Shown: one piece after another, positions 1-54,639 of the stretch
Position numbering within the stretch: the first letter of the stretch is position 1
Layout: each line of letters starts with the position of its first letter
Source of the DNA: a plasmid
Sequence record: NZ_CP035509.1
Length of the DNA stretch: 54,639 nt
Direction: 5' to 3' (one strand)
Translations under genes and position numbers: made by a program
The notes under the pieces: generated by a model
The model's database searches: none
What the model saw: the letters and a program-made list of their open reading frames with translations, nothing else
Told to the model about the DNA's origin: nothing

Positions 1-540
1 ATCGTCGCGGCGACGATCGTCATACTGCCCCGGCCGATATGGGTTAGATTGGTTTGAAGACCCATCTGCGTTCTTATGTTCCGACGCAGTCAGCAGACGC
101 CCGACAGCAAGACCGGCGAGAATACATCCGCCGATGAAGATTGCCGGATTGGCGCGTGCGTAGGCAGAGACTGAGCGTGTCAGATCGCTGACGGATTGCC
201 CGTCAAGTTCCGAGCTCAGGCTTTCAAGCACATCCGCCCCTTGGCCAAGAAGGGATGACGGAGCAGCACCGATGCCGCTTTCGGCTTTCGCGGCCTGTTC
301 CTTGGATGCGTTGCGAAGGGTCTCTGCAAGGGACCGGAATTCCGCGCCCACGCCTGCCTTACGGCGGTCGAGCTCGTCGGTAACGACGGTTTTGATCGTT
401 GACGCGCCTTCGGTCTTCAAACGCTCGGCATGGCCCGAAAGACGTTGGCGCGCATCCTCGTACTCGTGCCGTGCGGCATCCTTTAGGTCTTCGGTAGGTC
501 TCTGGGTGTCGCCGGTCCGGTTTTGCTCGTTATCGGTCAT
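1..540 (-). CDS. DUF883/DUF3618-like membrane-anchored stress protein; partial, the C-terminus runs off the window start
   Basis: Reverse strand has an ATG at 538-540 preceded by GGAGG, then MTDNEQNRTGD... with no stop before position 1. There is a C-terminal hydrophobic segment (AIFIGGCILAGLAVGRLL). It resembles the DUF3618-like protein at 53191-54066. Confidence 0.5.
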   Translation of the reverse strand, partial: MTDNEQNRTGDTQRPTEDLKDAARHEYEDARQRLSGHAERLKTEGASTIKTVVTDELDRRKAGVGAEFRSLAETLRNASKEQAAKAESGIGAAPSSLLGQGADVLESLSSELDGQSVSDLTRSVSAYARANPAIFIGGCILAGLAVGRLLTASEHKNADGSSNQSNPYRPGQYDDRRRDD

Positions 541-689
541 CGCATGTTTCCTCCATTTGCCCGCATCGGGCATTCCTATGGATCAACGGCGTCAGGCCGG
601 TCTGGTTCACTAAGACGGGCGACTTATACGGTATTCACGATCATCGACGTCTTTGGCGTGAAGCCCGGAATGGCCGGGAGAATTGAGCC

Positions 690-715
690 GGAACATCAGG
701 ATCGAAGAGCAAGTT
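690..715 (+). promoter_or_regulatory. Candidate ECF sigma (EcfG-type general stress) promoter: GGAAC-N17-AGTT
   Basis: GGAAC at 690-694 and AGTT at 712-715, about 50 nt upstream of the SDR start codon. Confidence 0.35.
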
Positions 716-766
716 CCTTTAAGGCAGTGCCGCAACGCGGCGCGTTTCAAGGAAACCGAGGACGTC

Positions 767-1624
767 ATGATCGATTATCCGACACCGCCCTATCCCGAAC
801 AACAGCAAGACATGCCAGGAACGACCGGCGCGATGACCCCGCGTCCGGATCATGGTGAAGAAAGCTATGCGGGGTCGGGCCGTCTGGCCGGTCTCAAAGC
901 CGTCATCACAGGGGGCGATAGCGGCATTGGTCGCGCGGTTGCCATCGCCTACGCGCGTGAAGGAGTTGACATTCTTATCTCGTATTTGAACGAGCACGAA
1001 GACGCGAAAGACACTGCACGTCTGGTCGAGCAGGCGGGGCGCAAGGCAGTGCTGGTTCCAGGCGACATCAAAGAAGCAGCGCATTGCCGCAAGATCATAG
1101 ATACGGCAGTCAACGAACTTGGCGGCCTCGACATACTCGTGAATAACGCCGCCCATCAGGCGACGTTTGATAGCGTTGCCGACATTCCGGACGAGGAGTG
1201 GGAGCTGACATTCAAGGTCAATATCCATGCGATGTTCTACCTCGTGAAGGCAGCCCTGCCGCACTTGAGCGCGGGCGCGTCGATCATCAACACCACCTCG
1301 ATCAATGCTGATAAGCCAAACCCCGGTCTGTTGGCCTACGCAACAACCAAGGGCGCAATACAGAACTTCACGGGCGGCCTCGCGCAAGCGCTGGCCGAAC
1401 AGGGTATCCGCGTGAACTGCGTCGCACCCGGTCCCATCTGGACGCCGCTGATCCCGTCGACGATGCCTGCGGAGAAGGTCTCGAAATTTGGCGAGCAGGT
1501 CCCGTTCAAGCGCGCTGGCCAACCGGCCGAACTTGCCGCCGCCTATGTGATGCTGGCCGATCCCCGGTCCAGCTACACCTCGGGCGCAACCATCGCCGTC
1601 ACCGGCGGCCAGCCAATCATTTGA
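767..1624 (+). CDS. SDR family oxidoreductase, YghA/general stress protein 39-like
   Basis: [19 protein letters not shown] Rossmann motif, plus N-terminal [14 protein letters not shown]...[18 protein letters not shown] as in YghA. The ORF track starts at 683, but ATG 767 has a GAGGA RBS and matches the family N-terminus. Confidence 0.85.
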
Positions 1625-1634
1625 GGAGACGGAT

Positions 1635-2804
1635 ATGAAGGCTCTTACCTGGCATGGCAAAAGCGACATGCGCTATGAGACGGTCCCCGATCCGCAGATC
1701 GAGGACGCAAAGGATGCGATCATCAAGGTGACGTCCTGTGCAATCTGTGGCTCAGACCTGCATATCTACGACGGCGTCATGGCCTGCATGGAGCATGGCG
1801 ACGTCATCGGCCACGAGACGATGGGAGAAGTGGTAGAGGTCGGCGCCGACACCAGCAAACTGAAGGTCGGCGACCGTGTCGTTATCCCTTTCACTATTGC
1901 CTGCGGCGAGTGCTTCTTTTGCCAACGTGGTTTTTTCTCGGGGTGCGAAAGGTCGAACCGCGACTTCGACAAGGCTAAGAAGATGTGGGGCAATTCGCCC
2001 GCTGGTTTGTTCGGCTATTCGCATTTGCTGGGCGGTTATTCCGGCGGTCAGGCGGAATATCTGCGGGTGCCTTATGCTGATGTTGGCCATATCAAGGTGC
2101 CGTCGAATCTTTCCGACGATCAGGCGCTGTTCCTGTCGGACATCTTCCCGACCGGCTATATGGCGGCGGAATTCTGCGACATCAAACCAGGCGACACGAT
2201 CGCGATCTGGGGCTGCGGGCCGGTCGGACAGATGGCGATCCGGTCGGCCTTCATCCTTGGGGCGGAGCGGGTGATCGCCATCGACACCGTGCCCGAACGG
2301 TTGGCGCTTGCCGCCGCCGCAGGCGCCGAGGTGCTCGATTTTGCAGAGGCCGACATCTATGACGAGATCATGGCCCGCACAGAAGGGCGCGGCGCGGATG
2401 CCTGCATCGACGCAGTCGGGACCGAGCCAGACACCACATCGGGCTTCATGGCGGTAATCGACAGGATCAAGGTCGCGACCTTCATGGGCACCGACCGCCC
2501 GCATGTGCTGCGTCAGGCGATCATGTGCTGCCGCAACTTCGGCACCGTTTCCATCGTCGGCGTCTATGCGGGGTTCCTCGACAAGATGCCGATGGGATCG
2601 GCGATCAATCGCGGCCTGACCTTCCGCATGGCCCAGACGCCGGTGCAGCGCTACATGCCCAAACTCTTGGGCCTGATCGAGGAGGGGCGGATCGACCCGT
2701 CATTCGTCATCACCCACAAAGGCAAGCTGGAAGATGGGCCGGAGCTTTACAAGACCTTCCGCGACAAAGCGGACGGCTGCATCAAAGTCGTGCTGAACCC
2801 CTGA
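1635..2804 (+). CDS. Zinc-dependent alcohol dehydrogenase family protein (formaldehyde/threonine dehydrogenase-like)
   Basis: CAICGSDLH zinc-binding motif and GCGPVGQ NAD-binding motif. It starts 11 nt after the SDR stop, so the two are probably an operon. Confidence 0.85.
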
Positions 2805-2814
2805 GCCCAAGGAA

Positions 2815-3129
2815 ATGACAATGTCCGAAGACAAAACCAAGACCGTGAATGCCATCTTTGCCACGCGCGAAGCCGCAGACCGTGCCGTCGAACATCTGGT
2901 GCAGCAGCATGACCTGAACCGCGCAGATGTGTTCGTCGAGGCAATGGGCCCCGAAAATTCGGCAGGGACGGAAGAATCCGGTGGCGATGCCTCACCGGCG
3001 ATGGGCGACGACGACCGTTCGGATGGCGCCCTCGCCGGGTCCATTCAAATCTCCGTGGATGTCACTGAAAGCGAAGTCGCGAAGGTCCGGAAGGCATTCG
3101 CCGACACCGGAGAGAGATCGCCGACGTGA
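2815..3129 (+). CDS. Small acidic protein, general stress protein 17M (DUF1269)-like
   Basis: VNAIFATREAADRAVEHLV...ADVFV pattern typical of YflT/GSP17M domains. Located in a stress cluster. Confidence 0.4.
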   Translation: MTMSEDKTKTVNAIFATREAADRAVEHLVQQHDLNRADVFVEAMGPENSAGTEESGGDASPAMGDDDRSDGALAGSIQISVDVTESEVAKVRKAFADTGERSPT

Positions 3130-3138
3130 GGTGACCCC

Positions 3139-3327
3139 CTAATGGGCGGGCGTCTTTTGCGCGCTCGCCCTGCCGGCCGCCGTGACGATGGGGACGACCG
3201 CAAGCAATATCCCCGATACGAGACAGCCGATCGGCAGAAGCCCAAGGGGCGTCACCTCGACCTCCGCATGAAGCCCGAGGGGTCTGGTGTGGAAAGTGAA
3301 CGATGCGCGGTTTGAGTTTCGTTGCAT
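3139..3327 (-). CDS. Small hydrophobic protein (62 aa), translationally coupled to the upstream DUF2243 gene
   Basis: Its ATG (3325-3327) overlaps the DUF2243 stop (3327-3329) as ATGA, with GGAGG 5 nt upstream. Predicted TM segment LLPIGCLVSGILLAVVPIV. Confidence 0.4.
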   Translation of the reverse strand: MQRNSNRASFTFHTRPLGLHAEVEVTPLGLLPIGCLVSGILLAVVPIVTAAGRASAQKTPAH

Positions 3328-3917
3328 CACGCCTCCGTCCACGCAAGGCAGCCCGCCGCCGGTCCGCGTCCAACCATGACCGCCCCGTGCAGGTATAGCC
3401 GCCACCACTCCGCATCCTCGGGCATGTCGAGCGCCCATACGCCTCCCGAGGCGTCTGTGGTGATGAGGTTCGCGCCGACCGCCTCTGCCGCGCGCGTGAT
3501 CGAGGCGAAACTCGTATTCGGCGCAAAGGCAACGATTACCGGCCCCTTGGGCTCAACTATAGGAACGGCGTTGAGTGCCCCCATGCCGACTGCAGCCATT
3601 AGGAGTAAGATACGGATGCCGCGCATTGGGGGCGGAGGGCGGCGTAGGGCAAGAAGCCCGAGGGCGATCGGAACGAACCCAAAGGCCGCGACCCAGCCCA
3701 GATCCCAAAGCAGCGGGTTCGCGGCAGCATCCTTGATGCGGTGGATGCCCAGAACGCCGTGCGACAAAACGGCATCAAAGACATGCCATGACCCGAAGCC
3801 GATCAGCGTGTTTGCTGCCAAACGTTCAGGGCGCACATCCCCGCGCCATAGCATCCACAGGGCGATGATAAGCGCTGCGAACATGGCAAGATGAAACACG
3901 CCATCGGTCATGATCAA
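3327..3917 (-). CDS. DUF2243-like integral membrane protein
   Basis: Several TM segments and an HGVLGIHRI motif. Confidence 0.55.
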   Translation of the reverse strand: MIMTDGVFHLAMFAALIIALWMLWRGDVRPERLAANTLIGFGSWHVFDAVLSHGVLGIHRIKDAAANPLLWDLGWVAAFGFVPIALGLLALRRPPPPMRGIRILLLMAAVGMGALNAVPIVEPKGPVIVAFAPNTSFASITRAAEAVGANLITTDASGGVWALDMPEDAEWWRLYLHGAVMVGRGPAAGCLAWTEA

Positions 3918-3941
3918 GAACCAGACATTCGCGTTCCAATC

Positions 3942-4996
3942 GGCGTTGTTGCAAAACTCTGCGTGCCGGGGGATTCACGCAGCGGGGCTGGTAGAGTAAG
4001 CGTTTCGGCATGAGCAAGCCCGAAGCTGTCCGCTACCGCACGACGAACTGGAAGTCCTACAACAAGGCCCTGAAGCGGCGCGGGTCACTGCTGATCTGGC
4101 TGGACAAGGACATGGTCTGGCTGCCCCCCAAGGCGGGGCGTCCTGGTCGTCCGCCGGTGTTCTCTGATGCAGCGATCCAGTTCTGCCTGATGGTGAAGGT
4201 GCTCTTTGGCCTGCCACTCCGGCAAACAACCGGGATGGTGGCCTGCATTCTGAAGATGGCAGGGCTCGACTGGCCAGTGCCGGACTTCTCCACCCTGAGC
4301 CGCAGACAAGGATCTTTGGTGGTCGACATACCCCACCGCCGTGCAACGGGGCCGCTGAACCTGCTGGTCGACAGCACCGGGATCAAGTTCCTGGGCGACG
4401 GGGAATGGCTGGCGCGCAAGCACGGCACGCACCGCAGGCGCCAATACCGCAAGGTTCATCTGGCGATGGACACGGCCACCGGCGACATCCGAGCGGTGGA
4501 GTTCACCTCGAGCCGCGAAGGCGACAGCCCTGTGCTGCCGGATCTGCTGGATCAGATCCCGGCCGATGAACAGGTAGGCACCGTGACCGGCGACGGCGCC
4601 TTCGACACCCGGCGGTGTCACACCGCAATCGTCGATCGCGGCGGCACGGCCATCATCCCGATCCGCAAGAACGGACGCCTCTGGAAGGAGAACTGCCCTG
4701 CCGCCCGTGCCCGCAACGACATCCTTCGGGCGAGCAAACGCTTTGGGCGAGCAAACTGGAAGCACTGGTCCGGCTATCACGTCCGAAGTCGGATCGAGGC
4801 AAAAATGCGCTGCCTGAAGTCCTTCGGCGAGCGCATTGCCTCACGAGACCCCGACCGCCAGACCGCTGAGATCCACATCCGCATCGCCCTCATGAACCGC
4901 TTCAACACCCTCGGCACTGCCGAGACCGAACGCGTGGCCTAAGGCTGGTGGGGTAAGGGGACATCACGCTTCAACGCCGAGTTCTGCAACAATGCC
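3942..4996 (+). mobile_element. IS5 family (IS903-group-like) element, here called IS5-A, copy 1; 1055 bp
   Basis: Terminal inverted repeats GGCGTTGTTGCAAAACTC (left) and GGCATTGTTGCAGAACTC (right, reverse complement). Same length as copy 4 at 50118-51172. Confidence 0.8.
4010..4942 (+). CDS. IS5 family transposase (DDE)
   Basis: 310-aa protein starting MSKPEAVRYRTTNWKSYNKALKRRGSL, characteristic of the IS5 family. Identical to the copies at 8017-8721 (fragment) and 50172-51104. Confidence 0.9.
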   Translation: MSKPEAVRYRTTNWKSYNKALKRRGSLLIWLDKDMVWLPPKAGRPGRPPVFSDAAIQFCLMVKVLFGLPLRQTTGMVACILKMAGLDWPVPDFSTLSRRQGSLVVDIPHRRATGPLNLLVDSTGIKFLGDGEWLARKHGTHRRRQYRKVHLAMDTATGDIRAVEFTSSREGDSPVLPDLLDQIPADEQVGTVTGDGAFDTRRCHTAIVDRGGTAIIPIRKNGRLWKENCPAARARNDILRASKRFGRANWKHWSGYHVRSRIEAKMRCLKSFGERIASRDPDRQTAEIHIRIALMNRFNTLGTAETERVA

Positions 4997-5073
4997 CCTC
5001 GGCATCGAAGTGACCTGAAGTTCTCGTAGCTGATCGGGGGCTACTGCCCAGGCAGCGCTTGCTGATCCCTTTG

Positions 5074-5378
5074 GGCGTTGTTGCAAAACTCTGCGTGCCG
5101 GGGGATTCACGCAGCGGGGCTGGTAGAGTAAGCGTTTCGGCATGAGCAAGCCCGAAGCTGTCCGCTACCGCACGACGAACTGGAAGTCCTACAACAAGGC
5201 CCTGAAGCGGCGCGGGTCACTGCTGATCTGGCTGGACAAGGACATGGTCTGGCTGCCCCCCAAGGCGGGGCGTCCTGGTCGTCCGCCGGTGTTCTCTGAT
5301 GCAGCGATCCAGTTCTGCCTGATGGTGAAGGTGCTCTTTGGCCTGCCACTCCGGCAAACAACCGGGATGGTGGCCTGC
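5074..5378 (+). mobile_element. IS5-A copy 2, left part, interrupted by an IS21 element
   Basis: Identical to copy 1 from its left inverted repeat up to the codon for ...TGMVAC, where IS21 sequence begins. The 9-bp sequence ATCCCTTTG directly precedes it and recurs after the right part at 8776. Confidence 0.75.
5142..5378 (+). pseudogene. IS5-A transposase, N-terminal 79 codons (disrupted by IS21)
   Basis: Translation identical to that of 4010-4942 up to MVAC, then diverges into IS21 end sequence. Confidence 0.8.
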
Positions 5379-5496
5379 CGCGCGACAATCAGGGTGAGAT
5401 TCCGCGTCAATCTGGGTGAGACGCCGTGGTGGTCCTGTGGTGGAGGGAGGGCGTAGCCCGACCGGAAGCACAGGACCACCACGGCGCGCGCTTTGA

Positions 5497-7967
<2,471 letters not shown>

Positions 7968-8016
7968 AATCTCATCCAGATTGACGCGCGCGTCTCTTCC
8001 AGATTGTCGCGCTATA

Positions 8017-8721
8017 GTGGCCAGCATTCTGAAGATGGCAGGGCTCGACTGGCCAGTGCCGGACTTCTCCACCCTGAGCCGCAGACAAGGATCTTTGGTG
8101 GTCGACATACCCCACCGCCGTGCAACGGGGCCGCTGAACCTGCTGGTCGACAGCACCGGGATCAAGTTCCTGGGCGACGGGGAATGGCTGGCGCGCAAGC
8201 ACGGCACGCACCGCAGGCGCCAATACCGCAAGGTTCATCTGGCGATGGACACGGCCACCGGCGACATCCGAGCGGTGGAGTTCACCTCGAGCCGCGAAGG
8301 CGACAGCCCTGTGCTGCCGGATCTGCTGGATCAGATCCCGGCCGATGAACAGGTAGGCACCGTGACCGGCGACGGCGCCTTCGACACCCGGCGGTGTCAC
8401 ACCGCAATCGTCGATCGCGGCGGCACGGCCATCATCCCGATCCGCAAGAACGGACGCCTCTGGAAGGAGAACTGCCCTGCCGCCCGTGCCCGCAACGACA
8501 TCCTTCGGGCGAGCAAACGCTTTGGGCGAGCAAACTGGAAGCACTGGTCCGGCTATCACGTCCGAAGTCGGATCGAGGCAAAAATGCGCTGCCTGAAGTC
8601 CTTCGGCGAGCGCATCGCCTCACGAGACCCCGACCGCCAGACCGCTGAGATCCACATCCGCATCGCCCTCATGAACCGCTTCAACACCCTCGGCACTGCC
8701 GAGACCGAACGCGTGGCCTAA
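8017..8721 (+). pseudogene. IS5-A transposase, C-terminal part
   Basis: Translation identical to residues about 79-310 of the 4010-4942 product. Confidence 0.8.
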
Positions 8722-8775
8722 GGCTGGTGGGGTAAGGGGACATCACGCTTCAACGCCGAGTTCTGCAACAATGCC
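8017..8775 (+). mobile_element. IS5-A copy 2, right part
   Basis: Continues the IS5-A sequence from ...ILKMAGLDW to the right inverted repeat GCAACAATGCC (ends 8775). Followed by ATCCCTTTGG, the same 9-10 bp found before the left part. Confidence 0.75.
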
Positions 8776-8783
8776 ATCCCTTT

Positions 8784-8808
8784 GGAACCCTCTCTCCCCG
8801 GCAGAGTT
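8784..8808 (+). promoter_or_regulatory. Candidate EcfG-type promoter: GGAAC-N16-AGTT
   Basis: GGAAC at 8784-8788 and AGTT at 8805-8808, about 45 nt upstream of the DUF892 start. The -35 element directly abuts the IS5-A right end and its target-site duplication. Confidence 0.4.
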
Positions 8809-8856
8809 TCAGTTCGCCAGCTAAAATGGCATTTGACCGTGTGAGGAGAGTATCAA

Positions 8857-9546
8857 ATGGCTACGGCGAAAGACTCGACGAAGGACAAGACTACGGCAGC
8901 TGCGGCAAAGAAAACCGCCCGTGCGAGCGGGAGCAAGAGCCCGGCAGCAAGTGTAGAGACACGCCAAAAGCGGGCGCAAGCGGTCGCAGCCAAGTCTACC
9001 AATCGGAAAGCGGCACAAGCGGCAGCCCAAGACAGCAAGAGCCTTTCGGATCTTTTCGAGCATGCTCTTGGCGATATCTACTACGCAGAGAAGAAAATTT
9101 ATAAGTCTCTGCCCAAGATGATCAAGGCAGCCGACCATCCCGATCTGGTCGCGGCATTGACGTCGCACCGGGAGGAAACCGCCGGTCAGATCGAGAAGCT
9201 GGAAGCGATCTTCGAGCTACTGGGCAAGCGCGCCAAGGCTGAGAAGTGTGAAGCCATTGACGGCATCCTCGAAGAAGGTGAAAGTCTGCTGGAAGACTTT
9301 GGCGCAAGCGTCGCCGCCGATGCTGCAATTATCTTCAGCTGCCAGGCAATCGAGCACTACGAGATCACCCGGTACGGATCCATGCGTGCATTTGCCGAAG
9401 CGCTTGGATTGGATGAGGCGCGGCAGCATATCGAGGATATTCTGGCTCAGGAAACCGCTGCCGATACCCAGCTTACCGAGCTTGCCGAGGACTCTGTCAA
9501 TGCAGCTGCGACGGACTACGATGAGGATGAAGGCGCCGCCGCCTGA
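8857..9546 (+). CDS. Ferritin-like domain protein (DUF892, YciE/YciF family) with a Lys/Ala-rich N-terminal extension
   Basis: LSDLFEHALGDIYYAEKK...HREETAGQIEKLE pattern of YciE-like stress proteins. RBS GAGGAG. Confidence 0.8.
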   Translation: MATAKDSTKDKTTAAAAKKTARASGSKSPAASVETRQKRAQAVAAKSTNRKAAQAAAQDSKSLSDLFEHALGDIYYAEKKIYKSLPKMIKAADHPDLVAALTSHREETAGQIEKLEAIFELLGKRAKAEKCEAIDGILEEGESLLEDFGASVAADAAIIFSCQAIEHYEITRYGSMRAFAEALGLDEARQHIEDILAQETAADTQLTELAEDSVNAAATDYDEDEGAAA

Positions 9547-9664
9547 TTGCCGCTAATTTATTCGCAGTATGAACTTCGGACCGCGTGAAGAGCGCGTGGT
9601 CCGAAATCGGGGCCTATGATGGACACTTACCTCGTTTCGGCTCGAACAGCGCTTGGTCAGTCCA

Positions 9665-9934
9665 TTAGCCTGCGATGAACAGACAGATTGCGACTCCCGC
9701 CAGATAAATCCACGTGACCATGAATATCCACGGTGAGCGAGTTGCAAAGCGTGACCCTCGATAGAACGTGGTTTTTAGGTTCGGGTCGACAGGTGTATCC
9801 TGTGCAACTCTCCGCGTCGGCCAGTAACTGGCCAGATCCTGCTTTTCTTCCATGAGTACATTCTGCCGATCGTGCCAGCGATCGATGACCTCATAGGACG
9901 CCCTGATCGACCTCTGAGCATCGATCGACAGCAC
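9665..9934 (-). pseudogene. C-terminal fragment of a small membrane protein gene split by an IS3-family insertion
   Basis: Joining this fragment to 11098-11302 across the IS, after removing one copy of the 4-bp GCAC duplication, gives a continuous in-frame ORF (...GIFLLLVLSIDAQRSIR...). Confidence 0.5.
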
Positions 9935-10018
9935 TAACCCGAGAAGGGGTAATCCCCCCCGAAAGTAAGGGGCTGCATAAGTAGAATTTTCTCGGCAAGA
10001 TGAACGAGGAGATTCTGA

Positions 10019-10282
10019 ATGAAGACAAGCAGATACACTGAAGCGCAGATCCTTTCGATCCTGCGTCAGGCCGAAGGCGGGATGCCGGTGGCGGAGCTGT
10101 GCCGGGCGCATGGCATGAGCAGCGCGTCGTTTTACAAGTGGCGGGCGAAGTATGGGGGCATGGACGCGTCCCTGATCAGCCAGATGAAGGCTATGGAAGA
10201 GGAGAACCGGCGGCTGAAGCGGATGTACGCTGATCTCAGCATGCAGGCCGATTTGCTGAAGGAGGCTCTCGGAAAAAAATGA
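10019..10282 (+). CDS. IS3 family transposase OrfA (helix-turn-helix, HTH)
   Basis: [21 protein letters not shown]…, typical of IS3/IS407 OrfA. Confidence 0.8.
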
Positions 10283-11041
10283 CGCGGCCATCTCAACGCC
10301 GCGAGATGGCCGAGAAAGCGGTGGCGCGACACGGGGTCAGCATTGCGCTGGCTTGCCGGGCCTTCGGGGTGAGCGAGACCTGTTATCGCTACAGCCCGAA
10401 GCTGAAGGACGAGAATGAAGAGATCGCTGATCTGCTGGTCGGGCTGACGGACGCCCGCAAGACCTGGGGCTTCGGCTTGTGTTTCCTGCATTTGCGCAAC
10501 GTGAAGGGGCATCCATGGAACCACAAACGTGTTTATCGCATCTATTGCGCGCTGGAACTGAACCTGCGGATCAAGCCCCGCAAACGGCTGAAGCGTGAGA
10601 AGCCCGAGGCTCTGGCCGTGCCGGATGCGCCGAACCTGACCTGGTCCATGGACTTCATGGCCGATCGCCTGGGGGATGGCCGCCAGTTCCGGCTGTTGAA
10701 CGTGCTGGACGACTTCAACCGGGAGGGCTTGGGCATCCGGGAAACCGGGCACCATTCGGGTCGACAATGGCCCGGAATACATCAGCGGCAAGCTGATGGA
10801 ATGGGCCGAAAAGCGGAAGATCACCATCCAGCACATCCAACCCGGACAACCCCAGCAAAACGCTTACATTGAGCGCTACAACCGCACCGTCCGGCATGAA
10901 TGGCTCGACCAATACATCATCGAAACCATCGAGGAGGCTCAGGACTTCGCCACGCAATGGCTCTGGACTTACAACAACGACCGCCCGAACATGGGCATCG
11001 GCGGCATCACACCCGCACAGAAACTGAAGATGGCCGTGTGA
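10279..11041 (+). pseudogene. IS3 family transposase OrfB with an internal deletion and frameshift
   Basis: The reading frame changes near 10740: LGI is followed directly by [14 protein letters not shown] in another frame. About 20 codons (the EVD...RG segment of intact IS407-type OrfB) are missing. The DDE domain is split between ORFs 10279-10872 and 10796-11041. Confidence 0.75.
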
Positions 11042-11097
11042 ATTCTACGGATGCACCCCGCTAAAAATGGGGGGATTACCAAGGGTCATTGGAAACG

Positions 11098-11302
11098 GCA
11101 CAAGCAGCAGGAATATTCCGGGCTTGGACCATCCAGCGCTTATGGAAGAAGCGTAGGCAATGATTAGAAACGATTGGGCAGACAGGTACTCGCCTAGACG
11201 GCTGGACAGCATCTGCGCCTCGAAGTGGATCTCCTGCCGGTACCTCGCAAACCTGCGACCCTTTTCGGCGTGATCTTCTGGATCAATAGGCGTCTCGGTC
11301 AT
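11098..11302 (-). pseudogene. N-terminal fragment of the membrane protein gene split by the IS3 insertion
   Basis: MTETPIDPEDHAEKGRRF…SAGWSKPGIFLLL continues in frame with 9665-9934. Confidence 0.5.
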
Positions 11303-11766
11303 TGGGAACAGCCTTATTAGACGATTTTTCTTCAGGACCTGAAGAACGATGATCGCAGTCTTTGACGATTATGCGGTTGTGCGTTCTCGAAAGGCGGCAG
11401 TCATGAGCGCCGAGGATCCAAATGGTCGTTCAAGGTGTTCTTCCGTCCAACCCAAGTCACCCAGACCAGAGGGTCGCCTTACATTGGAGTTTGATATCCG
11501 CATTACAAGCGCGTGAACGGTCCAAAATATTTACTGATGAAGTCGCTCATAGTTCATCTAACACATTTACTCCACAGTTTAAGTTACTGATAAATCGAGC
11601 TATGAATTTTCGCGGGTAATCTGTCTTATGTGATATTATAACAAAAAAGGCTGCGTAGTTATTGTAGCTCAGAGTCCGTTTCAGACCTTCGACGTCCTTT
11701 TGGGGAAGATCGTTCCTCCATGCCAAGCAGGATCAGAACCTCTCAAACCAAGCGGGTTTTGGCGCC

Positions 11767-11881
11767 TCAGGCCGCGAGCCGCCGCACTTCCTCCAGCACC
11801 TTCTCCTCAAGGTAAGGCTTTCCAATAAAGGCTGCACCATTTGGGAGCAGTTCACGCGTCACATGCCGATGACCTGAGGTG
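11767..11881 (-). pseudogene. 3' remnant of a response-regulator receiver gene; truncation coincides with the end of composite A
   Basis: Translation …TSGHRHVTRELLPNGAAFIGKPYLEEKVLEEVRRLAA* resembles receiver-domain C-termini (…FTSG…FI.KPY). The 5' part is absent. Confidence 0.4.
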
Positions 11882-13260
11882 GGCTCTGATGATGTGACCG
11901 CCCCCCGACGGCATCTCTGTGCCAAGGTGGGTCTGCGATGATCCACAAAGGAGGACGGTCATGTCGGAGATTATCACGGTCGGGCTCGATCTGGCGAAGA
12001 ATGTGTTCCAGGTGCATGGGGCGGACGCCGCAGGCGGTGCGGTGCTACGGAAGAAGCTGCGGCGCACGCAGGTGCTGGGGTTCTTTGAGGCTTTGCCGCC
12101 TTGCGTCGTGGCGATGGAAGCCTGTGGTGGTGCACATTACTGGGGTCGAGAGATTGGCAAGCTTGGACATGAGGTCCGGCTGATCCCTCCGGCCTACGTG
12201 AAGCCCTTCGTCAAACGGCAGAAGAATGACGCCGCCGACGCCGAGGCGATTTGCGAAGCTGCACAGCGTCCGACGATGCGCTTCGTGTCGGTGAAGAGCG
12301 AAGAGACCCAAGGGGCGGCGATGGTGTTCCGCGTGCGCGAGTTACTGATCCGGCAGCGCACCCAGGCGATCAACGCCCTGCGCGGTCACCTTGCCGAGTT
12401 CGGGCAGGTTGTGCCGCAGGGCGCTGCCAATGCCTCGAAGCTGATCGCCATCGTCGAGGATCCAGAGAGCGGGTTGCCCGCCGAGGCGACAGCCACCCTG
12501 CAGGTTCTGATCGGATCCTTGGCGCACCTCGAGGCGCAGATCGGGAGGCTCGATGCCGAGATCTCACGCTGCGCCAAAGAGAACGAGGTCGCCCGACGGC
12601 TGATGACGGTGCCGGGCATCGGCCCGCTGATCGCGACGGCTATCGCGACACTTGCGCCGCCCCCCGAGACCTTCCGGAAGGCCCGGGATTTTGCAGCCTG
12701 GCTCGGGTTGGTGCCCAGGCAACACTCGACCGGTGGCAAGCAGCGCCTCGGAGCGACGACGAAGATGGGCGAGCGGTCTCTCAGGCGGCTGCTGATCATT
12801 GGCGCCAACAGCGTGATCATCAAGCGCCACGTCCATCGTGAAGCTCAACCCGGCACATGGCTGGGGAACATGCTGTCGCGCAAGCCGTCGATGCTGGTGC
12901 GTGTCGCGCTGGCGAACAAGATGGCGCGGATTGTCTGGGCTTTGATGGCCCGCGGTGGCGTATACCAGTCTCCGGCCGTGGCAGCGTAAGCAGCCGTCGG
13001 TCGCGAGGACGTCGGAGCGGAAGAGGGCAAGGAGCAGTTTGGCGCAACAGTCGTGAGACGGGATCGGGAGAACCAGTGTGCAACAGAGTGCCTTTGAGCA
13101 CGCGGCTTTGATCTGGACCCGACCTTCGAACACCATACGGGCCCGCGGCATGACCAAGGCCGCATCAGAGGCCGGACACATGTCAGCACCCGGTGACGCG
13201 CGGAAAGCAGCTCTGAAATTACCCCTTGCGCAAGGGGCGGTTACACATGTTGCACAAATC
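11882..13260 (+). mobile_element. IS110 family (IS1111-subgroup-like) element, copy A; 1379 bp
   Basis: Transposase gene preceded by a short 5' leader and followed by a 270-bp non-coding 3' tail. Subterminal inverted repeats GTGACCGCCCC and GGGGCGGTTACAC. Confidence 0.75.
11961..12989 (+). CDS. IS110 family transposase (DEDD)
   Basis: MSEIITVGLDLAKNVFQVHG… N-terminal DEDD domain. RBS AAAGGAGG. Four identical copies occur in the window. Confidence 0.9.
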   Translation: MSEIITVGLDLAKNVFQVHGADAAGGAVLRKKLRRTQVLGFFEALPPCVVAMEACGGAHYWGREIGKLGHEVRLIPPAYVKPFVKRQKNDAADAEAICEAAQRPTMRFVSVKSEETQGAAMVFRVRELLIRQRTQAINALRGHLAEFGQVVPQGAANASKLIAIVEDPESGLPAEATATLQVLIGSLAHLEAQIGRLDAEISRCAKENEVARRLMTVPGIGPLIATAIATLAPPPETFRKARDFAAWLGLVPRQHSTGGKQRLGATTKMGERSLRRLLIIGANSVIIKRHVHREAQPGTWLGNMLSRKPSMLVRVALANKMARIVWALMARGGVYQSPAVAA

Positions 13261-14274
13261 GGCTGATGGCCGGGGTTCCCCTTTCCCCGGACAGACTTAT
13301 CCCACGGGCTCTGTGACAGGGATGCCGAGCGCGGTGTAGCCGTTCAGAACGGCGATACGGACCTGAAGCTCCGCGACCTGTCGGTCGAAGTCCCGCGCCA
13401 TGAGGCGCTGCCCCAGCAGTTTCACACAGTGCATCTTCGTTTCGACGCGGCTTCGGCGGTGGTATCCGCTCCATCGTCGCCAGAGAGCACGACCGAGGTA
13501 TTTCGATGCCCGCAGCGCTTCGTTTCGTGCGATCGCGCCGGCGGTGACGGTCTTCCACGGCTTGGCATTCTTGCGAGGCGGAATGACAGCGCGGGCGCCG
13601 CGGTCAGCGATTGCATCGTGGCATTTGCGGGTGTCGTAGGCACCGTCGGCAGTGACGCTGCTGATCTGCTCGTACGCTGGGATCTGGTTGAGCAGGTCGG
13701 GTAAGACCGGTGCATCGCCGATATGGCTCCCTGTGACCTCGACTGCGCGAACCTCCAGTGTTTCCTCGTCGATCCCGAGATGGATCTTGCGCCAGACGCG
13801 CCGTTTGGGTCCACCATGCTTGCGGGCGTGCCACTCGCCTTCGCCCTCGACTTTGATGCCCGTGCTGTCGATCAGCAGGTGCAGCGGCCCCTTGGAGCCG
13901 CGATACGGGATGTTCACGGCCAGGGTCTTCTGGCGGCGGGACAGGGTGCTGAAGTCGGGCACCGCCCAGTCGAGGCCGACCAGCCGCAGTAGGCTTTCGA
14001 CGAAGCCTGTCGTCTGCCGAAGCGCCATGCCGAACAGCACCTTCATCGAAAGGCATGTCTGGATGGCGGCATCGCTGTAGGTCTGCTGGCGGCCACGCCT
14101 ACCTGTCGGCGCGGCATCCCAGCTCATCTCGGGATCGAACCAGATCGTCAGCGAGCCGCGGCGCTTGAGCGCTTCATTGTAGGCTGGCCAGTTCCTGGTC
14201 CTGTAGGTCGGGGGTGTAGGTCTGCTCATGTATCCCAGCTACCACGCTGGATTCATGAGATGAATCCCACACGG
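13261..14274 (-). mobile_element. Second IS5-family element, here called IS5-B, copy 1; 1014 bp core
   Basis: Bounded on both sides by IS110-like 3' ends. Identical to 29701-30714. Confidence 0.7.
13297..14229 (-). CDS. IS5 family transposase (paralog of the IS5-A transposase)
   Basis: MSRPTPPTYRTRNWPAYNEALKRRGSL…; 310 aa with a DDE domain. Confidence 0.9.
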   Translation of the reverse strand: MSRPTPPTYRTRNWPAYNEALKRRGSLTIWFDPEMSWDAAPTGRRGRQQTYSDAAIQTCLSMKVLFGMALRQTTGFVESLLRLVGLDWAVPDFSTLSRRQKTLAVNIPYRGSKGPLHLLIDSTGIKVEGEGEWHARKHGGPKRRVWRKIHLGIDEETLEVRAVEVTGSHIGDAPVLPDLLNQIPAYEQISSVTADGAYDTRKCHDAIADRGARAVIPPRKNAKPWKTVTAGAIARNEALRASKYLGRALWRRWSGYHRRSRVETKMHCVKLLGQRLMARDFDRQVAELQVRIAVLNGYTALGIPVTEPVG

Positions 14275-15407
14275 GATTTGTGCAACATGTGTAACCGCCC
14301 CTTGCGCAAGGGGTAATTTCAGAGCTGCTTTCCGCGCGTCACCGGGTGCTGACATGTGTCCGGCCTCTGATGCGGCCTTGGTCATGCCGCGGGCCCGTAT
14401 GGTGTTCGAAGGTCGGGTCCAGATCAAAGCCGCGTGCTCAAAGGCACTCTGTTGCACACTGGTTCTCCCGATCCCGTCTCACGACTGTTGCGCCAAACTG
14501 CTCCTTGCCCTCTTCCGCTCCGACGTCCTCGCGACCGACGGCTGCTTACGCTGCCACGGCCGGAGACTGGTATACGCCACCGCGGGCCATCAAAGCCCAG
14601 ACAATCCGCGCCATCTTGTTCGCCAGCGCGACACGCACCAGCATCGACGGCTTGCGCGACAGCATGTTCCCCAGCCATGTGCCGGGTTGAGCTTCACGAT
14701 GGACGTGGCGCTTGATGATCACGCTGTTGGCGCCAATGATCAGCAGCCGCCTGAGAGACCGCTCGCCCATCTTCGTCGTCGCTCCGAGGCGCTGCTTGCC
14801 ACCGGTCGAGTGTTGCCTGGGCACCAACCCGAGCCAGGCTGCAAAATCCCGGGCCTTCCGGAAGGTCTCGGGGGGCGGCGCAAGTGTCGCGATAGCCGTC
14901 GCGATCAGCGGGCCGATGCCCGGCACCGTCATCAGCCGTCGGGCGACCTCGTTCTCTTTGGCGCAGCGTGAGATCTCGGCATCGAGCCTCCCGATCTGCG
15001 CCTCGAGGTGCGCCAAGGATCCGATCAGAACCTGCAGGGTGGCTGTCGCCTCGGCGGGCAACCCGCTCTCTGGATCCTCGACGATGGCGATCAGCTTCGA
15101 GGCATTGGCAGCGCCCTGCGGCACAACCTGCCCGAACTCGGCAAGGTGACCGCGCAGGGCGTTGATCGCCTGGGTGCGCTGCCGGATCAGTAACTCGCGC
15201 ACGCGGAACACCATCGCCGCCCCTTGGGTCTCTTCGCTCTTCACCGACACGAAGCGCATCGTCGGACGCTGTGCAGCTTCGCAAATCGCCTCGGCGTCGG
15301 CGGCGTCATTCTTCTGCCGTTTGACGAAGGGCTTCACGTAGGCCGGAGGGATCAGCCGGACCTCATGTCCAAGCTTGCCAATCTCTCGACCCCAGTAATG
15401 TGCACCA
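14275..15407 (-). mobile_element. IS110-like copy B, 3' part (interrupted by an IS3 element)
   Basis: Identical to the other IS110-like copies up to ...AATGTGCACCA, where the IS3 left inverted repeat begins. Confidence 0.75.
14546..15337 (-). pseudogene. IS110 transposase C-terminal 263 codons (gene split by the IS3 insertion)
   Basis: Identical to the C-terminal residues of the 11961-12989 product. Confidence 0.8.
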
Positions 15408-15471
15408 AGAGGTGGTCGCAGGAATTCGGACCAGTCGCTAAGCTCTGGCGATTGACGAAGGACTGATCCGC

Positions 15472-15780
15472 ATGACGAAACGGAAGCGCTATTCGGCCGA
15501 GTTCAAGGCGAAGGTGGCTTTGGAAGCCATTCGCGAGGACCTGACGACGGCCGAACTGGCCAAGAAGTACGATATCCACCCCACCATGATCACGGGCTGG
15601 AAAAGAACCGCCATTGAGAACATGGCCTCGGCCTTTGACGGCAAGAGTGCTGCCGAGCCGACGATTTCCGCGGGTGAGGTCGAGAAGCTGCATGCCAAGA
15701 TCGGCCAGCTGGTTGTGGAGCGGGATTTTTTGTCCGCAGCCTCCAGTCTCATTCTCGGCACTGGAGGCAAAAAGCGGTGA
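15472..15780 (+). CDS. IS3 family transposase OrfA
   Basis: MTKRKRYSAEFKAKVALEA… helix-turn-helix (HTH) and leucine-zipper region. Slippery A AAA AAG near 15765. Confidence 0.85.
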   Translation: MTKRKRYSAEFKAKVALEAIREDLTTAELAKKYDIHPTMITGWKRTAIENMASAFDGKSAAEPTISAGEVEKLHAKIGQLVVERDFLSAASSLILGTGGKKR

Positions 15781-16607
15781 ACCAGGACCACCCCCATCTC
15801 AGCGTGCGGCGGCAATGCAGCCTGCTGTCGCTGGCGCGCTCCGGCCTTTATTACCAGCCACGTGGCGAAAGCGCCGAGAACCTGAAGTTCATGGAGATCA
15901 TCGACCGGCAGTTCCTGGAGACGCCATGGTATGGCTCACGGCAAATGGCCCGTCATATGCAGCGAGAGGGGCATCGCTGCGGACGGCATCGAGTCCGGCG
16001 GCTGATGAGGCTGATGCGTCTGGTGCCGATCTACCAAGAGCCCAAGACCAGCAAGAAGCATCCAGAGAACAAGATTTACCCCTATCTGCTCAAGGGTCTG
16101 GCCATTACCCGGCCCAATCAGGTCTGGTGCACCGACATCAGCTACATCCCTATGCGCCGGGGGTTTCTTTACCTGATGGCCATCATGGACTGGCACAGCC
16201 GCAAGGTGCTCAGCTGGCGGCTGTCGAACTCCATGGACGCGAGCTTTTGCGTCGAGGCCCTGAAGGAGGCACTGGCCCGATATGGCACGCCCGAGATTTT
16301 CAACAGCGATCAGGGCTCGCAATTCACCAGCACCGAGTTCACCCAGGTGCTGCTCGACGCCAAGGTGAAGATCTCCATGGACGGCCGTGGCCGCTGGATC
16401 GACAACCGGATGATCGAAAGGCTGTGGCGTTCCCTCAAATATGAATGCGTCTACCTGAACGCCTTTGAGACCGGTTCCGAGGCCCGCAGGGGGATCGGCG
16501 CCTGGATCAGCTATTACAACGAAAAACGTCCGCACTCATCGCATGGATTGCTGACGCCCGCTGAGGCCTATGATACCGCCAACCAGAACCTGAAAGCCGC
16601 TGCCTGA
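15777..16607 (+). CDS. IS3 family transposase OrfB (integrase core)
   Basis: DDE motifs in …WCTDISYIP… and …SDQGSQFTS…; -1 frame relative to orfA. Confidence 0.85.
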   Translation: MNQDHPHLSVRRQCSLLSLARSGLYYQPRGESAENLKFMEIIDRQFLETPWYGSRQMARHMQREGHRCGRHRVRRLMRLMRLVPIYQEPKTSKKHPENKIYPYLLKGLAITRPNQVWCTDISYIPMRRGFLYLMAIMDWHSRKVLSWRLSNSMDASFCVEALKEALARYGTPEIFNSDQGSQFTSTEFTQVLLDAKVKISMDGRGRWIDNRMIERLWRSLKYECVYLNAFETGSEARRGIGAWISYYNEKRPHSSHGLLTPAEAYDTANQNLKAAA

Positions 16608-16669
16608 CATGAAACCCATGCCAGAGCTTAGCAAGGCGGCAAACTGGTCGAAAATCCCGGACCACCTCT

Positions 16670-16839
16670 CCACCACAGGCTTCCATCGCCACGACGCAAG
16701 GCGGCAAAGCCTCAAAGAACCCCAGCACCTGCGTGCGCCGCAGCTTCTTCCGTAGCACCGCACCGCCTGCGGCGTCCGCCCCATGCACCTGGAACACATT
16801 CTTCGCCAGATCGAGCCCGACCGTGATAATCTCCGACAT
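16670..16839 (-). pseudogene. IS110 transposase N-terminal fragment
   Basis: MSEIITVGLDLAKNV…MEACGG, then the IS3 sequence follows. Confidence 0.75.
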
Positions 16840-16918
16840 GACCGTCCTCCTTTGTGGATCATCGCAGACCCACCTTGGCACAGAGATGCCGTCGGGGGGC
16901 GGTCACATCATCAGAGCC
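16670..16918 (-). mobile_element. IS110-like copy B, 5' part
   Basis: Resumes the IS110 sequence (…CCACCACAGGCTTCC…) through to the outer end …GGTCACATCATCAGAGCC. Confidence 0.75.
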
Positions 16919-16921
16919 ACC

Positions 16922-16957
16922 GGCCAGCAAAAGGAAAGCCGCGCTTGGCGCGGCTTT
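16922..16957 (-). terminator. Rho-independent terminator-like hairpin downstream of vapBC
   Basis: AAAGCCGCGC-TTGG-CGCGGCTTT stem-loop, followed on the minus strand by a CTTTTGC U-run. Confidence 0.4.
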
Positions 16958-17043
16958 GGATAGTTCTGGTCAGATCAGAGGATCGACGCGGCCCGAGGGG
17001 CCACGCTCACCCCTGCTTTGAGGCCGTCCACGCCGTGTCCGGA

Positions 17044-17463
17044 TCACTCCCACGGATTGATAATCTCTATCTTCATAGCCGCGAAGGGCGTCACATCGCG
17101 GGTGGCGACCGCAGCGAAGTTGTTCCCTCGTGCGATTGCCGCGATAGCACCGTCAGGAAAGGTGATCGTATGCCCCTGTTTGCGGGCGTCCGCCATCATG
17201 GACCCAAAAAAATATGCAGCCGTGGCATCGAAGGGAAGGATGCGACCGTAAAAGATCGTTTCTATCAGATGGCTTACCCCATCGCTCAAAACAGTCTTTC
17301 GCTTGCCCTCGGGAAGTTGATCGACCCCAAAGAATAGCTCTGCCACCGTGATCGCAGTCAGATAGGTGGACGACATGTCCAGCGTGTCGAGCCATGCCAT
17401 GACCTTCGGATCCGGTTTCGGCTTCTGCGTTTCGGAAATCACATTCGTATCGAGGATAATCAT
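17044..17463 (-). CDS. vapC: Type II toxin VapC (PIN-domain ribonuclease)
   Basis: MIILDTNVISE… PIN-domain acidic residues. Its start overlaps the stop of the upstream antitoxin. Confidence 0.85.
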   Translation of the reverse strand: MIILDTNVISETQKPKPDPKVMAWLDTLDMSSTYLTAITVAELFFGVDQLPEGKRKTVLSDGVSHLIETIFYGRILPFDATAAYFFGSMMADARKQGHTITFPDGAIAAIARGNNFAAVATRDVTPFAAMKIEIINPWE

Positions 17464-17699
17464 TCGAAAGTTGCGCCTTCCACGGGTGACGGGTCGCGCA
17501 GATCGTCAAAATCGCTGCCGTGATGTCCTGACCATGCGGACCGCATCTGCTGACCAAGCCCATTCCCTGTTTCTTGGGAAACGGCGGCCGTCAGAATAGC
17601 TCGCATCTCTGCTTCCGTGCTGCGCTGATGACGAACGGCACGGAGCTTCAGGGCAGTGTGAACTTCATCTGGAACGTTGCGAATGGTGACATTTCCCAT
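17460..17699 (-). CDS. vapB: Type II antitoxin VapB (FitA/StbC-like ribbon-helix-helix)
   Basis: MGNVTIRNVPDEVHTALKLRAVRHQRSTEAEMRAIL. 79 aa, directly upstream of vapC. Confidence 0.8.
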   Translation of the reverse strand: MGNVTIRNVPDEVHTALKLRAVRHQRSTEAEMRAILTAAVSQETGNGLGQQMRSAWSGHHGSDFDDLRDPSPVEGATFE

Positions 17700-17761
17700 C
17701 GTGTAGACTCCTTTGATGATCTTTAGTTACAGTAATGATAGCACTTTCCCATTATGCTATC

Positions 17762-17990
17762 AATGGCGCATCCCTCGCGCCGTCTGGTCTAGGGCTTTCG
17801 CCCTGGACCTCCCTGCCCGAGTGACCGCGCTCTAGGCTCCGGCCGGCTGCACCGGCCTGTACCCCGAACCTCGCTCGCCCCTTCTCCCTTCGCGCCAAGA
17901 GGCCCCGCCCCTGTCTCTCCGAGCCAGCGCCGGGGCCGCGCGAATGGTCGAAGGTGCGGCGAGTTTCGGCCCTGCGGGTGACGATCGCTT
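17762..17990 (+). repeat. Copy 1, 5' part, of a roughly 600-bp GC-rich repeat (leader region), split by an inserted small gene
   Basis: About 140 bp (17762-about 17900) match the start of the repeat at 22083-22683. Around 100 bp specific to this copy follow, then the shared GGGTGACGATCGCTTGCGCGGT before the insertion. Confidence 0.6.
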
Positions 17991-18007
17991 GCGCGGTAAG
18001 GGTTACT

Positions 18008-18310
18008 TCAATCGTCGTCGCAGCCGCACCAGTCGATTTCATTTCTTATAACAGGGATGAAACGTGCGGCTTTGACGACCGAGTAAATACGATCAAGACG
18101 ATCCTGCTCAGGCAAAGACCCTTCTTTTAGGATGGTCCGAACTTCTTCAAGACAATCTTCTAAACGCAGAAGCTCTTTAGCCAGTAATCGTCGGTTCTTG
18201 TCTAGCCGATGCATCGCACCGAGGGATCGGAGAACATCAGCGCCATCTTGTGTCGCCTCTGCATGTTCTAGTGCTGCAATGTCTTCGCGAAGTTCATCTA
18301 TGATAATCAT
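18008..18310 (-). CDS. Hypothetical helical protein (100 aa) within a roughly 370-bp insertion splitting repeat copy 1
   Basis: ORF MIIIDELREDIAALEHAEATQDG… is absent from repeat copy 2. Weak RBS. Confidence 0.35.
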   Translation of the reverse strand: MIIIDELREDIAALEHAEATQDGADVLRSLGAMHRLDKNRRLLAKELLRLEDCLEEVRTILKEGSLPEQDRLDRIYSVVKAARFIPVIRNEIDWCGCDDD

Positions 18311-18363
18311 CGTGGCTGCTTTTGAACCGGGTGTAGGGCTTCACAATACACTGTTTTCTGCCA

Positions 18364-18797
18364 TCATCCTAATGTGACACCAGCTCCGCCGTCCTGAAGA
18401 TCGAGGGCAAGCCGCGCGTGCGGCGCGGCTCCGGTTGATCCGAGGGCCAGGCCGGGGGATCGACGCGGCCGAGGGCCGCGCTCACCCCCGCCCTGCGGTT
18501 TTTCCTTTTCGTGTTTCCGCCCAACAGACCTGCCCGAGCCGGTCAATCGGCAAGCGCCGCGCCCGTGGCGCGTCGGCTCCGGCGGGGGCCGTGTCCTCGC
18601 TGCGCTGCGGGCCGCACCACCCCCCGCCTCCGCCCGATGGACAGTCTCGGTCAGGCCCGTGGGTCGGGCTGTGCCCTCCCCACTCTGTTCCGCCGAATAC
18701 ATGCGTATTCGTCAGACCAGACCGGCGAGGCGCAGCCCATCGGCGGAAGAAGGCAACAGACCCGAACCGCCAGCCGCAACACGAAAGGAAAGACCAG
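18364..18797 (+). repeat. Copy 1, 3' part, of the 600-bp leader repeat, upstream of the DUF3560 gene
   Basis: Near-identical to 22250-22683. Contains the palindrome CGAATACATGCGTATTCG at 18694-18711. Confidence 0.7.
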
Positions 18798-20135
18798 ATG
18801 ACCACGATTTCCGCGACCTACTCGCCCGAGGACAACAAAATCCGCCTCTATGCTTCCGCCCGTCTCGATGCCGAAACTTTCCAGCGCGTGAAGGATGCCG
18901 GTTTCAAATGGGCACCGAAACAGGAGCTTTTCGTGGCCCCCTCGTGGTCCTGCGCCCGCGAGGATTTGGCGCTGGAACTGGCGGGCGAGATCGAGCCGGA
19001 GGAAATGACCTTGGCCGAACGCGCCCAGATGAAAGCCGACCGGCTGGACGCCATCGCGGACAAACGCGCCGCTGAGGCCAGCGCCTTTTCCCGCGCCGCC
19101 AACGAACTGTCTAAGGCGTTCGAGTTTGGGCAGCCGATCCTTGTGGGCCACCATTCCGAGCGGAAGGCCCGCAAGACGCAAGAGCGGATGCACAGCGCAC
19201 AGGACAAGGCCAGCAAAGCCCATAAGGCCATTGGCTACTGGCAGTATCGGGCCGAAGGCGTCGAGGCCCACGCGAACCACAAGAACGATCCAAGGGTGCG
19301 GGCGCGGCGGATTCATGGCCTGTTGGCCGAGTTGCGCGACCTGCAACGAAAGCTGAACACCGCGCACAAAGCCCTTGCGACATGGGAGAAGCTGACCACG
19401 GACGACCATATCCGCGCGGCGCTTGGCATTGGCGAACTGTATTCGTTCAACCTGTATTCGCCCGTTGAGCGGGGCGAGATGACCCCGCAGGAGGCCCGCG
19501 AAAAGGCCATGGCCGGAGCGCGTTCGACCATCGAGAGCGGCAACCTGTCGCGCTGGATCATGCACACCCTCAACCGCCTGTCCTATGAACGGGAGATGTT
19601 GGGCGAGGTGCCGCGCTATGATGGAGAGATCACCCCGACCCTTTTGCAGATGTTCGTCCGCGAACATGGGGCCGACAAGCCGAAAGGGTCGAAGCTGGAC
19701 ACCGACCTTTTCGCCGTGGAATGCGAAGCCCCGTTGCCCGCGCATATCGCCCAAGGATCGGGCCTTGAATTGTCAGCCGACGAATGGCGCGACCTGATGC
19801 AGTCTTGTGGCTACCTGCCCCCCGCGAAGAAAGACGCCAAGCCCCCGATCCTCAATTTCAAAGCCCCATCCGGCACGGTTTCCGTGGTGAATCCGCACCG
19901 CCGCGAGGCCCAGGACCTGCCCCAGATCGAATTGACCAAGGCGGAATATGCCAGGATCTACGCCGAGCAGCGCGGCACCCGCCTTTCCACTTGCGGCGGT
20001 TTCCGCGTTCGGATCGCACCGAACCCGAAGCACGAAGGCCCCCGCTATATGGCCGGATGGGCGGCTATTCTCATCACCGACCAGAAGCAGCACGACACGC
20101 CCGAGAGCGTCAAGGACATGGAGGCCGCGGCATGA
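18798..20135 (+). CDS. DUF3560-like plasmid/ICE protein
   Basis: Begins MTTISATYSPEDNKIRLYASARL…FKWAPKQELF…. ATG at 18798 with an AGGAAAGACC RBS. The ORF track's extension back to 18435 lies inside the repeat and is rejected. Confidence 0.65.
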   Translation: MTTISATYSPEDNKIRLYASARLDAETFQRVKDAGFKWAPKQELFVAPSWSCAREDLALELAGEIEPEEMTLAERAQMKADRLDAIADKRAAEASAFSRAANELSKAFEFGQPILVGHHSERKARKTQERMHSAQDKASKAHKAIGYWQYRAEGVEAHANHKNDPRVRARRIHGLLAELRDLQRKLNTAHKALATWEKLTTDDHIRAALGIGELYSFNLYSPVERGEMTPQEAREKAMAGARSTIESGNLSRWIMHTLNRLSYEREMLGEVPRYDGEITPTLLQMFVREHGADKPKGSKLDTDLFAVECEAPLPAHIAQGSGLELSADEWRDLMQSCGYLPPAKKDAKPPILNFKAPSGTVSVVNPHRREAQDLPQIELTKAEYARIYAEQRGTRLSTCGGFRVRIAPNPKHEGPRYMAGWAAILITDQKQHDTPESVKDMEAAA

Positions 20136-20734
20136 CCCGCCCCGCCATGTATTCCCGCCCCGCAAAGCCCCTGACCATTCCGGTCAGGGCGCGACGGGAC
20201 GCGCCCGCCCTGGCGCTGGACGCCGTGCCGGAGGTAATCGCCGTGGACCGTGCCACGGAATGCCATGTCACACCCGACGATGTAGCGCGGCGCATGGTCG
20301 AATATCTCGGACCCGTGGGCGATTATCTGACGCTAGAGCCAAGCGCCGGAACCGGCCAGCTTGCGCGGGCGCTGATCGCGTCCGGACACAGCCCGCGCGA
20401 ACTGACCCTGATCGAGCGGCATCACGCCCTTGCAGCCACGCTGCACAAGATCGGCCCGACGCTGCACCGCTGTTTTCTGGAATATGCCGACGAGGCGCGC
20501 AGCAAGGTCGAGTTTCCCCGCATCCTCATGAATCCGCCTTTCCGCGAATTGCGAAAGCACGTTGCCGCTGCGCTGTCGCTTCTTGGGCGAGGCGGTCACG
20601 ACGCCGCAACGCTGGTCGCACTGGTGCCGGTCACGTTCGAGCATCCCGATGCCGAGCATCTGGAAACCCTGCCGCCCGACACGTTCAGCGCGGCGCGGGT
20701 GCATACCAAAATCATAAGGATTCAGTGCAGTTGA
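20132..20734 (+). CDS. Small orphan SAM-dependent DNA methyltransferase (N6A/N4C type: motif I LEPSAGTG, then motif IV NPPF)
   Basis: TLEPSAGTGQLARAL precedes ILMNPPF. Its ATG overlaps the stop of the DUF3560 gene (ATGA coupling). Confidence 0.55.
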   Translation: MTRPAMYSRPAKPLTIPVRARRDAPALALDAVPEVIAVDRATECHVTPDDVARRMVEYLGPVGDYLTLEPSAGTGQLARALIASGHSPRELTLIERHHALAATLHKIGPTLHRCFLEYADEARSKVEFPRILMNPPFRELRKHVAAALSLLGRGGHDAATLVALVPVTFEHPDAEHLETLPPDTFSAARVHTKIIRIQCS

Positions 20735-21355
20735 TCGACATGGGGGGCCGCGAGGCCCCTCTTTTCGTTCGTGGTCATGGTGCCCGATGACAGGAACGCC
20801 CGAGGGCGCCCCTGTCACCGGCCTTGCGCTATCCGCGCGGGACCGCTGCGCGGGAAAAAGAAAGCGCACCTGCCATTGCGCTTACGGTTGGAGGGCGGTT
20901 TTCCACCCCGGCTTTGCCGGGGCTTGCAGCCGCCGAGCCGGACGCGCCCCCATAGCACGAAGGGAGGCGAGGCGGTTGTCCGATCCCGCCGCCGCCCCTT
21001 TCAGGGACAGCGCCAGGACCGGCTCGCGCTGCCCGCGCGGGGGCGCCTTCGGCGCCGTCGCCTCAAAGGTCAGGCCGCTGGTGCGGCCCGACCTTGAGAA
21101 AGCCCGGAACGCAGCACCGGGGCCATTTGCCACCACCGGGATTTCAGGATCGAGCGCGCCGTTCTGGGCATCCGACCTGATGGCGGCCCGCTCCTTTGAG
21201 TGACTGTCGATTTATTGCTGCTCAGTTTGCTTCGGCCCGGATCGGCGCAAGGGCTGCGCCCTTCTCCACTGCGTTCCGACCCTGCGGGTGCACCAGTCCT
21301 TAAAGCCTTCGCACCTTTGAGCCGCAATCGACACTCACTCAAAGGAGCTACCATC

Positions 21356-21514
21356 ATGACCAAGATCCTCGCCACTCTGCGCTCGATCCTGAAATCCCTC
21401 ACCACCAAGGCGAAAATCAGCGTCTCCGTCGCCCTAAGCGTTCCGGGCTTCCTCAAGGTCGAAGTCAGGTATGCCCGCGACCTCACTGAACCACGAAAGG
21501 ACAAGGACGCCTGA
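21356..21514 (+). CDS. Small protein (52 aa), hypothetical
   Basis: MTKILATLRSILKSLTTKAKISV… with AAAGGAG RBS. A 21-bp long-range inverted repeat flanks 115 bp upstream and includes the RBS. Confidence 0.4.
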   Translation: MTKILATLRSILKSLTTKAKISVSVALSVPGFLKVEVRYARDLTEPRKDKDA

Positions 21515-21548
21515 GCGGCGTCCCGGCCCGCCTTGCGGCGGGCCTTTT

Positions 21549-22040
21549 CTACCGCTGCCACGCCCCGATCCCGTCCCAAAAATCATTCAGGATGCCCAAG
21601 GCCCGATAGGTCCGGCCGCTGTCGTCCGGAAAGAAGTTCTGGATCGCCGCGTGCATCGCGTCCATGCCCCCGAGCTGGTGCAACGCTTCGCCCGCCGATC
21701 GCATGTTCTCCAACACCTCCCCTGACACCTGCGAAGGGAGCGGTGCCGCTTCGACCGCCAGAAACGCATCCCGTGCCAATTGGTAAGTTCGGAAGACCCT
21801 TGTGTGATCGTGCAGGTTAGGTTTGCGGGTTTCTTCTCCTGTCAGAAGCCAGTGCGCGTCCACGTTCAGCTTCGACACGACCAGCGCAAGAAAGTCCGCC
21901 TTGGGCGTCCGGTTGAGGTTGATATAGTTGGACAGGGCGCTTTTACTGATGCCGAACCGTTCTTCCGCATCGCGCAGGGTCATCCCGCATTTGCGGATCG
22001 CTTGTTCAAGACGCATTCCGATCAGTGCCGATTTATCCAT
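21549..22040 (-). CDS. XRE-family helix-turn-helix (HTH) transcriptional regulator (Cro/CI-type)
   Basis: N-terminal HTH (IGMRLEQAIRKCGMTLRDAEERFGISKSALSNY). Divergent from the DUF932 gene and its leader. Confidence 0.8.
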   Translation of the reverse strand: MDKSALIGMRLEQAIRKCGMTLRDAEERFGISKSALSNYINLNRTPKADFLALVVSKLNVDAHWLLTGEETRKPNLHDHTRVFRTYQLARDAFLAVEAAPLPSQVSGEVLENMRSAGEALHQLGGMDAMHAAIQNFFPDDSGRTYRALGILNDFWDGIGAWQR

Positions 22041-22082
22041 GAACGTCTCCTTTTGGATAAATTATTCCACGTTCGAGAACGC

Positions 22083-22683
22083 GAGATCAAGCCTCTGGGC
22101 GCATCCCTCGTGCCGACCGGTCTAGGGCTATCGCCCTGGACCTCCCTGCCCGAGTGACCGCGCTCTAGGCTCCGGCCGGCGGTGCCGGCCTGCGCCCCGA
22201 ACCTCGCTCGCCCCTTCGGGTGACGATCGCTTGCGCGGTGGCCGGGATCTCCCTGCAGGACGCATCACCAGCTCCGCCGTCCTGAAGATCGAGGGCAAGC
22301 CGCGCGTGCGGCGCGGCTCCGGTTGATCCGAGGGCCAGGCCGGGGGATCGACGCGGCCGAGGGCCGCGCTCACCCCCGCCCTGCGGTTTTTCCTTTTCGT
22401 GTTTCCGCCCAACAGACCTGCCCGAGCCGGTCAATCGGCAAGCGCCGCGCCCGTGGCGCGTCGGCTCCGGCGGGGGCCGTGTCCTCGCTGCGCTGCGGGC
22501 CGCACCACCCCCCGCCTCCGCCCGATGGACAGTCTCGGTCAGGCCCGTGGGTCGGGCTGTGCCCTCCCCACTCTGTTCCGCCGAATACATGCGTATTCGT
22601 CAGACCAGACCGGCGAGGCGCAGCCCATCGGCGGAAGAAGGCAACAGACCCGAACCGCCAGCCGCAACACGAAAGGAAAGACT
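22083..22683 (+). repeat. Copy 2 (uninterrupted) of the 600-bp leader repeat, upstream of the DUF932 gene
   Basis: Equals 17762-17900 plus 18364-18797. Palindrome CGAATACATGCGTATTCG at 22582-22599. Confidence 0.7.
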
Positions 22684-23550
22684 ATGGGTTATCAGAACTT
22701 CATGCGCGGAATGACCAACGGCGGCTCGATCTATGGTCGCGGCGAAGCGTTGACCGACGATGCCTTGCGCGCCCGCGTCCCGTCCATCTTCGCCGCCGAG
22801 GCCCACGAAAGCCGCAGCGCCCGCTTTGCCCCCGTGCCGACCATCGACGTGCTGAACAACCTTCGCGCCGAAGGCTTTGAGCCCTTCATGGCGCAGCAGG
22901 CCCGCACCCGCATTGAGGGCAAGGCCGAGTTTACCAAGCACATGCTGCGTCTGCGCCACCGTTCCATCACCAACGGCGACGGCGAGGCGTTCGAGATCAT
23001 CCTTGTGAACGCCAATGACGGCACCAGCGCCTATCAGATGCTTCCCGGCTTTTTCCGCTTTGTTTGCTCCAATGGCCTGATGGCGGGCGAAACCTTCAGC
23101 GAAGTGAAGGTGCGTCATTCGGGCAATGCCGTTGGTGAAGTCATCGAAGGCGCGTATCGCGTTCTGCAGGATGCCCCGGAGATTGCCGAGCGCGTGAAGG
23201 AATTTCGCGCGATCACCTTGCAGGACGAGGAACGCGCGATCCTGGCCGAAGCCGCGCACAGCCTGCGTTTCCCCGCCGCGCACGAGGACGGCGGCAAGGC
23301 CGCGCCCGTATCGGCCGAGAGCTTCATTCGCCCGCGCCGCACGGCTGACCGCGGGACAGATCTTTGGACCGCGTTCAACGTGGTGCAGGAAAACACGATC
23401 AAGGGCGGCATGACCGGATACGCCCGCGATGAAAACGGCCGCATGCGCCGCCGCAGCGTGCGCGAGGTTGCAGGCATCGACCAGAACCGCAACCTGAACC
23501 GCGCCTTGTGGATGCTCACGGAACGCATGGCCGAGCTGAAGGCCGCCTAA
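22684..23550 (+). CDS. DUF932 domain protein (plasmid/ICE-associated)
   Basis: MLPGFFRFVCSNGLM motif characteristic of DUF932. Confidence 0.8.
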   Translation: MGYQNFMRGMTNGGSIYGRGEALTDDALRARVPSIFAAEAHESRSARFAPVPTIDVLNNLRAEGFEPFMAQQARTRIEGKAEFTKHMLRLRHRSITNGDGEAFEIILVNANDGTSAYQMLPGFFRFVCSNGLMAGETFSEVKVRHSGNAVGEVIEGAYRVLQDAPEIAERVKEFRAITLQDEERAILAEAAHSLRFPAAHEDGGKAAPVSAESFIRPRRTADRGTDLWTAFNVVQENTIKGGMTGYARDENGRMRRRSVREVAGIDQNRNLNRALWMLTERMAELKAA

Positions 23551-23607
23551 GCGCGACAGGCAGGGGGCGAACCCCGCCCCCTGCCCCTGCAAACCGGAGG
23601 CGAAGCG

Positions 23608-23895
23608 ATGGACGATCTATTTCCCGACACGATCCCCAAGGGCGCGCATGGCGCGATCTGGTGGGCCGGTTGCTACGAATGCCGGAACTGGCATGGATAC
23701 TTTCAGAGCCGCGAAGGAGGGCGCGGCAACTGGCGCTTTCAGGTCCCGTGGTTTTCCACCGATGACGTGACATGCAGCGTCTATGCGATCACCGAGGCGG
23801 GCGAGGTCCGGACGCGCGATCTTATCCCGATTGATGACAAGGCCCGTATCAGCATCATGGGCCGCAAGTATGGCCGCGAGCATTGGGACCACTGA
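23608..23895 (+). CDS. Hypothetical protein (95 aa)
   Basis: GGAGG RBS. Four cysteines (…AGCYECRNWHG…DVTCSVY…). Followed by a terminator. Confidence 0.45.
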   Translation: MDDLFPDTIPKGAHGAIWWAGCYECRNWHGYFQSREGGRGNWRFQVPWFSTDDVTCSVYAITEAGEVRTRDLIPIDDKARISIMGRKYGREHWDH

Positions 23896-23924
23896 CCCCG
23901 CCCCTTTGCCCGTTCTATGCCCGA

Positions 23925-23946
23925 CCCGCCGCGAGGCGGGTTTTTG
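23925..23946 (+). terminator. Rho-independent terminator
   Basis: CCCGCC-GCGA-GGCGGG hairpin followed by TTTTTG. Confidence 0.45.
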
Positions 23947-24168
23947 CGTTCGGGCTGGTCATGCGATCGAGGTGTCATGTTGACGTGGCGCGTCCTGGAC
24001 CTTCCGGCCCACGACGCGCCACGTCCGGCGCTGCCCGCGCCGGGGCCGCTGCGCGGCACTTCCTATCGGTTTCCCACAAGGCTCCATCGACCTTCGCCGT
24101 TTGATAGGCCGTTCGATTACGCCATGACCGGCCATGCGGCCTTGGAAAACCGTGAAGCTTGTGGCTCC

Positions 24169-24810
24169 TCAGGCGGCCACAAGCTCCATCGACAGCGCAC
24201 CGTCCGGCAACGGACGTTGCAGCTCCTGCACCACGCTCCATGGTTCATGCAGCCATGCGTCCCATTCGTCGGGGCTGGTCAGGATCACCGGCATCGCCTT
24301 CGGATGCACCTTCGCCACTTCCGCATTCGGTTCGGTGGTCAGGAAGGCATAGAGATCATCAGTCGTTTCTCCATCCTTCAGCTTGCGGATCGAGGTCCAT
24401 TGCGGGACGTGCAGACCGGCAAAAAAGGCCGGCCGGTCCTCGGCAGGCGTGAACCACGCTTTTCCTTCGCCGTGAACCGGCTCCGAAAAGGCGGTCAACG
24501 GCACGAGGCAGCGGAACCGCGGATTGAGCCACCGCCGCCAGTGCGGCGATCCCGTGTTGCGGATATTGGTCACGCCCTTGTCGATGCCGTTCTTGGAATG
24601 GAATTGCTTGGGGCTTGGCAAGCCCCATCGCGCCATTGCCAGTTCCAGCCCGTCCCCTTCCTGTCCGTCATGGCGCAGAACGGGTGCAAGCTCGTTGGGA
24701 TAGATCCTTTCCTGTGAAGGCAGGTTTCCCAACCGATCCTCAACAGAAAAGCCCCGGAAGATCTCTCGCAGCGCATCTTGCGCCCGCGTGTGCCGGTAAA
24801 GATTGCACAT
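24169..24810 (-). CDS. SOS response-associated peptidase (SRAP/YedK-HMCES family)
   Basis: The domain begins MCNLYRHT… (Met-Cys N-terminus required by SRAP chemistry). The in-frame ORF extends a further 135 codons upstream to 25215; see findings. Confidence 0.55.
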   Translation of the reverse strand: MCNLYRHTRAQDALREIFRGFSVEDRLGNLPSQERIYPNELAPVLRHDGQEGDGLELAMARWGLPSPKQFHSKNGIDKGVTNIRNTGSPHWRRWLNPRFRCLVPLTAFSEPVHGEGKAWFTPAEDRPAFFAGLHVPQWTSIRKLKDGETTDDLYAFLTTEPNAEVAKVHPKAMPVILTSPDEWDAWLHEPWSVVQELQRPLPDGALSMELVAA

Positions 24811-25229
24811 GGCTGTTTCCGCCCCTTCCACGGCAGGCCGGTCCTTCGCACGCGGCCACGACTCTTTCGGCTTCGGGGTGGAAGTGCTGGACGACACAGC
24901 CGGTTCCGGCTTTGCCGGTTTCGCGTTCGGTTTGCGGGTCGGTTTTGCCACATCCGCCGCGCCTCTGGCGCGGCGGTCCTTCTCGGCCGTCAGCGCCTTG
25001 AGGTAGGTGTCCAGAACGCGGTCGGTCGCAGACGTGGCCCAAAGGGCGGCCGCCTGGTCCAGTTGCCCATCGGTGAACCCGTCCAGCCGTGGGCCGTCCC
25101 ACATCTTGGCGAGGATGCTCACAAGAGCTTCCTCGCGATCCTCCGGATGGCAGGCATGGGCGGCATACACGAGAGCCTTGGCCGCCGCGATACGACTGAC
25201 ATGAATACCCGTCATCGTCCCCCCCTGCC

Positions 25230-25967
25230 CTATCCGGCGTTTGTCTGGCGGTCCTTTTCAAAGAACAGGGCCAAGGCCCGCTCCGCGAGTGTGCGATTGA
25301 ACATCATCGGGTTCATGATGCCAGCAGGGTCCAAGCTGGACTTGGCGACATTCCATTCATTCCGCGAGATTATCTTGTTGGTGACGAACCGATCCTTTGT
25401 CGCGGCATACGGGGTGGCTGTCGGCAGCTTTCCGTCATTCCTCAGTGTCTGCCTGAGGTCGTCGAACGCCCGCTTGAAAATCATCCGAACGGCTTGTTGC
25501 GGGCCGATCTGTGCCGCCAAGCTGTCATAGGTTTGGCTTTGGCCCGTTTGAGGAAACGCCAGTCGGATCTTGAGGCTAATCGTATCTCCCGCGACCTGTT
25601 CGGGCACATCCGCGTTGGCAGAGGGTTTAGGCGGTGAGGAAGCTTCACCAGGCTTTGCAGCACTTTCGGACTTTAAGGTCTGAGTGAGCTTTCTGGACTT
25701 TGTGGTCTTTTCGGTATCTGCTGGCAGGCTCTTCTGTTCCGTTACGAGCGGTTCAGCAGGCGCTTCGGGCACATCGATCCTCGGTTCAGCAACCGCAACA
25801 TTCTCGACCGGTGGCGATGTGTCTGGCTTCGCGGGCACCGCATCGTGAACCATTTCAGCCCCCTCCGATGCCGATTGGTCGAGGCCGACTTTGCGTTTGA
25901 TGGCACGTTCACGGCGGTGCTGGTTGAAGATGGCCTTATGGTCGACTTTTGGAAGTTGAAATGCCAT
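25230..25967 (-). CDS. VirC2-like relaxosome accessory protein
   Basis: C-terminal region (…TYDSLAAQIGPQQAVRMIFKRAFDDLRQTL…ALALFFEKDRQTN) resembles Agrobacterium VirC2. Its ATG shares one nucleotide with the stop codon of the upstream ParA-like gene. Confidence 0.65.
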   Translation of the reverse strand: MAFQLPKVDHKAIFNQHRRERAIKRKVGLDQSASEGAEMVHDAVPAKPDTSPPVENVAVAEPRIDVPEAPAEPLVTEQKSLPADTEKTTKSRKLTQTLKSESAAKPGEASSPPKPSANADVPEQVAGDTISLKIRLAFPQTGQSQTYDSLAAQIGPQQAVRMIFKRAFDDLRQTLRNDGKLPTATPYAATKDRFVTNKIISRNEWNVAKSSLDPAGIMNPMMFNRTLAERALALFFEKDRQTNAG

Positions 25968-26686
25968 TATGCGGACTCCGCGACATGCCGTTCAGGGAAG
26001 ATGACGTCGAGTATGTCGCTTGAGATCCTGGACGCTTCCCGCACGGCGACTTCGATATGACCGGCCAGGATGCGCTTGTTTGGATCGGCGGCAAGCTCGC
26101 GATGGTAGAGGTGCAACATGCCAAGCGACATGATGTCTGCAAAAGCGTTGCGCTGCGGCAGACGTGCGGAAAGTTGCGGCATCTCCTTCAGCATCTCCAA
26201 GCTTTCCTTTTCTGCGGCCGACTGACGGCCCGTAGGCACGCGCGTCAACAGGAAGGCGGCCGGAACATCCTTTTCATTGGCTTCCATGAAGTTGAGCAGG
26301 AATTGGAATGTTGATATTGCACCGTCAATATCCATCGCCGTGAGAGACGTAGGAATAAGGACAAGATCAGCGTTTGCTATAATTGCCGTGTTCAATTCCG
26401 AATCGCCGCCACGCATATCGACAAGAGCTATATCGCAGCCATTTTGTTCGGCCTTTTCCATGTTCGGGATGAATACATCGAGTTCGGAGCCATCGTAAAT
26501 CTGGCAGCTTTCATCCCAAGTTCCAATCGCCCGCGCATTGGTCTGCCATGTCGAAAGTGGGTCATTCTGGTCGGCTTCAAAAAGAGCGACCTTCTTCCCA
26601 GCCTGCACCAGCCCCGATACGGACGACATGAGGGACGTGGATTTACCGGCTCCACCTTTGAATGAGGTAAACGCTACCAGCTTCAT
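25967..26686 (-). CDS. ParA/MinD-family ATPase, VirC1-like
   Basis: FKGGAGKST deviant Walker A motif. Near collinear with Agrobacterium VirC1 (…ALFEADQNDPLSTW…LVDMRGGDSELNTAIIA…). Confidence 0.85.
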   Translation of the reverse strand: MKLVAFTSFKGGAGKSTSLMSSVSGLVQAGKKVALFEADQNDPLSTWQTNARAIGTWDESCQIYDGSELDVFIPNMEKAEQNGCDIALVDMRGGDSELNTAIIANADLVLIPTSLTAMDIDGAISTFQFLLNFMEANEKDVPAAFLLTRVPTGRQSAAEKESLEMLKEMPQLSARLPQRNAFADIMSLGMLHLYHRELAADPNKRILAGHIEVAVREASRISSDILDVIFPERHVAESA

Positions 26687-27315
26687 GTCACTCTCTCCCT
26701 AGCCACGAACATTGCGTGTTCCTAAAAGTCCAGACGGGCCACTTGGTCCAAACGGCCCCAACAGGCCGAACAGCTATAGTGTGCCTTTAGTGCCTGAAAG
26801 ATGCAACAGGCCATTAGGTCCGGATAGTCCGGAAAGCTTTCTCAGGCTAAGCATACCTAAAGGACCAATCGTCCTTGATGGGCCGTTCGTCCTTCACGGT
26901 CCTGTCGTGCCTCTCAGGCCCTTCGGCCTTATTGTACCATACAGTCCATTCAGCCCTAATGTCCCGCATGGTGCCTGTTTGCCGCTTGGCAGGCTTTCAG
27001 TCCAGTCAGTCCAATTGTCCCGCTCCTTCTATGGTCCCTCGAATGAAGGAAGCGCACAGCGCGGCCTCCCAGGGCCGTCAGGAGGCTGCTTGCCCTCTAC
27101 CCACCTGAGGATGGCTGGAGGGCTCTCACAACTCCTCTCTGTCACTCTCAGCACATATCCGAAGGGTTCGGGTCGCCCTACGTGGCGACCCTCAAGTGGA
27201 GCTTCCTGCGTCAGCAAGTTTTATCCTAGGGGTGGGTTTAAGTAAGCGGCAGGATATATGCAAATGTAGAACATTGTGCTATAGGTATCGAAACCCACCC
27301 CCGAGGCCCCCGCCC
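26687..27315 (+). promoter_or_regulatory. Divergent intergenic region between virC1-like and mobC genes; candidate oriT/overdrive-like region and divergent promoters
   Basis: Positioned where oriT lies in virC/virD-type modules. Contains a strand-biased array of 13 GTCC pentamers (26712-27045) and an AT-richer stretch before mobC. Confidence 0.45.
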
Positions 27316-27792
27316 ATGAGCGACGACCAAAAGCAAAAAGAGCCGTGGAAGAAGCGCCGCATGATTGGCGGTCAGTGGACGGACCCCGCTGCGGTGGTGT
27401 CGAAGGCAACCGTCAACAAGACGATTTCGGTGCGTCTGACGGAGGCGGAGTTGGCTGACTTCGACGCTCAGATCGACGCTTTGGGGATCAATCGGAACCG
27501 TGCCCTGCGGATCATGGCCCGTCAGGTGGGCGGTTTTCTCGAAGAAGATGCGGCCTCCGTTGCCCATCTCGCCGACATTTCTCGCCAGCTTCGGGGCATC
27601 GCCGTCAACGTGAACCAGATCGCGAAGGCCGCGAACCGGACCACGGACCCGGATTTCATCGCCTTCATGGAGGAGCGGCAGCGTCTCGGGAAGGAGCTGT
27701 CGCGGGTCCAGTCCTACCTTCAGGCCCTTTTCGACATCGACAAGCGACGGTCTGACGGGGCCGAGCGGTTGAAGAAAGCGGCCCAGAAGTGA
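27316..27792 (+). CDS. mobC: MobC-family relaxosome accessory protein (ribbon-helix-helix; VirD1-like role)
   Basis: …LRGIAVNVNQIAKAANR… (the NxNQiAr motif of the MobC family). Its stop overlaps the relaxase GTG start (GTGA). Confidence 0.7.
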   Translation: MSDDQKQKEPWKKRRMIGGQWTDPAAVVSKATVNKTISVRLTEAELADFDAQIDALGINRNRALRIMARQVGGFLEEDAASVAHLADISRQLRGIAVNVNQIAKAANRTTDPDFIAFMEERQRLGKELSRVQSYLQALFDIDKRRSDGAERLKKAAQK

Positions 27793-28321
27793 GCATTCAC
27801 GTCCCCGATCTTCTGGCGAATGCCCGCAAAGCCCCGCGCTTCCTTTCGGCGCTGGATGCGGTCATGGGCGAAGATTGGGCCGAGGTGAAGCTTGGCCGTG
27901 GCGGCCGGATGCTGCAAATGCAGGTGGCCTTGAAGGCCGCGCATGAGCGGGACGTTGCGCCTGGCGGTGCTGCCTATTCCTCCCAGATACTGCCCGGCAT
28001 CAACCCGCAATCCATGGTCAAGATGGTCAGGGGCGGGGGTGCATCCACCGCGCGGGGACTGATGGCGCAGATGGATTATCTGAGTCGTCAGGACGATCTG
28101 CCCCTTCGTCGTTCGGAGGAATACATGGGCGTCGAGATCGACGCCGAGGAAGCCGTCGCCATGGCGCGCGGCTGGCAGATGCCCACGGAAGGCGGCAAGG
28201 CCGATCGCACGTCGCATTTCGTGGTCAGCTTTCCCATCGGGACAGATCCCGCCGCCGCCGAAGCTTCGGGACGGGCATGGGCGCAGGAAATGTTCGGCTC
28301 CGGTAATTTCGGGGGCGACCG
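27789..28321 (+). pseudogene. VirD2-like relaxase, N-terminal part (gene disrupted by composite B)
   Basis: …TSHFVVSFPIGTDPAAAEASGRAWAQEMFGSGNFGGDR aligns with VirD2 …IIVSFPAGTD…EMFGSGYGGG. It is broken at the 9-bp GGGCGACCG duplication. Confidence 0.8.
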
Positions 28322-29700
28322 GGCTCTGATGATGTGACCGCCCCCCGACGGCATCTCTGTGCCAAGGTGGGTCTGCGATGATCCACAAAGGAGGACGGTC
28401 ATGTCGGAGATTATCACGGTCGGGCTCGATCTGGCGAAGAATGTGTTCCAGGTGCATGGGGCGGACGCCGCAGGCGGTGCGGTGCTACGGAAGAAGCTGC
28501 GGCGCACGCAGGTGCTGGGGTTCTTTGAGGCTTTGCCGCCTTGCGTCGTGGCGATGGAAGCCTGTGGTGGTGCACATTACTGGGGTCGAGAGATTGGCAA
28601 GCTTGGACATGAGGTCCGGCTGATCCCTCCGGCCTACGTGAAGCCCTTCGTCAAACGGCAGAAGAATGACGCCGCCGACGCCGAGGCGATTTGCGAAGCT
28701 GCACAGCGTCCGACGATGCGCTTCGTGTCGGTGAAGAGCGAAGAGACCCAAGGGGCGGCGATGGTGTTCCGCGTGCGCGAGTTACTGATCCGGCAGCGCA
28801 CCCAGGCGATCAACGCCCTGCGCGGTCACCTTGCCGAGTTCGGGCAGGTTGTGCCGCAGGGCGCTGCCAATGCCTCGAAGCTGATCGCCATCGTCGAGGA
28901 TCCAGAGAGCGGGTTGCCCGCCGAGGCGACAGCCACCCTGCAGGTTCTGATCGGATCCTTGGCGCACCTCGAGGCGCAGATCGGGAGGCTCGATGCCGAG
29001 ATCTCACGCTGCGCCAAAGAGAACGAGGTCGCCCGACGGCTGATGACGGTGCCGGGCATCGGCCCGCTGATCGCGACGGCTATCGCGACACTTGCGCCGC
29101 CCCCCGAGACCTTCCGGAAGGCCCGGGATTTTGCAGCCTGGCTCGGGTTGGTGCCCAGGCAACACTCGACCGGTGGCAAGCAGCGCCTCGGAGCGACGAC
29201 GAAGATGGGCGAGCGGTCTCTCAGGCGGCTGCTGATCATTGGCGCCAACAGCGTGATCATCAAGCGCCACGTCCATCGTGAAGCTCAACCCGGCACATGG
29301 CTGGGGAACATGCTGTCGCGCAAGCCGTCGATGCTGGTGCGTGTCGCGCTGGCGAACAAGATGGCGCGGATTGTCTGGGCTTTGATGGCCCGCGGTGGCG
29401 TATACCAGTCTCCGGCCGTGGCAGCGTAAGCAGCCGTCGGTCGCGAGGACGTCGGAGCGGAAGAGGGCAAGGAGCAGTTTGGCGCAACAGTCGTGAGACG
29501 GGATCGGGAGAACCAGTGTGCAACAGAGTGCCTTTGAGCACGCGGCTTTGATCTGGACCCGACCTTCGAACACCATACGGGCCCGCGGCATGACCAAGGC
29601 CGCATCAGAGGCCGGACACATGTCAGCACCCGGTGACGCGCGGAAAGCAGCTCTGAAATTACCCCTTGCGCAAGGGGCGGTTACACATGTTGCACAAATC
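28322..29700 (+). mobile_element. IS110-like copy C
   Basis: Identical to 11882-13260. Confidence 0.75.
28401..29429 (+). CDS. IS110 family transposase
   Basis: Identical to the 11961-12989 product. Confidence 0.9.
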   Translation: MSEIITVGLDLAKNVFQVHGADAAGGAVLRKKLRRTQVLGFFEALPPCVVAMEACGGAHYWGREIGKLGHEVRLIPPAYVKPFVKRQKNDAADAEAICEAAQRPTMRFVSVKSEETQGAAMVFRVRELLIRQRTQAINALRGHLAEFGQVVPQGAANASKLIAIVEDPESGLPAEATATLQVLIGSLAHLEAQIGRLDAEISRCAKENEVARRLMTVPGIGPLIATAIATLAPPPETFRKARDFAAWLGLVPRQHSTGGKQRLGATTKMGERSLRRLLIIGANSVIIKRHVHREAQPGTWLGNMLSRKPSMLVRVALANKMARIVWALMARGGVYQSPAVAA

Positions 29701-39771: not shown

Positions 39772-42657
39772 TTAAGCCCTTTTCGGCCACTTGTATTCGC
39801 CAGTGAGCAGGACATGGGCCCAACCGAGGGGCGAGATGTGCGCCAGAAGGTTCGGCGAACAGTCCAGGCCTTCGCGGCGGCGGCTGGCGACGGCCTGGCC
39901 GAGATGCTTGGTGTTCCAGTAGATGACGATCGCGGCAAGAAGGTTCAGCCCGGCCATGCGGAAGTGCTGGGCTTCGGAGGTGCGGTCCCTGATCTCGCCC
40001 TGGCGGCCGATGCGGAGAGCGTTCTTCAGCGCGTGGTGGGCTTCGCCCTTGTTCAGGCCGATCTGGGCGCGGCGCTGCATGCCGGCATCAAGCAGCCAGT
40101 CGATGATGAAGAGCGTCCGTTCGACCCGTCCGATTTCCCGCAAGGCGACCGCCAGTTCATGTTGCCTCGGGTAGGACGCGAACTTCCGCAGGAGTTGGCT
40201 CGGCGGGATGGCTCCTGACGCCATGGTCGCCACGCTGCGCAGGATATCGGGCCAGTTCGCGGCGATGAGGGACTGCCTGATCTTGCCGCCGATCAGCCCT
40301 TTCAGCTCTTTCGGGCAGGCGGCCGGATCGAAGAGGTAGAGGCGCTTGGATGGCAGGTCGCGGATGCGGGGGATGAACTGGAAGCCCAGCAGGGCGGTGA
40401 CGGCGAAGACGTGGTCGGTGAAGCCGCCAGTATCGGCATATTGCTCCCGGATCTTCTGCCCGGCGCTGGTCATCAGCAGGCCATCGAGGATGTAGGGCGC
40501 TTCGTTCACGGTAGCCGGGATGGTCTGTGTGGCGAAGGGACCGAACTGGTCGGAGACATGGGTGTAGGCTTTCAGCCCGGGCTCATGGCCGTACTTGGCG
40601 TTGATCAGATTCATCGCCTCGCCCTGGCGTGTCGTCGGGAAGAACTGCCCGTCGCTCGATGCGGTCTGTCCGGCGCCCCAGAACTGCGCCATCGGCAGTG
40701 CCGACTGCCCGTCGATCACCATGGCCAGGGCGCGGGCCATCGCCTCGCTTTCGACATGCCAGCGCGACAGGCGGGAAAGCTGGAAGAAGTCGTGCGTGTT
40801 CGTGGCCCCGGCCATCTTGCTGAGGCCGAGATTCAGCCCCTCGGCAAGCAACACGTTCAGCAGGCCGATCCGGTCCCTGCACGGCGCGCCGGTGCGCAGA
40901 TGCGTAAAGGCCTCGGTGAAGCCAACCTCCGCATCCACTTCGAGCAGGAGATCGGTGACCCTGACTTCCGGCAGGCGGCCATAGAGGTCGAGCACCAAGG
41001 CGTCGGCTTCCTCGGGAACCGCCGCAGCCAGCCGGTCGATTTTCAAGGTGCCGTCCTCGATGGAGCCTCCCGGCATGGTCCCGGCCCTAGCCGCACGCGC
41101 CAGGCGATGCAGGGCGTCAGCCATTCGGGCTTTGCGGTCGGCCAGCCAGGTTTCCGGCTCGAACGGCATGGCCAGCCTCGGCGTGGCGCGGGCGACGTCG
41201 ACCGGGACCAGCGCTTCCTTCAGGTCGCCATACCTGCGCGAATGCGCCAGCCAGATATCACCGGAACGGAAGGCTTCGCGCAGATGGAACAGGACCGCGA
41301 CCTCCCATATCCGGTGCTCATCTTCGCCATCCAGGTGGCGGTGCCACTTCGAGGCGCGGCGCAGAAAGGTCAGCGGCCGGACGTCTGGTGTCGCCGTGCC
41401 CGCGATGACCGCGCTTGCCGCCAGCAGCGGCTCCGCCACGGGCGCGGCACAGATGTCGAGTACCCGCAGCATGCGCGGCGCATAACGCCGGAAGCGATGA
41501 TATCCGTGACCGACATGCGCCAGCGGATCAGCGGCAAACGTGTCGGTCAGTTGAGCGGCCGTGGCGACAAGCCCCTTGAGGGATATCCAGCCGCCGGCAT
41601 TGCCGACGGCCTCTTCGAGAGAGGCCCGATCCTCATGCGCTTCCAGGAGCGCCGCTCCCAATGTCCTGAAGGATTGCAGGGTGTCCTTCAGCGCCGATCT
41701 GGCATCGTCCATCCGGGCGTCACATCGTGACTTCGCCTCGCGCCAGGTCTTGCCCACGATGCGGTCATGGGTCTCGACGACAGCGTCAGCAATGGCGCAG
41801 CGCCATTCCAGCGCGCAGACCGCAAGGATGGCGAGGCGGCGGTCACCCGAGATATCCCTCAGATCGCCTGCGAAGTATCGCTCTCCCTGCCGACGAAGGC
41901 GGGCAACGCGGTGTGGCGGCACATCCGCCAGAATGCCCCGGTCCAGCGCCAGCGCGCGCAGGTATTCCAGCCGGTCCAGAAGGCGGTTCATGTCGGCCGA
42001 ATTCTGCCCGGTTTCGAACTGGCGCAGCCAGACGAACCGCGTGACCGAGCCGCCCGCATCTTCGGTCAGGAGGGCATCGAGACGTGCTCGCATGGCATCG
42101 TCCAGCCGGCCACCGATCCGGGCGTCGATCCGGCGCTCGGCCGCGACAAGCGCCTCCGCGCAAAGCCGCTCGATGACCGTGATCCCCGGGAAGATGGTCT
42201 GGGTTGCCCGGCACTGCTCGACGAAGCGCCGTGCCAGATCCTCGTTCGACCGGGCGGCTTCGGCGGCATCCTCAAGCCATATTTTCAGGTCACGTGCCCC
42301 ACGGCCCGCGAACATCTTGTAGCCATAGATCTCGCGCAAGGCGGCCAGGTGCTCATGCCGGGTCTCTTCCCGGGTCGCATACCCGGCCAGATCGTCAGGC
42401 CTCATCCCGAGCTGCGCTGCCAGAAAGCGCGTGACCGCCAGCGGAATGACCTCGCCCGGCGCCAGCAGCCGCCCCGGATACCGAAGCGCGCAGAGCTGCA
42501 GGGCGAAACCGAAGCGGTTGTGCGGACGACGACGGGCGCGGACGATCTCCAGATCGTCGTCTGCCAGCGTGTAGTGGCGCAGCATCGACGCGTCATCGGT
42601 CGGCAGGTCGAACAATGCCGCCCTTTGCCGGGCGGTCAGGATGCTGCGTCTTGGCAT
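39772..42657 (-). CDS. tnpA: Tn3 family transposase TnpA
   Basis: 961-aa DDE transposase (MPRRSILTARQRAALFDLPTDD…). Its stop lies inside the 38-bp inverted repeat. Confidence 0.95.
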   Translation of the reverse strand: MPRRSILTARQRAALFDLPTDDASMLRHYTLADDDLEIVRARRRPHNRFGFALQLCALRYPGRLLAPGEVIPLAVTRFLAAQLGMRPDDLAGYATREETRHEHLAALREIYGYKMFAGRGARDLKIWLEDAAEAARSNEDLARRFVEQCRATQTIFPGITVIERLCAEALVAAERRIDARIGGRLDDAMRARLDALLTEDAGGSVTRFVWLRQFETGQNSADMNRLLDRLEYLRALALDRGILADVPPHRVARLRRQGERYFAGDLRDISGDRRLAILAVCALEWRCAIADAVVETHDRIVGKTWREAKSRCDARMDDARSALKDTLQSFRTLGAALLEAHEDRASLEEAVGNAGGWISLKGLVATAAQLTDTFAADPLAHVGHGYHRFRRYAPRMLRVLDICAAPVAEPLLAASAVIAGTATPDVRPLTFLRRASKWHRHLDGEDEHRIWEVAVLFHLREAFRSGDIWLAHSRRYGDLKEALVPVDVARATPRLAMPFEPETWLADRKARMADALHRLARAARAGTMPGGSIEDGTLKIDRLAAAVPEEADALVLDLYGRLPEVRVTDLLLEVDAEVGFTEAFTHLRTGAPCRDRIGLLNVLLAEGLNLGLSKMAGATNTHDFFQLSRLSRWHVESEAMARALAMVIDGQSALPMAQFWGAGQTASSDGQFFPTTRQGEAMNLINAKYGHEPGLKAYTHVSDQFGPFATQTIPATVNEAPYILDGLLMTSAGQKIREQYADTGGFTDHVFAVTALLGFQFIPRIRDLPSKRLYLFDPAACPKELKGLIGGKIRQSLIAANWPDILRSVATMASGAIPPSQLLRKFASYPRQHELAVALREIGRVERTLFIIDWLLDAGMQRRAQIGLNKGEAHHALKNALRIGRQGEIRDRTSEAQHFRMAGLNLLAAIVIYWNTKHLGQAVASRRREGLDCSPNLLAHISPLGWAHVLLTGEYKWPKRA

Positions 42658-42822
42658 GGCGATCTTTCAGGAAATCGTGATGGACGACCGTCCGTAAGGG
42701 GATCGGTGAGCGGACATGTGTCGAGAGGGTTGGGAGCGGTAAGGAAACCGCACTCCATCCTATCTCGTATAGATGGTACGATTTGATTCGCACATGCCGC
42801 CCCTTATCCGTACACTCGCTAC
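42658..42822 (+). promoter_or_regulatory. Candidate res site and divergent tnpA/tnpR promoter region
   Basis: 165-bp AT-richer spacer between divergently transcribed tnpA and tnpR, as in Tn3-family res regions. Confidence 0.45.
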
Positions 42823-43410
42823 ATGACCGTGACCAAAATTGGCTATGCCCGCTGCTCCACCGACCGTCAGGACCTGACAGCGCAACGTGCTGCCCTTGCA
42901 GAGCTTGGGGTCACCGTAGACCGCATCTACACGGACCATGGCCTGACCGGCACGAACCGCGCCCGCCCCGGTCTCGACCAAGCGCTTGCTGCTGTGCGAG
43001 AAGGCGACGTGCTGGTCGTGCCGAAACTCGATCGCCTTGCGCGCTCGGTCCCGGACGCACGGGCCATCGCGGATCAGTTGGAAAAGAAGGGCGTCAAGCT
43101 TGCCCTCGGCGCATCGGTCTACGATCCGACCGACCCGATGGGAAAGATGTTCTTCAACATCCTCGCCACCTTCGCCGAGTTCGAGGCCGACCTCATCCGC
43201 ATGCGTACCCGCGAAGGTATGGCCATCGCCCGAGCCAGGGGCAAGCTTCGGGGAAAGCAGCCGAAACTCTCGGAAAAACAACAAAAAGAACTGAGCCGGA
43301 TGCACGCCTCCGGCGAATATTCCATCAGCGATCTCGCTGAGCTCTTTGCCGTCTCAAGACCGACCGTCTACAGGACGCTGCAGCGAAATCCGGCCAAAAC
43401 TCAGCCTTAG
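42823..43410 (+). CDS. tnpR: Serine recombinase/resolvase TnpR
   Basis: …IGYARCSTDRQDL… catalytic Ser motif and a C-terminal helix-turn-helix (HTH). Confidence 0.9.
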   Translation: MTVTKIGYARCSTDRQDLTAQRAALAELGVTVDRIYTDHGLTGTNRARPGLDQALAAVREGDVLVVPKLDRLARSVPDARAIADQLEKKGVKLALGASVYDPTDPMGKMFFNILATFAEFEADLIRMRTREGMAIARARGKLRGKQPKLSEKQQKELSRMHASGEYSISDLAELFAVSRPTVYRTLQRNPAKTQP

Positions 43411-43448
43411 CGTAGGATTCTGCCCCCTCCGGCATCAGACCCCGGGGT

Positions 43449-43881
43449 GCTGAATTCCCGAGGGACTGGAGGTCAGAATGGCGGCCATTCGCCTCTTCTG
43501 CCGATCCTCATGGCGCTGCTGTCGAGCCGTGGCGGGCAAAGCGGCGGGTTGGGAGGCGTTCTCGGGGGTGGAGGAAACCCTGGCGGGGCCGGACAGACGG
43601 CAGGCCTGAATGGCGGGCTAGGCGGTCTTATCGATATGTTCACGCAAGTTGGACAAGGGGAGACTGCAAAGTCCTGGATATCCTCCGGCCCGAACCGGTC
43701 CATTGCGCCCCAAGACGTCGAGAAGGCCTTTGGCGGACAGACGATCGACAATCTGTCCCAACAGACTGGTCTTCAGCGGAACGACCTTCTTGCGCAGCTG
43801 TCGGCGATCTTACCGGAGGCTGTGGACAGACTCACTCCGAAGGGCCGTATGCCTGAAGAACACGAGACACGCGACTGGTAA
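43449..43881 (+). pseudogene. yidB-like (DUF937) gene, 3' part
   Basis: …LNSRGTGGQNGG…LGGVLGGGGNPG…SWISSGPNRSIAPQDVEKAFGGQTIDNLSQQTGL…LLAQLSAILPEAVDRLTP, the pattern of YidB. In frame with 39707-39738 once one GGGGT is removed. Confidence 0.7.
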
Positions 43882-44005
43882 GACCCGTTTCCTATCTTCT
43901 CCGGCATATGGAAGAAGCACCAAGTTCTTGAGATTTAATAGCTGAAATGCCGTCGACCAGAGTTTGGCCGACGGCGTCTGGAGCACATTTAGAACCGGGC
44001 CGTTC

Positions 44006-44899
44006 TTAGCGGCGACGTGGGGCGTCCTGCTGAACAATGACAGTCGGATGAGAGACACCGCGCCGGCCACCCATCCACGCGGCAATCGCACCGGCCAGAA
44101 GAGCGACAAAGGCAGCAATGGCTCCGATGGAAACCGCGTTCGCTGCGGTTTCGGCCGCCTCCGTTGCTGTTTGCTGGGCCTGATCCACCGTCTCGCGATA
44201 CTGCTGCTCCATCTGAGAGACCTGCTCCCGTGCCTCCGGCAGCGGAATGGAGCGCATATCGGACAAGGCCTGCGCAGCTTCCTGACGTGCCTGATCACGA
44301 CCGGCTTCATCACTCATGGCCAGACCGCGCATTGCGTTTACGGCACGCTGACGCAGAGCTTCCGGATCGTTGCCCGTGGATTCAATCTGCTGATCCAATG
44401 CATCAAGCGGGTTGACGTCATCAAGGGCGGGACCGGCGGCATTTGCAACCGTCTGGCTTACGCCGCCAATGGCGCTGGAGAGGCCGCTGAAAGCGCCACC
44501 GACCACTGCACCTACGGACGAGGTCAGGAGGTAGAGCATCAGAAGAGTGGTGACGGCCCATGCCGTCAGACCGTGGAGGCCGCCGATCTGTTCTTCCGTC
44601 CGACCGGACATGCGGGACGCGACGAGGCCACCGACAAATGCAGCGACGATGCCCGAAATGGCATACCAGATTGCCGAGACAACCGAGAAGGTGGAAGCGG
44701 CCGGATTGTCCGCCGTGCCGGGATCAAGCGTCGCTGCACCAATTCCGACCCCGAGCAGCGTCAGCAGCACCTGCACCACGAGCGCCACGGCAACGCCAGC
44801 GAAGATTGCGCCCCAGGACACTTGCTTCAAGTGACCCCACATCGTTGGGGTCGTATGGCTGTGGGTTGTCGGTCCCTCAGGCGTTGGATTGTAGGTCAT
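44006..44899 (-). CDS. Hypothetical membrane protein (Gly/Ala-rich TM helices, coiled-coil C-terminus)
   Basis: ATG at 44899 has a GGAGGGA RBS. Four predicted TM segments. The longer ORF to 45076 lacks an RBS. Confidence 0.5.
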   Translation of the reverse strand: MTYNPTPEGPTTHSHTTPTMWGHLKQVSWGAIFAGVAVALVVQVLLTLLGVGIGAATLDPGTADNPAASTFSVVSAIWYAISGIVAAFVGGLVASRMSGRTEEQIGGLHGLTAWAVTTLLMLYLLTSSVGAVVGGAFSGLSSAIGGVSQTVANAAGPALDDVNPLDALDQQIESTGNDPEALRQRAVNAMRGLAMSDEAGRDQARQEAAQALSDMRSIPLPEAREQVSQMEQQYRETVDQAQQTATEAAETAANAVSIGAIAAFVALLAGAIAAWMGGRRGVSHPTVIVQQDAPRRR

Positions 44900-44958
44900 G
44901 TTTTGTCCCTCCGATGCGCGGACTCCCAGGGGGCCGCAGATACACGCCAATGCAGGTG

Positions 44959-44983
44959 CAACCGCTGCAGGAGGGAGAGGTTC
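44959..44983 (-). promoter_or_regulatory. Candidate EcfG-type promoter (GGAAC-N16-GGTT), weak match
   Basis: Minus-strand GGAAC (reverse complement of 44979-44983) and GGTT (reverse complement of 44959-44962), about 60 nt upstream of the 44899 start. Confidence 0.25.
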
Positions 44984-45205
44984 CTTGGTGGGGCTTCCAA
45001 GGGCAGGGATGGGTTCTTCGAGTGGCCGTCCGGTGTGGCCCTTGGGAAAGCTTCGTCGCAATTTGCACCTTGCCACCCGAGCGGGATGGCTGAGGGATCG
45101 TGTTGTGAATTGTAGCGGCCCATGGTCGGAAACAGATGTTGCTGAAGCGTGTTCCGCGAGGACAGCTCGCTGTTGCCCGCCAAGCCGTTTTCCTCAGCAA
45201 GCTTC

Positions 45206-45844
45206 TTAGTCGTCGTTGATGATGAGATCCGTCCGGGCGTTAACATCTTCGCGTAAAGCGAAGCTCGTTTTGGTGTGGTCGCTGGTTCTTGGTTCACGCT
45301 GGTCGCAGATCGATGCCGCTTTCCTGCTGCTCTCTTTGGCACCCAACATTGCTGCTTCGAACAGGGCTTCCACGGCTTCTTCGCCCCGGTCGAGGGCCGC
45401 GGTCAGTGCCGACGATCCGAAGCGAGCATCGTTCGTGATTTCGGGTCCGGCCCAAGCGGGCAGGACCAGCCGATGGTCCTCATGCGGAAGCTCCACATCC
45501 GCCGTGACGAACCCCGAGAGCGCCCCCAGATACTCGTCCACCTGCCAGACAACCCCGGCCACCTCCACCTCGTGCCGGTTTTTCTCGACAGCGTCCGAGA
45601 CTACGAACTCGTCGATCATGACCCGGGCCTGTTCCTTTTCCAGCGGCAGATGGTATTCGCCGCGCCGAACCCCGGTCTTCTGGCCCTTGAAGGTCAGGAT
45701 GGCCTCCTCTCCACAGATGCGGATCCTGGCCTTCCCGGTGTCGAACCGCGCCACAAGGTAGTCCAGAATGTGCAGCGTCCGCATGACGTGCGGCTCCCAG
45801 TCATTCGACCTGATGAGAAACTTCCGTTCGATCTCGGTGGGCAT
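45206..45844 (-). CDS. CYTH domain protein (adenylate cyclase/thiamine triphosphatase family)
   Basis: N-terminal EIERKFL motif (ExExK). Confidence 0.8.
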   Translation of the reverse strand: MPTEIERKFLIRSNDWEPHVMRTLHILDYLVARFDTGKARIRICGEEAILTFKGQKTGVRRGEYHLPLEKEQARVMIDEFVVSDAVEKNRHEVEVAGVVWQVDEYLGALSGFVTADVELPHEDHRLVLPAWAGPEITNDARFGSSALTAALDRGEEAVEALFEAAMLGAKESSRKAASICDQREPRTSDHTKTSFALREDVNARTDLIINDD

Positions 45845-45879
45845 GCGGAATCCCGAAGACGTGGTTGCTTGCTGACAGA

Positions 45880-45905
45880 CATGAAGAAGGGCAGGAAATC
45901 CTGCC
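45880..45905 (-). terminator. Rho-independent terminator-like hairpin after the DUF2382 gene
   Basis: GGGCAGGATTTCCTGCCC stem-loop followed by TTCTTCAT on the minus strand. Confidence 0.4.
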
Positions 45906-45929
45906 CTCGTTCCGCGTTATGTCGATGAC

Positions 45930-46793
45930 TCAGCGCCCGGTGCGCGGCAATTCCCGATCGTCGCGATCGTCGTCCACCTCGACCTCCGTGTGGCGCACGG
46001 TGTCGGAAACCGTCTCGCGATGGGTGTCGCTGGTCTTGCGCAGGCCGATCTCTTCCACCACGCGCGCATCCTTCGCCACAACCGCTTCTTCGCGATGTTC
46101 CTCGGCCTCGATCGTGCGGTCCCGGAAGTCCTCGTCCACAACGGCGGCGCGATCGACGGGGCGGCGCTCCAGCTCGACGCGCTCCTCGCGCAGATCGACG
46201 CTCTCGCTCACGGGCTCTTCAACCGTGTAAGCGCGCACGCGGACATGGCCGCGGTTCGTGTCGCGCTTGCCAACGCGCAGCCGCTCCTCCACGACCGGGA
46301 TCGCCGCATCGTCCGACACGCGGTCCGTTGCCGCGGCCATGGGTGCCGTCGCTGCGCCCGCCGTGGCGTAAGGACTGTTCTCGTAGCCGCTCCACCCCTC
46401 GGAGCGCCAGCTTTCCTCGCGCTCCTCGATGTTCACGGTGCCCTCGTCGTCGAGGATGGCAAGGGCGGCATCGTATTCCGCGTCGTTAAGTCCGGTCACG
46501 GCCACGAGGTAGCCGCCGCGCGACAGGCCTTCGGCGTAGGAGTAGCGGTCCTCGTTCGGAAAGAAGAGGTCGCTGAGCGAGTCCCAGAAGCCCTTGCTGC
46601 CTTCGGGATCCGCGACGCCTGTGGTGGCGGACTCGGCGCCCTGAACAACGCGGATCTGTGCTTCGGGGATACCCACTTCGCGCAGACGCGCCGTCGCTTG
46701 TTCGGCATCGGTGCGGTTGTCGAACAGGGCGGAGATGGCGGTGCCGCCCGTCGTGCCGGTGGTGCCGGTGCCTGTATCGGTGGTATAGGTCAT
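45930..46793 (-). CDS. DUF2382 (YsnF-like) stress protein
   Basis: …PVVEERLRVGKR… DUF2382 repeat motif and an Asp/Glu-rich C-terminus. ATG at 46793 lies 1 nt after the stop of the upstream gene, with an AAGGA RBS. Confidence 0.7.
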   Translation of the reverse strand: MTYTTDTGTGTTGTTGGTAISALFDNRTDAEQATARLREVGIPEAQIRVVQGAESATTGVADPEGSKGFWDSLSDLFFPNEDRYSYAEGLSRGGYLVAVTGLNDAEYDAALAILDDEGTVNIEEREESWRSEGWSGYENSPYATAGAATAPMAAATDRVSDDAAIPVVEERLRVGKRDTNRGHVRVRAYTVEEPVSESVDLREERVELERRPVDRAAVVDEDFRDRTIEAEEHREEAVVAKDARVVEEIGLRKTSDTHRETVSDTVRHTEVEVDDDRDDRELPRTGR

Positions 46794-46794
46794 G

Positions 46795-47214
46795 TCAGAT
46801 ATCCTTGTCAGAAGGGAAGGGTGGGATGTCTTGCTCGTCATGGGGAGGCAGACGCTCGATGGTCGCGGTCTGCCGGCGCGTGGTGACCGGAACGTCCACT
46901 GTCTCGCGATGTGTCATCCGGCGGATGTGGATCTCTTCGCGCACGAAGAGCTGCCGCGTCACGACGAGACGTTCCTCCATCACCGGGATGATCGTCGTGT
47001 CGCCATCCGTGGTAATGTCGGGCGCGTGATCGACTGCACGGTCCACAGGAATGCGGGTCACCTCGACGTCGACCTCTGCAAGATCGACAGGGATGAGGGT
47101 GTCCACGGCTTCGGTATGAGTGCTGACACGCACCCGCCCGCTGACCCGCGCCTCGGCGGTTACCGAGACCCGCTCCTCGACAAGAGGCAGCACGTCTTTT
47201 CCGTCTTCGGTCAT
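46795..47214 (-). CDS. DUF2382 (YsnF-like) protein, second copy
   Basis: PLVEERVSV and IPVMEERLVV repeats. ATG at 47214 with an AGGGA RBS is preferred over the ORF start at 47292. Confidence 0.6.
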   Translation of the reverse strand: MTEDGKDVLPLVEERVSVTAEARVSGRVRVSTHTEAVDTLIPVDLAEVDVEVTRIPVDRAVDHAPDITTDGDTTIIPVMEERLVVTRQLFVREEIHIRRMTHRETVDVPVTTRRQTATIERLPPHDEQDIPPFPSDKDI

Positions 47215-47239
47215 TGCGCCATCCCTGTTGAGCATGGAC

Positions 47240-47264
47240 AACGGGTGAACGCACGGAACGTTCC
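47240..47264 (-). promoter_or_regulatory. Candidate EcfG-type promoter: GGAAC-N16-CGTT
   Basis: Minus-strand GGAAC (reverse complement of 47260-47264), 16-nt spacer, CGTT (reverse complement of 47240-47243). About 25 nt upstream of the 47214 start. The -35 is part of the palindrome GGAACGTTCC. Confidence 0.45.
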
Positions 47265-47532
47265 GTGATCGAAAGGGCACGTTCCGTCCCATCGGCAGAA
47301 ATCGCCGATGGGACGGACATCAGGGCATGATCCCAGACATCAAGCGAAGGAGCCGGAACCAGCGGCGTTGCCGCGCCTTTAGACAGGCCGGATGGACCGG
47401 CGCTTGAAGACGCCTACCAACGCGCCGTGCCGGCTGTTGCTGATGCGGCTACCACGCTGTCCGTCAAACGCCCCTTCGAGGCGAATCCAGTCTGAACGAT
47501 CTTTTCCCAACCTGAAAAGCAATGGACGCATC

Positions 47533-48357
47533 ATGTTCTATACCGACAACAAGCTTCAGTATCCCGTTCGCGTCGACACCCCGAACCCGCTGTTCGCCCG
47601 TGCCCTGCAACAGGCCATCGGTGGCGTGGAGGGTGAGATCCGTGTCGCAATGCAGTATTTCTTCCAGGCCTGCGGCGCGCGCGGCAACCCGAAGTTCCGC
47701 GACCTGCTGATGAACACCGCCGCCGAGGAACTGGGCCATATCGAGATGCTGGCCCATGCCGTCGCGCTCAATCTTGAAGGCGCACCGCTGAGCCTGAAAG
47801 AGGAAATGGCCAAGGACTCGGCCATCAACGCCGTCATGGGCGGGATGAACCTCAAAAACCTGCTGTCCTCGGGCCTGTCGGCCATGCCGGTCGACAGCGA
47901 CGGCGTGCCTTTCGACATGTCGCACATCTATGCCAGTGGCAACATTGCGGCGGACATGACGGCCAACATCGCCGCCGAATCCACGGGTCGCACGCTGGCT
48001 GTCCGCCTGTACAACATGACGGACGATCCGGGCATGAAGGACATGCTGCAATACCTGATCGCCCGTGACACCATGCACCAGAACCAGTGGATGGCCGCGC
48101 TGGAGGAACTGGGCGGGGCGAAGGGCGCCTTCCCGATCCCGAACAGCCACCCGCAGGCCGAAGAGAAGACCGAGTTCAGCTATGCCTATCTGGGCTTCCA
48201 GAAAGACGGCAGCGCCCCGGCCCCCGGCCGCTGGTCGGAAGGCTCGTCCATCGACGGAAAGGGCGAGTTCACCGTTGCGAAGCTGGGAGCACTGGGTGAG
48301 GTGCCGGATCTTGGAAAGGCGAAGCCGAAGAGCGGCGCGCAATCCGAACAGATGTGA
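47533..48357 (+). CDS. Manganese catalase family protein
   Basis: MFYTDNKLQYPVRVDTPNP… N-terminus and the di-Mn ligand regions (…EELGHIEM…) of Mn-catalases. Confidence 0.9.
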   Translation: MFYTDNKLQYPVRVDTPNPLFARALQQAIGGVEGEIRVAMQYFFQACGARGNPKFRDLLMNTAAEELGHIEMLAHAVALNLEGAPLSLKEEMAKDSAINAVMGGMNLKNLLSSGLSAMPVDSDGVPFDMSHIYASGNIAADMTANIAAESTGRTLAVRLYNMTDDPGMKDMLQYLIARDTMHQNQWMAALEELGGAKGAFPIPNSHPQAEEKTEFSYAYLGFQKDGSAPAPGRWSEGSSIDGKGEFTVAKLGALGEVPDLGKAKPKSGAQSEQM

Positions 48358-48368
48358 GGGAGGCCGGC

Positions 48369-48722
48369 ATGCAACGACGCATCCTTATCGGTGGTTTTGC
48401 TGCAGCGGCACCCCTGGCGGTCCTGCCAGCCGACGCGGCTCCACGGCCCGCGACCGCCGTTGAGGTTCTCCGAACGTCACTGTCGAATACAGATACCTCT
48501 GGAGACTGGTTGCGCCCCGGCGAGCGGCTGCGCCTGATGCGCGACCCCGCCCGCCGCTTCGATCCTTCCTCCGTCGCCGTTATAGACAACGACGGACGCC
48601 GCCTTGGTTACGTACCGCCCGTGCAGGCAGGGGCCTTGTCCCGACTGCTTGATGCGGGAGTTGCAGGTTTTGCCGAAGCTTCGCAGACTGGCGAAGTGAG
48701 GGTGTTCCTGGAAATAGTCTGA
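48369..48722 (+). CDS. Hypothetical exported protein
   Basis: Signal-peptide-like MQRRILIGGFAAAAPLAVLPADA. RBS GAGGGAGG. Starts 11 nt after the catalase stop. Confidence 0.45.
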   Translation: MQRRILIGGFAAAAPLAVLPADAAPRPATAVEVLRTSLSNTDTSGDWLRPGERLRLMRDPARRFDPSSVAVIDNDGRRLGYVPPVQAGALSRLLDAGVAGFAEASQTGEVRVFLEIV

Positions 48723-48801
48723 ACGTGCAAGCCGGAGGGGTAAGCTCCTCCGGTATCTCTTGCGACAGGTGCCGTCCCGACTCAGCTCCTGGTTTCGGCA
48801 C

Positions 48802-49047
48802 CTAGGGCGCTTCAACCTGGACCTCAGGTGCGATAACTTGCTTCGGGGCTGTGACAGGCGCAGTCTGGCTTCTAATCACAATCGCAATGACGACTGCAGC
48901 GGCTGCGATGAGGAGCGTTATGGCAGCGGCCCACCTGAGCGTGCCATTGGTTGCCGGTTCATCCTCTGAGGATCTGCGTGGTGTCTTCCGCAAAAACCCG
49001 GGCCCTCCCTGCATGCCAAACATGAAGTGGTGCGCTGCAATGCTCAT
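48802..49047 (-). CDS. Hypothetical small membrane protein (low confidence)
   Basis: 81-aa ORF with one TM segment (AAAITLLIAAAAVVIAIVI). No clear RBS. Confidence 0.2.
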   Translation of the reverse strand: MSIAAHHFMFGMQGGPGFLRKTPRRSSEDEPATNGTLRWAAAITLLIAAAAVVIAIVIRSQTAPVTAPKQVIAPEVQVEAP

Positions 49048-49388
49048 GGAGCCTCGAAGGTGCGCGTGGGATTGGTAAACCGACCGTTGATCAATATGTT
49101 CCTCAAGCGCCCCGCCGCGCCCTGCGAATGTTGATCAGGCCGACGGCTTGTGCTGAGCCGGTATCAACATGGCATCAGATTTGATAGCGCCTTAGCCGGG
49201 AGTGTCGCCGACGCTCCGGCTGCTGTTGCCCTTGCCAATCTGAAGGTCCGACCAGGCTTTCAGTTGCATGGTCACCTGTTCAAATCGGAACGGTTTTGAA
49301 CAGGAACAGGTGAAGGTGCTCAAAACGGGTCTTGTACGGGGGTTGTGAGCATCTAAGATGTGAACGACCGTTCTGAACAGTTTTGGCC

Positions 49389-49970
49389 ATGTCCCGCACC
49401 TTCGCCTATGTCCGCGTCTCCACCATCCAACAGACCATCGAGAACCAGGTGCAGGAACTGGAGACGGCAGGCTTCATCATCCCGAAGCGCCGGATCGTCT
49501 CCGAGACGATCTCGGGCAGCGTGCCCGCGCAGCAGCGTCCGATGTTCGCCCGCCTGATTGATCGGCTGGAGGAGAGCGACGTGCTGGTGGTCACGAAGAT
49601 GGACCGGCTGGGGCGCGACGCGATGGATGTGGCTCAAACGGTGAACCTGCTTGCCGAAATGCAGGTGCGTGTTCACTGCCTCGCTCTGGGCGGCAGCGAC
49701 CTCACCAGTCCGGCCGGGCAATTCACTATGGCCATCCTGAACGCCGTGGCGCAATTCGAGCGAGAGTTGCTGATTGAACGAACGCATGCGGGTATGGCCC
49801 GCGCCCGGTCACAGGGAAAGATCATTGGGCGACCTGCCAAACTTTCGGCAGCACAGAAACACAGTATTCGTGCGGAGCTGGATGTTGGAGTGTCGGTATC
49901 GGATCTGGCGCGCCGCTATGGGTGCAGCCGGATGACCATCGCTCGATGCAAGGGCAATGTGGAGCCGTGA
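49389..49970 (+). CDS. Serine recombinase (resolvase/invertase family)
   Basis: FAYVRVSTIQQ… catalytic serine region and a C-terminal helix-turn-helix (HTH) (…SVSDLARRYGCSRMTIAR). Confidence 0.85.
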   Translation: MSRTFAYVRVSTIQQTIENQVQELETAGFIIPKRRIVSETISGSVPAQQRPMFARLIDRLEESDVLVVTKMDRLGRDAMDVAQTVNLLAEMQVRVHCLALGGSDLTSPAGQFTMAILNAVAQFERELLIERTHAGMARARSQGKIIGRPAKLSAAQKHSIRAELDVGVSVSDLARRYGCSRMTIARCKGNVEP

Positions 49971-50117
49971 GGGAGTGTTAGCTAAAAGTTCTTCCCATAC
50001 TCGCTAGAGTGAGGCATAATGAGGAGAAATGCGCACATGTGCGCACTGGCGAGCTAAGGATTGTGAAAATGCGCATTACTGTCCTGCTGTCCGATGACGA
50101 AGGGGAGCAGTTTGAGG

Positions 50118-51172
50118 GGCATTGTTGCAGAACTCGGCGTTGAAGCGTGATGTCCCCTTACCCCACCAGCCTTAGGCCACGCGTTCGGTCTCGGCAGTGC
50201 CGAGGGTGTTGAAGCGGTTCATGAGGGCGATGCGGATGTGGATCTCAGCGGTCTGGCGGTCGGGGTCTCGTGAGGCGATGCGCTCGCCGAAGGACTTCAG
50301 GCAGCGCATTTTTGCCTCGATCCGACTTCGGACGTGATAGCCGGACCAGTGCTTCCAGTTTGCTCGCCCAAAGCGTTTGCTCGCCCGAAGGATGTCGTTG
50401 CGGGCACGGGCGGCAGGGCAGTTCTCCTTCCAGAGGCGTCCGTTCTTGCGGATCGGGATGATGGCCGTGCCGCCGCGATCGACGATTGCGGTGTGACACC
50501 GCCGGGTGTCGAAGGCGCCGTCGCCGGTCACGGTGCCTACCTGTTCATCGGCCGGGATCTGATCCAGCAGATCCGGCAGCACAGGGCTGTCGCCTTCGCG
50601 GCTCGAGGTGAACTCCACCGCTCGGATGTCGCCGGTGGCCGTGTCCATCGCCAGATGAACCTTGCGGTATTGGCGCCTGCGGTGCGTGCCGTGCTTGCGC
50701 GCCAGCCATTCCCCGTCGCCCAGGAACTTGATCCCGGTGCTGTCGACCAGCAGGTTCAGCGGCCCCGTTGCACGGCGGTGGGGTATGTCGACCACCAAAG
50801 ATCCTTGTCTGCGGCTCAGGGTGGAGAAGTCCGGCACTGGCCAGTCGAGCCCTGCCATCTTCAGAATGCTGGCCACCATCCCGGTTGTTTGCCGGAGTGG
50901 CAGGCCAAAGAGCACCTTCACCATCAGGCAGAACTGGATCGCTGCATCAGAGAACACCGGCGGACGACCAGGACGCCCCGCCTTGGGGGGCAGCCAGACC
51001 ATGTCTTTGTCCAGCCAGATCAGCAGTGACCCGCGCCGCTTCAGGGCCTTGTTGTAGGACTTCCAGTTCGTCGTGCGGTAGCGGACAGCTTCGGGCTTGC
51101 TCATGCCGAAACGCTTACTCTACCAGCCCCGCTGCGTGAATCCCCCGGCACGCAGAGTTTTGCAACAACGCC
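50118..51172 (-). mobile_element. IS5-A copy 4 (1055 bp, inverted relative to copy 1)
   Basis: Same inverted repeats as copy 1. Two amino-acid differences in the transposase (MVAS, …DHVFV…). Confidence 0.8.
50172..51104 (-). CDS. IS5 family transposase (IS5-A)
   Basis: 310 aa, near-identical to the 4010-4942 product. Confidence 0.9.
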   Translation of the reverse strand: MSKPEAVRYRTTNWKSYNKALKRRGSLLIWLDKDMVWLPPKAGRPGRPPVFSDAAIQFCLMVKVLFGLPLRQTTGMVASILKMAGLDWPVPDFSTLSRRQGSLVVDIPHRRATGPLNLLVDSTGIKFLGDGEWLARKHGTHRRRQYRKVHLAMDTATGDIRAVEFTSSREGDSPVLPDLLDQIPADEQVGTVTGDGAFDTRRCHTAIVDRGGTAIIPIRKNGRLWKENCPAARARNDILRASKRFGRANWKHWSGYHVRSRIEAKMRCLKSFGERIASRDPDRQTAEIHIRIALMNRFNTLGTAETERVA

Positions 51173-51422
51173 GACCAGTGCATTGCTTGTATACCCCGCC
51201 GCATAGATGACGGGCAGGTGTGGAAGGAATTCAGCTACGGCGTCCGCGAGCTTCAGTCATCTCCGGTATGATGATATCGGTGAACAGAAGATCGACCCTC
51301 AGCCCATTGCGGAGGAGGGTTAGTGCTTTGGGGCCGCTGGAGGTGATCGCCGACGGATACTCCGGATCGAACAACCGGGCGCCATTTATGTTCTTGCTGT
51401 AGGAGGACCAACCTATGCCCAA
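51173..51422 (-). pseudogene. Response-regulator receiver-domain remnant (frameshifted; truncation coincides with the end of IS5-A copy 4)
   Basis: …ALTLLRNGLRVDLLFTDIIIPEM, then after a frame change LKLADAVAEFLPHLPVIYAAGYTSNALVG, running directly into the IS5-A inverted repeat at 51172. Confidence 0.4.
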
Positions 51423-51519
51423 AGAGATCGACCAGCGTGCCCAGCGTCATGACCCGGCGTCGACGCATACTCATGACTCGAATGATCGCCCAGACAACCA
51501 AACAAAGCAGCCTGGGAAG
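51415..51519 (+). pseudogene. Small hydrophilic protein gene, 5' part, interrupted by IS3-3
   Basis: AGGAGG RBS, MPKEIDQRAQRHDPASTHTHDSNDRPDNQTKQPGK|. Continues in frame at 52763 after the 3-bp AAG duplication. Confidence 0.5.
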
Positions 51520-51599
51520 TGAGCTACCCCCCGAATTTCGGACACTGACATGAGCTACGATTTGCAGTCTGCTGATCTTCGACGCGAAGGAGATCAGAG

Positions 51600-51860
51600 A
51601 TGTCGAAACGAAAACAGCACGCGCCTGAGTTCAAGGCGAAGGTCGCGCTGGAAGCCCTGAAAGGCGAAGAGACGGCCGCCGAGCTGGCAAGCCGGAAACG
51701 AGCCCTGCTCGACGGTGCGTCCGGCGTATTCGAGCGTGGGGGGCGCAAGATGCCAGAGATTGATGAGGAGCAGGTGAAGGAGCTCCATGCCAAGATCGGG
51801 GAGCTGGCGGTGGCCAACTCTTTTTTGGAAAGAAAGCTGAAGCCTTGGGGCGGGAAGTGA
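51600..51860 (+). CDS. IS3 family transposase OrfA, possibly carrying an in-frame deletion in the helix-turn-helix (HTH) region
   Basis: MSKRKQHAPEFKAKVALEALKGEETAAELASR|KRALLDG… is about 11 residues shorter than the IS3-2 OrfA across the HTH recognition helix. Confidence 0.7.
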   Translation: MSKRKQHAPEFKAKVALEALKGEETAAELASRKRALLDGASGVFERGGRKMPEIDEEQVKELHAKIGELAVANSFLERKLKPWGGK

Positions 51861-52720
51861 GGCGGGGCATGATTGAGCCGGACCACCCGGACCTGTCCAT
51901 CGGCCAGCAGTGCAAGCTGCTGTCGATTGGGCGCTCATCCTTCTACTACAAGCCCAAGGGCGAGACCGAACAGAACCTCGGCCTGATGCGGCGGATCGAC
52001 GAGCAATTCCTGGAGACGCCGTTCTTCGGTGTCCGGCAAATGACTTGGCACTTGCGCAACGACGGCCACCTGGTGAACGAGAAGCGCATCCGGCGACTGA
52101 TGCGCCTCATGGGGCTCATGCCGATCTACCAGAAGCCCAACACCAGCAGGCCGGCGAAAGGGCATAAGACCTATCCCTACCTGTTGAGAGGTCTGCGGGT
52201 GGAACGTCCGAACCAGGTCTGGTGCTCGGATATCACCTACCTACCCATGCGGCGTGGGTTCCTCTACCTCGTGGCGATCATGGACTGGCACACCCGCAAG
52301 GTTCTGTCCTGGCGGATCTCGAACACGCTGGAAGCTGACTTCTGCGTCGAGGCGCTGAATGAGGCCATTTACAAGTTCGGCCCGCCAGAGATCATGAACA
52401 CGGATCAGGGAAGCCAGTTCACGTCCTTCGCTTGGACGGATCGGCTGCGCCGATCCGGCGTGCGGATCTCAATGGATGGGAAAGGTCGGTTCCTCGACAA
52501 CATCTTCATCGAGCGGCTATGGCGAACCCTGAAATACGAGTGCGTCTACCTGCATGCTTGGGAGACCGGATCGGAGACGAAAGCGGCCATCCGGAAATGG
52601 ATGACCTTCTATAACCACCAGCGACCTCATTCAGCCCTGGCCGGCCAGCCTCCGGCGCTGGTCTATTGGCAGAGAAATGATAACAATCAACCCGATCAGC
52701 AGGTGCAACGAGTAGCTTAA
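51845..52720 (+). CDS. IS3 family transposase OrfB
   Basis: DDE motifs in …WCSDITYLP…DQGSQFTS…. Confidence 0.85.
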   Translation: MGREVRRGMIEPDHPDLSIGQQCKLLSIGRSSFYYKPKGETEQNLGLMRRIDEQFLETPFFGVRQMTWHLRNDGHLVNEKRIRRLMRLMGLMPIYQKPNTSRPAKGHKTYPYLLRGLRVERPNQVWCSDITYLPMRRGFLYLVAIMDWHTRKVLSWRISNTLEADFCVEALNEAIYKFGPPEIMNTDQGSQFTSFAWTDRLRRSGVRISMDGKGRFLDNIFIERLWRTLKYECVYLHAWETGSETKAAIRKWMTFYNHQRPHSALAGQPPALVYWQRNDNNQPDQQVQRVA

Positions 52721-52762
52721 ATTATGCCGGATCCTGTCCAATAGATGGGGAGTAGCTCAAAG

Positions 52763-52900
52763 GTCGACAAAACGCCCGTCAGTCCCGCACAGACCCTTGA
52801 GGCGGAGGATGCTACGAAGAAACACAATCAGCGCGACGATGGCCGCGGGGAGGTTACCACCGACGAACCTCTCAAGAATATCGCGGACGCTAACAAGTAA
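52763..52900 (+). pseudogene. Small hydrophilic protein gene, 3' part
   Basis: VDKTPVSPAQTLEAEDATKKHNQRDDGRGEVTTDEPLKNIADANK*. Confidence 0.5.
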
Positions 52901-52932
52901 GGGGAAGTCGGTACCAAAAAGGGGAGAGTAAT

Positions 52933-53113
52933 CATGCGTAAGATTGCCCCGACGCGTGATAAACCGCGTAGCGCGAAGGCGTTCTTTTTCGTTGTCGCAG
53001 CAGCTTTCGGCGTTGCTGCTGCGATGGTTCTGTACATGTCGAGCCAGCAAGTTCCGGCTATTACCGGGGCCCAAGGCGTGGCTGCACCAGATGTCGAAGT
53101 CAGCACGCCTTAA
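52933..53113 (+). CDS. Small membrane protein (59 aa), hypothetical
   Basis: RBS AAAAAGGGGAG. MRKIAPTRDKPRSAKAFFFVVAAAFGVAAAMVLYM… with one TM helix. Confidence 0.3.
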
Positions 53114-53190
53114 AAGCTTGGCCGGAGCGTCAAAGTAAGCTGCACATGCCGACCGCGCTAAGATTTGTTGCTTGTACGTAAAGGAAGCAA

Positions 53191-54066
53191 CTAGGCCTGA
53201 TCTTTGTCGATCTTACTCTTTGCCCCGGCAACGGCGGCCTGTACAACATGCTCGACTTTGGATGCGATGGTATCGCCGCCCTGAGGCACGAGACCCTCAT
53301 CCTTCGCAGTCTCAACTGCTGCGGCATAGCCGGCTTTCGCGGCATCGGTTCCACGATCCGCTAAATTCGCAGCAACGTCTGTGGCTTCATCCAACAAGCG
53401 ATCTCGTGCCGGCCCTACCCAGCGATCCTCGACACTCGATCTCGGCAGCGCTGCGGCGATGACAGCTCCAGCTGCAAGCGCCAATGCCCCAAACAGGAGC
53501 GGCTGAGACTCCATCTGCTGCCCGGCCCGGCGCTGGAAGTCGGACGCTCGATCGCGCACCGCATCGTAGCCCTCATGAACAGCATGCTGAGCGTCATGCA
53601 GCCGACGATTGGCCGCGTCCGAATACTCGGCAACTTTTTCGCCCGCTTTCGAGGAATAGTCCGAGGCTGCATTGCGGGCCTGATCGGAATATTCGTGAAT
53701 ACGGTCTCCGAGCCCCTTTTCGGGAGAGCCAGCTTGCATTGAACGAGCGGTCCGGTCGTAACCGTGCTGCGGGGTCCGTCCGGTCGGTGTATACGGGAGA
53801 CGCGGATCCTGTGGCTCTCTGCGTGCTACGCCGGTTGCAAGCAAAGCGAGACCAAGGCCAATCATACCGAAGGCAACGGGTTCGGCACGGATTTCTCGGC
53901 CTACGGCGACAAGGGTGCCACGGGCATCGTTGATGCCGACGAACCGCGTCGCATCATTGACGACATTTTCCACCGAAAGGCGGCTCTTCAAAGCGTCGAG
54001 AGTACTCTCGACGTTTGCGCGATTTGCTTCGACTTCGGCTTCGATCTTATCGGGAGAGTCGGTCAT
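53191..54066 (-). CDS. DUF3618-like membrane-anchored protein
   Basis: MTDSPDKIEAEVEANRANVESTLDALKSRLS… N-terminus and a central TM segment. ATG at 54066 overlaps the stop of the upstream holin-like gene (ATGA). The ORF-track start at 54219 is rejected. Confidence 0.6.
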   Translation of the reverse strand: MTDSPDKIEAEVEANRANVESTLDALKSRLSVENVVNDATRFVGINDARGTLVAVGREIRAEPVAFGMIGLGLALLATGVARREPQDPRLPYTPTGRTPQHGYDRTARSMQAGSPEKGLGDRIHEYSDQARNAASDYSSKAGEKVAEYSDAANRRLHDAQHAVHEGYDAVRDRASDFQRRAGQQMESQPLLFGALALAAGAVIAAALPRSSVEDRWVGPARDRLLDEATDVAANLADRGTDAAKAGYAAAVETAKDEGLVPQGGDTIASKVEHVVQAAVAGAKSKIDKDQA

Positions 54067-54464
54067 TTGAGTTGATCCTTTGCGAGCTTGGCGTCGCGGC
54101 TGGTCTGCTCGACCGCGCGTTCTGGAAGCAGGGTGGAAACGGAGAGATTCTTTTTGCCTCGGACCATCAGGATGGCACCGATGACAAACAGCACGCCACC
54201 GACGATAACGGCTGCCCAAGTCGGTCCGACCCAGTGTGCAAGTGCGAGGACAAGGGCCTGAAGCAATACGATCGCTGCGAGAAGCATGATGATTGCACCA
54301 GCGGCAAGCATCTCGGCACCCGCCGCGAGTTTGCGGCCTGACTCGTTGATCTCGGACCGGACCAGTCGACCTTCGCTGCGCACCAGTTCGGTTAGGTCGC
54401 GGACAAGGTCGCTTAGCAGTGTCGCGATGCCGCGAGGATCAGAGTCCCTGTTGTCATAGGCCAT
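54063..54464 (-). CDS. Holin-family-like small membrane protein ("phage holin family protein" architecture)
   Basis: MAYDNRDSDPRGIATLLSDLVRDLTELVRSE… followed by two TM helices. Strong GGGAGG RBS. Confidence 0.65.
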   Translation of the reverse strand: MAYDNRDSDPRGIATLLSDLVRDLTELVRSEGRLVRSEINESGRKLAAGAEMLAAGAIIMLLAAIVLLQALVLALAHWVGPTWAAVIVGGVLFVIGAILMVRGKKNLSVSTLLPERAVEQTSRDAKLAKDQLK

Positions 54465-54639
54465 GCTTATCCTCCCGGCGCAGAGCCTCGGGTGAAGTAT
54501 CCGTAACGCTGGCACCGGACGGCTCGCGCATCGTGCTGCCGGGTGTGCCGAATACCGGAGGTTCGGTGCCGGGATCGCGGGCCTGGCTCGCCGTGTATCC
54601 GGACTCTCGCTGAGCCCGGTAGGCCGGAGGCTGCGTATT
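54454..54639 (-). CDS. Hypothetical protein, 3' end only (5' end runs off the window)
   Basis: Open frame on the minus strand from the window edge to a TGA at 54454-54456, overlapping the holin-like start. Confidence 0.25.
   Translation of the reverse strand, partial: NTQPPAYRAQRESGYTASQARDPGTEPPVFGTPGSTMREPSGASVTDTSPEALRREDKHGL

Follow-up and report, generated by a model that had tools for sequence, protein, structure and literature searches.

The 54,639-nucleotide stretch of plasmid DNA (sequence record NZ_CP035509.1, hereafter the window) contains a long non-coding leader sequence in two copies, one immediately before a DUF3560 gene and the other immediately before a DUF932 gene. The main features are collected in Table 1. 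According to Pfam, the gene order on the side of leader copy 1 is vapBC on the minus strand, leader 1, the DUF3560 gene and a methyltransferase-like ORF on the plus strand, and a 370-nt nested inverted repeat. From this inverted repeat onwards, the order is an XRE-family gene on the minus strand, leader 2, the DUF932 gene and a 95-aa ORF on the plus strand, and a SRAP gene on the minus strand, followed by VirC2 and VirC1, also on the minus strand, and a gap. Beyond the gap lie the genes for a VirD1/MobC-like protein, a VirD2-type relaxase and VirD4, all on the plus strand, and then RepC.

The original prediction, made from the sequence alone, was that a GC-rich leader is duplicated upstream of the DUF3560 and DUF932 genes. 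The duplication is real: the two copies are 100% identical over 417 nt, which is far above chance. The repeat had been thought to end about 90 nt before the two start codons, whereas it stops only 2-3 nt short of both ATGs and contains the Shine-Dalgarno (SD) sequence AAAGGAAAG; it is the palindrome CGAATACATGCGTATTCG that lies about 85 nt upstream. The GC content of the leader, expected to be about 75%, was measured as 71%, compared to about 63% in the flanking genes. The positions predicted for the palindrome were correct in both copies, the GC hairpin GCCGCGCGTGCGGCGCGGC was confirmed at 18411-18429 and 22299-22317, and copy 2 does abut a divergent XRE/HTH gene.

Table 1. Coordinates of the two leaders, their proposed elements and the neighbouring genes in the window.
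Feature	Coordinates	Strand	Remarks
Third, degenerate leader fragment (5' part)	16933-17016		75% identical to 22294-22379
Copy 1 upstream module	17765-17997		Contains the 81-nt segment 17885-17965
Insertion splitting copy 1	17998-18377	-	380 bp; GC 47.6% vs 71% in the leader
Leader copy 1	18378-18794	-	Exact repeat immediately 5' of the DUF3560 gene
DUF3560 gene	18798-20135	+	PF12083, E=8.6e-24; follows leader copy 1
Methyltransferase-like ORF	20132-20734	+	After the DUF3560 gene; weak MTS match only; Paracoccus neighbour annotated as methyltransferase
XRE-family HTH gene	21549-22040	-	HTH_19/HTH_3; divergent from copy 2
Copy 2 upstream module	22098-22239		Less conserved than the 417-nt repeat; Paracoccus/Haematobacter lineage-specific
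Leader copy 2	22266-22682	-	Proposed folding strand; exact repeat immediately 5' of the DUF932 gene
Anti-Shine-Dalgarno TTTTTCCTTTTCGTGTT	22387-22403 (copy 1: 18499-18515)		Pairs with the SD region 22666-22682 (copy 1: 18778-18794)
-35-like TTGACC (plus strand reads GGTCAA)	22429-22434 (copy 1: 18541-18546)	-	Minus-strand arm of the core hairpin
Invariant core GGCCGTGTCCTCGCTGCGCTGCGGGCCGCAC	22475-22505 (copy 1: 18587-18617)	-	Enclosed by stem P1
Palindrome-tipped hairpin	22553-22627; tip CGAATACATGCGTATTCG 22582-22599 (copy 1: 18694-18711)	-	Helix 4 of alignment A4
DUF932 gene	22684-23550	+	PF06067, E=2.6e-47; follows leader copy 2
oriT nick core GGCAGGATATAT	27248-27259	-	T-DNA-border/RP4 type; between virC1/virC2 and virD1-like/relaxase/virD4

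Each copy also has a module upstream of the exact repeat, and the two modules are 93% identical in one part (17765-17884 vs 22098-22217) and 94% identical in another (17966-17997 vs 22208-22239). This upstream module is repeated in a Paracoccus locus (L001) as well. The 81-nt segment present in the module of copy 1 is missing from copy 2. Since the Paracoccus homologues have about 95 nt at the same spot, copy 2 probably carries a deletion there. Because identity is complete in the 417-nt part but only 93-94% in the flanking modules, the comparison indicates that the two leader copies were homogenised recently, in line with what had been proposed. The accompanying idea of a local duplication did not hold up, since the leader is one member of a large plasmid/ICE family (see below). 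The insertion in copy 1 had been foreseen together with its 100-codon ORF, which lies at 18008-18310 on the minus strand; only its size had to be corrected, from about 370 bp to 380 bp. The 100-aa product of this ORF had no match in Pfam, and homologues were found only in Haematobacter massiliensis and in one further locus (L119). This orphan ORF is uninformative about the function of the leader. A coding explanation of the repeat was considered and rejected, because the ORFs crossing it had no match in Pfam and its homologues differ by indels and by compensated changes in stems.

Searches of other plasmids, which the original prediction had called for, revealed related leaders before DUF932, ArdC, ParB-like, DUF3560, DUF3768 and methyltransferase genes in about 300 plasmid records from more than 120 species of Alpha-, Beta- and Gammaproteobacteria. 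By blastn, the leader or its centre matched 279-323 plasmid records, with no match annotated, and exact matches to the core were found in 323 plasmid records. A pattern scan for the exact 31-nt centre, GGCCGTGTCCTCGC..TNCGCTGCGGGCCGCAC, returned at least 120 genome stretches from the same three classes. The feature common to the whole family is this invariant 31-nt core, located inside a covarying stem. The gene 3' of the core most commonly encodes a DUF932 protein (43 distinct proteins), followed by ArdC (13), ParB-like (11) and DUF3560 (4) proteins; DUF3768, KfrA and DUF4942-methyltransferase genes are served by such leaders as well. These are genes typical of leading regions. The start codon follows the core at a median distance of 181 nt. 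On the Paracoccus plasmid (L001), the unit occurs before the DUF932, ParB-like and DUF3560 genes and before a small ORF, giving four leaders.

Searching Rfam, the whole window gave no match at gathering score, and the region 17600-22800 gave no relevant match at E≤1. A full-text literature search with the core sequence returned no relevant paper, and the sequences in the supplement of Samuel et al. 2024 do not contain the core. Scanning metagenomes with CTCTGTTCCGCCGAA gave chance matches only, none of them with a core nearby. Scans of viral contigs with half-cores also gave mostly chance matches, together with about ten true variants of the core. Taken together, the sequence comparisons indicate that the leaders constitute a widespread, unannotated and new sequence family of hairpin elements.

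The two strands of the leader differ in their predicted folding. As single-stranded DNA, the window's leader folds with a z-score of -5.95 on the minus strand and -2.11 on the plus strand. Among 95 distinct homologues, the minimum free energy was lower on the minus strand in 86-90, and the z-score relative to dinucleotide shuffles was lower on the minus strand in 76 (mean -5.08, against -3.42 on the plus strand). Throughout the neighbourhood the plus strand has a mild excess of C, and this accounts for part, not all, of the raw difference in energy; the dinucleotide-shuffle z-score controls for it. When helices were predicted without wobble pairs, the single mismatches in them were A·C in 29 cases and G·T in 4 (a plus-strand A·C corresponds to a minus-strand G·T).

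Alignment A4, which comprises 21 alpha-type sequences from about 12 lineages, was used to examine the pairing. Its consensus contains 62 pairs on the minus strand, and 95.1% of the cells are paired, compared to about 45% when the partners were slid by 1-3 columns. The covariation check suggested along with the original prediction was positive: 24 pairs were changed on both sides, while shuffled alignments gave 12.7±1.8, and none of 500 shuffles reached 24. The consensus holds 130 minus-strand G·T cells and 9 A·C cells, a count biased towards the minus strand by the prediction itself, which was made on this strand and allowed G·U; restricted to pairs that are most commonly Watson-Crick, the numbers are roughly 50 G·T and 9 A·C. 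Since the z-scores, the free energies, the types of mismatch and the G·T wobble pairs all favour it, these comparisons indicate that the folding strand is the minus strand, which is antisense to the mRNA. An antisense RNA, or a 5' UTR of the XRE gene, was rejected as the carrier of the fold, because the XRE gene and vapB have separate promoter-like sites next to their start codons (at 22090-22061 for the XRE gene) and because the leaders elsewhere follow co-directional genes. Single-stranded transferred DNA would be the natural candidate for carrying the fold, and an antisense RNA is unlikely.

On the minus strand, the leader is predicted to adopt a GC-rich, multi-branched fold of about 290 nt with two main hairpins and a closing helix. 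The core hairpin (22408-22551) is long and imperfect, and it is capped by the invariant 31-nt core. In stem P1, where 22469-22476 pairs with 22508-22516, all five pairs were changed on both sides, in 10-33 of 65 sequences. The core itself consists of GGCCGTGTCCTC, a variable mini-hairpin and TGCGGGCCGCAC. The mini-hairpin expands with covariation, from GC to GCC/GGC, GCGC/GCGC, GCCC/GGGC and GCCCC/GGGGC. Small helices can also be drawn inside the core; they involve plus-strand G·U pairs and show no covariation, and a T-to-A variant in the core is uncompensated. In the helix of the palindrome, 9 of the 11 pairs were changed on both sides, and the helix also has G·T pairs specific to the minus strand. 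Compensated variants of the palindrome were found in two loci (L068 and L007), and its variant forms include CGAAACC..GGTTTCG in a Roseibium locus and CGAATGGG..CCCATTCG in another. Copy 2 contains a further small hairpin at 22629-22660. The helix formed by the SD and anti-SD segments, in copy 2 between 22389-22403 and 22666-22679, closes the domain. The original description of a long, structured, non-coding regulatory leader common to two plasmid genes was borne out.

The direction of conjugative transfer could be read from the gap between the virC genes and the virD1-like gene. This gap holds GCGGCAGGATATATGC (27247-27262), the nick core of the T-DNA-border/RP4 type, which is flanked by the inverted repeat GGGTGGGTTT/AAACCCACCC at 27231-27240 and 27292-27301 and is located immediately before what is probably the true start of the VirD1-like gene. 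In the VirD2 and TraI (RP4) systems, the strand reading ...ATATCCTG|CC is cut (after ATCCTG) and exits with its 5' end first. Because the nick core is on the minus strand and the polarity of nicking by VirD2/RP4 relaxases is established, the motif indicates that the minus strand is the transferred strand and that the lower coordinates are the leading region. Both leaders are in this leading region, 4.6 and 8.5 kb from the nick on its low-coordinate side. The transferred minus strand is the template of the DUF3560 gene, the methyltransferase-like ORF and the DUF932 gene, all of which point toward oriT. The same nick polarity was observed in Agrobacterium pAt3, and the core was co-oriented with the relaxase/mob gene in 7 of 7 replicons showing both (the window, L001, L128, L126, L127, L490 and L491). 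In one Phaeobacter-like lineage (L003, L023, L038 and L044) there are two convergent cores about 3 kb apart, an arrangement that does not fit with a single transferred strand.

Promoter-like hexamers were found on the core hairpin. The beta/gamma relatives carry TTGACG-N16-TA[CA][AG]GT on the 3' arm of the minus strand, in the same place as the window's TTGACC; the hexamers are conserved and the spacer covaries. In these relatives the -10 hexamer adjoins an asymmetric internal loop, where it faces the unrelated sequence TCCTGACCG or TCCCTTTCG. An acceptable -10 hexamer was present in 33 of 58 minus-strand arms carrying TTGAC, compared to 0 of 61 plus-strand arms. The beta/gamma ICE type, as in Paraburkholderia xenovorans LB400, forms one minus-strand hairpin of about 260 nt with a z-score of -5.7. 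Judging from these motifs, a promoter on the hairpin arm is well supported in the beta/gamma relatives.

In the window's alpha type, the -10 position is occupied by TTGGGC, whose pairing involves two T·G wobbles and which differs from lineage to lineage, and the plus-strand arm offers the poorer TGGACA. No recognisable alpha-type -10 hexamer was found at 16-18 nt from TTGACC, and neither the two arms nor the palindrome hairpin, the closing helix or the upstream modules offered a convincing canonical -10 hexamer. Inspection by eye for ECF, RpoH and sigma-54-like patterns gave none. For the window's alpha type, we therefore speak of a promoter only as something we infer. The short Phaeobacter type carries neither hexamer. 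With a spacing to the -35 hexamer that ranges from about 2 to about 40 nt, the core does not qualify as a classical upstream promoter element.

The arrangement was compared with the single-stranded promoters of conjugative plasmids. On the F plasmid, Frpo1 and Frpo2 form a repeat of about 550 nt with 89% identity and a spacing of about 5 kb, with ygeA and a DUF932 gene downstream of Frpo1. ParB-like and methylase genes are likewise part of the F leading region, all of them pointing toward oriT, and the transferred strand of Frpo1 folds with a z-score of -6.2. The window's leaders resemble Frpo1/Frpo2 (ssp1a/ssp1b), ssp2 and ssp3 of F and IncI plasmids in being in the leading region, on the transferred strand, with genes toward oriT. 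Like the F Frpo elements, they are several hundred nucleotides long, form a long imperfect hairpin with a z-score of about -6 and occur as near-identical copies a few kb apart, one of them before a DUF932 gene. They are also GC-rich relative to their plasmid, as ssDNA promoters are (PMC13478746). Both Frpo1 and Frpo2 are needed for early, transient expression in transconjugants (PMC9849209). As in Frpo, the window's relatives have both the -35 and the -10 hexamer in a single arm, the -10 being placed at an internal loop. Unlike Frpo, the window's family has a 31-nt apical core that does not vary among Alpha-, Beta- and Gammaproteobacteria, and its alpha type is multi-branched, with the SD in the closing helix and no recognisable -10 hexamer. 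The hosts also differ, being MOBP/VirD2-type plasmids and ICEs rather than IncF/IncI plasmids, and a blastn comparison of the leader with F 50-68 kb gave nothing significant (best E=0.03 over 35 nt).

By analogy with these elements, we lean towards the reading that the leaders are Frpo/ssp-like elements on transferred single-stranded DNA, which would drive early expression of the DUF932 and DUF3560 genes and possibly prime or delay synthesis of the complementary strand; we hold this reading to be probable, with modest confidence. The leader would then be a cis-acting element of the leading region that works on the transferred minus strand while this strand is single-stranded in the recipient. 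After nicking near 27250 on the minus strand, the DNA of lower coordinates would enter first. Folding would rebuild a duplex promoter, from which the host RNA polymerase would start and read the transferred strand toward oriT, as it does from Frpo1/Frpo2 and ssp2. The hairpin arm with the hexamers would serve as the non-template strand, and the other arm would be the template from which the polymerase proceeds outward into the gene. In this way, DUF932, DUF3560 and the methyltransferase could be expressed before the complementary strand is made, and the promoter would vanish once the DNA becomes double-stranded. The transcript, the stable hairpin or both may also prime or delay synthesis of the complementary strand.

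To our knowledge, ssDNA promoters have been demonstrated experimentally only for F-like and IncI plasmids, and we know of little on how anti-defence and establishment genes are switched on upon entry in other plasmids and in ICEs. If the Frpo/ssp-like reading is right, the ssDNA-promoter principle would extend to MOBP/VirD2-type plasmids and ICEs of Alpha-, Beta- and Gammaproteobacteria, in a family that includes carbapenemase plasmids of Pseudomonas, Aeromonas and Enterobacterales. The 31-nt core would provide a simple sequence tag for leading regions and entry genes, and, being invariant, would allow a direct search for its binding partner.

A bolder proposal, which we advance tentatively and consider rather unlikely, concerns the core itself. 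It would be a previously undescribed pan-proteobacterial element of the transferred strand that combines docking of a host factor, early transcription, timing of complementary-strand synthesis and silencing through the SD in the established state. Candidate docking partners would be RNA polymerase, SSB, helicase or primase, and the docked factor would nucleate the hairpin on the incoming ssDNA. Transcription of these inverted repeats from double-stranded DNA would yield an RNA in which the SD is sequestered, so that the entry genes would be silent in established cells.

Another explanation is that the leader acts as a structured 5' UTR on the plus strand, in which the anti-SD segment would pair with the SD and block translation until a signal opens the fold. 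The original prediction had suggested an operator plus a structured 5' UTR, or a small RNA. The two segments do form a 14-bp Watson-Crick helix that would sequester the SD in both copies, and the segments are different but again complementary in L068 and in one L001 copy; the plus-strand RNA folds with a z-score of -3.2. However, L119 and two of the three full-length L001 copies pair only weakly at the SD, the SD of the beta/gamma type is about 100 nt outside the hairpin, and Rfam holds no match. The wobble pairs, z-scores and mismatch types favour the minus strand, which is antisense to the mRNA and is, by the nick polarity, the strand transferred. We regard the 5' UTR as the main form of the leader as improbable. 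Such a UTR could nonetheless coexist with the role proposed for single-stranded DNA: mRNA reading through from upstream would be silenced, while a transcript starting inside the hairpin would be without the anti-SD.

A further explanation, to which we give less credence again, is that the element handles the incoming strand as such. Single-stranded replication origins offer a model for it. The ssoA and ssoU elements of rolling-circle plasmids and the ssi sites are strand-specific, folded ssDNA that is read by the host RNA polymerase or primase and is inactive once double-stranded, but they are described only as serving replication and are not known as leaders of protein genes. By their description they differ from the window's leaders, which precede protein genes and in which no conserved sso motif (e.g. 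CS-6) was noticed. On this explanation, the core hairpin would be an ssi/sso-like priming site, or a replication roadblock, that times complementary synthesis, and its position relative to genes would be secondary. Agrobacterium pAt3, Xanthomonas pXAG27 and a small GES plasmid of P. aeruginosa each have a single core near repA, in the first two without a co-directional gene directly 3' of it. The core does not vary among three classes, which suggests that conserved machinery of the host recognises it. In the F plasmid, Frpo transcripts are able to serve as primers of DNA synthesis, and ssp2 acts as a roadblock in the form of a stem-loop (10.64898/2026.01.09.698686). Against a role confined to strand handling, most cores are 100-270 nt upstream of a co-directional gene of the leading region, and the beta/gamma relatives carry clear promoter hexamers. 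No primase gene was present among the scanned ORFs, which are part of the window's ORFs.

The repetition of a conserved upstream sequence, with two copies in the window and four in the Paracoccus plasmid, is also a trait of the CUP sequences of IncN plasmids. CUP elements of pKM101/R46 are described (PMC6289460, citing Delver & Belogurov 1997) as non-coding repeats before several leading-region and antirestriction genes, which they join into one regulon, and as double-stranded operators bound by ArdK. Least probable of all is a double-stranded leader of this kind, in which an ordinary promoter and the palindrome as operator would let an XRE-like repressor shut off a DUF932/DUF3560 regulon once the plasmid is established: the XRE gene does adjoin copy 2 and the palindrome is the only AT-richer spot of the leader, but an XRE homologue was found in only one related locus and is missing from the 24-kb Paracoccus stretch with its four leaders, no sigma-70-like promoter was found on the plus strand of the 417-nt repeat, and the compensated substitutions and minus-only G·T pairs break the duplex symmetry that an operator needs. 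The XRE operator of the original prediction is likewise improbable, since the palindrome looks like the apex of a hairpin whose pairs covary, although the XRE protein may still bind there. In the homologous loci, where leader and palindrome were both expected, the beta/gamma and Phaeobacter types keep the core but have no palindrome. By their description, the CUP elements are set apart from the window's leaders, for which no consistently linked repressor was found and whose pairing is specific to one strand; IncN-sized enterobacterial plasmids were absent among the blastn matches listed.

Two minor observations concern the state of the sequences. The relaxase gene of the window is apparently interrupted by IS elements, and therefore this copy of the plasmid may no longer be self-transferring. 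One of the hits of the pattern scan for the core, a 417-nt contig in the draft assembly of Haematobacter genomosp. 1, is the leader repeat in collapsed form.

Besides the two copies of the 417-nt leader, a decayed third copy of its 5' part was found at 16933-17016, which is 75% identical to 22294-22379 and is flanked by an IS-rich stretch and vapC. This remnant suggests that an additional leader was once present and was destroyed by insertions. The insertion that splits copy 1 brought a sigma-70-like site on the plus strand (TTCACA-N16-CATCAT, with TG before it) at 18340-18367, and this site faces the 417-nt leader and, beyond it, the DUF3560 gene.

In the draft genome of Haematobacter genomosp. 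1 H2240, one complete contig of 417 nt matched the window repeat along almost its entire length (nhmmer, E=2.6e-84), and the leader repeat is collapsed by short-read assemblies, as in this genome. A Haematobacter plasmid is the probable source of the window. Four loci in Phaeobacter-like plasmids (L003, L023, L038 and L044) carry two copies of the core, the invariant 31-nt motif of the leader family, as a convergent pair with a spacing of about 3 kb. In L003 the cores are located at 5001-5044 (+) and 7831-7868 (-). Both cores of such pairs have their own genes downstream, and the convergent arrangement does not fit an action on one transferred strand.

Features of the leading region, the candidate oriT and the relaxase gene
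Feature	Position	Remark
Nested inverted repeat	21089-21461	~370 nt; leading region, between methyltransferase-like gene and XRE
Candidate oriT	27231-27301	nick core enclosed by inverted repeat
Relaxase N-terminal part	27789-28337	
IS110 insertions, apparently in relaxase gene	28359-29429; 30986-32056 (minus strand)	
IS5 insertion, apparently in relaxase gene	29746-30678	
Relaxase C-terminal part	32029-33978	PF03432 match

The fold of the nested inverted repeat as minus-strand single-stranded DNA gave z=-9.9. A 53-aa ORF, for which no Pfam match was found, has its SD and start codon (ATG, 21353) in the right arm, and this arm also contains a sigma-70-like TCGACA-N18-CATCAT at 21328-21357. The repeat could be a further single-stranded-DNA-active element or else a type I toxin-like locus.

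The inverted repeat of the candidate oriT, GGGTGGGTTT/AAACCCACCC, encloses a T-DNA-border-like nick core, GGCAGGATATAT, at 27248-27259. The probable start codon of the VirD1/MobC-like gene is ATG 27317 rather than GTG 27196. The VirD2-type relaxase gene (27789-33978) is apparently split by the IS110 and IS5 insertions, and the present plasmid copy may be unable to transfer by itself. Between DUF932 and virC2, the leading region also contains a gene for an SOS-response-associated peptidase (SRAP; 24169-25215, minus strand), which has a long N-terminal extension.

What the first reader, a model, noticed from the sequence alone, without database searches (positions are those of the whole stretch)
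26712..27045. Strand-biased array of 13 GTCC pentamers with a roughly helical repeat in the virC1-mobC intergenic (candidate oriT/overdrive) region
Between the divergently transcribed VirC1-like ParA gene and mobC, the top strand carries 13 occurrences of GTCC in 334 bp. Examples are AAGTCCAG, TTGGTCCAA, TAGGTCCGG, TAGTCCGG, ATCGTCCTTG, TTCGTCCTTC, CGGTCCTG, CAGTCCATT, ATGTCCCGC, TCAGTCCAG, TCAGTCCAAT, TTGTCCCGC and TGGTCCCTC. By my estimate chance would give about two. Many are spaced 9-11 or about 20 bp apart, and related GGCC/GTGCC variants lie between them. The pattern is confined to one strand. In Agrobacterium, VirC1 binds the overdrive element next to the T-DNA border to recruit the relaxosome. 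An iteron-like array here could be the binding platform for the VirC1/VirC2 pair or for MobC, with the nick site nearby.
Basis: seen in the sequence. Interest (0 to 1): 0.65.

Follow-up and report, generated by a model that had tools for sequence, protein, structure and literature searches.

The report
Nine-base repeat array beside transfer origin
About 36 head-to-tail nine-base units lie between a plasmid's virC1/virC2 genes and its DNA-transfer nick site; they are most likely a centromere-like docking track for the VirC proteins, and related elements carry the same kind of track with different unit sequences.

Summary
There are 13 GTCC against 1 GGAC in 26712-27045, where shuffles give 2-3 and never more than 11. 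GTCC is only the visible part of a larger lattice of about 36 contiguous 9-bp units (26714-27037) with consensus nnWYRKnCC. The period is 9.0 bp, not the helical 10.5. The lattice starts 27 bp upstream of a VirC1-type ParA gene, which is followed by a VirC2-type ribbon-helix-helix (RHH) gene. It ends 212 bp before a T-DNA-border-like nick sequence (GGCAGGATATAT, 27248-27259) that precedes virD1 and an IS-disrupted relaxase. In 17 related loci, virC1 is preceded by the same kind of one-stranded array, but with element-specific 4-5 bp cores and periods of 8, 9, 16 or 17 bp. Two of these loci have no virD1 and no nick site. The 177-codon ORF over the array is not conserved and is a by-product of the lattice. 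Best reading: a centromere-like "tetramer-box" array, like parH of TP228, on which VirC2 and VirC1 assemble next to oriT. It probably serves as operator and overdrive-equivalent, and possibly as a partition site. Binding is inferred, not shown. I found no description of such arrays in the literature searched. I class it as a new variant of a known kind.

The parts
26714..26992 (+). Main block of the array: 31 contiguous 9-bp units in one register, consensus nnWYRKnCC. C is at unit position 8 in 26/31 units and CC at positions 8-9 in 23/31.
   Evidence: Folding and per-column relative entropy are 0.15, 0.10, 0.74, 0.42, 1.02, 1.13, 0.04, 0.90, 0.63. Autocorrelation is significant only at lags 9/18/27/36. 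The folded rows are shown.
26993..27037 (+). Distal block of the array: 5 further units whose GTCC cores (27000, 27009, 27017, 27034) are slipped by +1/+2 and then return to register.
   Evidence: Phases modulo 9; unit table.
25967..26686 (-). virC1-like gene, a small ParA-type ATPase of 239 aa with deviant Walker A KGGAGKS. It is the only such ATPase in the window. Its start codon is 27 bp from the first array unit.
   Evidence: Pfam VirC1 E=2.3e-76, covering 1-227 of 231; Walker A scan.
25230..25967 (-). virC2-like gene (245 aa). It has a C-terminal single-chain ribbon-helix-helix domain and is the proposed sequence-specific reader of the array.
   Evidence: Pfam VirC2 E=1.2e-6; phmmer to PDB 2RH3 VirC2 E=1e-7 over residues 11-120 of 121; alignment with homologues.
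27248..27259 (+). T-DNA-border-like core GGCAGGATATAT, the predicted oriT nick region. By homology with VirD2 borders, the nick is on the - strand between 27250 and 27249, so the array and virC operon would be transferred first.
   Evidence: The 12-mer is identical in 13 of 14 aligned oriT-type loci (L029 has GGTAGGATATAT) and in the pTi octopine right border. The nick position is inferred from established T-DNA border biochemistry.
27260..27279 (+). Proximal inverted repeat (GCAAATGT-aga-ACATTGTGC) directly next to the nick core.
   Evidence: The same position holds a hairpin in all 14 loci, with compensatory changes such as ACAAAAGT/ACTTTTGT, TCGAAAGT/ACTTTCGA and GTAATGT/ACATTAC.
27229..27301 (.). 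Distal 11-bp perfect inverted repeat GGGGTGGGTTT (27229-27239) / AAACCCACCCC (27291-27301) that brackets the nick region.
   Evidence: the repeat finder I5. Equivalent G-rich/C-rich arms are found in L026, L032 and L049.
27316..27792 (+). virD1/mobC-like relaxosome accessory gene (158 aa, RHH).
   Evidence: Pfam VirD1 E=6.7e-14 and MobC E=2.1e-9. The RHH strand is conserved across loci.
27789..28337 (+). N-terminal fragment of the VirD2-type relaxase gene, cut by a nested IS insertion. The C-terminal remainder is at 32029-33978 and is followed by the VirD4 coupling protein gene at 33990-36401.
   Evidence: tblastn of this fragment matches the relaxase N-termini of relatives at 36-60% identity. 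Pfam Relaxase lies on 32029-33978, T4SS-DNA_transf on 33990-36401, and IS110/DDE transposases in between.
26712..27245 (+). 177-codon ORF overlapping the array. I judge it not to be a gene.
   Evidence: There is no Pfam hit. The ORF is not conserved in the three other 9-bp-array loci. In this frame the unit reads [nWY][RKn][CCn], which cannot form stop codons. Most relatives have periods of 8, 16 or 17 bp, which a triplet code cannot produce.

Best explanation
The GTCC cluster is the visible part of a centromere-like array of short 'boxes' (core about RKnCC, one per 9 bp, about 36 units, all in one orientation). It is the cis-acting site of the adjacent virC1-virC2 operon.

Proposed mechanism (inferred):
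- Each VirC2 molecule has an RHH domain built from two unequal halves in one chain, so it is intrinsically asymmetric. Each molecule reads one box through its beta-ribbon.
- Neighbouring molecules bind cooperatively and coat about 320 bp. At 9 bp per unit on 10.5-bp DNA, they spiral around the helix, returning to the same face about every 7 units.
- The coated tract recruits the ParA-type ATPase VirC1.
- The tract begins 27 bp from the virC1 start codon, so it should also act as the operator of the virC promoter.
- It ends 212 bp from the border-like nick site, so the VirC1/VirC2 complex is placed to help VirD1 and the relaxase assemble at oriT. It could also deliver the nicked plasmid to the VirD4 coupling protein, as VirC1/VirC2 and overdrive do for T-DNA.
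- The same complex may also partition the plasmid.

In this copy the relaxase gene is broken by IS elements, so transfer would need a relaxase supplied in trans.

Shown here: the lattice, its uniqueness, its gene context, its recurrence with different cores in relatives, and its linkage to virC1/virC2 rather than to the nick site. Inferred: who binds it, the stoichiometry, and the functional output.
For: (1) The lattice is far beyond chance and unique in the window.
(2) The constraint is position-specific. Unit positions 5, 6, 8 and 9 carry 0.6-1.1 bits, while positions 1, 2 and 7 carry about 0. The register holds for 31 units with no net indel. This is the signature of selection on a contacted core plus fixed spacing, not of a decaying duplication.
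(3) The design is conserved while the sequence is not. 17 related loci have one-stranded arrays directly upstream of virC1, with cores such as ATCCG, GWCC, GCCGA, GTCGA, TGTC, CTGCA, GCTGC, GCCGT and GCCAT. Their periods are 9 bp (L024, L025, L029), 8 bp (L001-L006, L012, L026, L031, L050-L052), 16 bp (L032) or 17 bp (L049).
(4) Linkage. L050 and L051 carry virC1 plus a VirC2 homologue (43% identity, E=1e-29 to L026 VirC2) next to a replication gene. They have no virD1, relaxase or border sequence, yet they have an 8-bp array upstream of virC1. Arrays sit 0-80 bp from virC1 in most loci but at variable distance from the nick.
(5) VirC2-like is homologous to the solved VirC2 RHH domain, which is a duplicated RHH in one chain (PMC2848546).
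(6) Precedent. parH-OF of TP228 has 20 degenerate 4-bp ACTC boxes separated by 4-bp spacers upstream of parF (ParA) and parG (RHH), with one RHH dimer per box (PMC3130281).
(7) VirD1's RHH strand is conserved (mean pairwise identity 0.54), whereas the VirC2 C-terminal domain is not (0.27).
(8) VirC1 is the only ParA-type ATPase in this window and on a complete 56.8-kb relative plasmid.
(9) In Agrobacterium, VirC1 binds overdrive, acts with VirC2 at borders and recruits the substrate to the T4SS (PMC4285021; PMC4949242).
Against: No binding data exist for any of these elements. A Mantel test of array 4-mer similarity against identity of the VirC2 C-terminal domain was not significant (rho 0.09, p 0.22). 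Similarity tracked VirC1 identity, i.e. general relatedness, instead (rho 0.28, p 0.011). The VirC2-versus-VirC1 assignment therefore rests on fold and analogy. The older literature reports that VirC1 itself binds overdrive. Ti/Ri-type and Mesorhizobium virC1 loci (L007-L011), and also L034 and L035, have no array upstream of virC1. The array lies on the transferred side of the border-like repeat, the opposite side to overdrive in pTi. No sigma-70-like promoter was detected inside the array, so the operator role is only positional.
Confidence: 0.6

Rival explanations
1. The array is a partition centromere and operator of a type Ib-like par cassette only. In this reading virC1/virC2 act purely as ParA/CBP, and the array has no role in DNA transfer. 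Its position next to oriT would be modular coincidence.
For: L050 and L051 have the cassette plus array next to a replication gene without any transfer genes. VirC1 is the only ParA-type ATPase in the window and on the complete Acuticoccus plasmid. Arrays are anchored to virC1, not to the nick.
Against: In 14 of the array-bearing loci plus this window, the cassette sits directly against a border-like nick and virD1-relaxase-T4CP, always in the same orientation. The Agrobacterium homologues act in transfer.
Confidence: 0.15
2. The array is the binding platform for the relaxosome accessory protein VirD1/MobC or for the relaxase, as the first reader offered as an alternative.
For: VirD1/MobC-type proteins are RHH DNA binders that act at oriT (PMC5675868). 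The array is within about 210 bp of the nick.
Against: Arrays occur without virD1, relaxase or nick in L050 and L051. The VirD1 RHH strand (KTxSV[RK]LTEAELAEFDA) is nearly the same in elements whose array cores are unrelated, and it matches the invariant nick region instead. The distance from array to nick is variable.
Confidence: 0.08
3. An element-encoded or host protein other than VirC1, VirC2 or VirD1 reads the array, for example a nucleoid-associated protein or a regulator encoded elsewhere on the plasmid.
For: The covariation test with VirC2 was inconclusive.
Against: The cores are element-specific, which argues against a host factor. Only virC1 and virC2 co-occur with the arrays in all loci sampled.
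Confidence: 0.1
4. The periodicity comes from a protein-coding triplet repeat. ORF 26712-27245 would encode (G/S/R/V)-Pro-x repeats, resembling a decayed collagen-like protein.
For: The ORF is open for 177 codons and reads x-P-x triplets across the array.
Against: There is no Pfam hit. Source annotations call no gene over the arrays of relatives. The frame is not open in L025 or L029, and in L024 it is open only on the other strand. Most relatives have periods of 8, 16 or 17 bp. There is no general 3-bp periodicity. In that frame the consensus [nWY][RKn][CCn] cannot form stops, so openness is automatic.
Confidence: 0.02
5. The array is a neutral, decaying minisatellite or a replication-iteron set with no VirC-related function.
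For: Tandem duplications arise easily. TRF detects only one short 18-bp-period piece.
Against: The information content is position-specific and the register is kept over 279 bp. Arrays recur independently at the same place in at least 17 elements with different cores. The units are 8-9 bp with 4-5 bp cores, unlike 17-22 bp replication iterons. The rep gene (repC, 36409-37812) is far away.
Confidence: 0.05

Closest known systems
parH-OF centromere/operator of plasmid TP228 (ParF ParA-type ATPase + ParG RHH protein)
   Same: It is an array of degenerate 4-bp boxes with fixed short spacers. TP228 has 20 ACTC boxes with 4-bp spacers, giving an 8-bp period (PMC3130281). The array lies immediately upstream of an operon that encodes a small Walker-type ParA followed by an RHH DNA-binding protein. 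The boxes are mostly direct repeats. The array doubles as operator and centromere.
   Different: The unit here is 9 bp with a GC-rich core (RKnCC) and non-AT spacers. There are about 36 units rather than 20. The cassette abuts an oriT nick site. No sequence homology between VirC2 and ParG was tested. Partition activity is unknown.
Agrobacterium Ti-plasmid overdrive with VirC1/VirC2
   Same: The proteins are homologous: Pfam VirC1 and VirC2, and PDB 2RH3. The nick core GGCAGGATATAT is homologous. In Agrobacterium, VirC1 binds overdrive next to the border, and VirC1 with VirC2 stimulates relaxosome assembly and polar delivery.
   Different: Overdrive is a single element of about 24 bp with a TGTTTGTT core, lying on the non-transferred side of the right border. 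In pTi only a weak 8-bp phasing is seen (z=2.5). Here there is no such core. The site is a lattice of about 320 bp on the transferred side, anchored to the virC1 start. Ti-type virC1 genes have no upstream array.
R388 stbDRs with StbA/StbB
   Same: There are direct repeats around the promoter of an operon adjacent to oriT. They are bound by the operon's DNA-binding protein. A ParA-like ATPase (StbB) is needed for conjugation, and the system balances stability against transfer (PMC3098194).
   Different: stbDRs are two sets of five 9-bp repeats spaced by 2 bp, giving an 11-bp period on one helical face. From my own knowledge, StbA is not an RHH protein. The gene order and proteins are unrelated to VirC1/VirC2.
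Other RHH tandem-site systems (omega protein heptad arrays of pSM19035; MetJ 8-bp metboxes). These are recalled from knowledge and were not tested here.
   Same: There is one RHH unit per 7-8 bp repeat. Binding is cooperative and non-helical in phase, so the proteins spiral around the DNA.
   Different: The proteins, repeat lengths and biological roles are different.

Membership tests
Type Ib-like partition cassette with upstream repeat centromere (parFGH type) | Small ParA-type ATPase with a deviant Walker A and no N-terminal DNA-binding domain | tested here: met
   239 aa, motif KGGAGKS. Pfam VirC1/CbiA covers 1-227 and there is no extra domain.
Type Ib-like partition cassette with upstream repeat centromere (parFGH type) | Ribbon-helix-helix centromere-binding protein encoded directly downstream of the ATPase gene | tested here: met
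   VirC2-like gene at 25230-25967. Pfam VirC2 E=1.2e-6 and PDB 2RH3 E=1e-7. It is a single-chain duplicated RHH rather than a homodimer.
Type Ib-like partition cassette with upstream repeat centromere (parFGH type) | Array of short repeated boxes with fixed spacing immediately upstream of the operon | tested here: met
   About 36 units of 9 bp starting 27 bp from the virC1 start. The same arrangement is found in 17 relatives.
Type Ib-like partition cassette with upstream repeat centromere (parFGH type) | The DNA-binding protein coats the array, and the cassette stabilises an unstable replicon | not testable with these tools
   This needs EMSA or footprinting and a plasmid-loss assay.
Agrobacterium overdrive | Consensus sequence with a TGTTTGTT core | tested here: not met
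   No match within 1 mismatch anywhere in 26000-28000.
Agrobacterium overdrive | Position next to the border repeat on the non-transferred side (3' of TGGCAGGATATAT...) | tested here: not met
   In pTi (L033) overdrive lies 3' of the border. Here the array lies 5' of GGCAGGATATAT and 212 bp away.
Agrobacterium overdrive | Bound by VirC1/VirC2 and enhances nicking or transfer | not testable with these tools
   Only homology of the proteins is shown.
oriT of VirD2/MOBP-type relaxases (context of the array) | Conserved nick-region sequence with an adjacent inverted repeat, next to accessory and relaxase genes | tested here: met
   GGCAGGATATAT is identical to the T-DNA border core. The proximal hairpin shows compensatory changes across 14 loci. 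virD1 and the relaxase are adjacent, but the relaxase here is IS-disrupted.
Replication iterons | Repeats of 17-22 bp at about 22-bp spacing, next to a rep gene or AT-rich origin | tested here: not met
   The unit is 9 bp. The nearest rep gene (repC) is at 36409-37812.
Collagen-like / triplet-repeat protein gene | Conserved open reading frame with G-x-y or x-P-x repeats in homologues | tested here: not met
   There is no Pfam hit. The frame is not conserved in L024, L025 or L029. Other relatives have 8/16/17-bp periods.

The most novel reading that the evidence does not exclude
The virC1-virC2 cassette with its box array is a dual-use segrosome. One protein-coated DNA tract would serve both as the plasmid's only centromere for vertical inheritance and as the handle by which the nicked plasmid is taken to the type IV coupling protein. 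The 24-bp overdrive and the array-less VirC1/VirC2 of Ti plasmids would then be a reduced descendant of this ancestral state. The element-specific cores would act as address labels that keep co-resident elements from cross-talking.
Probability: 0.3. Interest if true: 0.75.

Novelty: new variant of a known kind. Interest (0 to 1): 0.6.

Why it matters
VirC1 is the textbook case of a ParA-type ATPase recruited to conjugation. A 2024 review still describes it as known from a single study (PMC11407121). What marks the DNA cargo for it is defined only as the short overdrive element of Ti plasmids.

This work shows that a whole clade of VirC1/VirC2 cassettes carries long, phased, element-specific box arrays. 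The cassettes occur in Hyphomicrobiales, Rhodobacterales and some gammaproteobacterial MAGs. That gives a concrete, testable cis-site. It links VirC/overdrive to type Ib centromeres of the parH kind. It also offers natural specificity variants (periods of 8, 9, 16 and 17 bp, and at least 10 different cores) for studying how RHH proteins read DNA and how partition and transfer are coupled.

Practically, these arrays together with the invariant GGCAGGATATAT and its hairpin could be used to annotate oriT regions that current tools miss. The complete Acuticoccus plasmid, which has a full T4SS, a relaxase and this oriT, is typed 'non-mobilizable'.

Tried and rejected
- Helical phasing: there is no signal at 10-11 bp.
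- Coding repeat or collagen-like ORF: rejected.
- Near and distant BLAST of the region against PLSDB plasmids: only a 114-bp virD1 hit and nothing for the intergenic DNA. The array sequence itself is not conserved, and relatives had to be found through VirC1.
- Tandem Repeats Finder sees only one 40-bp piece with an 18-bp period, and the repeat finder sees only fragments. The array is too degenerate outside its core for these tools.
- Sigma-70 promoter and terminator scan: nothing found.
- Rfam at E<=1 over 26000-28000: nothing found.
- Overdrive core search: absent. Eight-bp phasing of the pTi overdrive flank is only z=2.5, which is inconclusive.
- Mantel test of array similarity against VirC2-domain identity: not significant.
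- Secondary GKCC-N5-GKCC clusters elsewhere in the window, as possible extra operators: none above background.
- L026, L027 and L028 were checked for micro-variation in the array, but the three are identical.
- The metagenome scan added only two loci, neither with an array.
- Lu et al. 2009 and Atmakuri et al. 2007 could not be read in the held library. Their content is cited through secondary papers or marked as my own knowledge.
Full report
**1. The observation**

It also has 7 GGCC and 4 GTGCC (0 GGCAC). Mononucleotide shuffles give 1.9 GTCC and dinucleotide-preserving shuffles give 3.1. None of 20,000 shuffles of either kind reached 13. The window-wide density would give 1.5.

The spacing claim needs correcting. 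The gaps are multiples of 9 +/- 1. The Rayleigh periodogram peaks at 9.02 bp and is flat at 10-11 bp. A motif-free test, base-identity autocorrelation, exceeds z=3 only at lags 9, 18, 27 and 36.

**2. What is actually there**

Folding the sequence in rows of nine shows that GTCC is the tip of a lattice.
- From 26714 there are 31 consecutive 9-bp units in one register, running to 26992.
- Five more units follow, slipping by +1/+2 and returning to register by 27037.
- The unit consensus is nnWYRKnCC.
- Per-column relative entropies are 0.15, 0.10, 0.74, 0.42, 1.02, 1.13, 0.04, 0.90 and 0.63 bits.
- C occupies position 8 in 26 of 31 units.
- Folded information is 0.569 bits per column against 0.065+/-0.019 in shuffles (z=26.5), and 0.03-0.13 at any other period from 5 to 13.
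- The next-best 279-bp stretch of the 54.6-kb window reaches 0.292, and that comes from ordinary codon periodicity.
- No second cluster exists in the window.

Three positions are unconstrained, four are strongly constrained, and there is no net indel over 279 bp. That pattern indicates selection on a contacted core and a fixed spacing, not a decaying duplication.

**3. Context**

Left of the array, on the - strand, lie three genes.
- A VirC1-type ParA ATPase at 25967-26686 (Pfam E=2e-76).
- A VirC2-type gene at 25230-25967 (Pfam E=1e-6; PDB 2RH3 VirC2 E=1e-7 over nearly the whole crystallised domain).
- An SRAP gene.

The first unit starts 27 bp from the virC1 start codon.

To the right, 212 bp beyond the last unit, is GGCAGGATATAT (27248-27259). 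This is identical to the core of the T-DNA border repeat, as checked in pTi NC_002377. It is followed by a hairpin and bracketed by an 11-bp perfect inverted repeat.

Next come several further genes.
- A VirD1/MobC gene at 27316-27792.
- A VirD2-type relaxase gene split by nested IS110-type and DDE-type insertions. The N-terminal part is at 27789-28337 and the C-terminal part at 32029-33978.
- A VirD4 coupling protein gene.
- A solo repC.

By analogy with T-DNA borders, the nick is on the bottom strand after ...ATCCTG (established knowledge). That places it on the - strand between 27250 and 27249. The array and the virC operon would then be the leading region.

**4. Relatives**

The intergenic DNA has no BLAST-detectable relative in PLSDB. 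I therefore collected loci through VirC1 homologues.

Fourteen distinct loci share the module T4CP <- relaxase <- virD1 <- [nick] [array] -> virC1 -> virC2. They come from Aurantimonas, Amaricoccus, Albimonas, an Acuticoccus plasmid, gammaproteobacterial MAGs and metagenomes. They share the same border-like 12-mer; only L029 differs, by one base. Their proximal hairpin keeps pairing through compensatory changes.

In every one of them the virC1-proximal part of the gap is a one-stranded array of short boxes, but the boxes differ.

| Period | Locus | Core |
|---|---|---|
| 9 bp | L024 | ATCCG |
| 9 bp | L025 | GWCC |
| 9 bp | L029 | KCC-C |
| 8 bp | L001 | GCCGA |
| 8 bp | L002 | GTCGA |
| 8 bp | L003 | TGTC |
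| 8 bp | L005 | CTGCA |
| 8 bp | L026 | GCTGC |
| 8 bp | L031 | GCCGT |
| 16 bp | L032 | GCCAT |
| 17 bp | L049 (about 30 units) | two-part unit |

L004 and L052 also show significant 8-bp periodicity, but no single clear core.

Autocorrelation is significant only at multiples of the stated period in nearly every locus (L004 and L050 show a few additional lags). The three loci with 9-bp arrays are the closest VirC1 relatives of the window, at 53-60% identity. L006 and L012 also have 8-bp arrays.

Ti/Ri-type and Mesorhizobium loci (L007-L011), and also L034 and L035, do not have arrays.

**5. The coding rival**

ORF 26712-27245 is open across the array and reads x-Pro-x triplets. Several points count against it being a gene.
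- It has no Pfam hit.
- No gene is called over the arrays in the source annotations or in RefSeq.
- The frame is closed in L025 and L029, and in L024 it is open only on the other strand.
- Periods of 8, 16 and 17 bp cannot come from codons.
- In that frame each unit reads [nWY][RKn][CCn], which cannot make a stop codon, so the open frame is a by-product of the lattice.

**6. Who reads the array**

Two loci are decisive for linkage. L050 and L051 carry virC1 and a VirC2 homologue (43% identity, E=1e-29 to the VirC2 of L026). These sit beside a replication-initiator gene, with no virD1, relaxase or border sequence. Yet they have an 8-bp array (GTYGCATT) directly upstream of virC1. That core resembles the GCTGCATT of their relative L026. 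The array therefore belongs to the virC1-virC2 cassette, not to the relaxosome core.

The RHH strand of VirD1 is almost the same in all elements (mean pairwise identity 0.54), matching the invariant nick region. The VirC2 C-terminal domain is far more variable (0.27), including both predicted ribbon strands.

VirC1 has no domain beyond the ATPase. VirC2 is a duplicated RHH in one chain (PMC2848546). It is therefore an asymmetric reader, which would explain why the boxes are direct repeats on one strand. That last step is my inference.

A Mantel test of array similarity against VirC2-domain identity across 14 loci was not significant (rho 0.09, p 0.22). Similarity followed VirC1 identity, meaning overall relatedness (rho 0.28, p 0.011). 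The assignment to VirC2 rather than VirC1 is therefore inferred from fold and precedent. It is not demonstrated.

**7. How it probably works**

The closest mechanistic precedent is parH-OF of TP228. It has 20 degenerate ACTC boxes with 4-bp spacers upstream of parF (ParA) and parG (RHH). One RHH dimer binds per box, coating is cooperative, and the site has both centromere and operator functions (PMC3130281).

By analogy, VirC2 would coat the roughly 320-bp tract at one molecule per 9 bp. VirC1-ATP would be recruited to the coated tract. The complex would repress the virC promoter and provide the large nucleoprotein handle next to the nick.

In Agrobacterium, VirC1 binds overdrive. Together with VirC2 it stimulates relaxosome assembly at borders and recruits the substrate to the polar T4SS (PMC4285021; PMC4949242). 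The same outputs are the natural expectation here.

A partition role is also plausible. VirC1 is the only KGGxGK[ST] ATPase in this window. It is also the only one on the complete 56.8-kb conjugative Acuticoccus plasmid. In L050 and L051 the cassette sits beside a replication gene.

R388 StbA/stbDR/StbB is a functional analogue. It has repeats at an oriT-adjacent promoter and a ParA-like ATPase needed for conjugation (PMC3098194). Another recent example of par proteins binding an oriT region is NAH7 (PMC12421886).

**8. Comparison with overdrive**

This array is not a member of overdrive.
- No TGTTTGTT core occurs within one mismatch nearby.
- The array is on the other side of the border-like repeat from overdrive in pTi.
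- The pTi overdrive flank shows only a weak 8-bp phase, TGTGTATG TTTGTTTG ATTGTTTC, with z=2.5.

The idea that overdrive is a vestige of such arrays is attractive but unproven.

**9. Novelty and verdict**

Full-text searches found no description of phased arrays upstream of virC1, or of border-like oriTs with such arrays. The library does not hold most subscription journals, so this is absence in what I could search.

I class the feature as a new variant of a known kind. It is a type Ib-style box centromere/operator attached to the VirC1/VirC2 pair at an oriT. It has an unusual 9-bp unit and about 36 units here.

My confidence levels are as follows.
- About 0.9 that the array is a selected DNA-level element.
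- About 0.75 that it is the cis-site of the VirC cassette.
- About 0.55-0.6 that VirC2 is the direct reader and that the site acts in transfer.

Noticed in passing
window 27789-33978: The VirD2-type relaxase gene is split by a nested insertion. The N-terminal part is at 27789-28337. The insertion holds an IS110-family transposase (28359-29429), a DDE_Tnp_1 transposase (29746-30678) and a second IS110 copy on the - strand (30986-32056). The relaxase remainder is at 32029-33978. The same two transposase ORFs recur elsewhere in the window: the 356-aa ORF at 11919, 28359, 30986 and 44006, and the 310-aa ORF at 4010, 13297, 29746 and 50172. The element is therefore IS-ridden and probably not self-transmissible.
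   Followed up: partly
window 36409-37812: A solo RepC-type replication gene lies directly downstream of virD4. No repA or repB is present in the window, and VirC1 is the only ParA-type ATPase in the 54.6 kb. The complete Acuticoccus plasmid NZ_CP133481 likewise has a solo repC plus an RPA-type rep gene and no other ParA.
   Followed up: partly
window 27170-27191: A GC-rich hairpin GGGTCGCC-ctacgt-GGCGACCC sits in the 212-bp spacer between the array and the nick. L026 and L049 have GC-rich hairpins in the equivalent spacer, and L026's is followed by a T-run. Its function is unknown. It could be a terminator, an accessory-protein site or a leading-strand element.
   Followed up: no
window 26687-26695 and 27141-27149: The 9-mer GTCACTCTC occurs twice. 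One copy lies over the virC1 ribosome-binding region and one lies between the array and the nick. CTCT occurs 8 times on the + strand of the gap and never on the other strand. This was not analysed.
   Followed up: no
L003 4001-5230 (Gammaproteobacteria MAG NORP348): The virC1 reading frame runs on for 410 codons. The VirC2-like tblastn match (4913-5215) is in the same frame. This suggests a natural VirC1-VirC2 fusion, or else an assembly error.
   Followed up: no
L049 / NZ_CP133481.1 28538-29444: The 907-bp gap holding a 17-bp-period array of about 30 units and the border-like oriT has no annotated feature in the PLSDB gene table for this RefSeq record. PLSDB/MOB-suite types this plasmid as 'non-mobilizable', although it encodes a full VirB-type T4SS, VirD4, a relaxase and VirD1.
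   Followed up: partly
L029 vs L030 (same VirC1 protein, different samples): The virC1 gene is identical (0/741 nt). The 214 bp upstream differ by a 13-bp indel and 4 substitutions. Two of the substitutions fall at spacer positions and one changes a unit end from CT to CC. The array region therefore evolves faster than the gene.
   Followed up: partly
VirC2 homologues, N-termini (window 25230-25967 and loci): All VirC2-like proteins share a short N-terminal motif, M-(P/G/A)-(I/L/F)-(R/K)-(K/R)-P, followed by a variable Pro/Ala-rich linker. It resembles the flexible ParA-stimulating tails of centromere-binding proteins. That comparison is my inference and was not tested.
   Followed up: no
window 22399-25215: DUF932 (22399-23550) and SRAP (24169-25215) genes follow virC2 on the predicted leading side. 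An SRAP gene also lies a few genes downstream of virC2 in L024, and ArdC-type genes occur in L029, L031 and L049. This looks like a typical leading-region gene set.
   Followed up: no
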